Shown here piece after piece: positions 1 to 64,000 of a stretch of 64,000 nucleotides of DNA. Positions within the stretch are counted from its first letter, which is position 1; each line of letters opens with the position of its first letter. The notes under the pieces are model-generated. The model had not been told where the DNA came from. It was given only the letters and a program-made list of their open reading frames with translations, and ran no database searches. This stretch comes from an uncultured Acidimicrobiia bacterium (GTDB lineage Bacteria > Actinomycetota > Acidimicrobiia > Spongiisociales > UBA5794). The stretch lies in assembly GCA_963812375.1 (NCBI GenBank), contig CAWEUW010000007.1, positions 489,791-553,790 of the forward strand. Reading direction: 5' to 3'. A program made the translations under genes and the position numbers.

Positions 1-115
1 GCTTCCCGGTTTCCCGTGGGCAACTGTGATCGGTGTCGGGGTGGTGGCCGCCTTCGCCGTGGCCGGCTACCGCCACGCCAGGCGCCGCCGCGGCGAGATC
101 GACGGCCAACCGTGA
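1..115 (+). CDS. 3' end of a membrane-anchored protein upstream of the ECF operon (partial)
   Basis: Reads ...TVIGVGVVAAFAVAGYRHARRRRGEIDGQP*: hydrophobic helix plus Arg-rich tail; stop overlaps the next GTG (GTGA at 112-115). Confidence 0.55.
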   Translation, partial: LPGFPWATVIGVGVVAAFAVAGYRHARRRRGEIDGQP

Positions 116-1210
116 CCGTCCCGGGAAGGCGGCTGCACCCGGGCGCCTGGTGGCTGTGGGCGCTGGGTCTCGCCACCGCCGCCAGCCGCACCACCAACCC
201 GCTGCTCCTGCTCCTCATCATCGCCGTGGCCTCTCTGGTGGTGGCGGTGCACCGCTCGGACACGGTGTGGGCCCGGGGTTCCGCTACTACCTCTGGGCCG
301 GGCTGTTCGTGGTGATCCTCCGGGTTTCCTTCCGGGTGGTGCTCGGTGGCATCGTGCCCGGGCGGGTCCTGTTCACGCTCCCCGAGGTGACGCTGCCGGA
401 GTGGATGGCGGGGGTGACCCTCGGGGGGCCGGTGACGGTGGAGAGCGTGGTCGGTGCCCTCTACGACGGCCTCCGGCTGGCCGCCATGCTCATCTGTGTC
501 GGCGCCGCCAACGCCCTGGCCGACGCCAAGCGGCTGCTGCGATCCGTGCCACGGGCGCTCCACGACCTGGGGGCGGCCTTGGTGGTGGCGGTGGGCTTCG
601 CCCCACAGCTGGTCGAGAGCGCCCGCCGGGTGCGCCGGGCGCAGCGGCTCCGCGGGCACCCGGGCGGGGGCCGGCATCTGGTCCGTCGCACCGTGATGCC
701 GGTGCTCGAGGGCGCAACCACCAGGGCCCTGGTCCTGGCCGGCTCGATGGAGGCAAGGGGCTACGGCCGGGAGGCGACGCCGGGGCGGCGGCGTGCGTTC
801 ACCACGGGCCTGGTGCTGGCCGGGCTGGCGGGCGTGGCGGTGGGCACGTACGGGCTGATGGACGGCACCGCCCTGGGGTTGCTCGGTATCCCCGTGTTGC
901 TGGCCGGTCTCGGCGTGGCCATGTCGGCTTCGCCGTGGCCGGACGGGGGGTCGGAGCCACTGCCTACCGACCCGACCCCTGGGAGGGCCCTGAGTGGTTC
1001 GTGGCCGGGTGCGGCCTGGTTGCCGCCGTCGGGGTGATTCTCGCCGGGGCGGCCGATCCCTCCGCCCTCTTTCCCTCGCCATCGGAGTGGCCGCCGCTGA
1101 GCGTGCCGGCAACCGTGGCGGTGGTGGTGGCGGCGGTGCCTGCGGTTCCTCACTTGGCTCCGGCACGGAACCGGCGGCCGGTGATGTCCGGTGAAGGGAG
1201 CGCCCCATGA
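112..1210 (+). CDS. ecfT: ECF transporter transmembrane T component (CbiQ/EcfT), frameshifted near 280 and 925
   Basis: LHPGAWWLWALG start, LRG and SMEARGYG motifs, TAYRPDPW; spread over ORFs 16..315, 33..1037 and 401..1210. Confidence 0.85.
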
Positions 1211-2818
1211 TCCGCTTCGAAGGGATGTCGGTCACCTACGCCGGTGCCCCCCGCCCGACGCTCCGCGATCTCGACTTGGCGATCCCCGAAGGCGAGCTGG
1301 CCCTGGTCATCGGCCCCACCGGCTCGGGGAAGTCGACCCTGTTGGGGACGGTCAACGGTCAGGTGCCCCGCTTCACCGGCGGGACCCTCGCCGGTCGTGT
1401 CACCGTCGACGGCCGGGACACCGCCGTCCACACGACCAGGGAGATGGCCGACCTGGTGGGCGTGGTTCCGCAGCATCCCGCCGCCGGCTTCGTCACCGAC
1501 GTGGTGGAGGAGGAGCTCGCCTACGGGATGGAGCAGTTGGGTCTTCCCCCGGCGGTGATGCGCCGCAGGGTGGAGGAGACCCTCGACCTGCTGGGGATCG
1601 CCCATCTGCGCGACCGGGCGGTGGCTTCCCTGTCCGGTGGCGAGCAGCAGCGGGTCGCCATCGGTGCCGTGCTCACCCCCCATCCGCGGGTGCTGGTGCT
1701 CGACGAGCCGACCTCGGCGCTCGACCCGACCGCCTCGGAGGAGGTGCTCGCCGCGGTCACCCGGCTGGTGCACGACCTGGCGATGACGGTGGTGATGGCG
1801 GAGCATCGCCTGGAACGCGTCGTGCAGTACGCCGACCTGGTGATCGCGCTCGACGGCTCCGGCGGGGCGACCGCCGGCCCGGCAGAGTCGGTGCTCGCCG
1901 CCTCGCCGATCGCACCTCCGGTGGTGATGCTGGGTCGGCTGGCCGGCTGGGACCCGGTGCCGCTGAGCATCCGCCAGGCCAGACGCCACGCCGGCGACCT
2001 GCGCCGCCGCCTCGAAGGCGTCACCCCGCCCGGTCAGCCCGTCCGGCCGGGGGCCGACCGTGGTGGCCACCAAGGGCCTCGTGGTCACCCACGGGACGAC
2101 CACGGCGGTGCGGTCGGTCGACCTCGAGGTCGGTGAGGGAGAGGTCGTCGCCCTGATGGGCCGCAACGGGTCGGGCAAGACCTCGCTGCTCTGGGCGGTC
2201 CAGGGCTCGGGGCGTCGGGCCGCCGGCTCGGTGGCGGTCGACGGCGTGGACCCGGCCGGGACCTCGCCGGCGGTGGCGCGACGCCTGGTCGCCCTGGTGC
2301 CGCACGACCCGTCGGACCTGCTCTTCGCCGACTCGGTGGACGAGGAGTGCGCCGCCGGAGACGTCGAGTCCGCCGTCGACCCGGGATCGTGCCGCCGCCT
2401 CCTCGACCGGATCCTCCCCGGCGTACCCGGCGACCGGCATCCCGGTGACCTGTCGGAGGGCCAGCGGCTGGCGCTGGTCCTCGCCATCCAGCTGGCCGCC
2501 TCGCCGCGGGTGCTGCTGCTCGACGAGCCGACCCGGGGGCTCGACTACGCCGCCAAGCGGCACCTCACCGGCGTACTGGGCGCGCTCGCCGCCGAGGGCC
2601 GGGCCGTGGTGGTGGCCACCCACGACGTCGAGTTCGCCGCCGCCGCCGCCACCCGGGTGGTGGTGATGGCACAGGGGGAGGTCGTGGCAGACGGGCCGAC
2701 CGCCTCGGCGCTCACCGCCTCGCCGGCGTTCTCGCCCCAGGTGGCCCGGGTGATGCGGCCCGACCCATGGCTGACCGTGGACGAGATCGCCGCCGCCCTC
2801 GGCGAGGCTCCGCCATGA
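1207..2818 (+). CDS. ECF transporter ATPase with two ABC domains, frameshifted near 2040
   Basis: GPTGSGKST / LSGGEQQR / LDEPT, then GRNGSGKTS / LSEGQR / LDEPT. Confidence 0.9.
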
Positions 2819-3642
2819 CCGCCCGGGCGGTGCCCACGGGGTGGCGGACCGCGGTGATCCTGGTGGTGGCGTCGGTGGCCGGCCTCCTCGCCTTCGCCTG
2901 GCCGCTGCTGGTGGAGCCGGGAAGCATGCTGGTGGCCCACGTGACCGACGCGCCGTTCGTGTTCGTGGCCGTGGTGCCGGTGGTCATCGCCGTCGTCCTC
3001 GCCGAGATGGGCTCGGGCGGCATCGACACCAAGGCGGTGGCGATGCTCGGCATCCTCTCCGCCCTCGGGGCGGCCCTTCGTCCGTTGGGAGCCGGGCTGG
3101 GGGGCATCGAGACCGTGTTCTTCCTGCTCATCCTCGGGGGCCGGGTGTTCGGCCCGGGCTTCGGGTTCGTCCTGGGATCCACCACGCTGTTCGGCTCGGC
3201 GTTGCTCACCGCCGGGGTGGGGCCGTGGCTCCCGTTCCAGATGCTCGCCGCCTCGTGGGTCGGGATGGGCGCCGGTCTGCTCCCGCGGGCACGGGGACGG
3301 GCGGAGATCGCCCTGCTCGCCGCCTACGGCGGGGTGAGCGCCCTGGTGTTCGGGTTGCTGATGAACCTCTGGTCGTGGCCGTTCGTTCTCGGCACCGGCA
3401 CCGAGATCTCGTTCGTCCCCGGCGCCCCGCTGGGCGAGAACGTGCGCCGGTTGATCGCCTACTCGCTGGTGACCTCGCTGGGCTGGGAGGTGGGCAGGGC
3501 GGTCACCAACGCGGTGCTCATCGTGCTGGTCGGGAGCGCCGTGCTGGGGGCGTTGCGCCGCGCCGATCGCCGTTTCGCCTTCGACGCGCCCGTCCGGTTC
3601 GAGACGTCGGAGACGGAAGGATCATCGGCCTTCCGCCGGTAG
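2815..3642 (+). CDS. ECF transporter S component (CbrT-like, possibly cobalamin)
   Basis: Polytopic; GGIETVFF, GRVFGPGFGF, GVGPWLPFQM motifs; translationally coupled to the ATPase. Substrate is inferred. Confidence 0.8.
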   Translation: MTARAVPTGWRTAVILVVASVAGLLAFAWPLLVEPGSMLVAHVTDAPFVFVAVVPVVIAVVLAEMGSGGIDTKAVAMLGILSALGAALRPLGAGLGGIETVFFLLILGGRVFGPGFGFVLGSTTLFGSALLTAGVGPWLPFQMLAASWVGMGAGLLPRARGRAEIALLAAYGGVSALVFGLLMNLWSWPFVLGTGTEISFVPGAPLGENVRRLIAYSLVTSLGWEVGRAVTNAVLIVLVGSAVLGALRRADRRFAFDAPVRFETSETEGSSAFRR

Positions 3643-3652
3643 TGTCGGGCGC

Positions 3653-4923
3653 ATGCCTCCTGAGGCCCGGACCGTGCAACGGACCTACCTGCTGCTGACG
3701 CTTCTCACCGTGCTGGCGGCGTCGATGATCTGGGGCATCAACACGCTGTTCCTGCTCGACGCCGGTCTGAGCAACACCCAGGCGTTCACCGCCAACGCCT
3801 TCTTCACCGCCGGGATGGTGCTTTTCGAGGTGCCCACCGGCATCGTCGCCGACACCCGGGGGCGCCGGACGTCCTTCGTCTTCGGCGCATCCACACTGCT
3901 GGTGTCCACGTTGCTGTACCTGCTGATGTGGCAGATCGAGGCGCCGCTCTGGGGACTGGGCGATCGCCTCGGTGGTCATCGGGCTGGGGTTCACGTTCTT
4001 CTCGGGGGCGACCGAGGCGTGGTTGGTCGATGCACTTGGGAGCGACGGGCTACACCGGTGCCCTGGAGTCGGTGTTCGCCCGAGGCCAGGCGGTCGCCGG
4101 AGTCGCCGTGCTGATCGGATCGATCGGCGGCGGGTTCATCGCCCAGGCGACCAACCTGGGCGTCCCTTACCTGGTGCGTGCCGCCTTGCTCGGGATCACG
4201 GTCGTGGTGGCGTTGTGGCGGATGCACGACCTCGGGTTCGCGCCCGAGCGCCGCGGCGGCCCGGTCGAGGAGGTGCGGCGTATGGTCAGAGCCGGCATCG
4301 ACGTCGGCTGGAAGCAACGGCCGATCCGGATGATGATGCTCGCCGCCCCGTTCACGATGGGCATCGCCATCTACGCCTTCTACGCCATGCAGCCTTACCT
4401 GCTCGAGCTGTACGGCGACGAGACCGCGTTCGGGATAGCCGGGCTGGCGGCGGCGGCGGTGGGCGGCTCCCAGGTTGCCGGCGGGCTGCTCGTGCCCTAC
4501 GTGCGTCGGCTGTTTCGGAGCTCGCACCGGTCTGGTGATCTTCGCCGAGGTGACCGGAGCGTTCGCTCTCGTCGGTATCGGGTTGACTTCCAACTTCGCC
4601 CTCGCCCTCGGGCTCTTCGTCGCGTGGGCCTCGGTTCGGCGTTCCGCCTGCCCGTGCGGCAGGCCTTCATCAACCCGCTGATCCCGGCGCAACAGCGGGC
4701 GACGGTGCTCTCGTTCGATTCCCTGATGGGCTCGGCCGGCGGGGTCGTCGCCCAGCCGGCTCTCGGTCGGGTCGCCGACGTTTGCGGATACGCCGCTTCC
4801 TACGTCGTCTCCGGCGCGATCAGCGCCCTGGCCATCCCGTTCCTGATGATCGCCCGCAGGGAGAGGGCGCCGTCCGACCCGATCGAGGTCGAGCAACCCG
4901 AGCCCGAGGTGCCGCTGGTCTGA
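3653..4923 (+). CDS. MFS transporter (frameshifted)
   Basis: FEVPTGIVADTRGRR loop motif, SGATEAWLVD, RATVLSFDS. Confidence 0.85.
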
Positions 4924-4936
4924 GCCGCCCGACTCC

Positions 4937-5494
4937 TCAGACGCCGCGGTACTTGATGCTGCACCCCATCGACGGGAACTGGTCCGCAGCCACCGGTTGG
5001 TCGCTGCGCACCGCTTCGATGGCGGCCCGCAGCTCCTCCCCGGTGACCGGGACCAGCGAGTTGGGCCGGCTCTCGTCCATCCGGCCTCGGTAGACCAGGC
5101 CGCGGTCCGGGCCGAACAGGAAGAAGTCGGGGGTGCACGCCGCCGAGTAGACGCGGGCGACGTCCTGGCTCTCGTCGAAGAGGTACGGGAAGGTGTATCC
5201 CCGTTCGGCAGCCTCGGCCTTCATCATCTCCGGGCGGTCCTCCGGGTAGGCCTCGACGTCGTTGCTGTTGATGGCGACGATGGCCACGTCACTGCCTGCG
5301 TAGTCACGGCCCAGGTCGGCGAGCCCGGCGGCTACGTGCTTGACGTACGGGCAGTGGTTGCAGATGAACATCACCAGGAGCGCCTTGGCGTCGGCGAAGT
5401 CGTCCAGGGACACGGCCTGTCCGGTGGTGACGTCGGGCAGCGTGAAGTCGGGCGCCTTGGTGCCCAGGGGCATCATCAGTGAGATGGCGGCCAC
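4937..5494 (-). CDS. Thioredoxin-family (AhpC/TSA-like) protein
   Basis: APDFTLPD, MFICNHCPYV, ACTPDFFLF, PSMGCSIK; GTG start at 5494. Confidence 0.9.
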   Translation of the reverse strand: MAAISLMMPLGTKAPDFTLPDVTTGQAVSLDDFADAKALLVMFICNHCPYVKHVAAGLADLGRDYAGSDVAIVAINSNDVEAYPEDRPEMMKAEAAERGYTFPYLFDESQDVARVYSAACTPDFFLFGPDRGLVYRGRMDESRPNSLVPVTGEELRAAIEAVRSDQPVAADQFPSMGCSIKYRGV

Positions 5495-5516
5495 GGGTCC
5501 TCCAGATGTCTCGGGG

Positions 5517-5910
5517 TCAGCCGGGTACACCGTAGCCACGGAGGGCGTCCGCCAATCCGTCGACGTCGGCGACGGTGACGGTGAGCGCGGTGTGGCTGGG
5601 GAACAGCAAAGGCCCGGTGCGAGGGACCGGCTGGTGAAAGCAGACGCACACCCCGGCGTCGGCATTGGACCCGAAGGTGAGGCCATGGTCTGCCAGCGAC
5701 GAGCGCACCCCGATGGCCCGGTACCACCGGTAGTCACCGGTGACCTCGAAGCGGGCGAGGTTGGTGGTCGGTGTCTCCACCGCCCAGCGCCCGAACTGGG
5801 CGGTGAAGGTCTCCTGCGGTCAGCTCGATGCCCGAGTTGGTCTCGGTGATCCCGCCGAGACGCAGCACGGCGGCGAACTCGGGGTCGAAGCGGAACGGGA
5901 AGCGATGCAT
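5517..5910 (-). CDS. Hypothetical protein (frameshifted)
   Basis: MHRFPFRFDPEF... joins ORF 5517..5780 (SLADHGLTFGSN...HTALTVTVAD). Confidence 0.6.
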
Positions 5911-6145
5911 GTGATCCTTCGCCCCAAGCGGCCTGATCGGGCTGCCGACCCGGCCCGCCACCGAGAGGATACGACCGCGTGGGTGGGTTCACCTGCGGAT
6001 GTGCGCCCGACCACGGTGTGCACGGTGCGATACGGCCGGCGGCGGGGCGGGGGTCCCCGCCTGCCGGCGGAGGGCGGCGAAGCCGCCCGGGGAATGTCAC
6101 AGCCTGCGAACATGGGGCTACCGGACAGCGAACGAGGTGGCGGAG

Positions 6146-7451
<1,306 letters not shown>

Positions 7452-7454
7452 GCC

Positions 7455-9652
7455 GTGACCGCCACCGACCTCGCCCTCACCCACGTCCATCTCACCGTCG
7501 ACGACGGAGTCGCCGTCGCCCTGCTCGACCGTGCCGGGGAGCCCCTCAACACGGTCAACCCCGAGCTGGCCGGGGACCTGGCCACGGTGGTCGCCGAGGT
7601 GGAACGCGAGCCGTCGATCAAGGCGCTGGTCATCGGCTCGGCCAAGCGGGACAACTTCCTCGCCGGGGCCGACATCCGCTGGCTGCAGGCGTTCCAGGAC
7701 CCGGCGTCGGCCAGCGAGGCGCTCGGCCAGGGCCAGCGGTTGTTCGCCCGCATCGAGCGACTCCACACGGTCATGGGGAAGCCGGTGGTGGCCGCCATCC
7801 ACGGCTCCTGTCTCGGGCGGCGGGCTCGAGCTGGCCATGGCCTGCGGCATCCGCATCTGCTCGGACGACGAGAGGAAGACCCAGCTCGGCCAGCCCGAGG
7901 TGAAGCTGGGGCTGATCCCGGGCGGCGGCGGGACCCAGCGGCTCCCTCACCTGGTCGGCATCGCCGCCGGCCTCGACCTGATGATGTCCGGGCGGTCGGT
8001 GCGCCCCCGCAGTGCCCTCAAGATGGGGCTTGGTCGACGAGATCTGCCCGAAGGAGGTGCTGCTCGAGGTCGCCGTCACCCGGGCCCGCCAGGCGATAGG
8101 GCGACCCGACGAGACGCCGACCGGCTCCACGTTCGGGCGGATCACCGGGTGGCTGTCGCCCAAGCACCTCCAGGAGCTGGCCCTCGAGGAGAACCCGATC
8201 GGGCGCCGACTGCTCTTCTCCAAGGCCGAGGAGCGGATGCTCGAGGAGACCGGGGGGAACTACCCGGCGCCGGCGGCGGTGCTCCGGGCGGTCAAGGCAG
8301 GAGTCGAGCAGGGGCCGGATGCCGGCTACGCCGCCGAGCTGGCGGAGTTCTCAACGGTTGTGGTGTCTCCCGAGGCCAAGGCGCTGATCGGGGTGTTCTT
8401 CGACTCCCAGGCGCTCAAGCACGACCCTGGCGTCGCCGGCGACGTCACGCCCCGCCCGGTGGCCAAGGTCGGGGTGATAGGAGGCGGACTGATGGGCGGC
8501 GGCATCGCCGCGGTGAACACGCTGCAGGCCGGGGTCCGCACCCGCCTGAAGGAGGTCGACGCCGCCGCGGTGGGGCGCGGCCTGGCTCACGTCCACCGCA
8601 TGGTCGACGACCAGGTGGCCAGGCGGCGGCTCCACGAACGTGATGCCGCCAAGGCCGCCCAGCTGATCACCGGGACCGTCGACTGGTCCGGTTTCCACGA
8701 CGCCGACGTGGTCATCGAGGCGGTGTTCGAGGACCTGGAGCTGAAACGCGCCGTGCTCGCCGAGGTCGAGGCGGTGACCGGGGACGACACCATCTTCGCT
8801 TCCAACACGTCGTCGATCCCGATCGCCCTCATCGCCGAAACGGCGTCCCGGCCGCACAACGTCATCGGCATGCACTACTTCTCCCCGGTGGAGAAGATGC
8901 CCCTGCTCGAGGTCGTGGTCGCACCGACGACCGCCGACGAGGTCACCGTCACCTGTGTCGAGTTGGGGCGGCGCCAGGGCAAGACGGTCATCGTGGTCAA
9001 CGACGGCCCCGGCTTCTACACGTCCCGGATCCTCGGTCCCCTACATGAACGAGGTCGGCCACCTGCTCGCCGAGGGGGTCCGGATCGAGGACATCGACCA
9101 GGCGATGACCCGCTGGGGATTCCCGGTCGGTCCGGTGACCCTGGCCGACGAGGTGGGCATCGACGTCGGCGCCAAGATCGGCGTGATCATGGAGGAGGCG
9201 TTCGGGTCGCGGATGGCGCCCAGCCAGGGCTTCGCCCGGCTGGTGGCCGACGGCCGCAAGGGGCGCAAGAACGGCCGCGGGTTCTACCGCTACGAGGACG
9301 GGGCCAAGCAAGGGGTCGACCCGTCGGTGTACGACCTGCTCGAGGTCACCCCGGCCGCCGGCCTGCGCACCGACCAGGTCCAGGAACGGCTCTACCTGCA
9401 CCTGCTCAACGAGTCGGCGCGCTGCCTGGAGGAGGGCATCCTCCGCAGTGCCCGCGACGGGGACATCGGTGCCGTCTTCGGGCTGGGATACCCGCCGTTC
9501 CGCGGCGGCCCGTTCACCACCATCGACCGGTCTTGGCGCCGCCGAGGTCGTGGCCAGGCTGGACGCCCTGGCCGAGGCAGCACGGCGACCGATACGCCCC
9601 CGCCGACCTGCTCCGCACCGCCGCCAAGGACGGCAAGCCGCTCAGGGGCTGA
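7455..9652 (+). CDS. fadJ: Fatty acid oxidation complex alpha subunit (several frameshifts)
   Basis: [73 protein letters not shown]. Confidence 0.9.
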
Positions 9653-9689
9653 CACTCCGGACCGACCCCCAGGGCGTGTCGTGGCCGGG

Positions 9690-9869
9690 TCAGTCGGCCA
9701 GGTTGAAGGGGACGAGGGTGATGGTGGCGACGCCGATGTCGAGGGCAATCTCGTCGCCGCCCGAGTACGGGCCGGTGACGGTGTAGCCGCCTCCTTGCGG
9801 GCTGAGCGTGTGCACGATGATCTCGGCGCCGTCGGGCCCTTCAGGCTCGATCACCCAGTACCTCGGCAC
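9690..9869 (-). pseudogene. C-terminal fragment of a Uma2-family endonuclease
   Basis: Manual translation: VPRYWVIEPEGPDGAEIIVHTLSPQGGGYTVTGPYSGGDEIALDIGVATITLVPFNLAD*; no start of its own; matches the Uma2 VPxYW(I/V) tail. Confidence 0.7.
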
Positions 9870-9924
9870 TCTCGAAGGTCCAGGACCGGCGACAGGTCAC
9901 ACTCAGAGCGCCCGGGAAGGGGGC

Positions 9925-10375
9925 ATGAGAGTGGTCCCGTCCGGGGTGCCCGACCAGATTCGGAGTGCAGAGGACCGTTTCAACCGTCCCTACCGTCCCC
10001 CGAAGGACGGTTCAGACGGTTCAGACGGTGGTTTGCACTTCATATCTGGCGGCGACCCGCGGGCGGTCATCTACTGCCGGGCGGATGGCGATGGCGTCGA
10101 CCAGCGCCAGGAGGAGGCGTGCCTCGGGTTGGCTGCCGAGCGTGGGCTCGGTCTCCACCGTCGTTACCTGGTCGACCAGGGTGCTCTACCGGCATCTTGG
10201 CGGCCAGGACCGCCTGCTCGATGCGCTTGACCGTGGTGATGAGCCAGCTCGTGTCCTGCCGGTGGTCGTCCCTCACGACATCCCCGTCGATCCGGTGGCG
10301 TTGCGGCCGTCGCCGGATCAGGTGGCCCGGATGAGACGTCGTCAGCAGCGGATTCAGGAGGCGGGCAGGCGATGA
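9925..10375 (+). CDS. Degenerate serine recombinase (resolvase) N-terminal-like protein, frameshift near 10150
   Basis: RAVIYCRAD...QRQEEACLGLAAERGL, then ...GQDRLLDALDRGD; stop overlaps the next ATG. Confidence 0.5.
9974..10029. repeat. Inverted iteron-like hexamer array
   Basis: ACCGT(T/C) at 9974, 9983, 9992 and its complement GACGGT at 10006, 10015, 10024, all with 9-bp period. Confidence 0.8.
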
Positions 10376-10698
10376 CGACTGGTGGCTTTCCGATCGACTG
10401 GCAGCCGACCGACCTCGACATCGTGCTCGCCTGGGCGGAACTCCTCGACCACCTCGGCGGCGAGTTGGTTCCCGAGTTGGACCCGTCCTCGGACATGAGC
10501 CATGCGGTCGACGGGGCCGGGCGGCTGGTGTTCAAGTTCGATGCTCACCCGGGCCTCGTGTTCGCCCTCGATCGTCGCCGGGGCTTCGCCCTCCGCTACA
10601 CCGTTCTGCCGTCCGGCGAGGAGGCCGAGTGCGTCATCGCGGCTGACGGGGTGGAGATCGCCCGGACGCTGGACCCTGGCTTCCCGGGTGACAACTGA
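10372..10698 (+). CDS. Hypothetical protein (108 aa)
   Basis: Intact ORF with upstream AGGAGG and ATGA coupling; no recognised motif. Confidence 0.6.
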   Translation: MTTGGFPIDWQPTDLDIVLAWAELLDHLGGELVPELDPSSDMSHAVDGAGRLVFKFDAHPGLVFALDRRRGFALRYTVLPSGEEAECVIAADGVEIARTLDPGFPGDN

Positions 10699-10943
10699 AA
10701 GCCCACCAGAGGGTCCGGTAGAGCGCGTTTGAGGCGATTCTCCCTCGGTGATGGGGCAAGACACCGCGAGCCCGGCTAGCGGCCTCTACGGCGCGATTTG
10801 GGGCGTCGAGAAGTTAGTCCTGCTGCTGGAACCAGCAGGAGGGCGCTGACGAAAACCGAAAACCTGTTCGCATGAGTGCCGCGCTGATCGCACGGTTTCT
10901 TACGATGCGGTTTCCCGCGATGCCGACGCCCTCCCCTCGCGAA

Positions 10944-10973
10944 GAGAGGCGGGGCCAATCGGCCCCGCCTCTC
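10944..10973. terminator. Strong hairpin downstream of the PRC-barrel gene
   Basis: GAGAGGCGGGGCC-aatc-GGCCCCGCCTCTC, perfect 13-bp stem. Confidence 0.65.
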
Positions 10974-10991
10974 CGCGATCGTACGTTGCGA

Positions 10992-11333
10992 CTAGAAGCT
11001 GCTGTAGTACGAGCCGAGCTTGTCACGGTACAAGTCGGACGTGTAGTCCAGGTTGTCCGGATCGAGCTCTGGCGAGTTCTTGATCTGCTCCTTGGTCAGT
11101 CGCACTGACACCTTCTCATTGTCCTGGTCGATGGCCTGGATCACACCGGCCGGCAGCAGAACCTTGCGACCGAAGATCCAGGGGCCGGTGTCGACGACGA
11201 CGTAGGACGAGCTCACGTCGTATGTGGCCTCGTCGATCTTCCCGATCTCCCCGTCCGTGGCCACGACGTCGAAACCATCGATGTCGAGGGGCACGCCCAT
11301 ATACTGGTCGGGATAAGTCCATAGGTCCGTCAT
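10992..11333 (-). CDS. PRC-barrel domain protein
   Basis: GFDVVATDGEIGKIDE...YVVVDTGPWIFGRKVLLPAG...LTKEQIKNSPE; purine-rich RBS. Confidence 0.9.
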   Translation of the reverse strand: MTDLWTYPDQYMGVPLDIDGFDVVATDGEIGKIDEATYDVSSSYVVVDTGPWIFGRKVLLPAGVIQAIDQDNEKVSVRLTKEQIKNSPELDPDNLDYTSDLYRDKLGSYYSSF

Positions 11334-11419
11334 GTGGACACCTCTTTCTCCTAGTTGGTGTTGCGAGAGGTTCGGGGCGATCACTTCCCGACTCTCGTTC
11401 CTACCCGGGGTTCTCATAT

Positions 11420-11446
11420 CTACCCGGGAGGCGAGCAGCCGAAACC
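11420..11446 (-). promoter_or_regulatory. SigF/SigB-type stress promoter for the PRC-barrel gene
   Basis: Minus strand GGTTT-N16-GGGTAG. Confidence 0.55.
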
Positions 11447-11621
11447 GACGGATGCTCGAAAGCTCGGATCGAAGCGAAGGATGCGCGCCTGCCGCTGCCC
11501 ACAGCGACCGATGGGATCTGCGCCCTCGCCACTCGTGCTTGATGAGACGGCCGCCGCGCCGATCCACGACCGTTGCCAGCCCACCGCGGCGGGCGCCCCC
11601 AGGTGGCGAGGGCAACTCTGC

Positions 11622-12698
11622 TCAGGCCGTCAGGTCACCGACCACGAACGCTCCCGGCTTCCGCAGCTCGAGCCCGACCCTGGTCTCCAACCGAGCCTGG
11701 GTCGTGTTGTACTAGTGGCCGGAGCCGAGGATCACGTCGGCCCCGTCGCGGAACAGCGCCGGGAACCACACCAACCTGGCGCTCTCCCTCGGCCTGAGCC
11801 TGATGGCGTCGGGTGCGAACCGTCCGACGATCGACTGACCGGCAGGCATCCTCGTGGACAGGGCGACCGGCGCACCCCACGCGTCTGCCGGGCCGAGTCG
11901 ATGGGCAGCGAGCGGCCACCGGCACCGGGGTCCGACATCACGTAGACGTCGCTGTCCTTGGTGAGTTCGATGCCCTCGAAGTCGGTGGGGTGCAGCACCA
12001 CGGTGAACGGGCCGGGGATGCCGGCGACCTGCAACTTGGTGTGGACTTGCGGATCGTGGACAGCACGTCGGTGGCGAACGCCTGGGCCAGCACGCCCGAA
12101 GTGTTGAGGATGCCGTTGAAGTCGTCCTTCGGGGCGGCGTTGTCCACGTCACCGCTGATGACCAGGCCCTCGATGGCTGCGGTCACGTCCGCCAGCAGCG
12201 AGGAGGTCACCGAGTCGGCGAAGCCGGGCACGTCCTGCAACAGGCGCTCGGGGATCGGGGGAGCCAGTTCGGCGACGACCCTGGCCCGGTCCTCGACCAA
12301 CACGTACTGGTAGTCGGCAACTGGCTTGCTCGTGTAGTCGGCGCGGGAGGCGGCGTTGGACGTGTGGACCGACTGCCTTCCGTAGGAGAACTGGTCGGTG
12401 CCTTCCAACCCAGTGCCGGAATCTGGGAGAGCAGGTCCCTCGGTGGCACATCGACATCGGTGACCTCCGCGGCCGCCACCGGGACGGAGATCGACCCTGA
12501 CGGGGTGACAGCCTTCGAGCCAACCGCCGCGTGGTGGTCGGCCACCATGGTCCGCATCGTCGACTTCCAGGAGGCGGGGTTCAGCCGGCGCTTGGCCAGC
12601 GCCTCGTCAGAGTCGTCGCCCTTGGCGAAGCGGGTGCGACTGACCTCGTCGCCACCGATCTCCTCAGCGGCTTCCATCGAGGCGAGCTTCGCCTTGAG
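11622..12698 (-). pseudogene. Phage major capsid protein, HK97 fold; N-terminally truncated, frameshifted, in-frame TAG at 11712-11714
   Basis: FNGILNTSGV, VVLHPTDF..IELTKD, WGAPVALST.MPAG..IVG, and C-terminal NTTQARLETRVGLELRKPGAFVVGDLTA*. Confidence 0.8.
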
Positions 12699-13048
12699 AC
12701 AGGATCTCCACCAGGAGGTAGGGCGTCCCCGTGTACCGGATGTTGTCCTCGGAAGAGGCATCGAACACGATCACGTCCGGCACGAACTCATCCCGCCCGA
12801 CCTTCCACGCCCACTCGTGCAGCACCTCGACGCTCGCCGGAAGTTGGGCATGCAGGAGCGCCTCGAAGTTCCTGGCCGATTCGCTGGTGGCGTCTGGTCG
12901 CCGACGGGCTCACCACGAACTCGCCGTCGACGTACTCGCCACGCGCATCCTCTGGGAGCGCCAGATATTCGTCCCACGACATGGGAACCCGATCGCCGTC
13001 CTGCATGGTGACCATCGCGCCATCCACGGTACTCCTCGTGCTCGTCAC
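12697..13048 (-). pseudogene. N-terminal part of a Uma2-family endonuclease, broken off after VEILS
   Basis: [33 protein letters not shown]...FVPDVIVF...TPYLLVEILS; one frameshift near 12875; GGAGG before the GTG at 13048 (start uncertain). Confidence 0.85.
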
Positions 13049-13082
13049 ACCTACCTCCCGGCCCTCGGGCCTTCGACGACGA

Positions 13083-13104
13083 AAGCTACGAGGAGCCTGT
13101 GACA
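13083..13104 (-). promoter_or_regulatory. RecA-NDp/PafBC-like promoter motif upstream of Uma2
   Basis: Minus strand TGTCAC-aggctcctcg-TAGCTT (TGTCxx-N10-TANNNT). Confidence 0.5.
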
Positions 13105-13116
13105 GGACTGCCGGGA

Positions 13117-13728
13117 TCAGACGGCCAGGGTGAGCTCCCAGCGGTCGTCGGTCGTCGGGGCGAAGCCGACCTTGCGCAGGTAGCGACGGTGCGGGTCGGT
13201 GGTGGCGACGGCGGCGACGCGGTGGATGCCGTGCTCGTCGAGTAGCCGGTGCGGCGAGCGGTAGAGGAACCGGGCCGGCTCCATGTCGCGGTAGCGCGGA
13301 GCCACGTAGTCGAGCTCGATCTCCAGCGTGTCCCGGTACTGGCGGCCGATCACCACCCCGGCCGGGACCATGTCGCGCAGCACGAACACCACGATCCGGT
13401 CGGCGCCTATCGGTAGCGCGAACTCGGGCTGGAACTTCTCGATCTCGTCGGTGTGGAATTCGAGGTACTCGTTGAGGTACACCGAATCGGGCTGCACCTC
13501 GAGCAGCGAGAAGTACTCCTCGTCGGTCCACCACTGCCACAGCCGGAACCCATGGAGGCCGACGATGACGGCGTTGGTCGCCGCCACCGGGTAGGCGCCC
13601 ACCAACAGTGCGTAGATGCAGAACAGGAACGAGCCCACCAGGCCGATCATCCGCAGCTTGAGCACCGACGACATCGAGAGCGAGATGACGACGGTGAGGG
13701 AGGCGACGTACCCGAGGACCTCGATCAC
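13117..13728 (-). CDS. Membrane protein (YgjV-like N-terminus, acetyltransferase-like C-terminus)
   Basis: [21 protein letters not shown]..., then [10 protein letters not shown] and YLRKVGF. Confidence 0.75.
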
Positions 13729-13768
13729 CTGCCGAACGTAGCACCCGCCTTGCCCCGACCGCCCTCCC

Positions 13769-13830
13769 CTCCCAGCGAACTTTGAGCGAGTGACGCCATT
13801 GGGTGTGGTCATTCGCTCAAAGAATGGGAG
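13769..13830. repeat. REP-like palindrome, copy 1
   Basis: CTTTGAGCGAGTGAC-N13-GTCATTCGCTCAAAG with outer CTCCCA/TGGGAG arms. Confidence 0.7.
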
Positions 13831-13849
13831 GCCACCGTTCCCTGGTAGC

Positions 13850-15433
13850 ATGACTCCCGTACGGGCATCTCGCCCTACCGACGCCGGAGGCCTCCGCCCC
13901 GGCGGGGCCAGCAGGGCATCCTCCCGGATCCACTCGAGCAGGCCTTCTTCGCCCTCGACCAGGAGCCTTCATGCCTTCCCCTTCGCCGATCTCGGCGTGC
14001 CCGGTGACCTCGTCGCCGTCCTCGACCGCGCCGGCCTCACCGAGCCCTTCCCCATCCAGACCGCCACGATCCCTGACGCCATGGCCGGCCGCGACATCGC
14101 CGGCCACGCCCCCACCGGGTCGGGCAAGACCCTGGCCTTCGCCATCCCGCTGGCGGTCAACGTCGGCCCGTCACGGCCTCGCCGCCCCTCCGGGCTGGTC
14201 CTCGTGCCCACCCGTGAGCTGGCCGAGCAGGTGCGGCGCGAGCTCGCTCCACTGGCATCGGCGGCCGGCCGTCGGGTGACCACCATCTACGGCGGCGTCG
14301 GCTACGGGCCGCAACGGGCCGCCCTCAACCGCGGCGCCGACATCGTGGTCGCCTGCCCAGGACGGCTCGAGGACCTCATCGAACAGCGTGCCGTCGACCT
14401 CTCCGGGGTCCACATCGCCGTGGTCGACGAGGCCGACCGGATGGCGGACATGGGGTTCCTCCCCGCCGTCAAGCGCATCCTCGACCTCACCGCCCACGAT
14501 CGGCAGACCCTCTTGTTCTCGGCAACGCTCGACGGCGTGGTCGACGTCCTGATCCGTCGGTACCAACGCGACCCGCGCCGCTTCGAAGTCGCCGGCGACG
14601 AGGGGGAGCCGGGCACGGTGCGTCACCTGTTCTGGCAGGCCGAGCACGCCGGCAAGGTCGGTCTCACCGCCGAGGTGGTGGCCCGCCACGACTCGGCCAT
14701 CGTGTTCTGCCGCACCAAGCACGGTGCCGATCGGCTCACCCGCCAGCTCGCCCAGCACGGGGTGCCGGCAGTCGCCATCCACGGAAACCGGACCCAGCCG
14801 CAGCGCCACCGCGCCCTACAGCGGTTCGCCTCCGGTGAGGTGCGCGCCCTGGTGGCCACCGATGTGGCCGCCCGAGGCATCCACGTCGACGCCGTCGGCT
14901 GCGTGGTGCACTTCGACCCGCCCAACGACGAGAAGGACTACCTCCACCGCTCCGGGCGCACCGGCCGCGCCGGGGTCGACGGCACCGTGGTCTCGCTGCT
15001 GATGCACGACCAGGTGCGGTCGGCGCAGCGGATCCAACGGAGTCTCGGCCTCCGCCAGGGCGTCGACCGCGTCGACCTGCACACGCTGGGGGCGCCGCTG
15101 ATCGCAACGGTCGCCCGTCCGGCGCATGCCGCCTCCGAGGTTCCGGAACGCGGCGAGCGCCGCAATGCCGGCCGGCCCCGGCAGGACGGCGCCGACCGCA
15201 ACCGCCGTGGCGGGCAGGGGCGGAACCGCTCCGATGCGGCTCGGCGTCGGGACGCCGGCGGCGATCGACGCTATTCGGCGTCGACCGACCGTGACAACGC
15301 CGCTGGTTGGCAAGGCGAGCGGCCGTCCGACGAGCGTCGTGGCGAGGGATCCCGCAGCCAGCGATCCGGCCAACCGGGCGGCTCCCATCGCGCCCGCCAG
15401 ACGAATCGGAACCGGCGCCGCCGCTATCCGTGA
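13850..15433 (+). CDS. DEAD-box RNA helicase
   Basis: [41 protein letters not shown]; Arg-rich tail; start uncertain. Confidence 0.95.
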
Positions 15434-15548
15434 GCGCGGTCTAGCCGGCCGCCCGCCGCCGCCGCTTCGACCCGGACGACACTCAGGCGGTCGACGCTCC
15501 TCCCGCTCTATACAATCGCCGTCCGTGGCGACCGAGAGAGGAAGCGGG

Positions 15549-16741
15549 TTGAAGACGCACGCCGTCACCATGCTGGGGACCGGGCTGATCGGTGACTTCT
15601 ACACGATGACCCTGCACGGCCAGCGGGGCCGCGACCGGGTTGGGGTCGTGTACTCCCGAACCGAGGAGCGGGCGGCCGCCTTCGCCGAGCGCTGGGACAT
15701 CCCCGCCACGTCGACCGACATGCGCCAGGCGATCGAGCATCCCGACACCGACGTGGTGGTCGTCGGCCTCCCCAACCATCTCCACGAGGAGGCGATCGCC
15801 CTCGCCGCCGACGCCGGCAAGGCGATCCTCTGCACCAAGCCCCTGGCCCGCACCGCCGACGAGGCGAAGCGGATCCTCGACAAGGTGGAGGCAGCCGGGG
15901 TGTTCGCCGGGTATCTCGAGGACCTCTGCTACACCCCGAAGACGCTCAAGGCGATCGCCGCCGTCGAGGGCGGTGCGGTCGGCGACGTCACCTGGGTGCG
16001 CTCCCGGGAGACCCACCCGGGCCCGCACAGCGCCTGGTTCTGGTCGGGCGATCTCGCCGGCGGCGGGGCTGTCGTCGACCTCGGATGCCACTGCATCGAG
16101 ATCATCCGCTGCTTCGTCGGCAAGGGGAACCGCCCGGTCGAGGTGATGGGCGTCGTCGACACCTTCGTCCATCCCATCGAGGCCGAGGACAACGCGGTGG
16201 CGCTGATCCGGTTCGAGTCGGGCGCCATCGGCCAGTTCGAGGTGAGCTGGACCTTCCGGGGCGGGATGGACCTGCGCGACGAGGTGGCCGGCACCGAGGG
16301 CACCATCTGGCTCAACCACTTCCTGCGCACCGGCTACGAGATGTTCACCGACGGGTGGAGGCGGCGGCTACGTCGCCGAGAAGGCGGAGACGTCGGCGGG
16401 GTGGCTGTTCCCGGTGGGGGACGAGGTGGTCGAGCTCGGCTACGTCGACATGTTCGCCGACATGTTCGACGCCATGGATGCCGGCACCGAGCCGCAGGGA
16501 GACCTTCTACGACGGGTACGTGGTGAACGGGATCATCGACGCCGTGTACCGCTCCGCCGCCTCGAAGCGGTGGGAGCCGGTCGACATCGAATGGCGGGGC
16601 GGATCGACCCCGCCCATCGCCAAGCCGGCGGCCACCTTCGAGCGCTACACCGTCATCAAGGAGGAGGTCCTCCCCGACGGCCGGCGCAAGATGATCCTCA
16701 AGGACCCAGACACCGGCGAGTTCCACGACCGCATCGTGTGA
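15549..16741 (+). CDS. Gfo/Idh/MocA oxidoreductase (frameshifted)
   Basis: [30 protein letters not shown]. Confidence 0.85.
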
Positions 16742-16755
16742 CCGAAAGGGAGAGC

Positions 16756-18191
16756 ATGACCACGACCGCGCTGCGCAACTTCATCGACGGCGACTTCGTC
16801 GAGCCCGCCGAGGACCGAACCGCGCCCGTGGTGAACCCGGCCACCGAGGACGCCTACGTCGAGGCCCCGGTGTCGTCGGCGGCGGATGTCGACCGGGCGA
16901 TGCAGGCGGCCGCCACCGCATTCGAGACCTGGCGGGAGACGACGCCGAGCGAGCGGCAGCTCATGCTGTTGCAGGCTCGCCGATGCCATCGAGGCCGACG
17001 CCGACAACCTGGCCGACCTGGAGAGCGCCAACACCGGCAAGCCCCGCCACCTGGCGTTGGGCGACGAGATCCCCCCGATGGTCGACCAGATCCGGTTCTT
17101 CGCCGGTGCCGCCCGCGTCCTCGAAGGGCTGTCGGCCGGCGAGTACATGGCAGGTCACACCTCGATGATCCGCCGCGAGCCGATCGGGGTGTGCGCCCAG
17201 GTCACTCCCTGGAACTACCCGATGATGATGGCGGTGTGGAAGATCGCCCCGGCGCTCGCCGCGGGCAACACCGTGGTGCTCAAGCCGAGCGACACCACCC
17301 CGGTGACCACGCTCCGGCTCGCCGAGCTCGCCGCCGGCATCTTCCCGGCGGGGGTGCTCAACGTCATCACCGGCGACCGTGACACCGGGAAGGCGATGAT
17401 CGAGCACCCCATCCCGCAGATGGTGTCGATCACCGGTTCGGTGCGGGCGGGGATGCAGGTGGCGACTTCGGCGGCTGCCGACCTGAAGCGGACCCATCTC
17501 GAGCTCGGTGGCAAGGCGCCGGTGATCGTGTTCGACGACGCCGACGCCGCCGCCGCCGCCGAGGCCATCGCCGGTGCCGGCTACTACAACGCCGGGCAGG
17601 ACTGCACCGCCGCCACCCGGGTGCTCGCCGGGCCGGGGATCCACGACGAGTTCGTGGCCGCCCTCACCGAGCAGGCGGAAGGGACACCGGTCGGCATGCC
17701 CGACGACGAGGACGCCGCCTTCGGCCCGGTCAACAACCCCACCCAGCTCGACCACGTCACCGGGTTCATCGACCGGCTCCCCGACCACGCCGTGCTCAAC
17801 ACCGGCGGGAAGCGGGTGGGTGACACCGGCTTCTTCTACGCCCCCACCGTCGTCTCCGGCCTTGTCCAGGAGGACGAGGCCAGCCAGAACGAGATCTTCG
17901 GCCCGGTGATCACGGTGCAGCGTTTTCACCGACGAGGACCAGGCGCTGGCCTGGGCCAACGGGGTCCGCTACGGGCTGGCGTCATCGGTGTGGACCCGGG
18001 ACCATGGGCGGGCGATGCGGATGGCCAAGCGGCTCGACTTCGGGTGCGTGTGGATCAACACTCACATCCCGCTGGTGGCCGAGATGCCCCACGGCGGGTT
18101 CAAGCACTCCGGGTACGGCAAGGACCTGTCGATGTACGGGTTCGAGGACTACACCCGCATCAAGCACGTGATGAGCAACATCGAGGGATGA
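16756..18191 (+). CDS. Gamma-aminobutyraldehyde dehydrogenase, PatD/Prr-like (frameshifted)
   Basis: [36 protein letters not shown]. Confidence 0.88.
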
Positions 18192-18340
18192 CTTTCCTTT
18201 CCCTCTCCGGGGGAAAGGAGGCGGCGACAGGGGCTGCAGGCCGGCACAGCTGACGGAAAGGGGGTGGTTCCTCTGCCCGTGCCCGCGAGCGGGGCCGCAG
18301 GCCGGCACCGCAGACGAGGGGGGCAGCAACGCCCGAGCGA

Positions 18341-19234
18341 TCAGGTTCGCCAGGCGAGCCAGCGCGCCGGGTTGTCGAGCAGCAGCGCCGTGATCGTGGC
18401 CTGCTCGACACCGTTGCCGCGTAGAGATGGGACGAAGTCGGTGAGCAGCCAAGCCAACCCGGGTTGCCCTCCCAGCGAGGACCACATGCTGCGGCGGGCC
18501 CCGTCGGTGCCCAGCATCAGTCGCCCGGCATGGCCGTCGGCGAGCATCGCCACCAGCAGCCCGATGGTGACGGCCGGTCGACGAAGGCACTGGTCGTAGA
18601 CCAGGTTGACCCCGCTTGCCAGCAGCTGGCGGTGGTAGCCGGGGTCGTCGACCTTGTCGGTGTGTGAGAGGGCGACTCGACCAGGGTCGACTCCGAGGCC
18701 GATCAGCAGGAGGACCTGTTCCATCCCGCCCTTGCCGTCCTCGCAGTGGGTGAGGACCGGCGCCCCGGTCTCGGCAGAAGCGGCGGCGGCGGCGGCGAAG
18801 ACCAGCCGGGCACGCCGGTCGACACCCTCGGGCCCGGTCGACACCTTGATCACCCCGCACGGGTGCTCAGGCCCGGTGAGGTCAGCGAGGAACCGGTCGG
18901 CGAGAAGGTCGACGTCGTCGGGCAGCGGCTCGACGTCGTATCGAGCGGTGTGCCTTCCCGTTGCAGCCACGATGTTCACCCCGCTGCGGCGGCTGATCTC
19001 GGCGAGCCGGGTGGCGTCACCTCCCTGCGCCACCGGCATGGCGTCCACCACTGCTCCCAGCTCGGCCCGGCGCCAGGGCTCGAGCTCGGCGACGGCGTCT
19101 TCCACCGAGGACAGGTGGATCTGGGGGAACCGGGTGGCCACCACCGGCGAGTCGATGATCAGGTGCTCGTGGGCTGCGGTGACCCCCAGCTCGGCGGCGG
19201 GGACGTCGCCGAGGACGGTACGGACGACGCTCAA
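18341..19234 (-). CDS. Phosphotriesterase-family amidohydrolase/lactonase
   Basis: VRTVLGD, HEHL, GVIKV, THCE, SHTD, LGTD metal-ligand pattern. Confidence 0.85.
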   Translation of the reverse strand: MSVVRTVLGDVPAAELGVTAAHEHLIIDSPVVATRFPQIHLSSVEDAVAELEPWRRAELGAVVDAMPVAQGGDATRLAEISRRSGVNIVAATGRHTARYDVEPLPDDVDLLADRFLADLTGPEHPCGVIKVSTGPEGVDRRARLVFAAAAAASAETGAPVLTHCEDGKGGMEQVLLLIGLGVDPGRVALSHTDKVDDPGYHRQLLASGVNLVYDQCLRRPAVTIGLLVAMLADGHAGRLMLGTDGARRSMWSSLGGQPGLAWLLTDFVPSLRGNGVEQATITALLLDNPARWLAWRT

Positions 19235-19554
19235 CTTCCCGCCAGGTACCGGTCGACCACGGCGAGCTGGGAGCGCAGCGCGGCGGCGGCGTCGCGGCGA
19301 TCGTGCGCCTCGTAGGTGGCAATGGCGGCGGCCAGCTCGTCCGCCTCGCTTCGCACGATGCTCACCGCCTCGTCCTCACTGACATGGCGCCGGGGTACGT
19401 CGGCCGCTCCGACCGTCCCGAGGGCCGGCCCAGGCGCCACCGCGGCGGCGTTGTCGATGGCGGCGACGAGTGTCCGCAACACGCCGGTCGTCTCCAGATC
19501 ACGGGCGGCGAGGGCGGTGGCCAGGTCCTGCTTCAGCCGGTCGTGCAGGGTCAT
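19231..19554 (-). CDS. Small GatB/YqeY-like protein
   Basis: LKQDLATALAARD...LRTLVAAIDNA...DVPRR. Confidence 0.7.
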   Translation of the reverse strand: MTLHDRLKQDLATALAARDLETTGVLRTLVAAIDNAAAVAPGPALGTVGAADVPRRHVSEDEAVSIVRSEADELAAAIATYEAHDRRDAAAALRSQLAVVDRYLAGS

Positions 19555-19582
19555 CGTGCCCGAGACGCTACCCATGGGCCGG

Positions 19583-20899
19583 TCACAGCTCGACGATGGC
19601 ACCCTGGCGGCGCAGGCTCTCCTGCACCTGCGCAGCGGTGATCGTGCGGACCTCGCCGGTGGCGACCGCCATCGCCGCCGTGGTTCCCACCGCCTGGCCC
19701 ATCGCCATGCACTGTGCCATCGACCGGATCGACGCCTGGGCGTCGTGGGTGGCGGAGAAGCACCGGCCCGCTACCAACGTGTTGGTCGAGTCCCGGACCA
19801 CGAGGCTGGACAGCGGGATTCCCACGGCCTCGCCGTCCGGTAGGTACACCCAGGTGGTGCCGGTGCCGGCACCCCCATGATGGTCCTCGATCGGAGCACC
19901 GCACAGCCCGATCTGGTCGTCGAACTGGCGGGCCGACAGTACGTCCTGGCGGGTCACCCGGTAGTCGCCGTGGACCCGACGAGTCTCCCGCAGCCCGATC
20001 TGGGTACCCAGGGCGATCAAAGAGGCATGCTCATAGCCGGGAACCCGATCGACGAGGAAGCGGGCGTACTCGAGCGCCTGGCGCCGGCCCTCCATCTCGA
20101 CCGCGGTGAGCACGTCGGGATCGGTTGCGTTGGACACGGTGCCGTCAGGCCCGACCGAGACGTGCTCGATGCGGGTCATCACCGTCGCCGTCATGCCTTC
20201 GACGGGAGTGATGTGGTCGCTGCCCTCCCGGCGAGGGAGGTCGAAGTCACCGCTCTCCGCTGCCGCCGCCATCAGGTCGTGCAACTCGTCCCGGCTCACC
20301 TCCCGCCGCCTCGCCATGTCCACGTTGCCCATGCGGAAGGTGGTGGTGAGCGTCTGCGCCGGCCCTTCGGTCGCCGGCGAGCTCATATCCGAAGCCGGCG
20401 TGGTGACACACGTCGGCATCTCCAGAGGCGTCGACGACCACCCGGGCGCCAACGGTGCGCAGCCCCGCCTTGGTGGCGACGGTCAGCCGTACGACCCTTC
20501 CGTCCTCGACCTCGACGTCCTGCACGAACCCATGGAGCAACACCGACGCACCGGCCTCGACCACCAGCCGCTCCCACACCAGCTTGAGGTGCTCCGCCAG
20601 GTAGGTGACCCCGGTGCCGGCGCCGTAGGTGTTGGGCCGCTCCACCACAGGGCCGAGCGCCGCCAAGCCGGCGACCACGTCGTCGCCGATCCCACCCACG
20701 ACCTTGCGGGCACGTGACCCGGGTGTGTAGAAGCCGTAGAAGGTGTCGAGCACCGCCGTCGAGTTGCCTCCGAGGAACGGCAGCTTCTCGATCAGCAGGG
20801 TGCGGGCGCCGGCCCGGGCGGCGGCGATGGCGGCCGGCGACCCGGCCGACCCCGACCCCACCACCACCACGTCGAAGTCCCCGTACGGAGTCAGATCAT
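19583..20899 (-). CDS. FAD-dependent oxidoreductase (frameshifted; start uncertain)
   Basis: DVVVVGSGSAG..AAIAAAR.G, DASGDAD, GLRETRR, VAGRCFSATH, CMAMGQA. Confidence 0.85.
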
Positions 20900-20909
20900 C
20901 CCCCGCCGC

Positions 20910-21032
20910 CGAACCTGAGGTTCCTACCTATCGCTCCGATAGGTGATCCTCTCAGGCTCGACAGAGCCACGATCCGGGCGCCGAACTTCAGGCGATTGCC
21001 TATCGCTCCGACATGCCAGGACCTCAGGTTCG
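20910..21032. repeat. Tandem pair of 51-bp REP-like hairpins
   Basis: Units 20910-20960 and 20982-21032, each CGAAC...CCTATCGCTCCGA...CTCAGG(C/T)TCG. Confidence 0.75.
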
Positions 21033-21050
21033 CAGCACTCCTCGAGGTGG

Positions 21051-21966
21051 TCACACCACGTAGGGGGCGAGCACGTTGCGGGCGAGGAGGAAGCCGCGCT
21101 TGACCAGCTCGTCGGTGCCCTCCCACTTGCGGTCCTCGTGCTCGACGCAGATCACGCCCGTCGTACCCGACCCGGTAGAGGGCGGAGAAGAACGCCTGCC
21201 AGTCGACCTCGCCCAACCCGGGCAGCCGGGGCACCTGCCACCCGATCCCGGCCGACAGGATGCCGTGGTCGAACAGCCCCTCGGCGTCGATCTCCAGGTC
21301 CTTGGCGTGGATGTGGTAGATGCGCTCGCCGAACTCGTCGATGACCCCCGGGATGTCGATCATCTGCCACACCAGGTGCGACGGGTCGAGGTTGAGCCCG
21401 ACGGTCTCGCCGAACTCGTCGAACATCTCCCGCCAGATCGCCGGCGAGTAGGCCAGGTTGTGCCCCGAGGGCCACTCGTCGTGGGAGAAGATCATCGGGC
21501 AGTTCTCGATGGCGATCTTCACCCCGCTGTCGGCGGCATGGCGCACCAGGTCCGGCCACACCTTCTTGGCGTCCTCCCAGTTGTCCGCCTGGGTCTTGGC
21601 GCCGTCGGCACCGATGAAGGTGTTGACCACGGGCACTTCCATCATCCCGGCGGCGGTGATCACCTTGCGCAGGTGGTCGTGGACCGCCTCTCGGTGGTCC
21701 GGGTCGGGATGGAGCGGGTTCGGGTAGTAGCCCAGCCCGGATATCTCGATGCCACGCTGGGCGAGATCGCCGACGACGTCGGCAGCCTGGTCGGACGACA
21801 GCCCGTCGACGTCGAGGTGGCAGACGCCGGCATAGCGGCGGGCGACCCCCTCGGCCTTGGGCCAGGCGCACACCTCGAGGGCGACGAACCCGTTGGCGGC
21901 GGCCCAGTCGGCCACCTCGGTGAGCGGGGTCTCCGGGAAGGGTGCGGTGAGCAGTCCCAGCTTCAT
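21051..21966 (-). CDS. Sugar phosphate isomerase/epimerase (xylose-isomerase-like TIM barrel)
   Basis: GYYPNPL, IENCPM, LNLDPSHL, HIHAKD, CVEHED; frameshift near 21160. Confidence 0.88.
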
Positions 21967-21979
21967 GGGTGTGTTCCTC

Positions 21980-23162
21980 TCATGTCGGGGGCCCTCCTCG
22001 ATCGACGGTGACCCACCGGCCCTCTGCCGACGACCGGGCGACCGCCTCGGTGACGCACACCGCATCGTGGCCGTCGGCGAAGGTCGGGTAGGTCGGGTTG
22101 GGCGACGGGGCGCCCTTGACGACATCGGCGTAGACCTGGGAGAAGAGCGCCCGGAACGTGTCCGGGTAGCCCTCGACGTGGCCCCCGGGATAGCCGATCA
22201 GCCGGGCCGCTTCGGGGGCGGCCAGCGTCGGGTCGCGCTGCAGGATCTCGTTGGGCCGGCCCCGGTGCCCGATCCACAGCCGGTCGGGCTCCTCGGAGTA
22301 CCACGACAGCGCCGAGTCGGCACCGTCGACCTCGATGGTGACGCTGTTCTTGCGGCCCGCCGAGACCTGGGAGATGGCGACCACGCCGCGGGCGCCGTCC
22401 TCGAAACGGAGCATGATGGAGGCGGCGTCGTCGCTGCTCATCGTCTCCTCGATGAGGTCGCCGACGTCATCCGAGCCATCCACGGGTCCGGCGAAGCTCT
22501 CCACCGGGCCGGCGGGGTGGCGACGGACCGGGACCAGGGTGTGCAGGTCGGCCATCACCTCGACCACCCGCTTGCCGGTGATGAACCGGGCGAGGTCGAG
22601 CCAGTGGGAGCCGATGTCGGCCACCGCCCGCAGCTCGCCGGCCTGCTGCGGCTCCAGGCGCCAGTTCCAGTCGGTGGGCAGCAGCAGCCAGTCCTGCAGG
22701 TAGCCGCCGGAGACGAACCGCGGCTGCGCCGATCTCGCCCGCGGCGACCATCGCCGCCGCCTGGTGGCACGACGGGTAGAAGCGGATGTTGAAGCAGACC
22801 GCGTTCACCAGCCCCGACGCCTCCGCGGCGTCCACCATGGCGGCGGTCTCGCCGCTGTCCACCCCGAGCGGCTTCTCGCACACCACGTGCTTGCCCGCCG
22901 CCAGCGAAGCCCTCGCCTGGGCGGCGTGGACGTCGTTGGGGCTGGCGACGTGCACCACGTCGACCGTGTCGTCGGCGAGGACCGCGTCCAGGTCGTCGTA
23001 GACCATCGGCAGGTTGGCCCGCGCCGCCTTGTCCCTGGCCCGGCCCGGTGACGAGCCGACCACGCCGACGACGTCGATGCCGAGCCGGCGCAGCGCCTCG
23101 ACGTGGGCGACGCCGATGAACCCGACCCCGACCACCACCACCTTGATGTCTGCGAGACTCAT
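21980..23162 (-). CDS. Gfo/Idh/MocA oxidoreductase (frameshift near 22730)
   Basis: VGVGFIG, SPNDVH, CEKPL, DWNWR, ADIGSHW, PGGHVEGYPD. Confidence 0.88.
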
Positions 23163-23173
23163 CAGCAACCCTC

Positions 23174-24188
23174 CTAACTCTCGCCGATCACCCGGGCGTA
23201 CACCCAGGCGAGCCCGAGGACGATCGAGCCGTACAGGACGTACTGCACCGCCTGGCCTGCGTTGAGGAACGTGAGCATCGACTGGAGCACCGCCCAGGAT
23301 CAGGGCGCCCAGGATCGTCCCCGAGTAGGTGCCCATGCCTCCGAAGATCGATGTCCCCCCGATGACCGCCGCGGCCACCGACGGAAGGAGGAAGGCTGGC
23401 GGCGAGCTGAGAGGTCGACGTTGCCCACCTTGCCGGCGAGCAGGATCCCGGCGACGGCGGCGAGCAGCCCGCTCAGCGTGTAGGCGAGCACCAGGCACCT
23501 GCCACGACCGGACCCCGGCGAGTCGCATTGCCACCGGGTTGTCTCCGAGCGCCGTACAGCACCCGGCCGAACCCGGTGCGACGCAGGATCAGGATGATCA
23601 GGGCGGCGATGACCGCCCAGATCACGACGCGCCCACGGGACCCGGTTGCCGAGGAACGAACCACCACCGATGGTGCGAACGAAGGGCGCCATCGCCGTCG
23701 ACCCGGTGAAGATGGTCTGCGCCCAGGAGGTGAGCAGGCCGAGCAGGATGGCCGACATGGCCAGGGTCATGATCAGTGGGTTGACCCGGAACACCCCGAC
23801 ACCGAGGCCGTTGGCACCGCCGGCCGACGACCCCGGCCAACAGCCCGAACACGATGGCGACGAACGGCGCCCTGGGGTGCCTGGTTGGCCACGACGTAGG
23901 CCGCCAGCGGTGGCGACCATGGTCACCGAGAGGTCGATGCCGGCGGTGAGCATCAGGATGGTCTGGCCGGCCGCCATGATCCCCAGCGGAGCGGCGAACA
24001 GCGCCGAGTTGCGCAGCCCGGTGACACTGAGGTACGAGGGCTCGATGACCCCGGTGATCAGGATGAGCACCACCAGCACGCGCGCCGAGCACGACCAGGG
24101 GGCGCTCCCGCAGCCAGCGCGCCCAGGTGCGGGTCGACGGCTCCGGCAGCCCTGGCTCGAGTGTGCTCGGGGTGAGCTCGGTGGTCAC
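23174..24188 (-). CDS. Sugar ABC transporter permease (RbsC family), frameshifted
   Basis: TAGIDLSV, NPLIMTLAM, AAVIGGTSIFGGMG. Confidence 0.85.
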
Positions 24189-25203
24189 GAGGCGCGCTGC
24201 CTGCGGAGTTGGAGCAGCCCGGCCACCATCATCACCAGGACGATGAGCAGCGCCCTGGATGACCTGGGCCTGGTTGGGGTCGATGCCCATGGCGGTGAGC
24301 ACCGGGTTGAGGAAGAAGAGGACGATGCCCGCGGCCACCGCCCCGATCACCGAGCCGATGCCGCCGGTGAGGGCGATGCCACCGAGCACGATGGCGGCGA
24401 CGGCGTTGAGGGTGGCGTAGGCGCCCAGCGTGAACCGGGGGTCGCCGCGACCGATGATGGCGGTGGTGGCCAGCCCGGCGAGGGCGGCGAAGACCCCGCC
24501 GACGGCGTAGGCGGTCATCCGGGCTCGGGCGGTGTCCAGCCCCGACAGGTAGGCGGCGGTGCGGCTGCTCCCCAGGGCGTACAGCGACAGCCCGGCGCGG
24601 GTGCGACCCAGCCACCAGGCGACCACGATGACCGGCACGGCCAGGGCCACCAGCGGTGGCCACGGGTTGCTCCCGATCCCCGACGCGGAGCCGGAGAAGA
24701 TCCAACGGAACCCGTCGCTGGTGCCGCCGGCAGGCGAGGGCAGCACCACCAGGGCGAAACCCGACAGGATGAAGCTGGTGGCCAGGGTCACCACGATGTC
24801 GGGGATCCCGTGACTTCTCGATCACCCAACCGACCCCGCCGTTGACCATGGCGGCGCCCACCAGGATCGCCAGCCCGATCACCAGCGTCATCGCCAGCGG
24901 CTGGCCCTCCATGGTGCGGGCGGCCACGCAGTTGGTGAGCACCATCATCGCCCCCACCGACAGGTCGATGCCGCCGGCGATGACGATCACCGCCTGGGCA
25001 ACGGCGAGGAAGGCGAACGGCAGGCCGTTCTTGACGATGGAGGTGATCTCGAAGGTCCCGAACCGGGGGATCAACGTGGAGTACCACGCCACCATGACCA
25101 CCAGCAGCAGCCACACCCCGGCGGTCCAGCCGTGGGCGCCGAACCACCGGCGCACCTCGGCCTCGGGGACGTAGCCGGCCACGCTCTCGGTGCGGGAGCT
25201 CAC
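24185..25203 (-). CDS. Sugar ABC transporter permease (RbsC family), frameshifted
   Basis: AGGIDLSVG, AAIVLGGIALTGGIG. Confidence 0.85.
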
Positions 25204-26685
25204 ACCGCCTCCTCTCGAGCCCGTGGGCTGCGGACAGCAGGCTCTCCTCGGTGGCGAGGGCGGGGTCCTGCTCGTCGACCACCGACCGGCGTACATCACC
25301 AGCACCCGGTCGCACACCAGCGGGATCTCTCGCAGCTCGCTGGTGTACAGCAGGATGGCGGCACCCTCGTCGGCGAGCTCGCGCAACAGTCGGTAGATCT
25401 GCGCCTTGGTCTGGATGTCGATGCCCCGGGTGGGGTCGAAGCACAGCAGCACCTTGAAGCCGGTGGCCAGCCAGCGGCCGATCGTCAGCTTCTGCTGGTT
25501 GCCACCGGACAGCCGGCGCACCTGGCGTTGGGCGCGCACGTCGACGTCGAGCCGGTCGATGGCACCGGCCACCCGGGCTCTTCTCGTCGGCGACCAGCCC
25601 GAACCACCTGCCGATCCGGTTGTAAAGCGGGACGGCGAGGTTCTCGGTCACCGGCCGTTGGGGAAGCAGCGCCTGGAGCCGGTCCGCCGGGACCAGCACC
25701 ATGCCGCGCCGGATGGCGTCGTACGGGGACCGGGCCGACAACGGCTCGCCTCCGACCAGGATCTCACCCGAGTCGGCCCGGCGATCTCCGGACAGGACCT
25801 GGAAGAGCTGGTCCTGGCCCTGGGCCTCGAGGGCGGCGATGCCGAGGATCTCGCCGCCGTCGCAGCGTGAGAGAGACGTCGTTGACCTTGCCGCCGCGGG
25901 AGAGGTGGCGGGTCTCGAGCGCCGCCGGTTGCTCGGCCCCGGGAGCGCGCCGGCCCGCCTCCTCGGCGGTTGCCTCCTCGGCGACCTCGCCGAGCATCGC
26001 CGCCACCAGCCTGCGCCTCGCCGCCCTCGCCCGGCGCCAGCGACTGCGACGTTGCGCCCGTTGCGGAGGATGGTGGCCCGGTCGCACATGCTGCAGGACC
26101 TCGGTCAGCCGGTGGGTGATGAACAGGACCGAGCGACCCTCCGACTTCCAGTGCCGCATGACGGTGAACACGTGCTCCGCCTGGTCGGCGGACAGGGCAG
26201 CGGTGATCTCGTCGAGGAGCAGCAGATGGGGGTCCTGCGCCAGCGCCCTGGCCAGGTCGAGCAGCCGGAGGACTCGGGAGCGGGAGGTCCTTGACGGAGG
26301 CGTCGAAGTCGAGCGCCCCGAGGTCCATCCGGTCCAGCCACTTCAGCACGGCATCGGGGTCGATCCCGGTGAGCCGCAGGTTCTGGTCGACGGTGAGGTC
26401 GGGGATCAACGCCGGGTCCTGGAACACGGTGGCCAGCCCGGCACCGGTGGCGTCGCGCGGCCGTCTCAGGTTCGCATCGACCCCGTTGACCGCGACCGTC
26501 CCGCTGTCGGCGGCGATCACCCCCGAGAGGATCTTGACCATGGTGCTCTTCCCGGCCCCGTTGGCCCCGAGCAGGGCGTGGATCTCGCCCGGCATCACGG
26601 TGAGGTCCACCGATCGCAAGGCGACGACCGGGCCATAGCTCTTGGCGATGGCCCTGGTCTCGAGCAGGGGGGACGGGTCGGTCAC
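25200..26685 (-). CDS. Sugar ABC transporter ATP-binding protein (RbsA family), frameshifted
   Basis: GANGAGKST, LSGGNQQK, FDPTRGID. Confidence 0.88.
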
Positions 26686-26784
26686 GGTTGGCTCTCCGCC
26701 GGCGGCCGGCACCGCACGGCCGCACCGATGGTCGGAGACCGGGCGCCCACCGCAATGGGCGCCCGGTCTCGCAGCCGTTTCAGG

Positions 26785-27900
26785 TCAGCCGCCCACCGGT
26801 GCGCAGGCGATGACGTCGTCGGCGGTGTACGTCGTGTACGGCGGTCGATCTCCATGTAGGAGCTCCACCCGTCGGCGAGATCGGGGACGTAGATCTCGTT
26901 GAGGGCGTCGGCATCGCAGCACCGTCGAACACCTCAGGGGTGAGGATGGTGTTCTGCTCGGGCGAGCCGCCGGTGAGCGCCTCGATGGCGACGGCGGTTC
27001 CCACGCCGCCGATGGCGGGCGGGTTGGTCACTGCCGCACCGGGCTGGCCCTCGATGAGCTGCCCGATGAAGGCGTTGTTGTCGGCGCCGACCAGCGGCAC
27101 CGGCTCGACGCCGGCCGTCTCGAACTGCGGCACCACCGTGTAGTCGATGCCCGAGGTCCAGATCCCGTCGACCTCCTGGGTTCCGAGGATGTCGGCGGCC
27201 TGCTGGCTGCCGACCGTCGGGTCCCAACCGGTGAAGGTCTCGGCGACGACGGTGATGTCGGGGTAGTCGGCCAGGGCGGCCTGGAACCCGGTGTCACGGT
27301 CGGTGTCGGCCGGGACGCCGTCGATCCCCGCATGTACAGCGACGTTGCCCGACCCGCCGAGCGCTCTCGAACAGCCAGCGGGCACCCAGCTCGCCGTAGG
27401 CGACCTGGTCGTTGGTGACGTTGTACACGCCTTCGGCGGTCACCGCCTGGTCGATGGACACCACGACGATGCCCTGGGCGATGGCCTCTTCCAGAACCGG
27501 GTTGAGCGCCTCACGGTCCGTCGGGTTGACGATGATGGCGTCGACGCCCTGGGAGATGAGGCCCTGGATGTCGGCGATCTGCTCCGGCGTCCCGGCGTTG
27601 CGGTTGGCGAGCGACGACCTCGTCGACCACTCCGGACGCCGCCGCCTGCGCCTGGATGGCGCACACCATCTGCTCCCGCCAGGCGTTCCCCACCAGGGTG
27701 TTGCTCACCCCGATGGTGAAGGTCTCGCCACCTTCGCCGGCAGCCGCCGTGGTGCCGGTGTCGCCTCCGGTGGTGCCGGTGTCGCCTCCGGTGGTTCTGC
27801 TGGTGTCGTCGTCGTCGTCGCCGCCGCAGGCCGCTACGGCCAGCGCCAGCACGGCGAGCAGCGCCACGAGCCGCAGGCTCGTCTTGTCTCTCGATCGCAT
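26785..27900 (-). CDS. Sugar ABC substrate-binding lipoprotein, frameshifted
   Basis: Lipobox [30 protein letters not shown]. Confidence 0.85.
27749..27795. repeat. 21-bp tandem repeat in the lipoprotein linker
   Basis: GTGGTGCCGGTGTCGCCTCCG x2 encodes GGDTGTT x2. Confidence 0.8.
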
Positions 27901-27962
27901 TGGTTGGGTTTCCTCCTGTTTCGACCGCCAAGTGGCGGTACTGGTTGCTGTCGTGGGTGATC

Positions 27963-29155
27963 TCATGCCGAGGCTCCCTTGACGGCTGGCGGAGCGAGGC
28001 GTCGATGACCTTGGGGTCGAGGACGTGCTCGATCGCCATGGCGGCGGCGCCGGTGATCCCTGCCCGGTCGCCCAAGGTGCTCGGTGGTGACGGTGAGGTG
28101 GGCGGTGGCCAGGGCGGTCGACCGCCGGTACACCACCTCGCGTATCCCGGCGAGGAGGTGCTCGCCGGCCTCGGCGACGTCGCCGCCGACCACGATGCTC
28201 TCCGGGTTGAGGATGTTGACCATGGAAGCCAGCACCCGCCCGATCCTCCGCCCCGCCTCGCGGATGGCGGATACGGCGATGTGGTCGCCGGCGTCGGCGA
28301 GCCGCACCACGTCGCGGCTGGTTTCGGTGTCGGCGCCGCCGGCGGCGAGTTGCTCGGCCAGCGCCCGTCCCCCGGCGACCGCCTCGAGGCAGCCGTCGTT
28401 GCCGCATCGGCAGAGCACGCCCTTCTGCGGCGGCGATCTGGACATGGCCGATGTCGCCGGCGGCGCCCTGGGCTCCGCGGTGGAGCCGGCCCCCGAGGAT
28501 GAGGCCGGAGCCGATGCCGGTGCCCACCTTGACGAACAGCAGGTTGTCCGGCCGGGGTGAGGCGACCCAGTGCTCGCCCAGCGCCATGATGTTCACGTCG
28601 TTGTCGACCAGGCATGGGGCGTCGTAGCGCTCGGCGAGGCGGTCACGGATCGGGTAGCCGTGCCACCCGGGCATGATCGGTGGGTTGACCGCCCTGCCGG
28701 CGGCGAACTCGACCGGGCCGGGGACGCCGACGCCCACCGCCACCACGTCGTCGTTGACCCGCCCGTGCCAGTCGAGCAGGGCGTCGAAGTGGAGCTCGAT
28801 CTCTCCGAGCACCGCTTCGGGCCCGGTGGCGATGTCGAGGTCGATGGCCTCCTCGGCGAGCAGCTGGCCGGCGAGGTCGGTGACGCCGAGCCGGGCGTGG
28901 GTGGCGCCCAGGTCGGCGACGAGCACCCGGCCCGCCTCCCGGTTGAAGGCGAGGAAGGCGGGAGGACGGCCACCGGTGGAAGGGGCGTCCCCGACCTCGG
29001 TCACCAGCCCGTCGGCGATGAGTCGGTCGATCCGGAGGGCGACCGTGGAGCGTGCCAGCCCGGTGGCCCCGGCGACGGCGTTGCGGGTGGTCGCCTCGCC
29101 GCGTCGGATCAGCTGCAGGATCTCTCCCGTGGGTTCCCACGGCGCGTACCGGCAC
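27963..29155 (-). CDS. ROK-family transcriptional repressor, frameshifted
   Basis: [43 protein letters not shown]. Confidence 0.88.
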
Positions 29156-29176
29156 AGTTCGGCCAGTCAACCACCT

Positions 29177-29203
29177 ACTTCGGCATGACGTCAAGTCAAA
29201 AGT
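29177..29203. promoter_or_regulatory. Candidate ROK operator/promoter
   Basis: ACTT-N19-AAGT imperfect palindrome with central TGACGTCA; TTGAC hexamers on the minus strand. Confidence 0.45.
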
Positions 29204-29253
29204 GTCGCGCCTTCGACCGTATCGGGAAGGCGACTCAGGGCGGCGCCTCGGAC

Positions 29254-30067
29254 TCACCTGGCCAGCACGGCGGCGTATCGAGCGGCGTGGTCGGCGTAGG
29301 CGGCGTCGAAGAGCTCGGCGGATCGCTCCGCCCCCACCACCGACGCCGAGGTGATGACCGGGGGCATCGCCCCGCGCTCCACCAGCAGTCCGGCGGTACG
29401 CACCTTGATCTCGTTGGCGATGGCGACGTTGGCCACGCTGGACAGCGGCCCGACCGGGGTGTCGAGCCCTTCGATGGCGACGGCGGCGTCCCCCACCGGG
29501 ATGCACAGGTCGATGACGAGGTCGGCGTGGTCGACCAACGACGTGCCCGACGAATGCCCGGAGGGGAAGCCGGTCGACTGCGGCCACCGACGTCACCGCC
29601 ACCACGACGAGCCCGCGCCGCCGGGCCCCCATCGCCATCTCGATGGGCACCGCGGTGCGGCCCCCGGCGCTCCACACGATCATCACGTCGCTCGACCCGA
29701 AGGAGAAGTTGTCCAGGATCGCCTCGGCCAGGCCTTCGACCCGCTCGATGTACATCGCCTGCCGCTGCCCGTTGGACCCGGTGACCTGGGTGTGGAAGGT
29801 CATCGACAGCTCCGCCATCGGGTGGAAGCCGGGGTAGGAGCCGTAGCGGGGGAACGTCTCCTCGAGCGGGATGCGGGAGTGCCCGGTACCGAACAGGTGG
29901 ACCAGCCCACCGGAGGCGATGGCGTCGGCGCAGCGGGCAGCGGTGGCGTCGATCACCTCCGATCTGCGTCGCCTCCAGGCGGTCGAGGAGCGTGCCGGGC
30001 GGCGGTGAGCCAGTCGACGGGGCGCCGGCCAGAGGAGGCGGTCTGTCGGAAGCGGCATCGGTGTCAT
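29254..30067 (-). CDS. SIS-domain (sugar isomerase) protein, frameshifted
   Basis: HLFGTGHS, FPRYGSYPGF, SAGGR, PVGPLSSV. Confidence 0.85.
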
Positions 30068-30108
30068 CCCTGTGGCATTGCGTACTCTTGGGTCGGTCGT
30101 GAGCGAAA

Positions 30109-30118
30109 TGTCTAGACA
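30109..30118. promoter_or_regulatory. GntR/HutC-type operator 1
   Basis: Perfect palindrome TGTCTAGACA between the divergent SIS and GntR genes. Confidence 0.7.
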
Positions 30119-30133
30119 GGTTGGACTGTAGGG

Positions 30134-30874
30134 ATGGCAACGCGCCGGCGTCAACCGGAGCCGTCCGGGGCGCGCCACGAGCAGATCGCCGAGTACCTGA
30201 GGAAGGTGGTGGCCGCCGCCTCCCCCGGTGACCGGCTGCCCTCGGACGCCGAGCTGTGCGCCCGGTTCGGGGTGAGCCGGATGACCGCCCGGCAGGCGGT
30301 GCAGACGCTGGCCAACGAGCGGCTGCTCTACCGCCAGCGGGGACGGGGCACGTTCGTGGCGGCGCGGCAGATCCCCAGGGTGCTCGGCTCGCCGCTGTCG
30401 TTCACCGCATCGACCCGCCGCCGGGGGATGGTCCCCGCCTCGGTGGTGCTCGCCTCGGGCCGCCGCCCCGCCACCGAGGACGAAGCCGAGGCGCTCGGGC
30501 TGGCGCCGGACGACCTGGTGGTGATGGTCGAACGGGTGCGGATGGCCGACGCCGTGCCGGTGGCGATCGAGCACGCCGCCATCCACCCCTCGTGCGACTT
30601 CGTGCTCGCCGACGACCTGGCCACCGGGTCGCTCCACGACAGCTTCGCCGTCCACGGCCGCACCGCCGCCGCCGCCTTCGCCCGGGTCGCCTCGCGCAAG
30701 GCGACGGCGGTGGAACGGCGGCTGCTCGAGCTCGGAGTCGACGGGGTGGTCCTCACCGAGCGGCGCACCATCGTCGACCAGGAGGGTCGACCGCTGGAGC
30801 ACACCGAGACCGTCTACGCCGCCGAGCGCTACAGCTTCGAGGCGGTGCTCCACTCGGACGAGGACCGGGATTGA
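30134..30874 (+). CDS. GntR-family regulator (HutC/UTRA)
   Basis: GDRLPSDAEL, FGVSRMTARQA, GRGTFV; UTRA-like C-terminus. Confidence 0.93.
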   Translation: MATRRRQPEPSGARHEQIAEYLRKVVAAASPGDRLPSDAELCARFGVSRMTARQAVQTLANERLLYRQRGRGTFVAARQIPRVLGSPLSFTASTRRRGMVPASVVLASGRRPATEDEAEALGLAPDDLVVMVERVRMADAVPVAIEHAAIHPSCDFVLADDLATGSLHDSFAVHGRTAAAAFARVASRKATAVERRLLELGVDGVVLTERRTIVDQEGRPLEHTETVYAAERYSFEAVLHSDEDRD

Positions 30875-31778
30875 GCCGGCTGCTCGGGCTCGACTTCGGC
30901 GGGACCAACATCAAGGTGGTGATCCTCGCCGACGCGCCCGGGTGGCGTCCCCGAAGTGGTCTGGACCGATCAACGACCGACCCGGGCCGAGGGCGGCCCC
31001 GACGTCGTGGTCGGCGAGCTCGTCGCCGCCGGACGGGACGCGATCGAGACGCATGGCCCGATCGACGCCGTCGGGCTGGGCATCCCCGGTGTCTTCGACC
31101 CGGAGGCGGGCACCATCCTGCTGTTCCCCAACTTCCCCGGGGAGTGGGCCGGGCACCCGATCCGTCGACCGATCGCGGAGGCGCTCGGGCTCCCGGTGAC
31201 GATGATCAACGATGCCAGGGCCTTCACCCTGGCCGAGGGGACGATCGGCGCCGGGCGCGGCTGCCGCAGCATCGTCGCCATGACCCTGGGCACCGGCATC
31301 GGCGGCGGCGTGATGATCGACGGCAGGCTCATCACCGGGGTCAGCGGCAGGGCCGGCGAAATCGGCCACCAGATCGTCGAGGTCGACGGTCCCCTCTGCG
31401 GGTGCGGCAACCGCGGGCTGCGTCGAGGCGCTCACCCGGGCCGGGGTGCTCACCGGGTTGGCGGGCAGGGACACCGTCGAGGAGGTGTACCGGGCGGCGG
31501 CGGACGGTGACGAGCGGTGTTCCGCCGCCATCGCCCGGGTCGCCGACTACCTCGGGGTGGCGCTGGCCAACATCGTCACCGTGATCGGGCCGGAGCGGAT
31601 CGTCGTCGGCGGCGGGGTGATGGCCGGGGGCGAGCGGGTGCTCGGCCCCATCCGCCAGGCGGTGTTGCGCCACGTGACACTTGCCCCGCCCGAGACCATC
31701 TCGGTGGTCGCCGCCGAGTTGGGCACCATGGCCGGGGCGATCGGGGCCGCCCTGGCGGCGACGTCTCCCGAGGCCTAG
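30871..31778 (+). CDS. ROK-family sugar kinase, frameshifted
   Basis: GLDFGGTNIK, INDARA, TLGTGIGGG, GEIGH, CGCGNRGC. Confidence 0.88.
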
Positions 31779-32959
31779 CCGGGGAGCATGCGGCGGAGAG
31801 CAAGCTCGGCCAGCAGGGCGGCGGCGTCGGGCAGCACCGAGTCGTCGAAGGCGGCCCGTGGGGAGTGGTTGTCCGGGGCGGTGGCCGGGTCGCCCGGGCA
31901 GGCGCTGATGCACACGTAGGCCCCGGGGACCTCGTTGAGCACGAAGGAGAAGTCCTCCGACCCGGTCTCCGGGAGGTCCATCCGGTGGAACCGGTCGGCG
32001 CCGAAGAGGTCGACGATGGTGGCGGCGGCGAAGTCGTACTCGGCCTCGTCGTTGACGGTCACCGGGTACCCCCGCTGGTACTCGACGTCGGCAGCGAGAC
32101 CGTGGGCCGAGGCGATCCCCCGCACCAGCTCGATGGTGGCCGCCTCGGCCAGGTCGCGGTTGGCCGCCGAGAACGTCCGCACCGTCGCATCGAACCCGGC
32201 GTCGTCGGGGATGATGTTCGCCTTGGTCCCTCCCCAGAGCCGTCCCACGGTGACCACCACCGGGTCGCGGGCGTCGAAGCGACGGGTGACCATCGCCTGC
32301 AGGGCGAGAACCATCTCGCTCACCGCCGGGATCGGGTCGCGGGCGTGTTGCGGCGCCGAGCCGTGCCCACCCTCGCCGACCACGCGCACGTAGAGCGTGT
32401 CGGCGGCGGCATACAGCGGGCCGGGACGGGAGAACCAGATGCCCTTGGGATGGGCGGCCGAGTAGACGTGGAGCGCGTAGGCAGCGTCGACGCGGCGCCC
32501 GGCGGCATCGAGCACGCCTTCGGTGATCATCAGCTCGGCACCGCCCTCGACCTCCTCGCCGGGCTGGAACATGAACACGACCTTGCCGGTCAGCTGGTCC
32601 CGGAGCGAGTCCAGGATGCGGGCCGCTCCGACCAGGGCGGCGACGTGCAGGTCGTGGCCGCAGGCGTGCATGCGTCCCGGGTGCGTCGAGGCGTAGGGGA
32701 CGTCGACCTGCTCGGTGACCGGCAAGGCGTCCATGTCGCCCCGCAGCAGCACGCTGGGCCCGTCGCCGTCACCGAGCACTGCGGTGACCGACGACAGCGC
32801 CCCGCCCGTCGTCACCTCGAGGTCGAGCCCGGCGAGGGCGTCGAGCACGATCGCCTGGGTCTTGGGCAGGTCGAGCGCCAGCTCGGGCACCTGGTGCAGC
32901 CGGCGGCGGAGGTCGACGAGGTCGTCGGCGATGGCGCCGGCCAGCTCGATCGTGCGCAC
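31775..32959 (-). CDS. M20 amidohydrolase (hippurate-hydrolase-like)
   Basis: LRGDMDALP, MHACGHD, FQPGEE, SEDFS, HSP. Confidence 0.92.
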   Translation of the reverse strand: MRTIELAGAIADDLVDLRRRLHQVPELALDLPKTQAIVLDALAGLDLEVTTGGALSSVTAVLGDGDGPSVLLRGDMDALPVTEQVDVPYASTHPGRMHACGHDLHVAALVGAARILDSLRDQLTGKVVFMFQPGEEVEGGAELMITEGVLDAAGRRVDAAYALHVYSAAHPKGIWFSRPGPLYAAADTLYVRVVGEGGHGSAPQHARDPIPAVSEMVLALQAMVTRRFDARDPVVVTVGRLWGGTKANIIPDDAGFDATVRTFSAANRDLAEAATIELVRGIASAHGLAADVEYQRGYPVTVNDEAEYDFAAATIVDLFGADRFHRMDLPETGSEDFSFVLNEVPGAYVCISACPGDPATAPDNHSPRAAFDDSVLPDAAALLAELALRRMLPG

Positions 32960-33021
32960 CGGGCCTCCTCCGATCGTCGTCCGAGCCGTCACGCTACCCG
33001 GTCCGTCGCCGGGCGGCCGGG

Positions 33022-33868
33022 TCACATCATCACGTTGAGGCCGCCGACCACCCGCCGGCCGAGCTCGTCGCCGCCCGTCTCCGTGGCGGTCACCGTCACC
33101 CGATCGGCGACGTCGTCCACCGGGCGGCGTCCGTTGGCGAGCACCACGTAGGTCTGGCTGTCCATCGCCACCGTCGCCAGAGGGGGGCGGGCCGGATGGT
33201 CGACGACCACGGCGCGCCCGTCGCGCACCTCGCACGTGACGTGCCGCCGGACCGGGCCGGTGAGCTCGAACTCGACGGCGCGTCCCTCGGGGCAGGCGGC
33301 GCGTTTGCCGACCACCATCGGCAGTGATCGCAGCAGACGGTCGATGCTGTGCTCGGCGGCGGCCCCGCTCTCGTTGCCGGGCATGTCGAGGGCGCGGCGG
33401 GCGTCCTGCTCGTGGACCCAGCAGTCGACGATGCGAACGCTGAGGAAGTCGGTCATGGTGCCCGGCCCCACCGGCGTGATCATCGGCTGGGCGTAGTACG
33501 CCGCCTCGGCGGCGCCGAGCGTGTGCTCGCGGGTGGCGATCAGCTCGTCCCATTCGGCGAGGACGGCGGCGCCGGGTAGACCGCGCCGCAACTCCACCTC
33601 GTTCTCGTTGAAGTCGCCGATCGTGTTCCGCACGTGGGGCTCGGAACCGTCGGGCGGCGTCCCGGCGCGGCGCGGCGGGAAGACCCTCGAGGAGGCGCTC
33701 GATGCCGATCAGGTGGGAGAGGTTGTCCTGGACCGACCAGGCGGGGAGGTCGGTCTGCGCCTTCCATTGGGTCTCGGTGATCCCGTGGCCCAGCTCGGAC
33801 CACGCCCGCCAGACGCCGGTCAAGGTGTCGATGATCACGGTCGGGATGCCAGGTCGGTCGGCGGCCAT
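33022..33868 (-). CDS. Mycothiol-dependent maleylpyruvate isomerase family (MDMPI), frameshift near 33660
   Basis: TDLPAWSVQDNLSHL, RIVDCWVHEQDAR. Confidence 0.85.
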
Positions 33869-34203
33869 CCTGCTCCTTGGTCGAGGCGAAGCGTAGGGGT
33901 GATATGCGTTACGGGCCGGGTGGTGGCATCATGGACGGGACAGGCACCGGCCTGAGGGTGAGGAGGGATCGGAGCTTGACGCGGTCGGCGTGGTGTGGCG
34001 ACGGTTCGGTCGAGTGGCGTCAATTCGCCCTCGACGAAGGTCAGCCGAGCCCGTTCTCCGACAGCGCCTCGTCGCCCGACGGATCGCCCTCGAAGCCCGG
34101 AGACCATCGATCGTGGTGGGCCCGCTGGCTCACTCCTCTCGGCCCGAGGAACCCCGCCGGCTCGCGCTGAGCATCCCCCGCCGGCCGATCTCGAGCCCTG
34201 CAT

Positions 34204-34250
34204 ACTTTGAGCGGTTGACATGCGCTATCCGATGTCAAGTCGCTCAAAGT
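34204..34250. repeat. REP-like palindrome, copy 2 (just downstream of deoC)
   Basis: ACTTTGAGCGGTTGACAT-N10-ATGTCAAGTCGCTCAAAGT. Confidence 0.72.
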
Positions 34251-34260
34251 TGGAGTTGGA

Positions 34261-34971
34261 TCAGCGGGGGTCGCCGCCGGTACGTGCCAGGTAGTCGTCG
34301 AGCATGGCCGCGGTCGCCGTCGCCCCGCATCGGGTGACCCCGACCGACATCACCTCGAGCAGGCCGTCGAGGGTGCGCACCCCGCCGGCGGCCTTCACCT
34401 GGATGTGCGGCGAGACCGTGGCTCGCATCAGCCGCAGGTCGTCGAGCGTGGCGCCGGAGGGGGCGAACCCGGTCGATGTCTTGACGAAGTCGGCACCGGC
34501 CGACTCGACCAGCCGGCAGCCCCGCACCTTCTCTTCGTCGGTGAGATAGGCGTTCTCCAGGATCACCTTGACCAGGGCGCCGTCGGCAGCCCCGACCACC
34601 GCGGCGATGTCGGCCTCGACGGCGGCGTCCTCGCCTGAGCGCAGCCACCCGATGTTGATGACCATGTCGAGCTCGGACGCTCCCTGGGAGCGCAGCAGCG
34701 TCGCCTCGGCGACCTTGGTGGCGGTGGCCGACGATCCGTGCGGGAAGCCGACCACCGTGCCCACCTCGACCGTGGTCCCACCCAGCAGTCGGACCGCCCG
34801 CGGGACGTCGGCGGGGCGCACGCACACCGAGGCGACGTCGTAGCGGAGGGCGAGGGCGCACCCGTCGACGATCTCGTCGATGGTGAGCTCCGGTCGCAGG
34901 AGCGAGTGGTCGATGGTCTTGGCCACCGTGGCGTAGGTGACGTCGTGGACGGTGAGGGCGGTTGTCTCCAT
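34261..34971 (-). CDS. deoC: Deoxyribose-phosphate aldolase
   Basis: IDHSLL, VVGFPHG, ELDMVIN, FVKTSTGF, VKAAGGVR. Confidence 0.95.
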   Translation of the reverse strand: METTALTVHDVTYATVAKTIDHSLLRPELTIDEIVDGCALALRYDVASVCVRPADVPRAVRLLGGTTVEVGTVVGFPHGSSATATKVAEATLLRSQGASELDMVINIGWLRSGEDAAVEADIAAVVGAADGALVKVILENAYLTDEEKVRGCRLVESAGADFVKTSTGFAPSGATLDDLRLMRATVSPHIQVKAAGGVRTLDGLLEVMSVGVTRCGATATAAMLDDYLARTGGDPR

Positions 34972-35000
34972 CGGCGGAGCCTACGGTGGGAGCGCCAGGT

Positions 35001-35010
35001 TGTCTAGACA
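35001..35010. promoter_or_regulatory. GntR/HutC-type operator 2 upstream of deoC
   Basis: TGTCTAGACA followed by GGT, same 13-mer as at 30109. Confidence 0.7.
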
Positions 35011-35018
35011 GGTGGGCT

Positions 35019-35821
35019 TCAGGGCGATGGGGGCGCCGGCTCGCTGACCCCCCAGCCGCCGTCGACCGAGATGACCTGGCCGGTGATCATCGCCGCCGCG
35101 TCGGACATGAGGAACGCAGCCGCCCCGGCCACGTCTCCGGGGTCGAGCGGGCCCCCGGCCAGCGGCTGCTTGACGGCGGCGTACGCCATCGTCGGCGGGT
35201 CGGACAGTGCCCGGGTCGCCATCGGCGTGTCCACCAACCCGGGGGCGATGGCATTGACCCGGATGCCGTTCCCGGCGTAGTACGCCGCCGTCGCCAGCAT
35301 CAGCGAGATGGCGGCACCCTTCGCCGCGGCATAGGCGTGCGTGGCGAACAGCGCCGGCGAAGGGTGCGAGGCGATGGCGCTGGTGACGATGGCTATCGAC
35401 CCGCCGGTCCCCTGGGCGAGCATCGCCCGCAGCGCCGAGCGCACCGCCAGGAACGCCGGGAGCGCCGTTGAGGTCGAACGTCGCCTGCCACGCATCGAGC
35501 GACACGTCGTGGAGGGGGCCGTCGCCGGCACCGCGGCCGCTGCCGCCGGCGACGGCCACCAGCCCGTCGATCCGCCCTGACCATTCGACGGCGGCGGCGA
35601 AGGCGGCCTCCGCCTGGTCCTCTGATGCGCAGGTCGGCGGCGCCCAGCCCGACCGACCTCCCTCGCCGACGATCCGGTCGGCCAGGCGCTCGGCCTCGCC
35701 GGCGTCGAGCGAGATCACGAACACCGAGCGCGCCCTGGGCGGCGCAACGGAGCGCAGTGGCGGCGGCGATGCCGGTGGCGCCGGTCACCACGCATGCCTT
35801 GGTGGCCAGCGGAGCGTCCAT
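35019..35821 (-). CDS. Short-chain dehydrogenase/reductase, frameshifted
   Basis: VVTGATGIA, YAAAKG, IRVNAIAPG, ITGQVISVDGG. Confidence 0.88.
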
Positions 35822-35986
35822 GCCGCGATACTGGCAGCTTCATGCCCGGGCCGACCTCCCGGCACGGTCACGATGACACGGGCGGTTGACCGAAGTCGGT
35901 CGGCCCTCCTCCGCACATGGGCCCCTACCCCATGGCGGCCGTCTCGTGTCTCATGTGGCCGTTGGCGCCTGACCTGAAGTCGGCGC

Positions 35987-37081
35987 ATGGACCCCGCTGC
36001 CGACCTCCTGGGCCAGTCGCTGAACATGGACGACTTCGAGGAGGCCGCCGGGTCGGTGCTCCCGCAGATGGTGTTCGACTACTACCAGGGCGGGGCGCTC
36101 GACGAGATCACGCTCGGTCGCAACCGGGCCGCATGGGGGGAGATCACGCTCCGCTACCGGGTGCTGCGCGACGTGTCGAAGCGGAGCATGGCCACGTCGG
36201 TGCTCGGGATGGACATCGGCCAGCCCCGTCCTCTTCGCCCCCACCGCCTTCCACAAGCTCGCCCATCCCGAGGGCGAGCGGGAGACGGCACGGGCGGCGC
36301 ACGCCCTCGGACACCATCATGACCCTCTCCACGCTGTCGAACATCCCGATGGAAGAGGTGTGCGTCGAGCACGACAAGGTGTGGTTCCAGCTCTACGTCT
36401 ACCGCGACCGTGGGCTGACCAGGGATCTCGTCGCCCGGGCCGAGGCGGCCGGGGCCAAGGCGATCGTGCTCACCGTCGACGCCCAGATGTGGGGTCGGCA
36501 GGGAGCGCGACGTGCGCAACCGGTTCCACCTCCCCGAGGGCCTGCAGGTGGCCAATGCCCTGCCCGGCGGCCACGGGGCGATGCCGGAGACGGCGGGCGA
36601 GTCCGGGCTGGCCGCTTACGTCGCCCAGCTGTTCGATCTCGAGCTGTCGTGGGGCGACCTGGAGATGCTGCGCGGGCTCACCCCGCTCCCGCTCGTGCTC
36701 AAGGGACTGGTCCATCCCGACGATGCCGTTCTCGCCGTCGAGCACGGAGCCGACGCCGTGGTGGTGTCGAACCACGGTGGGCGCCAACTCGACACGTCGC
36801 CGGCGACCGCCGAGGCGTTGCCGGCGGTGGTGGAGGCGGTCGACGGTCGGATCCCGGTCCTGGTCGACGGGGGCATCCGCCGCGGCACCGACGTGATCAA
36901 GGCGCTGGCGATGGGGGCGTCTGCGGTGCAGATCGGCCGCCCGGTGTTGTGGGGGCTGGCGGTCGGCGGCGAGCCGGGGATCCTGCAGGCGGTGGGGGGC
37001 CTGCTGCGCGAGGTCGACGAGGGGATGGCGCTCTGCGGGGTGACGTCACCCCAGGACATCACCGACGACCTGCTGGGGTGA
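35987..37081 (+). CDS. FMN-dependent alpha-hydroxy-acid oxidase, frameshifted
   Basis: DYYQGGA, WFQLY, LTVD, SNHGGRQLD, DGGIRRGTD. Confidence 0.9.
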
Positions 37082-38402
37082 GGGCAATCAGGCGTCGGGA
37101 CGAGGGGTCGCCGGGGATCAGCACGCCGGGGTTGAGCAGCCCGTCGGGGTCGAACTGCTGCTTGCGCATGATCAACTCGACTATGTCGGGCCGGACCGGG
37201 TCCAGTCGGTGGCGTTTGACCACGCCGACGCCGTGCTCGCCCACCACCGACCCATCGAGGCCCTCGACGATGTCGAGCATGGCGTCGTGGTCGATGTCGC
37301 CGGCGATGTTGATGTGGCAGTTGACGAAGGGACCACCCGGCGGGCCGGTGTAGACGTGGCCCCACAGGTACGCCGCCGGGCCGTCGGAGACGGCGGCCCG
37401 CAGCTGCCCGATGGCCCCGAGCGGGACGGTGAAGTCGAGCTTGGCGACGTGGTCGGCGACGCCGTGGGCCGCCGACGGAAGGACATGGCGGAGCGCCCAC
37501 AGCTCGTCTTGCTCTGCGGGATGGGCGGCGACCACGCCGTCGACGTCACCGAGGGAGTCGATCAGGGTGCCCTCCAGGCCGGGGGGACCGCGGAACTCCA
37601 CCAGGAGCATGCACTCGGCGTCGAGCGGCGACCGGCGGCCCAGTGCCTGCGCCGACAGCTCGAGCTCACCGGCGCCCAGCAGCTCGAACGCCCAGAGGGA
37701 GGGCAGCACCACCAGACGGCGGGCGAGGTCGGTCACCTCGCCATGGGTGGTCGGGATGAGGATGACCAGGCGCTCGGCACCGGAACGCTCGGTGCGGAGG
37801 GTCACGCCGAGGATCACCGCCAGGGTCCCCTCGCTGCCGCACACCACCCGCCACAGCTCGGCGGCCGGGTTGCCATGGAGCAGCACCGACTCGACGTGGG
37901 TGCCGTCGACCAGGCAGACCTCGGCGTCGAGCAGCTGATCGCGCACCCGCCCCATCCTGATGGTGTGGATGCCGCCGCCGTTGGTGGCGACCATCCCGCC
38001 GATGGTGGCCGAGTCACGTGCGGAGCTGTCGATGCCGACGAACAGATCGCGGCAGGTGGCGACTTCGTGGATCTCGGCCAGGGTGGTTCCCGCCTGGGCC
38101 CGGATCGTCCCGTCGGGGGACTCGCCCACCCCGGTGAGGCGCCTGGTGCTGAGCACCAGCTCGCCGTTGCGGGGGACGCCGCCGCCGACCAGCCCGGTGT
38201 TGCCCCCCTGCACGACCACCGGCATGCCGGACTCGTGGCACGCCGACATCACCGCAGAGACCTCGGCGACCGAGCCGGGCCTCACCACGGCGGCAGTGGA
38301 TCCGGTGAACTCGCCGGTCCAGTCGGTGGCGTACCCGGCGACCACATCGGGGTCGGTGAGCACGTGGTCGTCGCCCACGATGCCGGTGAGAGTCCGCAGC
38401 AT
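37059..38402 (-). CDS. FAD-binding oxidoreductase (GlcD / D-2-hydroxyacid dehydrogenase-like)
   Basis: QGGNTGLVGG, TIGGMVATNGGG, GSEGTLAVI, GEHGVG, DPDGLLNPG. Confidence 0.88.
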   Translation of the reverse strand: MLRTLTGIVGDDHVLTDPDVVAGYATDWTGEFTGSTAAVVRPGSVAEVSAVMSACHESGMPVVVQGGNTGLVGGGVPRNGELVLSTRRLTGVGESPDGTIRAQAGTTLAEIHEVATCRDLFVGIDSSARDSATIGGMVATNGGGIHTIRMGRVRDQLLDAEVCLVDGTHVESVLLHGNPAAELWRVVCGSEGTLAVILGVTLRTERSGAERLVILIPTTHGEVTDLARRLVVLPSLWAFELLGAGELELSAQALGRRSPLDAECMLLVEFRGPPGLEGTLIDSLGDVDGVVAAHPAEQDELWALRHVLPSAAHGVADHVAKLDFTVPLGAIGQLRAAVSDGPAAYLWGHVYTGPPGGPFVNCHINIAGDIDHDAMLDIVEGLDGSVVGEHGVGVVKRHRLDPVRPDIVELIMRKQQFDPDGLLNPGVLIPGDPSSRRLIALTPAGRR

Positions 38403-38451
38403 GGCGGCACTGTAAGGAACTTGCAGCCACCGATGCTCGGATGCGGTGTCG

Positions 38452-38694
38452 CTACCCGGTGTCGGCCCTGGTGCCGATGCGGGCGAACGGCTCGGTGGAG
38501 AAGACGACCTCGAGGGGGACCTCGAAGTAGCGAGCGATGCTGAGGGCGAGGTGCAGGCTGGGGCTGTACTCGCCACGCTCCAGGTAGCCGATCGTCTGGT
38601 AGTGGACGCCGAGCGCCGAGGCGAGCTGGCGCCGGGAGATGCCCCGCTCGACCCGCAACATGGCGATCCGGTTGTAGACCGTGTCGTTGCTCAC
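38452..38694 (-). CDS. XRE-family HTH regulator
   Basis: NRIAMLR...VHYQTIGYLERGEYSPSL. Confidence 0.9.
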   Translation of the reverse strand: MSNDTVYNRIAMLRVERGISRRQLASALGVHYQTIGYLERGEYSPSLHLALSIARYFEVPLEVVFSTEPFARIGTRADTG

Positions 38695-39545
38695 CGCACC
38701 CATTGCAGCGCCTGCTCCCGGGCCTCCTCCACCGCAGAGCCGGACTGGCGCCGGGCCATGCGGCGCAGCACCACCGGGACGACGAGGAGCCCGGCGACGG
38801 CCCACAGCCCGAGCACGACCACCGTCCAACCGGTCCGCCACGACCCCCCGATCTCGAGCGCCGCCGCCGAGTCCGGGAGGAACGCCGAGCGCATCCCGAG
38901 GCCCAGCCAGTACAGCGGGAACATCTGCGCCACCACCTGGAGCCATCCCCACAACGACTGGATGGGGAAGAAGATCCCGGAGATGCCGGTGAGGATGGCG
39001 AAGGGCAGCATCCCCCAGGTCCCGACCTTCTGCACCCCGGGCACCAGGGAGCCGATGGTGAGCCCGATGGGGAGGGTCGCCAGGGTGCCGAGCACGGTCA
39101 CCCACAGCATGGTGAGCCAACCCTCGGCGCCGTTGGCCATGAGGTCGGGGAAGAGCAGCATGCCCGGGATGAGGATGACGGCGAAGGACGGCACGATCCC
39201 GAGGAAGCTGGAGACCACGTGGCCCACCTCGTGGCCGAGGACTCCATTGGGCACCGCCTTGGCCCGGAGGAGCGTGCCGTCCTCCCGCTCCATGGCCAGG
39301 GCGTAGGCCGGCCCGATGATCATCCCGAATGCCACCATCGCCCCGAGGATGCTGGGCATGGCAACGGCGGGGTACGAGAGGCTGGTGCCCTCGACGTCGT
39401 TGTTCCGGTTGAGGAACAGGTAGCCGAGCACGGCGACCGCCATGAACAGGTAGAAGCCCTGGTCCTGCGCACTGCGCACGCTCTGCTTGAACTCGATCCA
39501 ACCCCGTTGGAAGCCGGTGCGGATGGCGTTCTTGGTGGGGCTCAT
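38691..39545 (-). CDS. ABC-2 exporter permease
   Basis: EREDGTLLR, ISGIFFP, FPLYW. Confidence 0.9.
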   Translation of the reverse strand: MSPTKNAIRTGFQRGWIEFKQSVRSAQDQGFYLFMAVAVLGYLFLNRNNDVEGTSLSYPAVAMPSILGAMVAFGMIIGPAYALAMEREDGTLLRAKAVPNGVLGHEVGHVVSSFLGIVPSFAVILIPGMLLFPDLMANGAEGWLTMLWVTVLGTLATLPIGLTIGSLVPGVQKVGTWGMLPFAILTGISGIFFPIQSLWGWLQVVAQMFPLYWLGLGMRSAFLPDSAAALEIGGSWRTGWTVVVLGLWAVAGLLVVPVVLRRMARRQSGSAVEEAREQALQWVR

Positions 39546-40495
39546 CAGCTCGCCCTCTCTTCCGGGGCATGGCGGGTGGCGGCCGCCTGCAGTTGGGCGA
39601 CGCCGGGGCCCTGGCCGCTCTCCTGCCGCTGGACCATCGCCAGGTAGGTGTCCTCGAGGGTCGCCCGCCGCACCTCCAGATCGGAGATGTCGTCGTCCTG
39701 GTTGAGCAGGTCGCGCACGAAGCCGGTGGCGTCGGTGGTGGCGTGCACGAACTGCTCGCCGTCACGACTCCACTTCACCTGGGCCTCGCGGGTGACCCGA
39801 CGGGCCAGCTCGTCGGCGCTGCCGTCGGCGACGATGCGTCCCTCGGACAGGATGAGGATTCGGTCGGCGAGCTTCTCGGCCTCGTCGAGGTCGTGGGTGG
39901 TGAGCAGGATGGTGGTGTCCTCGAGGTCGGTGAGCCGGTGGACGAGGTCGTGGAAGTCACGCCGCGCCTGGGGGTCGAACCCCGCCGTCGGCTCGTCGAG
40001 GAAGAGCAGCTCGGGACGCCCGATGATGCCGACGGCGAGGTCGAGCCGCCGGCGCTGGCCTCCGGACAGGGTGCGGATCTTCTGGTGTTGCTGCTCCTCG
40101 AGCCCGACCATGGTGATGAGCCGGTCGACGTCGTAGGGCCGCTCCCGATCGGCGGTCGAGTACGGCAGGTAGTAGCGACCGAGGTGGTCGAGCAGGACTC
40201 GGGGCGTCCATCTGGCGTGGTCGCGCCACGACTGGAGGACGACGCCCACCTGGGCCCGCCAGTCCTCGCCTCCGTGGCGGGGGTCGACGCCGAGCACCGA
40301 CACCGAGCCCGCCGAACGCACCCGGAAGCCTTCGAGGATCTCGATGGTCGTCGTCTTGCCGGCGCCGTTGGGCCCGAGCAGGGTGACCACTTCTCCCCGG
40401 TACACGGAGAAGTCGACCCCATCGAGCACGTCGACCGTGCCGTACCGCATGCGCAGGCCCTCGACCCGGATGACGGTGTCGGTCGAATCGATCAT
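39545..40495 (-). CDS. ABC exporter ATP-binding protein
   Basis: GPNGAGKTT, LSGGQRRR, LDEPT, TTH. Confidence 0.93.
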   Translation of the reverse strand: MIDSTDTVIRVEGLRMRYGTVDVLDGVDFSVYRGEVVTLLGPNGAGKTTTIEILEGFRVRSAGSVSVLGVDPRHGGEDWRAQVGVVLQSWRDHARWTPRVLLDHLGRYYLPYSTADRERPYDVDRLITMVGLEEQQHQKIRTLSGGQRRRLDLAVGIIGRPELLFLDEPTAGFDPQARRDFHDLVHRLTDLEDTTILLTTHDLDEAEKLADRILILSEGRIVADGSADELARRVTREAQVKWSRDGEQFVHATTDATGFVRDLLNQDDDISDLEVRRATLEDTYLAMVQRQESGQGPGVAQLQAAATRHAPEERAS

Positions 40496-40522
40496 GAGTC
40501 TCCGCACTTCCGTACTGTTCAG

Positions 40523-40559
40523 AGTATTGAACGTAGCAATACTGCTATGAGATCGTCAA
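40523..40559 (-). promoter_or_regulatory. Sigma-A-like promoter with overlapping palindromes (candidate XRE operator)
   Basis: Minus strand TTGACG-N18-TACGTT; AGTATTG-N7-CAATACT and TAGCA-N4-TGCTA palindromes. Confidence 0.6.
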
Positions 40560-40657
40560 GAGGCCAGTGTACGGCCAGACCCCTCCCCGTCAGCCGTGTT
40601 GGCCTGCCCCGTTCCCGACAGCCCTCCCCGGCAAAGGGGAGGGGAAAGGAGACACTG

Positions 40658-41528
40658 CTACAGCGCCTTGGTGAAGAGCCATGCCCGATGGTGCTGGGCG
40701 AAGCCGGTGCGGTCGAGGGCCTCGACCACCCAGGGAAGGGCGGGGAGCTTGACCTCGATACGATCGGCGCCCAGCTCGCGGCTCAGATCGGTGACCGCCT
40801 CGAGGAGGTCGGGCAGCTCCTCGGGACCACCCGACATCCAGCCGCTCTCCAGGCGATCGCCGTCGACCGCCGCCATCACCCATCCCGCCGACGACACCCA
40901 CAGAGCCTGGGCGCGGGCCGCCCGCTCCAGGTCGACCGGATGGAGCCGGCGCCAGGTCCAGGAGACGGCGACCAGGCCCCCTGGCGGCCCGTCCCATCTC
41001 GCTGGTCGTCCAGGCGATGAAGGCAGGCGTCGCCTCTGCGGACGGCGCCTGGTCGAGCACGTCACGGGCGGGGCGGCGACGGCCTCCATTGCCCGAAGGC
41101 CTGGCGGACCGGGGGGCCGGCCGCGTCGCCGCCGTCCACGCCGCGGTCCGGCGCATCCCCATCCGCTCCACCTGGGCGGCGGCCGCCTCGTTCCAGTCCT
41201 CCACCGCCAGCCTCGACACCACCGCACCTCGACCGCGGCCCCACTCCTCCAATTCGGCGTCGATGGCGGAGGCGATCCCCTGTCGCCGCCAGTCGGGATG
41301 GACCCGGGCCGCCTGCAGCCACAGCTCGTCCTCGGAGAGCATCCGACCCGCACCCATGGCGACCGCCTCATCCGTCTCGTCGACGGCGACGATCAGCCGG
41401 ACGTTGGGATCGGCCAGCCAGGCGACGAAGGCGTCGGCGACGTAATCGCCCCAGGTGAAAGTGTCGGTGGTGAAGGCGGCGATCGCCGGCTGGTCGGAGG
41501 CGACGGCGAGGCGCAGCGAGAACGCCAT
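40658..41528 (-). CDS. GNAT acetyltransferase (frameshift near 40980)
   Basis: TFTWGDYV, ARVHPDWRRQGIA. Confidence 0.8.
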
Positions 41529-41580
41529 CCGATCACGATAGGTGAGTGCCCATCGGTGCCCGGCGATGGAGTCCCGCCCG

Positions 41581-43742
41581 TCAGCCGGTGGTGCCGACCC
41601 AGACCTGCTGGCCGCTGCCGCCCTCGATGGGGATGGCCTGCTCCGACCAGCCGGACAGGAGGATGCCGTTGGGGCCGACCGCCTGGTAGTTGGGGTAGAA
41701 CCCCGGAGGCAGCGACCGCGTCGAGCGGGAGCCGCACCCAGGTGTCGCCGTCGAGCGAGGCCACGATGGTGAAATCGACCTGCGGCTCCTCGAAGCCCTG
41801 GTCGGCTTGGGCGTACACCTCCTGCCAGGCAGCGTCGATCGCCTGGCCCTCCACCGCCACCACGACCTCGCCGGTGTCGGGATCGACGATCTCGAGCGGG
41901 TCGGTGGACTCCAGGTCCTCCTGGAAGGCCTCGGCGAGAACGGTCCCTTCGGCGTCGGTCACCGTGTAGGTCCCGTCGGCGGAGATGGTCACCGTGAGGT
42001 CGTCGACCGTCACCACGGCCGGCCCGAGCACCATGCCCGGATAGCCGACGGCGATGAGCCCGTGCGGGGATGCGCTCAGGCTCTGGAAGGCCACGTCCTC
42101 GAGTTCGGGCAGGTCGAGCGATTCCCAGGTCTCGCCGTCGGTCGAGCGCCACACCGCACCGTTGCCGTCGGCGTCGGCCCCGGCCACGTAGACATGGTCG
42201 TCCCGGGTGGCGATGGTGCTGACGGTCGCTCCCCGCCCGACGTCGACCCTCGTCCAATCGTCCCCGTCGAGCCGGTAGAGGGCGGTGCCGTTCTCCATGC
42301 CGAAGCTGGCGTACAGCGTGTCGCCCAGGCCGGCAACAGAGTTCACCCAGCCTGGGGCCGAGCCGGTCATCGTGACCTCCTCCCACGTCTGGCCGTCGTC
42401 GGTCGACCGGAAGGCGACGACCCGGTTGCCCGCCGCCAGGGACACGATCTCGGGCGACAGCCCCAGTTCCTCGGCGGTGAACGTGGCTTCCACGTTGCCG
42501 TTGCTGTCGTAGACGTCGATGTTGCCGGCGCCGTTGGCGCCCCACCCGAAATCGGTGGAGAGGTCATCGGGGATGACCTCTCGCAGGACCTGCTCGAGGT
42601 CGCCCCACTGCGTCCCGAACACGGTGATGGCATCGCCGTCGACGACCGCCGAGATCAGGTTGGTGCCGACCGTGACGGTGACGTCGTCGAACTCCTGCTG
42701 GGCCTCGACGGGCAGTTCGGCGGCCGTCCACGAGATCCCGTCTTCCGACAGGAGCACGAGCGGCTGGTCCTGGCCGGTCGCCGGGTCGAAGGCGCTTCCC
42801 ACCGCCACCCATTCGCCATCCATGGAGACGAGCTGGCTCACCCAGCCGCCCTGCTGGCCGATCGGCATCTCCCCGGCGACCTCCCAGTCGAGCCCGTTCT
42901 CGGAGGTCAACGCCTGGGGGATCTGGCTCCCTGACTCGTAGTCGACGATCATCGCCAGATAGCCCGCGTCGCCGGCGCTCACCCCCTGCATCTCGCCGGT
43001 CTCGGAGAACGGGAGCACCGCCCGGGTCCATTCGAGGTCGGCCAGGGCGTTGGTGGTGGTCAGGGTGGCATCGGGCCCGGCGGCGACCGGGTTCTCCGGC
43101 TCGTCGTCGCCGAGAAGGGCTCCGGCGGTGAGCATCGTTCCGGCGCCGAGGACAGCGGCGACGGCGAAGGCACCGGCGATGGTGCCGATGCGGCGCACCC
43201 GGGCGTCCCGCTTCACCGACTCCAACCGGGAGAGCGGCACCACGGTGCGCTCGGCGGCGTCATCGAGTGCCCGATCGATGACTACGGGGTCGGTGGCGTC
43301 CATCGCCGCCAGGACCCGCGCCGTGGCGATCTGGACCCGTTGCGCCGCCTCGGCCGGGAGCATCCCGAGGGCTCGTCCCACCGTGGCGTCGTCCCATCGC
43401 CAGATATCGCGAGGCGATGAGGGCGAGACGCAGATCGAGGTCGAGCGCCCGCACCGCGTCGACAACGGCGACGGTCTCTGGTCCGGGTTGGTCGTCGGGG
43501 AGCCGGAACCCGGAGAAGTCCCTCCGTTTGCGGGTCAGTTGGCGACGAGCTGCCCCGAGCGCCTCGGCCGGTGGTGATCCGGCCGACCGGCCAATGGCTC
43601 TCCGTTCCCGACTGAAGGCGGTATCGACCGCGTCCAAGGCCAGGTCGCGGTCGCCGGTGGCCAGGACGAGCGCCCGGTACAGGCGCGGTCGCCAGTCCTC
43701 GTAGGCGACGTCGAAGGTCGGCTTGTCGAGTTGGGTGGTCAT
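41581..43742 (-). CDS. Degenerate ECF-sigma-like N-terminus + transmembrane helix + extracellular repeat (BNR/propeller-like) domain; frameshifts near 43400 and 41710
   Basis: RLYRALVLATGDRDLALDAVDTAF; DATVGRALGM; TM IAGAFAVAAVLGAGTML; five SxDG/SxNGxxW-type boxes. Confidence 0.7.
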
Positions 43743-43823
43743 CGTTTCCCGGAGGTTTCGGTCAGCTTTCAGACGGCGCGCCGAGCCGTGCGGTTCCCGT
43801 CGGTGGCCGGGCCTGCTGCGGTG

Positions 43824-45851
43824 TCACACCGCGGCGAGGCGGCGGGCCCGCTCGACGATGCCGTCGACGTTGGGCATCACCATCTTCTCCAGCACCGTGG
43901 CGAAGGGGAAGGTGGGGACCTCGGGCGTGCAGTAGCGCTCCACCGGGGCGTCCAGCCATTCGAACGCCTTCGAGGCGATCTGGGCGGCCACCTCGGCGCC
44001 GAAACCGGCGAACTCGTTGTCCTCGTGGACGATGAGCACCTTGCCGTTGTGCTGCACCGCCGCCTCGATCGAAGGCCAGTCGAGCGGCCGGATGGAGCGG
44101 AGGTCGAGCACGTAGGCGTCGATCCCCTCCTCCTCGAGCCGCTCGGCGGCGAGGACCGCGTTGTACGCCATCGACCCGTAGGCGATCACCGTCACGTCAC
44201 CACCGACGCGACGCACCGCCGCCTGCCCGATGGGGACGACGTGCCTCCCCTCGGGGTACGGGCCCTTGGCCAGCCGGTAGAGCCGCTTGGGCTCGAGCAC
44301 CATCACCGGGTCGGGGTCCTCGACCGCCGCCCACAGCAGGCCCTTGGTGTCGGCCGGCGTCGACGGGATCACCACCTTGAGCCCGGGGATGTGGGCGTAG
44401 GTCGCCTCGATCGACTGGGAGTGGTAGAGAGCACCGGTGATGCCCCCGCCGTAGGGGACCCGGATCACCAGCGGGCAGTGCCACCGGCCGTTGGAGCGGT
44501 AGGAGATGCGGGCCGCCTCGGAGACGATCTGGTCGTAGCCGGGGTGGATGAAGTCGGCGAACTGGATCTCGGCGACCGGCCGGGCGCCGGCGGCGGCCAG
44601 CCCGATGCCCACGCCGACGATGAACGACTCCGCCAGCGGGGTGTTGAACGAGCGATCCTCACCGAACTTCTCGCCCAACCCCTGGGTGGCCTTGAACACG
44701 CCACCCTTCGGGTCGCCGACGTCCTCACCGAAGACATACGCGTCGGGCACCTGCTCCAGGATCTCGTGCAGGGTGCGATTGATGGCGGTGATCATGTTGA
44801 CCGTCTCGCCCTGCCCCTCCGGCTCCGGGGCGGTCACCGCGGTGTCCGGCTCGATCGGCCGGGCGTACACGTGGGTATAGGGGTCGGTCGGGTCGGGCTC
44901 GGTGGCGGCGTCCTTGGCGGCCGAGCTGACGTACTCGGTGATCTCGGTGTCGATGGCGGTCTCGGTGGCCTCGTCGAGCAGCCGGGACTCGACGAGGTAC
45001 TGGCGGAACCGGGTGATCGGGTCCTTGCGACGCCACAGGTCGACCTCCTCGGCAGACCGGTAGAGCTTGTCGTCGTCGTCCGACGTGTGGGCGTAGTACC
45101 GGTAGGTCATCGCCTCGACCAGGGTGGGGCCCTCGCCGTCACGGGCCCGCTGCACCGCCGCCGCCATCACGCCGTACACCGCCAGGATGTCGTTGCCGTC
45201 CACCTCGATGCCGGGCATGGCGTAGCCGGCGGCGCGGGCGGCGATCGACCCGGCGACCTCCATGGTGACCGGGACCGAGATGGCGTAGAGGTTGTTCTCC
45301 ACCAGGAAGATCATCGGGAGCTGATGGATTCCGGCGAAGTTCATCGCCTCGTGCCAGTCACCTTCCGAAGTGGCGCCCTCGCCCGACGAGACCATCACCA
45401 CGCCGCCCTGGCCGAGGTGCTTGAGCCGGTAGGCGATGCCGCAGGCGTGGGGGAACTGGGTGGCGATGACCGACGAGTGGGTGAAGATGTTGGCGTCGGG
45501 CTCGGACCAGTGGTTGGGCATCTGGCGCCCGCCGCTGGCCGGGTCGCCGGCCTTCGAGAAGACGCTGAGGAACATGTCCCTCGGGGTGACACCGGCGGCC
45601 AGGTTGAAGGCGACGTCCCGGTAGTAGGGCAGCGCCCAGTCCGTCCCGAGCTCGAGGGAGAAGGCGGTCCCCACCTGCACCGCCTCGTGGCCGGCGGCGG
45701 AGAGGACGAAGGGCACCCGTCCCTGGCGGTTGAGGGTCCACATCCGCTCGTCGACCCGCCGGGCGAGCAGCATCGCCCGGTACATCTCGATGGCCCGCTC
45801 GTCGCTCAGCCCCAGTGCCCGGTGGTCGCGCACGTTGTCGATCTCGAGCAT
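43824..45851 (-). CDS. 2-oxoacid dehydrogenase E1, fused alpha+beta (likely branched-chain)
   Basis: GHEA, PYYRD, GEGATSEG..N, AHTSDDD, FGEDV, NTPLAE, EIQFADF, HSQS. Confidence 0.92.
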   Translation of the reverse strand: MLEIDNVRDHRALGLSDERAIEMYRAMLLARRVDERMWTLNRQGRVPFVLSAAGHEAVQVGTAFSLELGTDWALPYYRDVAFNLAAGVTPRDMFLSVFSKAGDPASGGRQMPNHWSEPDANIFTHSSVIATQFPHACGIAYRLKHLGQGGVVMVSSGEGATSEGDWHEAMNFAGIHQLPMIFLVENNLYAISVPVTMEVAGSIAARAAGYAMPGIEVDGNDILAVYGVMAAAVQRARDGEGPTLVEAMTYRYYAHTSDDDDKLYRSAEEVDLWRRKDPITRFRQYLVESRLLDEATETAIDTEITEYVSSAAKDAATEPDPTDPYTHVYARPIEPDTAVTAPEPEGQGETVNMITAINRTLHEILEQVPDAYVFGEDVGDPKGGVFKATQGLGEKFGEDRSFNTPLAESFIVGVGIGLAAAGARPVAEIQFADFIHPGYDQIVSEAARISYRSNGRWHCPLVIRVPYGGGITGALYHSQSIEATYAHIPGLKVVIPSTPADTKGLLWAAVEDPDPVMVLEPKRLYRLAKGPYPEGRHVVPIGQAAVRRVGGDVTVIAYGSMAYNAVLAAERLEEEGIDAYVLDLRSIRPLDWPSIEAAVQHNGKVLIVHEDNEFAGFGAEVAAQIASKAFEWLDAPVERYCTPEVPTFPFATVLEKMVMPNVDGIVERARRLAAV

Positions 45852-45861
45852 CGGGCCTCCC

Positions 45862-46928
45862 TCAGTGGTACCCGTGGCGGAGCGGGCCGACCCCGGCCAT
45901 GCGCTCCTCGGCGACTTCCTCGGCGGCCCGGTGCGGGTTGATGCCTCGCCGTTGCGCCTCGTCCAGGACGGTGCCGACCGTGGTCTCGATCCGCTCGACG
46001 GCCACGGCGGCGGCGTCGGGCCGGTAGCCGTCGAAGCTGGAGGCGATGTCGATGATGCCCCCGGCGTTGACCACGAAGTCGGGGGCGTAGAGGATCCCCC
46101 GGGCGACCAGGCGGTCGGCGTCGGTCTCCTCGGCGAGCTGGTTGTTGGCCGAACCGACCACGGCGGCGCAGCTGAGGCGCGGGATGGTGTCGGCGTCGAG
46201 CGATCCGCCCATGGCGCATGGAGCGAAGATGTCGCACTCGACCTCGTAGATGTCGTCGAGCTCGACCACCTTCACCCTGTGCTCCATGGCGACGGCGTCG
46301 GTCGCCAGACTGGTTGACGTCGGCGACCACGATGTCGGCGCCGAGGCCGGCGAGCCGGGCGACCAGGTCGGAGCCGACCTTGCCGACACCCTGGACGGCG
46401 ACGGTCCGGCCGGAGAGGTCGGCGGAGCCCCACAGTCGATCGGCGACGGCGCGCATGGCGGCGACCACCCCTCGTGCCGTGGCCGGGGACGGGTCGCCGG
46501 AGCCGCCGTCCTCGAGCGGGAGGCCGGCCACCCAGCGGGTCTGGCGGCGGATCATCGCCATGTCGGCCGTCGTGGTTCCCACGTCCTCTGCGGTGATGTA
46601 GCGGCCGCCCAGGCTGTCGACCACGTCGCCGTAGGCGCGGAGCAGACGCTCGGTCTTGATCTCTCCCGGGGTCACCGATGATCACCGCCTTGCCGCCACC
46701 GAGATCGAGTCCGGCGGCGGCCGACTTGTAGGACATCCCCTTGGACAGCCGCAGCACGTCGACCAGCGCCGACTCCTCGTCGGGGTACGCAAAGAAGCGG
46801 GTCCCGCCGAGGGCGGGACCCAGAGAAGTCGAGTGGATGGCGATGATGCTGCGAAGCCCGGATACCCGGTCGTACCCGAAGAGCACCTCTTCGTGGGTGT
46901 CGAGTCCTATGGCGTCGAAAACGCCCAC
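45862..46928 (-). CDS. Leu/Val/Phe dehydrogenase, frameshifted
   Basis: [40 protein letters not shown]. Confidence 0.9.
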
Positions 46929-47016
46929 CGTGCCTCCCTCTCGGTCCCTGCGCCGCCGATTGTACCGGAGTGCGATGATGGGCACCCAGGCGAGGCCGTT
47001 GAGGGAGGAACGTTCG

Positions 47017-48469
47017 ATGATCGACCAGCTGCTCGCCCCCGACAAGAGGCGCCTGTTCGTGGGTGGCGATTGGTCACCGGCGTCTGCCGGCGGTGAGTTC
47101 GACGTCACCGACCCGTCCACCGCCGAGCCGTTCACCGAGGTGGCCAACGGCACCGTCGAGGACGCCCTGGCGGCGGTGGCGGCGGCGCACGACGCCCTGC
47201 CCGGTTGGGCGGCGACCTCGCCGCGGGAGCGGGGCGAGCTGCTGCGGCGGGTGTTCGGATTGATGATCGAGCGGCGCGAGGAGCTGGCGACGCTCATCAC
47301 GCTGGAGATGGGCAAGGCGCTGGGCGAGTCCCGCGGCGAGGTCACCTACGCCGCCGAGTTCCTCCGCTGGTTCTCCGAGGAGGCGGTGCGCAACCAGGGC
47401 CACCTGACGACGGCGCCGGCCGGGGACAAGCGGATCCTGTCGATCGGCCAGCCCATCGGGGTCTCGCTGATGGTGACCCCGTGGAACTTCCCGGCGGCGA
47501 TGCTCACCCGCAAGCTGGGGCCGGCGCTCGCCGCCGGGTGCACCGCCGTGGTGAAGCCGGCATCCGACACCCCGCTGACCGCTCTGGCGCTCGCCGGGTT
47601 GCTCGCCGAGGCCGGGCTGCCCGACGGGGTGGTCAACGTGGTCCCGTCGCGACGGTCGGGCGAGGTGGTGGGGGCGATGCTCGCCGACCACCGGGTGCGC
47701 AAGCTCTCCTTCACCGGTTCCACCGAAGTGGGGAGCCGGCTGCTCGAGCAGGCGGCCAAACGGATCGTGAGCTGCTCGATGGAGTTGGGGGGGAATGCCC
47801 CGTTCCTGGTGTTCGACGACGCCGACATCGAAGCCGCCGTCGCCGGGGCGATGGTCGCCAAGATGCGCAACGGCGGCCAGTCCTGCATCGCCGCCAATCG
47901 CTTCTACGTCCAGGAGGCGGTCGCTGCCGAGTTCACCGCCGCATTCGCCGCGGCGATGGCCGCCCAGGTGGTCGGCCCCGGTCTCGACCCCGACACCACC
48001 CTGGGCCCGATGATCAACGAGGCGGCCCAGTCCGACCTCGCCGAGTCGGTGGAGGATGATGACCGGCGACGGGGCGGAGGCGGTGACAGGAGGGAGCGCT
48101 CCTGACCGAGCCGGCTACTACTTCGAGCCAACGGTGCTCGGTTCGGTGCCCGCCGGGGAACAGGCGCTGCGGCGTGAGCTGTTCGGGCCGGTGGCGCCGG
48201 TGGTCACCTTCGCCACCGAGGAGGAAGCGATGGCCCTGGCCAACGACACGGTCCACGGGCTCGCCGCCTACCTCTATTCGGGCGACCTCTCCCGTGGCCT
48301 TCGTGTGGCCGAGGCACTCGAGTCGGGCATGGTCGGGGTCAACCGGGGACTGATCTCCGATCCCGCCGCCCCGTTCGGCGGGGTCAAGGAGTCCGGCATC
48401 GGGCGCGAGGGCGGCCACGAGGGCCTTCTCGAGTACCTCGAGGTCAAGTACATCGCCGCCGATTGGTGA
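47017..48469 (+). CDS. gabD: NAD(P)-dependent succinate-semialdehyde dehydrogenase (frameshift near 48055)
   Basis: [40 protein letters not shown]. Confidence 0.85.
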
Positions 48470-48550
48470 GGGCCGGCGCCGCAGTCGCCTCGGCAGATTG
48501 TGTCACACCCGCGCTGCATGATGACGGTCTACGTTGCCCAAGGAGGCCAG

Positions 48551-48998
48551 ATGTCGCTCGTAGACCCGGCACACGAGGCGCTGTATGCTCGGCTCGAGGA
48601 GGTCCTCGGTGCCGACCACGCCGCCACCCTCATGACCCACCTACCGCCCACTCCGGCCGGCCGCTTGGCCACGTTCGACGATATCGGCGTGCTGTCTCGG
48701 AGCGTCGACGACCGGTTCGCCTGGGTCGATCAGCGGTTCGACAGGGTCGACGAGCGGTTCGACAGGGTCGACGAGCGGTTCGAGGATGGACGAGCGGTTC
48801 GAGAGGGTGGACGAGCGGTTCGACCGGATGGACGAGCGGTTCGACAGGCTGGAGAAGCGCTTCGACAAGATGGACGACCGCTTCCACGACCTGCAGGGGG
48901 CGATGCGGGACCAGATGCGCTTCTACTCCGGTACCACCGTCGCCGCCATGACGGCGCTCACCGCGATGTTCTCCTTCGTGGTCGTCCTCATCACCTGA
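48551..48998 (+). CDS. Coiled-coil heptad-repeat protein with C-terminal hydrophobic helix (frameshift inside the repeat)
   Basis: AGGAGG RBS; LYARLEEVLG..AATLM.HLP; (V/M)DERFDR repeats. Confidence 0.75.
48704..48890 (+). repeat. Nine 21-bp coding tandem repeats (one unit is 19 bp)
   Basis: Consensus about GTCGACGAGCGGTTCGACAGG. Confidence 0.9.
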
Positions 48999-49005
48999 CC
49001 TGCCG

Positions 49006-49395
49006 TCAGCGAGGGCTCATGGTCGGCAGGCCGACGTCCCGGGCGGCATCGATCAGACGAATGTCGTAGGTGACGAGCGCATCGAGGTCGGCGCCGACCG
49101 CCATGGCCGATGCCAGGTGGATGGCGTCGAGCGATCGCACCGACGGCGATGGCAGGGTGGCGGCGAGATCCAGCGTCGTCCGGTCCACCGCGATCTCGCC
49201 CACGGCGGCGAGCACCTGCCGGGCATGGGCGACGTGTTCGGAGTCGATGCGAGCGGCCGCCCGGATCAACTCGGTCCGGGCGAGGGCGCTGGTGGCGACC
49301 CGACGGTCCGTCAGCCACTGGCGGAGGGCCGCCGTCTCACGCTCGGTCCGCACCAGCTTGGCGAGGGCCGAGGTGTCGAGGTAGGCGACGCTCAT
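49006..49395 (-). CDS. vapC: VapC PIN-domain toxin
   Basis: YLDTSALAKL, RTEL, RSLDAIHLASA, VTYD.RL. Confidence 0.92.
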   Translation of the reverse strand: MSVAYLDTSALAKLVRTERETAALRQWLTDRRVATSALARTELIRAAARIDSEHVAHARQVLAAVGEIAVDRTTLDLAATLPSPSVRSLDAIHLASAMAVGADLDALVTYDIRLIDAARDVGLPTMSPR

Positions 49396-49658
49396 CGCTC
49401 GTCACGGCGGAGGTCTTCCAGCGCCTCGCTCAGGATCGACGAACCATCGCCGGGTAGTGGATCGATGTCGGCGACCTCCGCGATGGGCAGGGTCAGGCGC
49501 CCGGACCCTGTCAAGTCATCCCAGCCGGCCTCTCGCAACGGGGACAGCAGGGCCACCGGGCGGCCACGATCGGTGACCGTGAACGTCTCACCTTCGGCGA
49601 CGAGGCGCAGCCAGCGACTGGCGTGCTGTCGCAGTTCGCGGATCCCGATCGATTTCAT
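49392..49658 (-). CDS. vapB: Phd/YefM-family antitoxin
   Basis: IGIRELRQHAS...VTDRGRPVA; overlaps the toxin start. Confidence 0.9.
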   Translation of the reverse strand: MKSIGIRELRQHASRWLRLVAEGETFTVTDRGRPVALLSPLREAGWDDLTGSGRLTLPIAEVADIDPLPGDGSSILSEALEDLRRDER

Positions 49659-49677
49659 GTGCTACGTAGTAGCACAT
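49657..49677. promoter_or_regulatory. TA autoregulatory operator
   Basis: ATGTGCTAC-gta-GTAGCACAT perfect palindrome overlapping the antitoxin start codon. Confidence 0.7.
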
Positions 49678-49767
49678 CAGGGTCGGTCATGCCAAGGTGG
49701 CAAGGTCGGTCGGCCGCCCGTCCGGGCGCCTACCATCGGCGATCGGACCGGACGAGGAGGGGCGCGC

Positions 49768-50055
49768 GTGGCCACCGAGGTGACCGACAACATCGCACAG
49801 GGCAGGTATGAGCTCCATGTCGACGGCGAACTCGCCGGCGTCGAGACGTACCGCATCTACCACGACACCATCACCTTCATCCACACCGAGGTGTTCGACG
49901 CCTTCAGCGGGCGCGGCCTCGCCTCGGACCTGATCAAGCATGTCCTCGACGACGCCAGGGTCCGTGGCCTGCGGGTCGTCCCCCGGTGCCCTCTGGTGGC
50001 CGCCTACATCGAGCGTCATCCCGAGTACCAGGATCTCGTCGACTCCGCCGCCTGA
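49768..50055 (+). CDS. Small GNAT (YjdJ-like) protein
   Basis: HTEV...GRGLAS...VVPRCP.V..YI.RHPEY. Confidence 0.85.
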   Translation: MATEVTDNIAQGRYELHVDGELAGVETYRIYHDTITFIHTEVFDAFSGRGLASDLIKHVLDDARVRGLRVVPRCPLVAAYIERHPEYQDLVDSAA

Positions 50056-50058
50056 CCG

Positions 50059-50952
50059 ATGCGTCCCGGGCCCACCGCCGAGGAGACCCACCGCTGGTAC
50101 CTCGATCTGCAGGGACGGCTCTGTGCCCGGCTCGAGGCGGTCGACGGGTCCGCCCACTTCTCCCACGACCGATGGGAGCGCCCCGGTGGCGGCGGTGGTG
50201 ACACCCGGGTCCTCCAGGGCGACGGGCCGGTGGAGAAGGCGGCGGTCAACGTGTCGGCGGTGTGGGGTGACACCCCGGCCGGGCTCGGCGAGCAGGTGGC
50301 GGCCCACAGCGACCGGTTCCACGCCACCGGCATCTCGGTGATCGTCCACCCGCGCAACCCCCATGCCCCGGCGTTCCACGCCAACCTGCGGCACTTCGTC
50401 ACCGACGTCGCCTCGTGGTTCGGTGGCGGGCTCGACCTGACGCCCTGCTACCTGTACCCGGAGGACGCCCGGCACTTCCACAGTGTCATCGCCGACGCTT
50501 GCGCCCGGCACTCCGTGGCCGACCACGCCGCCTGGAAGCAAGCCTGCGACGGCTACTTCCGGCTTCCCCACCGGGGCGAGGCGCGTGGCATCGGCGGGAT
50601 CTTCTTCGACCACCTCACCGAGGCGCCGCCGGAGGTGTGGGCCTTCCAACGGGACCTGGGCGACCACCTCGCCGATGCCTACGTGCCGATCCTGGAGCGA
50701 CGGATGGGCACGCCCTACGGCCCCGACGAGGAGCTGTGGCAGCTGAGACGCCGGGGTCGCTATGCCGAGTTCAACCTCGTGTGGGACCGGGGCACCAGGT
50801 TCGGGCTGGAGACCGGGGGCCGCACCGAGAGCATCCTCGCCTCGCTCCCACCGCGGGTGCGGTGGGACCACGGGACGATGACCACACCGGGGAGCGCCGA
50901 GGCCGAGCTCCTCGAGATGCTCACCGGCCCGCCACGGGATTGGCTCGCCTGA
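50059..50952 (+). CDS. hemF: Oxygen-dependent coproporphyrinogen III oxidase
   Basis: HPRNPHAP, WFGGGLDLTP, RGIGGIFFD, RRGRYAEFNL..DRGT.FGL, RTESIL. Confidence 0.95.
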   Translation: MRPGPTAEETHRWYLDLQGRLCARLEAVDGSAHFSHDRWERPGGGGGDTRVLQGDGPVEKAAVNVSAVWGDTPAGLGEQVAAHSDRFHATGISVIVHPRNPHAPAFHANLRHFVTDVASWFGGGLDLTPCYLYPEDARHFHSVIADACARHSVADHAAWKQACDGYFRLPHRGEARGIGGIFFDHLTEAPPEVWAFQRDLGDHLADAYVPILERRMGTPYGPDEELWQLRRRGRYAEFNLVWDRGTRFGLETGGRTESILASLPPRVRWDHGTMTTPGSAEAELLEMLTGPPRDWLA

Positions 50953-51024
50953 ATTCGGCGATCCGAGGAGAGCGCTTCCGACTGGCTGTCGAGCGGGTGG
51001 TTGGTAGCGTCGCCGTCCAGCCCC

Positions 51025-52230
51025 ATGCCCCAGCAGCCCGACCTGACGTCGATCAGCTACGCCTACCCGGGCGTCGGCGGCGATGCCCGCGCCGAGGTCG
51101 CCCGGCTGCTCGCCGTGGCACCGAAGGCGCCGCCGGGCACGTTCGTGCTGTCGACCTGCCTCCGCGCCGAGTTCCTGGTGCACGGGGATCGGGCCCGGCT
51201 CGACGACGTGCTCGGGCAGATGTTCGGTGAGGCGCCCGACATCGACGGCGCCGCCGTGAGGTGCGGCGGCGACGCCGCTACCCACCTCTTCCGGGTGGCC
51301 GCCGGGCTGGAGTCACCGGTTCGGGGCGAGATCGAGATCCTCACCCAGGTCCGCCACGCGGTGCGCCGGGCGAGCGACGATCCCGACACCGAGGGCACCT
51401 TCTCCAAGCTGCTCGAGGCGGCGGTGGCGTCGGGCCGGCTCGCCCGGGAGTCGTTCCCGTCGAGCCCCCACGACTCGCTCGCCGCCGTCGCCGCCCAGGT
51501 GGTGGGTGACCGGGAAGCGGTCGCCGTGTTCGGGAGCGGGGTGATGGCGGCGGCCGTGGTCGACGCTCTGGCGCAGTTGCCCGCCCCTCCCCGGGTCGCC
51601 GTGGTCGCCCGCAACCCGGGCGCACTCGCCCGGGCCGGGGTCGAGTCGTGGCCGTTCGACCGCGCTGCCGAGGCGCTGGCCCGGTTCCCGGCGGTGATCT
51701 CGGCGACCTCGGCCAAGCGGCGGCTCGTCCCCGAAGACGTGCTCGCCGCCGCCGTCGCCTCGCGGGTGACGCCGCTGGTGTTGGTCGACATGGCGATGCC
51801 ACCGGACTTCGCCCGCCCGGACATCGGTGCCGCCACCCGCTATGTCGACATCGACGACCTGGCGGCGATGGCGGGTCGGCGGCCCGTCGACGACGGGGCG
51901 GACGAGCTGGTGCTGAGGCGGGCCGAGGAGGCGTATACCCGGTTCATCCGTCACCACCGGGTCGCGCCGGTCATCGAGCGGATGGTGGCCGACGCCGACG
52001 ACGTGGTGGCCGAGGCGGTGGCCCGGTTCGCCGGCCGGCTGCGTGACGAGGAGGACGAGGCCGTGCTGCGCCAAGCCGCCCACACCGTTGCCCGGACGCT
52101 GATCGCCCGGCCGCTGGCCTACCTCAACGGACCCGGCCCAGGCCGAGAAGACGACGCGGTCGACGCCGTCGCCGAGGCGTTCGACGCCGGGGTCGCCGAG
52201 GCGTTCGACGCCGGTGCTCCGGATGGCTGA
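51025..52230 (+). CDS. hemA: Glutamyl-tRNA reductase (divergent)
   Basis: LSTCLRAE, HLFRVAAGLES, GEIEIL, DMAMPPD. Confidence 0.85.
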   Translation: MPQQPDLTSISYAYPGVGGDARAEVARLLAVAPKAPPGTFVLSTCLRAEFLVHGDRARLDDVLGQMFGEAPDIDGAAVRCGGDAATHLFRVAAGLESPVRGEIEILTQVRHAVRRASDDPDTEGTFSKLLEAAVASGRLARESFPSSPHDSLAAVAAQVVGDREAVAVFGSGVMAAAVVDALAQLPAPPRVAVVARNPGALARAGVESWPFDRAAEALARFPAVISATSAKRRLVPEDVLAAAVASRVTPLVLVDMAMPPDFARPDIGAATRYVDIDDLAAMAGRRPVDDGADELVLRRAEEAYTRFIRHHRVAPVIERMVADADDVVAEAVARFAGRLRDEEDEAVLRQAAHTVARTLIARPLAYLNGPGPGREDDAVDAVAEAFDAGVAEAFDAGAPDG

Positions 52231-53110
52231 CGTCCTCCTGGCCACGAGGGGATCGGCGCTGGCGATGGCGCAGGCCCACGCCGTCGCCGACGAGCTGGCG
52301 ACGCTTCATCCGGGGATCCAGGTCGAACTGGTGGTGGTCACCACCAGCGGCGACCTCGACCGGTCCAGCCCGGTCACCGAGCTGACCGAGCTGGGAGCGT
52401 TCGTACGGGCGGTGCAGCAGACCGTGCTCGACGGCGGTGCCGACGCCGCCGTCCATTCCTGCAAGGACCTGCCGGTGCGCGGCCCCGATGGCCTCGTCGC
52501 CGTCCACCCGGCCAGGCTCCCGGCTGAGGACGTGCTGTGCGGCGCCACCATGACCGGCCTGCCGGAAGGCGCCAAGGTGGGGACCGGCAGCCCCCGCCGG
52601 TCCGCGCAGCTGTCCTTGCTCCGCCCCGACCTGGTGGTCACCGGCATCCGCGGCAACGTCGACAGCCGGCTCGCCAGGGTCGACGACGGTGACTTCGACG
52701 CGGTGGTGCTCGCCGAGGCCGGGCTGCTTCGGCTCGGCCGGCTCGACGCCGTCGGCCACCGGTTCTCCTTGGACGAGATGGTCCCGGCGCCGGCGCAGGG
52801 TGCCCTGGCGGTGGAGTACGCCGCCGACGGGCCGGCGGGCTCGCTGCTGGCCGCCCTCGACGACCCGATCACCCGTCGCGCCGTCGTGGTGGAGCGCGCC
52901 GTGCTCGGCCTCACCAGGCTGGGATGCCGCGGGGCGCTCGGTGCCAACGCCACGCCGAGGCCTGACCGGTCGGTGGAGCTCACCGGTTTCGTCGAGGACG
53001 GGGTGGGCAGGCGCCGTGCTCGCGTCGTCTCCTCGGATACCGATGCGCCTGCCGCCCTGTGCGAAGCGCTCGGGATCCCGCTCGAAGAGCCGGCTCTGGA
53101 GGCATCATGA
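52223..53110 (+). CDS. hemC: Hydroxymethylbilane synthase
   Basis: ATRGSALA, TSGD, VHSCKDLP, GTGSPRR, IRGNVDSR, PAPAQGAL. Confidence 0.95.
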   Translation: MADVLLATRGSALAMAQAHAVADELATLHPGIQVELVVVTTSGDLDRSSPVTELTELGAFVRAVQQTVLDGGADAAVHSCKDLPVRGPDGLVAVHPARLPAEDVLCGATMTGLPEGAKVGTGSPRRSAQLSLLRPDLVVTGIRGNVDSRLARVDDGDFDAVVLAEAGLLRLGRLDAVGHRFSLDEMVPAPAQGALAVEYAADGPAGSLLAALDDPITRRAVVVERAVLGLTRLGCRGALGANATPRPDRSVELTGFVEDGVGRRRARVVSSDTDAPAALCEALGIPLEEPALEAS

Positions 53111-53817
53111 CCGGCCCGTGGCGGATCGCCGTCACCACCGCCGCCGACGCCACCGACCGGCTCGCCGGTCTCCTCGCCGCCTCCGGGCTCGTCCCGGTGG
53201 TGCTTCCCTGCATCCGCATCGAGCCGGGCGCCCCCGAGGCCGTTGACCGCATCCGCTCGACCGCCTCCGGTGCCGACTGGGTGCTGGCCACCTCGGGCCG
53301 GGCGCTGCGGGCCGTCTGGCCGGAGGGGATGGCGGCGACGCCCCCGGTGGCCGCGGTCGGCGACGCCACCGCCGAGATCGCCACCGCCCTTGGGGCCACC
53401 GTCGGGCTGGTCGGCCGGGGCACCGCGGTCGACCTCGCCAGGGCCCTCGCCCCCGACATCTCCGGGGCGGTCGTGGTGCACCCGGTAGCCGGCGGCGCCG
53501 ACCGCGATGCTGAAGCGGTTCTCGCCGAGGCCGGTGCCGTGATGGTCGTCGAGGTCGCCTATACGGCTGTCCCGGTCCGCCCCGGCCCTGACCGGGTCGA
53601 CGGCGCCGTGTTCGGGTCCCCGTCCGCGGTGTCCGGGTGGCTGTCGGCTCGGACACTCGACGAGCTCGCCGTGGTGGCGGCGATGGGGCCGACCACGGCC
53701 GCCTCCCTCGAACACGCCGGTCGATCAGCCGACATCGTCCCCGACCCACCACGCCTCGACTCGATCGTCGCCGCCCTTGCCACCGCGGCCACGATGGAAA
53801 GGACACCATCCCCATGA
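53107..53817 (+). CDS. hemD: Uroporphyrinogen III synthase
   Basis: Position in operon; [24 protein letters not shown]. Confidence 0.85.
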
Positions 53818-54794
53818 GCACTTTCCCGACCGCCCGGGAGCGGCGGCTCCGTCGCACACCGCGCTTGCGGCGAGCCGTCGCCGACACGCGGCTCCACCCG
53901 GCGTCCTTCGTGCTGCCCGTCTTCGTGGTGCCTGGGTCGGGGGTGGAGCGGCCGATCGGGGCGATGCCGGGGCACGCCCAGCTCTCCTCCGACCGGGCCG
54001 CCGCCCTGGCCAAGGAGGCCGAGGCCACCGGGGTGGGAGGGGTGATCCTCTTCGGTATCCCGGCCACCAAGGACGAGACCGGGTCGGCCGCCTGGGATCC
54101 CGCCGGTCCGGTGCCCGAGGCCATCCGGGCGATCAGGGAGGCCGCCCCCGAGTTGGTGGTGTGGGCTGACGTCTGCCTGTGCGAGTACACCAGCCACGGC
54201 CACTGCGGCGTTCTCGACGGCGACCGGGTCGACAACGACGCCACCCTGCCGCTGCTGGCCCGGGCGGCCACGGCATACGCCGAGGCCGGCGCCGATGTCA
54301 TCGCCCCTTCGGACATGATGGACGGGCGTGTCGGGGCGATCCGGTCGGCGCTCGACGCCGCCGGCCACAGCGAGCTGGCCATCTGCTCGTACTCGGCCAA
54401 GTACGCCAGCGGCTACTACGGGCCGTTCCGCGAGGCGGCGGAGTCCACCCCGGCGTTCGGCGACCGGCGTACCCACCAGATGGACCCCGCCAACGCCCGG
54501 CAGGCGCTGGTCGAAGTGCGTCGCGACATCGACGAGGGCGCCGACATGGTGATGGTCAAGCCGGCGGGGCCGTACCTCGACGTGATCGCCGCGGTGCGCG
54601 CCGCCGTCGACGTACCCGTCGCCGCCTACCAGGTGTCCGGTGAGTTCTCCACGATCGAGGCCGCCGCCGCCAACGGGTGGGTCGACGGGGAGCGGCTGAT
54701 GATGGAGTCGCTCACCGGCATCGCCCGCGCCGGGGCCGGGATCATCCTCACCTATTTCGCCGTCCGGGCGGCTCGCCTGCTGGAACGGCAGTGA
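53814..54794 (+). CDS. hemB: Porphobilinogen synthase
   Basis: [41 protein letters not shown]. Confidence 0.96.
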
Positions 54795-56064
54795 CCCTCT
54801 CCGGGGAGTGGTTCGCCGGGCGCGGTCCGTCATGCCTGGCGGGGTCAACTCGCCGGTGCGGGCATTCGACGCCGTCGGCGGGCATCCCCGTTCGCCGCCT
54901 CGGCAGCCGGCTCCGTGCTCACCACCGTCGACGGCGTCGAGCTGATCGACTTCATCTCCTCGTGGGGAGCCCTGATCCTGGGTCACGCCGACCCCGATGT
55001 CGTGGCGGCGGTGACCGCGGCGGTTGCCAAGGGGACGTCGTTCGGGGTACCCACCGCCGCCGAGGTCGAACTGGCCGAGCTCATCGCGGCGATGGTGCCG
55101 GGCATCGAGGTGGTGCGCCTGGTCAACTCGGGCACCGAGGCGACCGCCTCGGCGTTGCGCCTCGCCAGGGCCGCCACCGGGCGTGCCGGTGTGGTCAAGT
55201 TCGAGGGGTGCTATCACGGCCATGCCGACCCGTTCCTGGTCCATGCCGGCAGCGGCCTGGCCACCCTCGGCGAGCCGGACAGCCCTGGCGTGCCGGAGGG
55301 CACGGTCGCCGACACCCGGGTGGCCCGATTCAACGACCTCGAGTCGGTCGACCGCGCCCTGGCCGGCGGGCGACGTGGCCGCGGTCATCGTCGAGCCGGT
55401 GGCCGGCAATATGGGCGTCGTCCCTCCCGACCCGGGCTTTCTCGAGGGACTCCGCTCCCGCTGCGACGACCAAGGGGCGCTGCTCGTCTTCGACGAGGTC
55501 ATGACCGGGTTCCGGGTCGCTCCCGGTGGCGCCCAGCAGCGCTTCGGCGTCATCCCCGACCTGACCTGCCTCGGCAAGATCGTCGCCGGCGGCACCCCGG
55601 CGGCGGCCTACGGGGGCCCCGCCGACCTGATGCGGCGCATGGCACCCGAAGGCCCGGTGTACCAGGCAGGGACGCTCGCCGGCAACCCGGTGGTGACTGC
55701 CGCCGGTCTGGCCACGCTGCGCCGCATCACCGCCGACCCGGGGCTGTACGACCGGCTCGAGGCGATGGGCGCCACCCTCGAGGAACGGCTCCGCACCGCG
55801 CTGGCACAATTCGGCGTCGCCGGGTGTGTGCAGCGGGTGGGGGCGATGCTCAGCTTCTTCCCCGGTCCCGACCGGGTGTCATCGTGGGACGACGCCGCCA
55901 AGGTCGACCGGGGACGGTTCGCTGCCTTCTTCGCCGCCGCCTACCGAGGTGGCGTGCTGCTGCCGCCGTCGCCGTTCGAGGCGTGGTTCCTGAACGACGC
56001 CCACGCCGCCACGGTCGACCGGGCCGGGGACGTCCTCGCCGCCGCCGTCGAGGCGGCTGCGTGA
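54791..56064 (+). CDS. hemL: Glutamate-1-semialdehyde aminomutase, frameshifted
   Basis: [42 protein letters not shown]. Confidence 0.92.
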
Positions 56065-57053
56065 CCCCTCGCCTGGTCGCCGCCCTGCGCCGGGAACCGG
56101 TCGACCGCACCCCGGTGTGGGCGATGCGTCAGGCGGGCCGTTACCTGCCCGAGTACCGGGAGCTGCGACAACGCCATGGCTTCCAGGAGGCGGTGTCCGA
56201 CCCCGATATCGCCGTGGAGATCACACTGCAGCCGATCCGCCGCTTCGCCATGGACGGGGCGGTGATCTTCGCCGACATCATGACACCGCTCGAGGCGATG
56301 GGAGTGCCGGTGACCTTCGACCCCGGCCCTCGACTCCGCCCCCACACCGTGGCCGAGGTAGCCGGGCTCGGCGAGCTCGACCCGGGCCGGATCGGGCACG
56401 TGGCGGCCACCGTCGCCGGGGTCAGGGCAGAGGTCCCCGAGGACGTGACGGTGATCGGTTTCGCCGGGGCCCCGCTGACCCTGCTCGCCTACCTCCTCGA
56501 AGGGGGTGGGTCCACCGGGTTCATGGCAGTCCGGGCGGCGGTCGCCGAGGACCCCGGCGCGGTGACCGCCGCCCTGGCGACACTCGCCCGGGCGATGCGC
56601 CGCTACCTGGAGGTTCAGGTCGAAGCAGGAGCCGGTGTGGTCCAGCTCTTCGACACCTGGGCAGGGCTGCTGAGCCGGACCAAGTTCGAGGCGCTGGCGG
56701 TCCCGGCGGCCAGGACGGTGCTCGAAGGGCTCGCCGTGCCGAGCATCTACTTCGCTCCCGGAGCCGGTCACGCCCTCGACCTCATCTCCGGCGTGGGGGC
56801 GACCGGCTACGGAGTGGACTGGCGCCTGGCCATCGACGAGGCCTGGGACGTCCTGGGCGCGGTGGCGGTGCAGGGCAACCTCGACCCGGCGGTGCTGCTC
56901 ACCGATCGGGCGACCATCTCCCGGGCCGTCGCCGACATCCTCGACCGGGTCGCCGGCCGGCCCGGGCACGTGTTCAACCTGGGCCACGGCGTCGACCGGG
57001 CAACCTCCCCCGAACTCGTCGGCGCCATGGTCGAGGCGGTCAGGGACCGGTGA
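56061..57053 (+). CDS. hemE: Uroporphyrinogen decarboxylase
   Basis: [31 protein letters not shown]. Confidence 0.95.
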
Positions 57054-58375
57054 GCGAACGGGTCGAGGTGGCGGTGGTCGGCGGCGGCCTCGGCGGGCTG
57101 TTCACGGGGGTCGAGCTGGCGCGCCGGGGGATCGAGGCGGTGGTACTGGAGGCGGCTGACGTCCCCGGAGGAATCACCCGCACCATTGACGTCGACGGCT
57201 ACGCCATCGAGCCTGCCGCCGGGGCGGTGACCCTGCCCCATCCCCATCTCGGGCCGATCCTCGCCGAGGCCGGAGTCTCGCTTCATCCCGCCGTTGACCC
57301 CGGTGTCCGCTATGTGCTCGACCGGTCCGGCCTGATCCTTATCAAGGCGTCACCGGCGGGTCTGCTGGCTCCGCTGGTCGGGTGGCGGGCGAAGGGGAGG
57401 GCATTGGCCGAGCCCTTGGTGCACCTGGCGCCGGCCACCGGCGACGAGACCCTGGCCGGGTTCCTGCGCCGGCGCTTCGGCGTCGAGACGGGGACGGTGG
57501 TGTCGAGCCTCCTGGCGGCGGGCGTCTATGCGGGTGACCCTGAGCGGCTCTCGGCACGGGCGGCGTTCCCCAACCTTGTTGCCCTTGCCGATAGCCGCGG
57601 CAGCGTGGTGCGCGGCGCGTTGGCCCGCCGCCGCGCCGCCGGCTCCTCCGGAACAGGCCGGCCATCGATGCACCTTCCCGACGGCGGGACGCGCCAGATG
57701 GTGGATAGGATCGCCGCCCGCCTCGGCGAGCGATTCCGGCCCGGTGCGAATGTGGCCGGGATCGGGCGGGGGGACGACGGCACGTGGCGCCTCGAGAGCG
57801 ACGAACCAGTCGTGGCGTCGCACATCGTCGTCACCGTCGCTCCCCACCAGGCCGCATCGTTGCTCGGCGGCGAACTGGCCGAGCTGCTCGCCGCCTTGCG
57901 GGCGGCACCGGTGGCCGTTGTCTCCCTGGGCGGGCGCGGCGACCCGCTGCCACCGGGGTTCGGGTACCTGGCGACGCCAGGGGCCGGCAGGGTCGTCGTC
58001 GGTTGCCTGTTCGAGTCTTCGTACGCCCCGGAACGGGCGCCGGCGGGACACTGGCTGGCCAAGGTGATCGTCGGAGGAGCGCGCCATCCCGATGTCGTCG
58101 ATCAGGACGACGCCATGCTGGTTGCCGGAGTGGTCGCCGAGCTTGGTGCCGTCCTCGGGCGCGAACCGGCCTTGGAGCTGGCCCATGTCATCCGCCACCG
58201 TCCCGGCATCCCGCAGTACGAGGTCGGCCACGGCACCGCCCTCGCCGCGTTGGGGCGGGCCGTAGCCGGCCGGCGGGGCCTCCAACTCACCGGCTGGGCC
58301 TACCGCGGCGTCGGTGTCACCAACCTGGCCACCGATGCCGTCCGGGTCGCCGACGCCGTCGTGGCGGCCCGCTGA
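57050..58375 (+). CDS. hemY: HemY-family proto/coproporphyrinogen oxidase
   Basis: [27 protein letters not shown]. Confidence 0.9.
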
Positions 58376-58449
58376 GCGAGGCGACTTCGGGGGCCTGGCC
58401 CGTAGACTCATCGGCTCCCGGCCCCGGTTCGGCGGGCCGTCGACCCGAG

Positions 58450-59687
58450 GTGGCGCCCATCGGTCCAACGCATCGTTCCCTGGCCCGCGACTCCGTCGCC
58501 CTGGTGGCGGGGTCGGTGGTGAACGGCATCGCCTCGTACGCTCTCGTCGCCGTCGGGACCCGCGCCTACGGGGCCGCCGACTTCGCCCCGGTCTCGGTCA
58601 TGTGGACGTTTTGGGCGATGTCGGTCGCCGTGTTCACCTTCCCCATCCAGCATTGGATCATCCGCACCTTCCAGGTCGACCAGGGCGAAGGAGGGGTGAG
58701 GCGGGCGTTGCCCCAGCTCGTCGTCCTCACGGTGGCCGGCTCGGCGGTCCTGACCGCGGTCGCCTTCATCCTGCGGGTGCGCTTCTTCGGGTCGGCGACG
58801 CCGCTGTGGCCGGTGCTGGTGCTGCTGGTCACCGCCGGCAGCGCCCTGACCGGCTACCTCCGCGGTGTGCTCTCCGGGCGACGACGGTTCGTCGCCACTG
58901 GCGTCGCCATCGCCGCCGACGCCGTGGTCCGGCTGATCGCCTGCGGGGTGGTCGTTGCCATCGGCGGATCGATCGCCTGGTTCGCCGCCGCCATCGCCGT
59001 CGGGCCGGTGATCCTGCTCTTCTGGCCGAGCGCCCTCACGCTGCGGCCCGATGGGAGCGAGTCCGCCGTCGCTGTGGCCGGTTTCCTCGGTGGTCTCGCC
59101 GGGGGCGTGCTCCTCTCCCAGCTGGCGCTCAACGCCGGGCCCGCCGTGCTCGCCGCCATCGGCGGGGCCCCCGCACAGGTCACCGCGCTGTTCGCCACGA
59201 TGGCCCTGTTCCGTGCCCCCTACCTCATCGCCCTCGGGTTGGCGTCGCGGGAACGGGCCCGCTGACCCGGCTGGTGGCATCCGGAAGGGAGGGGCGGTTG
59301 CGCCGCCTCAGGACCGGGGTCGCCGTCCTCGGCCTTGCCGGGGCGCTGGTCGGGGGGTTGCTCGGCTGGTGGATCGGGCCTGCCCTCGTCGACCTCGTGT
59401 TCGGCACAGGTGTGGCGCCGCAGGCATCGGTGGTGGCGATCGTTGCCGTGGGGAGTGCCGTGGCCCTGGCGGGGCTGGTCGCCGTGCTCCTCCTCGTGGC
59501 ACGGGGGGCGACGCTGGCGATCACGGTGTCGTGGGTCGCCGCTTTTCTCGCTGCGGCCACCGTGCTGCTCCTGGTATCCGACGACGCCCTGACCCGGGTG
59601 GCCCTCGCCTTCGTGGCGGCCGAGGTGGTCTCGCTGGCGTTGATGCTCGCCAGCGACCGGCGCGCCGCCGATCCGGCGGCGCCCTAG
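58450..59687 (+). CDS. Polysaccharide flippase-like (MOP/Wzx) membrane protein, frameshift near 59250
   Basis: Many TM helices; NGIASY...RAYGAADF; LRGVLSGRRRF; LFRAP. Confidence 0.7.
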
Positions 59688-59712
59688 GGTCCGGGCGGCG
59701 AAGGAGGAAGTC

Positions 59713-60541
59713 GTGGATCTCGCCACGCTGGCGCCGGACCTCGTCGAGACCCAGTCCGGGTTGTGGGTGGCGTCCGACGTCGACGACGTCTCCTATCCCG
59801 AGGGTGGCCATGCCCGCTGCCACCAGCTGGAGGAGTCCTCCTTCTGGTTCCGCCATCGGACCCGATGCATCGTGGCGACATTGCGCCGCCTTCCACCGGC
59901 CGGGCCTGTGTTCGACATCGGCGGCGGCACCGGCCTGCTCGCCTCTCACCTCGTCGAGGCGGGCTTCGTTTCGGTCGTGGTCGAGCCGGGAGCATCGGGG
60001 GCGGCCACCGCCCATGGCCGCGGGCTCCGACCCGTGGTCAACGCCAGCCTCGACACCGCCGGGTTCCTCCCCGGCACCCTGCCCGGCGTCGGCATGTTCG
60101 ACGTGCTCGACACATCGAGGACGACGAGGGATTCCTGGTGCGTCTCCGCTCTCTCCTCCAAGCCGGGGGCAGGCTCTACCTCACCGTGCCCGCTTATCAA
60201 TGGCTGTGGTCGGCCGACGACGTCCGCGCCGGGCACTTCCGCCGCTACACCGAGGCGACGTTACCCGGGGTGCTGCTCCGGTCCGGCTTCGGCGTCCAGT
60301 ACGCCTCGTACATCTTCCGTCCGCTTCCCCTGCCGGTGCTGGCGGTGCGTTCGGTGCCCAGCCGGCTCGGATTCCGAACCGTGGACTCGACCGAAGCGGC
60401 CGTCGCCGACCATCGCTCCGAGCGTGGCCTGCTCGCGCATTCTGGAGGCGGCCCTCGATCGGGAGGTGCCGGTGGTGGAGCGGGGTGGTCGGATGCGCTT
60501 CGGGACCAGCATCCTGGCCGTTGCGGTCAATCCGGGACTGA
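59713..60541 (+). CDS. Class I SAM-dependent methyltransferase, frameshifted
   Basis: SFWFRHR, DIGGGTG, FDVL.HIEDD, TVPAYQWLWS..D..AGHFRRY. Confidence 0.85.
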
Positions 60542-60622
60542 CGCGTTCGTGGCTACGCCGAAGGCGGAGACTCGGCGATGGGGGGCTGGGAGGGGACCCT
60601 GTCTCGTACCGGCGTCACGCGT

Positions 60623-61312
60623 TCAACTCGCCGGTGCGCGTGCGTAGCTGTCGAGCAGGCGTCCCAACTCCTCGGGGCGGCTGAGCGCGACGCAGTGGCC
60701 CGCATCGATCTCGTCGGGAACGATGCCGAGCCGTTCGGCCACCACCCGCCGCAGGAACCCGGCGGGGAAGAACCGATCCTCGGTGCACACCACAAACCTC
60801 GTCGGGACGGCGGGCCACGCGGCGAGCGGCCACGGGCTGTCGTATGCCGCTTCGGATTCGGAACGCTCCCGCCTCATGGCCTCCTCGGCGAGGGCGCGAG
60901 GCACGTCGTGGTAGAAGGCGACGAACGGGTCGTCGCTGCCAGTCAGGCCGCCATCACGCCGGGCCTGCTCCTCCACGGCCTGGCGGTAGCGAGTGTTCGT
61001 CCACCAATCCGCCGGGCTCTCGCCAGGTGCCGGAACCATGCCGGCGACGAGGACCAGCGCGTCGACCGAACACCATTCGGCAACGAGCGGCGCGGTGAAC
61101 CCGCCGTACGACTGGCCCACCACGATGACGTTCCGGCGGTCGCCGATGGCGTCGACCACGGTTTCCGCGTAGTCCCGCAGGGTGGCGGTGTCGTCGTCGC
61201 AGGGGAGGTCGGGCGCGACCACGTCGTGGCCCCGCTGGCGCAGCACGCGCTCCACCAGATGCCAGTACCAGCCGACATCGCCGGCACCGTGGATCAACGC
61301 GAACGTCGCCAT
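60623..61312 (-). CDS. Alpha/beta hydrolase
   Basis: LIHGAG, VGQSYGG nucleophile elbow, EDR, AGH. Confidence 0.9.
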   Translation of the reverse strand: MATFALIHGAGDVGWYWHLVERVLRQRGHDVVAPDLPCDDDTATLRDYAETVVDAIGDRRNVIVVGQSYGGFTAPLVAEWCSVDALVLVAGMVPAPGESPADWWTNTRYRQAVEEQARRDGGLTGSDDPFVAFYHDVPRALAEEAMRRERSESEAAYDSPWPLAAWPAVPTRFVVCTEDRFFPAGFLRRVVAERLGIVPDEIDAGHCVALSRPEELGRLLDSYARAPAS

Positions 61313-61530
61313 CGAGTCACCTCCATGTCTTCGGATGAACCAGCGTTGCAGGCCAGCCGTGTCGCCACGAGCCTTTGGGCCAAGAGCCGTGAGGTGGCGC
61401 GCCCGGTTGGCTTTCGGGTTGGCGAGAAGCTTCCTAGTCTCCCGCCATGCCCGTCGGCGAGGCTCCGCCAACCCACGAGGCGGCGCCCGTTCCGGTCCAC
61501 GAGAGCACACGCTTCCCATGGCCCCATCCG

Positions 61531-63079
61531 ATGCCGCCGTCGCGCGACCTGCTCGTCGCCGCGTTGGCTGCCCTGGTGTCCATGGCCGTCGTGGTGTACC
61601 TCGGCAGGGAGCTCTGGTTCTCCGGCGACGCCTGGGACCTAGTGCTGACCGCAACATCGGCGACATCGCCAGCCTGTTCCGCCCGCACGACGGCCATCTC
61701 GATTCCCCTCGGCGGTCACCACCCAGGTGCTCCTCTCTGCCGTGGGGTTCGAGTTCTGGCCGTGGCACTTCCTGCCCGGGTGATCGGATACGCGGCGATG
61801 ACCTACATGATGTGGGTGGTGCTGCGGCGCCGCGGCACCGACCCCGCCATCGGATGGATCGCCCTCGGCGGGCTCCTGTTCTTGGGACCGTCGGGTTTCC
61901 TCGGCAGCTCCGACATCGGGTTCTTCATCGTCCTGCCGGCGTTGGCGCTGGCGGCGGCCATGCTCGACGGTGGCGGCCCGAGGGGCACGAGCGATCGGGT
62001 CGTCCTCGGTGGGCTGATGGTCCTGGTGGTGAGCGATGCCGCCGGTGTGGCTGCGGTGGCGTCACTGGCGGTGGTCGCCGCCGCCCGCCGCCGGTTCCGG
62101 GCGGTTCTCCCGAGCGTCCTCGGTGCCGTCGCGGTCTACGGGGGATGGCTGCTGTGGCAGGAGCCATGGTCGAGCGGGGTGTCCGGCCTGTCGCTCGAGA
62201 CCGTGCTCAGGGTGCCGGAGGCGGCATGGGCCATGCTGGGAGGCGCCGGCTCGCAAAGCCCTGGCGCTTCCACCGAGCTATGGGCCGGTGCTCGCCGTGG
62301 TCCTGGTCGGGTCGCTGGCCCTGTGGGGTGTCGGGGGCGCCTCACCACGTTTGACTACGTCTGGCTGGCCACCGCTGCGCTGTACGTGGTGGTAGTGGCC
62401 CTGAGGACTCCCGATCCTTCCGGTTCGACCCGCTGGCCGAGCCCTACGCCTTCGCCCTCGCCTGGCTCTTGGTTCCCGCTGCGGTCCCGCACATCAGGGC
62501 CGGGCAAGGGACGGCGGGTCGTCGTGCTCTCCGTTGCTGCGGTCCTGGTGATCGCCGGGAGCCTCCATGCGCTCGACGCCTCCCTCGACGCCGCCGAGCA
62601 GACGGCGGCCGAGGCCAGGCGGCAATCGGGGCCGTGGCAGGGCTCTCGACGGCGAGCCAGCGGCAGTCCTGCTCGACGGCGAGCCCGCAGCCGGCACGTC
62701 GCTGCTCGACGTTCCTGGGGACGGGGGCCCATTGGACGGCAGGCTCACAGTCGACGGAGTGGCCGAGATGCTCTCCACCGGGTGGCGTCCCGACGAGCCG
62801 GTTGATCCCGAGGGCGAGGACGCCGAGATCGACGAGAACGCCCGCGGAGTCCTCCGGATGGCGGTCGAGCCGGGGGGCGGTGGGTGCCGCTTGTGTCCCG
62901 GTGGAGCGGAGCCTGACGGTCGCCACTGCCGACTACCCCGATGGGCTGGTGCTCCGTCCCTCCGAGCCGGTGGCGGTTCGGCTCCGGTTCACGGACGATC
63001 GGGCGTCGGGCGGCGGATCCAGCGAGTCGACGGCCCCGTCCTCAACACCGAGATCCTGACGCCGTCACTGGTGAGCTGA
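61531..63079 (+). CDS. Polytopic membrane protein, putative GT-C-like (frameshifted)
   Basis: WFSGD, RPHDGH, RVIGY, RRRGTDP; soluble C-terminal region. Confidence 0.6.
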
Positions 63080-63228
63080 GGATCAGCCCGGTCGGCCCCT
63101 TCACGGCTCTCGAGGTGGGCGCCGGGGGCAGGCCAGGGGTGACTGCAGAAGACGACTCGATCGGAACCTCGACCCTCGAGGTGGCACCTCCCGGCGGGGC
63201 CCGGAGACGCTTCTACTGGCCTGCCCCG

Positions 63229-64000
63229 ATGCCGTCGGGTCGGGACCTGTTGATCGCCGCCGCCGCCACGGTCGTGTCGATGGTGGTCACCATGCTGGGC
63301 AGCACCAACGGTTGGTTCTTCGGCGACGCTCGCGGTTTCCTGGTCAACCGCGACCCAGCCGATCTCACCACGTTGGCGAGGCCCCATGCCGGCCACCTCC
63401 AATTCCCTGTTGCCCTCGTCTACCAGTTCATCTACGAACAGGTCGGGCTCGACTACTGGCCGTGGTTCCTGCTGCCCCGGGTCATCGGGTACGGGGCAAT
63501 GGTCTACGTGGTGTGGCTGGTCGTCCGGAGGCGTGGCGCCGACCCGACGGTTGCCTGGCTCACCCTGGCCGTGCTGCTGTTCTACGGGTCGTCGACCTTC
63601 CTGACCGCCGCCACCATCGGGCACCACCTGGTGATCCCGGCGGTCGCCCTGGCCGCCGCCATGTACGCCGCCGGCGGGCCCCGTTGGGTGTGGAGCGATC
63701 AGCTGGTCTTCGCCGGCCTCATCCTGGTGTTGGTGGTGAGCACCAGCTCGGGCATAGCCGGCGCCGCCGCCCTGGGGATCGTCGGCCTGTGCCTGGGCCG
63801 GTTCTGGCGGGTCGCCCCCGGATTCGTCCCCGCCGCCGTCGTCTACCTGAGCTGGCTGGCGACCGCCGAGGAGACCGGCGCAGGATCGTCCTCGATCGAC
63901 CTCGATTCCCTTCTCGCCGTACCCACCAACCTCTGGGAGATGATGTCACCGGCGATCGCCCGGACTCTCGCCTTCCCCACCGAGTACGGGCCAGTTCTCG
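63229..64000 (+). CDS. Paralog of the preceding membrane protein (runs off the window; absent from the ORF track)
   Basis: MPSGRDLLIAAA, WFFGD, RPHAGH, RVIGY, RRRGADP; open to the window end. Confidence 0.7.
   Translation, partial: MPSGRDLLIAAAATVVSMVVTMLGSTNGWFFGDARGFLVNRDPADLTTLARPHAGHLQFPVALVYQFIYEQVGLDYWPWFLLPRVIGYGAMVYVVWLVVRRRGADPTVAWLTLAVLLFYGSSTFLTAATIGHHLVIPAVALAAAMYAAGGPRWVWSDQLVFAGLILVLVVSTSSGIAGAAALGIVGLCLGRFWRVAPGFVPAAVVYLSWLATAEETGAGSSSIDLDSLLAVPTNLWEMMSPAIARTLAFPTEYGPVL

Follow-up and report, generated by a model that had tools for sequence, protein, structure and literature searches.

A Uma2 gene in the Acidimicrobiia genome studied here (G000; the window is the whole 64,000-nt stretch of its DNA that was analysed) is interrupted by a 2,828-bp insert that carries a broken HK97-type capsid gene and an intact PRC-barrel gene. 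With roughly even probability, the insert is an immobile remnant that deletion has left of a temperate phage-like element, which may have been a small island encoding a capsid. The locus is an ordinary genomic fossil without a working phage satellite. The original prediction, a Uma2 gene split by an eroded satellite-like insert, thus stands as far as the split, the phage derivation, the capsid and the erosion are concerned, while an integrase, attachment sites and iterons were not found. The locus comprises the following features:

12698..13048, minus strand: 5' part of Uma2 (PF05685), Pfam profile positions 1-39 and 32-108, 93.5% nucleotide identity to the G004 orthologue
9690..9869, minus strand: 3' part of Uma2 (VPRYWVI...FNLAD and stop), profile positions 122-162 (E 0.2), flank with 95.4% nucleotide identity to G004
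9870..12697, no strand: insert of 2,828 bp in place of 53-55 nt of Uma2, delimited by comparison with G003 and G004
11622..12695, minus strand: HK97-type major capsid pseudogene in four frames, from protein matches and alignments to homologues
12695-12408, 12408-12043, 12040-11884 and 11882-11715, minus strand: the capsid frames, followed by a TAG at 11714-11712 and then by 11711-11625
10948..11445, minus strand: PRC-barrel gene cassette (gene 11333-10995, 113 aa, intact), from a profile match and comparison with a paralogue
10944..10973, no strand: perfect 13-bp inverted repeat with a 4-nt loop, from the repeat scan and an opposite-strand self-match
10372..10698, plus strand: orphan ORF of 108 aa with a coding-type GC3 of 0.85-0.93 and an AGGAGG motif upstream
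10024..10300, minus strand: coding signal in two frames by codon-position GC, ORF remnant of ~85 aa
9974..10029, no strand: 2.7 copies of GACGGTTCA (10006-10029) and an inverted partial copy (9974-9989), from the repeat scan

As predicted, the 5' part of Uma2 lies at 13048-12698 and ends in PYLLVEILS, and the 3' part lies at 9869-9690 and starts with VPRYWVI. The two halves form one gene, since both window flanks align to a single gene in each of the same-genus genomes G004 and G003. In both relatives the expected uninterrupted allele is present beside fadJ, between fadJ and the YgjV/GNAT gene. The G004 allele is a contiguous ORF of 194 aa (183 aa from the ATG), on which the window flanks are 55 nt apart; the arrangement in G003 is the same, with the flanks 53 nt apart. 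Between the 3' part and G004, 57 of 59 residues are identical, as counted on the alignment. The segment lost from the window gene corresponds to 18 codons, TDRGRDLVRKAHKYAAGG, close to the roughly 20 aa that had been guessed, and the stretch between VEILS and VPRYW from which it is missing had been predicted to include the catalytic lysine region. Compared with G004, the 5' part is also shifted in frame by 1 nt near 12874, which had been overlooked. Each of the three pieces (E 1.7e-4 and 2.5e-4 for the two 5' matches, and the 3' match listed above) alone scores below the 27-bit cut-off of PF05685, and a six-frame search with this family did not report the window locus or any full-length profile match there, while the orthologue in G004 covers profile positions 1-163 (87.3 bits) and is intact. 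Hence, the window gene is a disrupted family member; judged by its sequence, this accessory gene is dead through the insert. Uma2 is multi-copy in the genus, with 4 Pfam matches in G004 and 6 in G003, and the Pfam report gives no internal stops for the other Uma2 copies of G000, G003 and G004.

The insert is missing from G003 and G004. Its joints share 0-2 nt of microhomology, and the left joint coincides exactly with the start of the VPRYW codons. No direct, inverted or attachment-type repeats were found at 9870 or 12697, a result still compatible with a 2-nt crossover of the serine type, and no target-site repeat was found for the insert. No copy of the left end was found in 40 relatives, a 33-nt pattern of this end gave 0 matches in metagenome contigs and in genome contigs, and the sole match of the left part to phage records, 46 nt long, is at chance level. 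A tblastx comparison of the insert with its own genome returned composition noise only. Scans with Rfam and for tRNAs revealed no RNA features, and a promoter scan gave 0 sites, with two terminator-like sites that do not exceed the shuffle expectation.

The predicted capsid gene is real. Its 122-aa piece (12408-12043) matches all seven listed PF05065 proteins (E 6.7e-29 to 2.4e-4), the pieces align over the full length of the homologues, and 103 phage records contain annotated major capsid proteins that are matched by the proxy P0001; the four window pieces themselves matched 0 families in Pfam and PHROGs. The reading frame, however, is not intact but contains three frame changes and one TAG, a breakage absent from the original prediction. 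Frameshifts in this assembly (64.85% completeness, 12 contigs) mix real mutations with 1-nt assembly errors and can be separated by independent reads only: compared with G004, 1-nt extra bases occur inside fadJ and Uma2, and 1-nt frameshift sites in fadJ are located at 9035, 9532 and 9579 of the window. Public runs contain at most 0.19 of the sequence words, and four soil runs (X1-X4), in which 100% word matches occur, were compared contig by contig. Near 12041, the short-read contigs are identical to the window letter for letter in all three covering runs (X2, X3 and X4); the same holds for X2 and X3 near 11885 and for X3 at the TAG. Only G000 has the break at 12408, where an X2 contig with one extra base brings both frames into register; an X1 contig has lost 1 nt at 11890, which does not restore the frame. 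As two frameshifts and the TAG recur in contigs of other studies, the capsid gene is a genuine pseudogene. Its frame stays open as far as the right junction, and roughly 10-50 codons have therefore probably been cut from its 5' end; all six full-length homologues reach further N-terminally than the window copy. One further protein, P0009 (69 aa, from a 562-nt ENA contig), has its first 45 aa in common with the window (12677-12543), followed by 24 aa found nowhere in G000, and may reflect structural variation or a chimeric contig.

The quality of the assembly also raises the question of whether the insert exists at all. Given the completeness, the 1-nt extra bases and the private 12408 gap, G000 is clearly error-prone, and an assembly artefact or strain mixture would mean that no cell carries these 2.8 kb in this gene. 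We consider this very improbable: after a gap of 53-55 nt, the contig continues in the same gene and orientation, which a chimeric join would not do, and contigs from four other studies contain pieces of the insert without a single differing letter. In X1-X4, no contig spans either junction in the form seen in the window, with 12646-12887 uncovered, which weighs neither way. The flank contigs of X2 and X4, at about 94-95% identity, probably derive from a G004-like relative. A 259-nt contig of X1 joins the first 149 nt of the insert to 110 nt that match nothing in the window, so the same DNA would exist in another context; this contig is a single record with a depth of 2.3 and could be chimeric.

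The PRC-barrel gene had been proposed before and is plausible, although its protein stays below the PF05239 cut-off (19.1 versus 21.2 bits, E 0.0013, profile positions 8-77 of 78). The cassette is a diverged paralogue of a chromosomal G000 locus (C8:174171-174648, 81.7% nucleotide identity), and compared with the G003 orthologue of that chromosomal gene, the insert copy shows 85.8% nucleotide identity, 98 of 113 identical residues and a dN/dS of 0.26 at a dS of 0.32. The hairpin at 10944-10973, directly downstream of the gene, is terminator-like without a T tract. These comparisons suggest that the cassette, including its upstream region and the hairpin, is still under purifying selection and probably provides the only working gene of the insert. 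No homologue of the PRC protein was found in 50,697 phage records. As the gene looks host-like, the insert may derive from the chromosome of a relative instead of being element cargo.

Beside the capsid gene, the insert has room for only about 1.7 kb, and no Pfam or PHROG match to replication, regulation or packaging genes was obtained among its remaining ORFs. The orphan 108-aa ORF matched only itself among 5.8 billion proteins, and its best score against the Atlas, 0.80, was below the useful level. A resolvase-like ORF had been proposed in frames to which the minus-strand remnant (10024-10300) is antisense. This assignment was not borne out: no Pfam match was obtained at E<=1 or E<=10, phmmer searches of the PDB (E<=10) gave no match or unrelated ones, the codon-position GC (GC3) favours the opposite strand, and a six-frame search of the whole genome for serine recombinases (PF00239) gave one match, on contig C9, and none in the insert. 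The proposed iteron array shrinks to just 2.7 copies of the 9-mer GACGGTTCA and one inverted partial copy, which extend across the end of the minus-strand ORF and its stop (10021-10023) into the sequence immediately downstream. Iteron-type origins consist of several direct repeats of about 17-22 bp, and an origin of this type was rejected here, the unit being a 9-mer in only 2.7 copies.

Relatives of the capsid are rare. Among the 401 genomes of the order sample, only G000 itself had a match at E<=1e-10; the class sample, also of 401 genomes, gave 4 matching genomes at E<=1e-8, and in the three besides G000 the capsid was not seen in Uma2, with the locus read in one of them, G505. This genome contains the nearest genome-borne relative (35-40% identity), which belongs to an island next to an acyl-CoA dehydrogenase gene:

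G505, contig C50 (L033), 6121-15584, ~9.5 kb: island with the gene order integrase, primase/helicase-like gene, capsid

The island encodes two tyrosine integrases, an AAA_25 primase/helicase-like protein, an HK97 capsid, a tape-measure-like protein and an HNH protein. It resembles the insert as a compact phage-like region with an HK97 capsid but differs from it in having integrases and the primase/helicase-like gene, and no PRC gene was present among its scanned ORFs. No Uma2 was found in the G505 genome. Pattern searches for capsid relatives gave 32 matches in viral contigs and 597 in JGI metagenome contigs, and a search for P0001 in GTDB genome contigs gave 135, with 0 confirmed in each case. 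P0003 was found at 11 loci in viral contigs with 25-35% identity, which was judged too distant. In none of the viral, metagenome and genome collections was a larger version of the element found.

We infer an original integration followed by a single deletion. The element would have entered the accessory Uma2 gene in the G000 lineage after its split from G003 and G004. The deletion would then have started close to the 5' end of the capsid gene, taken away the upstream part of the element and ended in Uma2, with the loss of 53-55 nt of this gene. That upstream part is where integrase and replication genes would lie if the element was organized as in G505; given the gene order of this island, a deletion from the upstream side of the capsid would remove the integrase and the primase/helicase. 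Left over would be the decaying capsid gene, the PRC cassette with its hairpin and two small ORFs. The contiguous alleles, the secure capsid with its real breaks and open 5' frame, the intact PRC gene and the lack of recombinase and repeats are in agreement with such a relic. Against it stand the missing larger version, a left junction without an attachment mark, and the G505 island as a distant relative and single example, and end joining would account just as well for the microhomology of 0-2 nt and the small target loss.

Such end joining could also have produced the locus directly. A double-strand break in Uma2 may have been resected by ~55 nt and joined to a stray 2.8-kb fragment, by Ku/LigD-type end joining or illegitimate recombination; the donor would have been a related bacterium with a decayed prophage region, and the fragment would have arrived by transduction, transformation or lysis, with no integration of an element by a recombinase of its own. 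This route, which we regard as possible but rather unlikely, is favoured by the repeat-free joints and the small loss, by the Ku encoded in G000 (171.7 bits), by the mixture of a host-like PRC cassette (about 82-86% nucleotide identity to the genus gene) with a possibly already dead capsid, and by the first 149 nt of the insert occurring elsewhere in X1. To our knowledge, the capture of kilobase-sized filler DNA has rarely been documented in bacteria, which argues against this route. It also leaves unexplained why the fragment starts near a gene boundary, the 5' end of the capsid, and the X1 contig has the weaknesses described above.

The original prediction had instead proposed a satellite lineage that targets multi-copy Uma2 genes. 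Its recombinase would use the conserved VP-x-YW coding stretch as attachment site, with 9869/9870 as the original attachment joint, the X1 contig as a second insertion or free form, and the rest of the element eroded by deletion. The exact position of the left joint, the several Uma2 copies in the genus and the related capsid in G505 are consistent with this proposal; as that capsid belongs to a small integrase-bearing island, the insert could conceivably stem from a satellite-like element. Serine integrases do not leave long direct repeats behind and are often found within genes, as would fit the repeat-free intragenic position. A precedent is phiRv1 of Mycobacterium tuberculosis, for which the primary paper is reportedly that of Bibb and Hatfull from 2002. 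As summarized in PMC9317374, phiRv1 lies within a REP13E12 repeat and has the serine recombinase Rv1586c. Nevertheless, we consider the proposal improbable. Searches with Pfam, phmmer and PF00239 revealed no trace of a recombinase, the integrases of G505 are of the tyrosine and not the serine type in a genome without Uma2, and the left end is absent from the 40 relatives and two collections. Across the roughly 800 searched genomes, no related capsid was seen inside Uma2, and with no second instance and no internal stops in the other Uma2 copies, targeting rests on a single event.

Returning to the decayed relic, the insert can be compared with known systems. Deletional decay of defective prophages leaves fragments, pseudogenes and a few selected cargo genes in a target that stays disrupted. 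The insert resembles such cryptic remnants in its pseudogene, its apparently still selected cargo gene and its disrupted target but is unusually small and has no integrase-side or attachment remnant that would prove integration. The defining features of PICI and satellite families are an integrase, modules for regulation and replication, and genes for packaging; none of these was found in the insert, and its capsid gene is a pseudogene. The island-encoded capsid protein is shared with the capsid-forming PICIs, described as chromosomal islands with a capsid protein of their own (10.1101/2022.09.08.507074; PMC10085698). In the account of PMC9317374, phiRv1 is likewise a small element with virion-type genes inside a repeated chromosomal sequence but has Rv1586c and defined attachment sites; neither a recombinase nor an attachment site was found in the insert, with 2.8 kb left in one target copy.

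As it stands, the locus is a routine gene disruption by a decaying phage-derived insert and matters little. It provides a natural pair of states before (G004 and G003) and after (G000) an event that followed a split of about 5% nucleotide divergence. There is a slim chance that it is the last trace of soil high-GC satellites that inserted into multi-copy Uma2 genes by a serine-type recombinase, and thus a second case of the phiRv1/REP13E12 principle; if true, satellites of Actinomycetota-like genomes would gain Uma2 as a new class of target. The host-like PRC cassette, apparently kept by purifying selection beside a rotting capsid gene, corresponds to the usual pattern of prophage-cargo domestication.

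The Uma2 (PF05685) locus lies on contig C7 of the source assembly (G000; 3.03 Mb in 12 contigs, 70% GC, marker completeness 64.85%), where the genes are arranged as follows.

13851-13117, minus strand: YgjV/GNAT-like gene
13048-12698, minus strand: Uma2 5' part, ending PYLLVEILS
12697-9870, between the two Uma2 parts: non-Uma2 DNA (the insert), 2,828 bp
9869-9690, minus strand: Uma2 3' part, starting VPRYWVI
ending at 9652, plus strand: fadJ, convergent with Uma2

The three Uma2 pieces match the Pfam profile at positions 1-39, 32-108 and 122-162, each scoring below the Pfam cut-off when taken alone, and the 5' part contains one frame change near 12874. Window 8800-14200 was searched against G000 and 40 relatives (the unpublished G027 and G038 count among these; none of the claims depends on them), and 39 of the 41 genomes matched some portion of it. 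The flanks align with the same-genus genomes G004 (single contig) and G003 at 93.5-95.4% identity, with gaps between them of 55 and 53 nt, respectively. Beside fadJ, the G004 gene is an intact 194-aa ORF, continuous across the site, with 18 residues, TDRGRDLVRKAHKYAAGG, between VEILS and VPRYW that are missing from the window Uma2; the same gene is contiguous in G003, with its own frame change elsewhere. The lost 55 nt have no copy elsewhere in G000. In agreement with the original prediction of a gene split on one strand, whose coordinates were accurate, the two parts are, by sequence comparison, halves of a single gene.

Uma2 matches number four in G004, six in G003 (two being halves of the frameshifted orthologue), one in G002 and two in G000 besides the broken copy. 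The relative G001 has none in its genome and, since its fadJ end and GNAT gene are separated by only ~60 nt (window 9605-13116 versus G001:C75:11537-11596) without Uma2 between them, the gene is an accessory, lineage-specific addition at this locus. A ~47-nt hairpin-containing repeat (13775-13822) lies between the YgjV/GNAT gene and a DEAD-box helicase gene. Copies of 82-94% identity occur elsewhere, often paired ~70 nt apart (G000:C9:602535-602663, G000:C11:246841-246960, G004:C1:1041243-1041358 and G004:C1 94128-94261); Rfam gives no match.

The predicted capsid gene was recovered: all seven proteins matched by the piece at 12408-12043 carry PF05065. Identity is 79% for the best hit, P0001, and 36-43% for the rest; P0001 in turn resembles, at <60% identity, proteins annotated as major capsid in 103 phage records. 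By alignment and tblastn, the gene extends between the right joint and 11622, spread over four frames and interrupted by a TAG (11714-11712). All six full-length homologues are longer at the N terminus and the window frame is open up to the joint; from this, the 5' end has probably been cut by ~10 to 50 codons.

Relative to G004, G000 has extra single bases within fadJ and Uma2 (9035, 9532, 9579, 12874), and frameshifts seen in the assembly alone are therefore unreliable. At most 0.19 of the words sampled are present in any public run, and Logan contigs of four runs (X1-X4; four studies of soil and 'outdoor' metagenomes) were compared with 9500-13100. Letter-identical insert pieces were found in X1 (9870-10018, 12232-12397), X2 (11715-12153), X3 (11483-11830, 11804-11957, 11952-12120) and X4 (10701-10944, 11937-12140). 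Contigs of independent runs are identical to the window over the frame changes near 12041 (X2, X3, X4) and 11885 (X2, X3) and over the TAG (X3); these three capsid lesions are therefore real, and wild populations share them. One base is missing at 11890 from an X1 contig, a loss that leaves the frame broken. An X2 contig carries an additional base at 12408 that puts the two frames into register; this break is private to G000 or an assembly error. The 9532 and 9579 indels are absent from X4 contigs of a ~95% relative, as is the 12408 indel from the letter-identical X2 contig. Taken with a completeness of 64.85% for just 12 contigs, these single-base indels point to an error-prone long-read assembly.

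Two further ORFs of the insert could be delimited.

11333-10995: PRC-barrel-like gene, 113 aa (PF05239, 19.1 bits, slightly under cut-off)
10372-10698, plus strand: orphan ORF, 108 aa, with strong coding-type GC3 and no relative found when sought

Besides the gene, the PRC block (10948-11445) covers 112 upstream nt and a portion of a hairpin with a perfect 13-bp stem. Its identity is 81.7% with G000:C8:174171-174648 and 85.8% with the G003 orthologue of that copy; 98 of 113 residues are identical to the G003 protein (dN 0.082, dS 0.318, dN/dS 0.26); no homologue was found in G004 or in the phage records searched. The chromosomal PRC locus (G000:C8:171447-178005) is syntenic with G003:C5:163500-170500 at 93.5-95% identity, with ~435 nt beside the gene in G003 versus ~20 nt in G000. 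From 10024 to ~10300, codon-position GC indicates a minus-strand ORF in two frames. The frames previously called resolvase-like are antisense to this remnant, and Pfam, PDB sequences and a six-frame PF00239 genome search lend a resolvase no support. The supposed iteron array comes down to 2.7 copies of a 9-mer and one inverted partial copy, overlapping the end of the minus-strand ORF. Scans detected no tRNA or Rfam family in the insert.

In the order sample (E<=1e-10) one of 401 genomes had a capsid relative, G000 itself; in the class sample (E<=1e-8) four of 401 did, namely G000, G505 (40%), G197 (28%) and G100 (27%). Scans of sequence collections and DNA pattern searches yielded no confirmed relative. 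The G505 HK97 capsid lies in a ~9.5-kb stretch (6121-15584 of L033, G505:C50:199000-214738) adjoining polA, an ANTAR regulator gene and an acyl-CoA dehydrogenase gene, in the order tyrosine integrase, AAA_25 primase/helicase-like, capsid, tape-measure-like (680 aa), HNH, second tyrosine integrase, contig end; this island is a candidate satellite-like element. G505 has no Uma2. The clade of the window capsid can thus live in small integrase-bearing islands, and at the loci seen its members are not in Uma2. In a 259-nt X1 contig (depth 2.3), letters 111-259 match 9870-10018 and the first 110 match nothing in the stretch. Similarly, P0009, a 69-aa protein on a 562-nt ENA contig, has its first 45 residues identical to the capsid 5' part (12677-12543) and its last 24 absent from G000. 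Unless these short contigs are chimeras, the insert DNA is also present elsewhere in a different arrangement, in the case of P0009 as a structural variant of the relic.

The left joint reads ...TACCTCGGCAC / TCTCGAAGG... and the right joint ...CGCCTTGA / GACAGGATC...; at the joints the insert and the lost Uma2 segment have at most two letters in common (TC, versus G003), and a search of the insert ends found neither direct nor inverted repeats. With no recombinase, att repeats or replication and packaging genes, and a dead capsid gene, the insert is to all appearances non-functional as a mobile element. The most likely reading, to which we give about an even chance, is that the insert is the remnant of an integrated phage-like element after a deletion. 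Such an element, with a gene order as in the G505 island, would have integrated at Uma2; one deletion, running from the capsid 5' end outward, would then have eliminated the part with the integrase together with one att joint and a bit of Uma2, with 9869/9870 as the second, surviving joint. Capture of a fragment by end joining at a break would explain the insert nearly as well and is a tentative alternative, favoured by the presence of Ku in the genome, the 0-2 nt homology at the joints and the host-derived appearance of the PRC cassette. An assembly artefact is very unlikely, as the contig re-enters the same Uma2 gene 53-55 nt further on.

The originally proposed satellite lineage targeting Uma2 genes, a special case of the deletion remnant, is improbable and, apart from the position of the left joint, has no positive evidence. 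A literature search for Uma2 as an integration site brought up a single, unrelated paper, and within the library searched Uma2 is not known as an attachment site. The closest analogy to the relic is phiRv1, described in PMC9317374 as located in REP13E12 and carrying a serine recombinase, and capsid-encoding satellites are a second analogue. Because every testable defining feature of both families is lacking, the relic falls outside them, and it may nevertheless descend from one or the other. As assembled in contig C7, the insert is, on its sequence features, a prophage-type relic of an ordinary kind, and the nuclease gene it interrupts is an accessory one.
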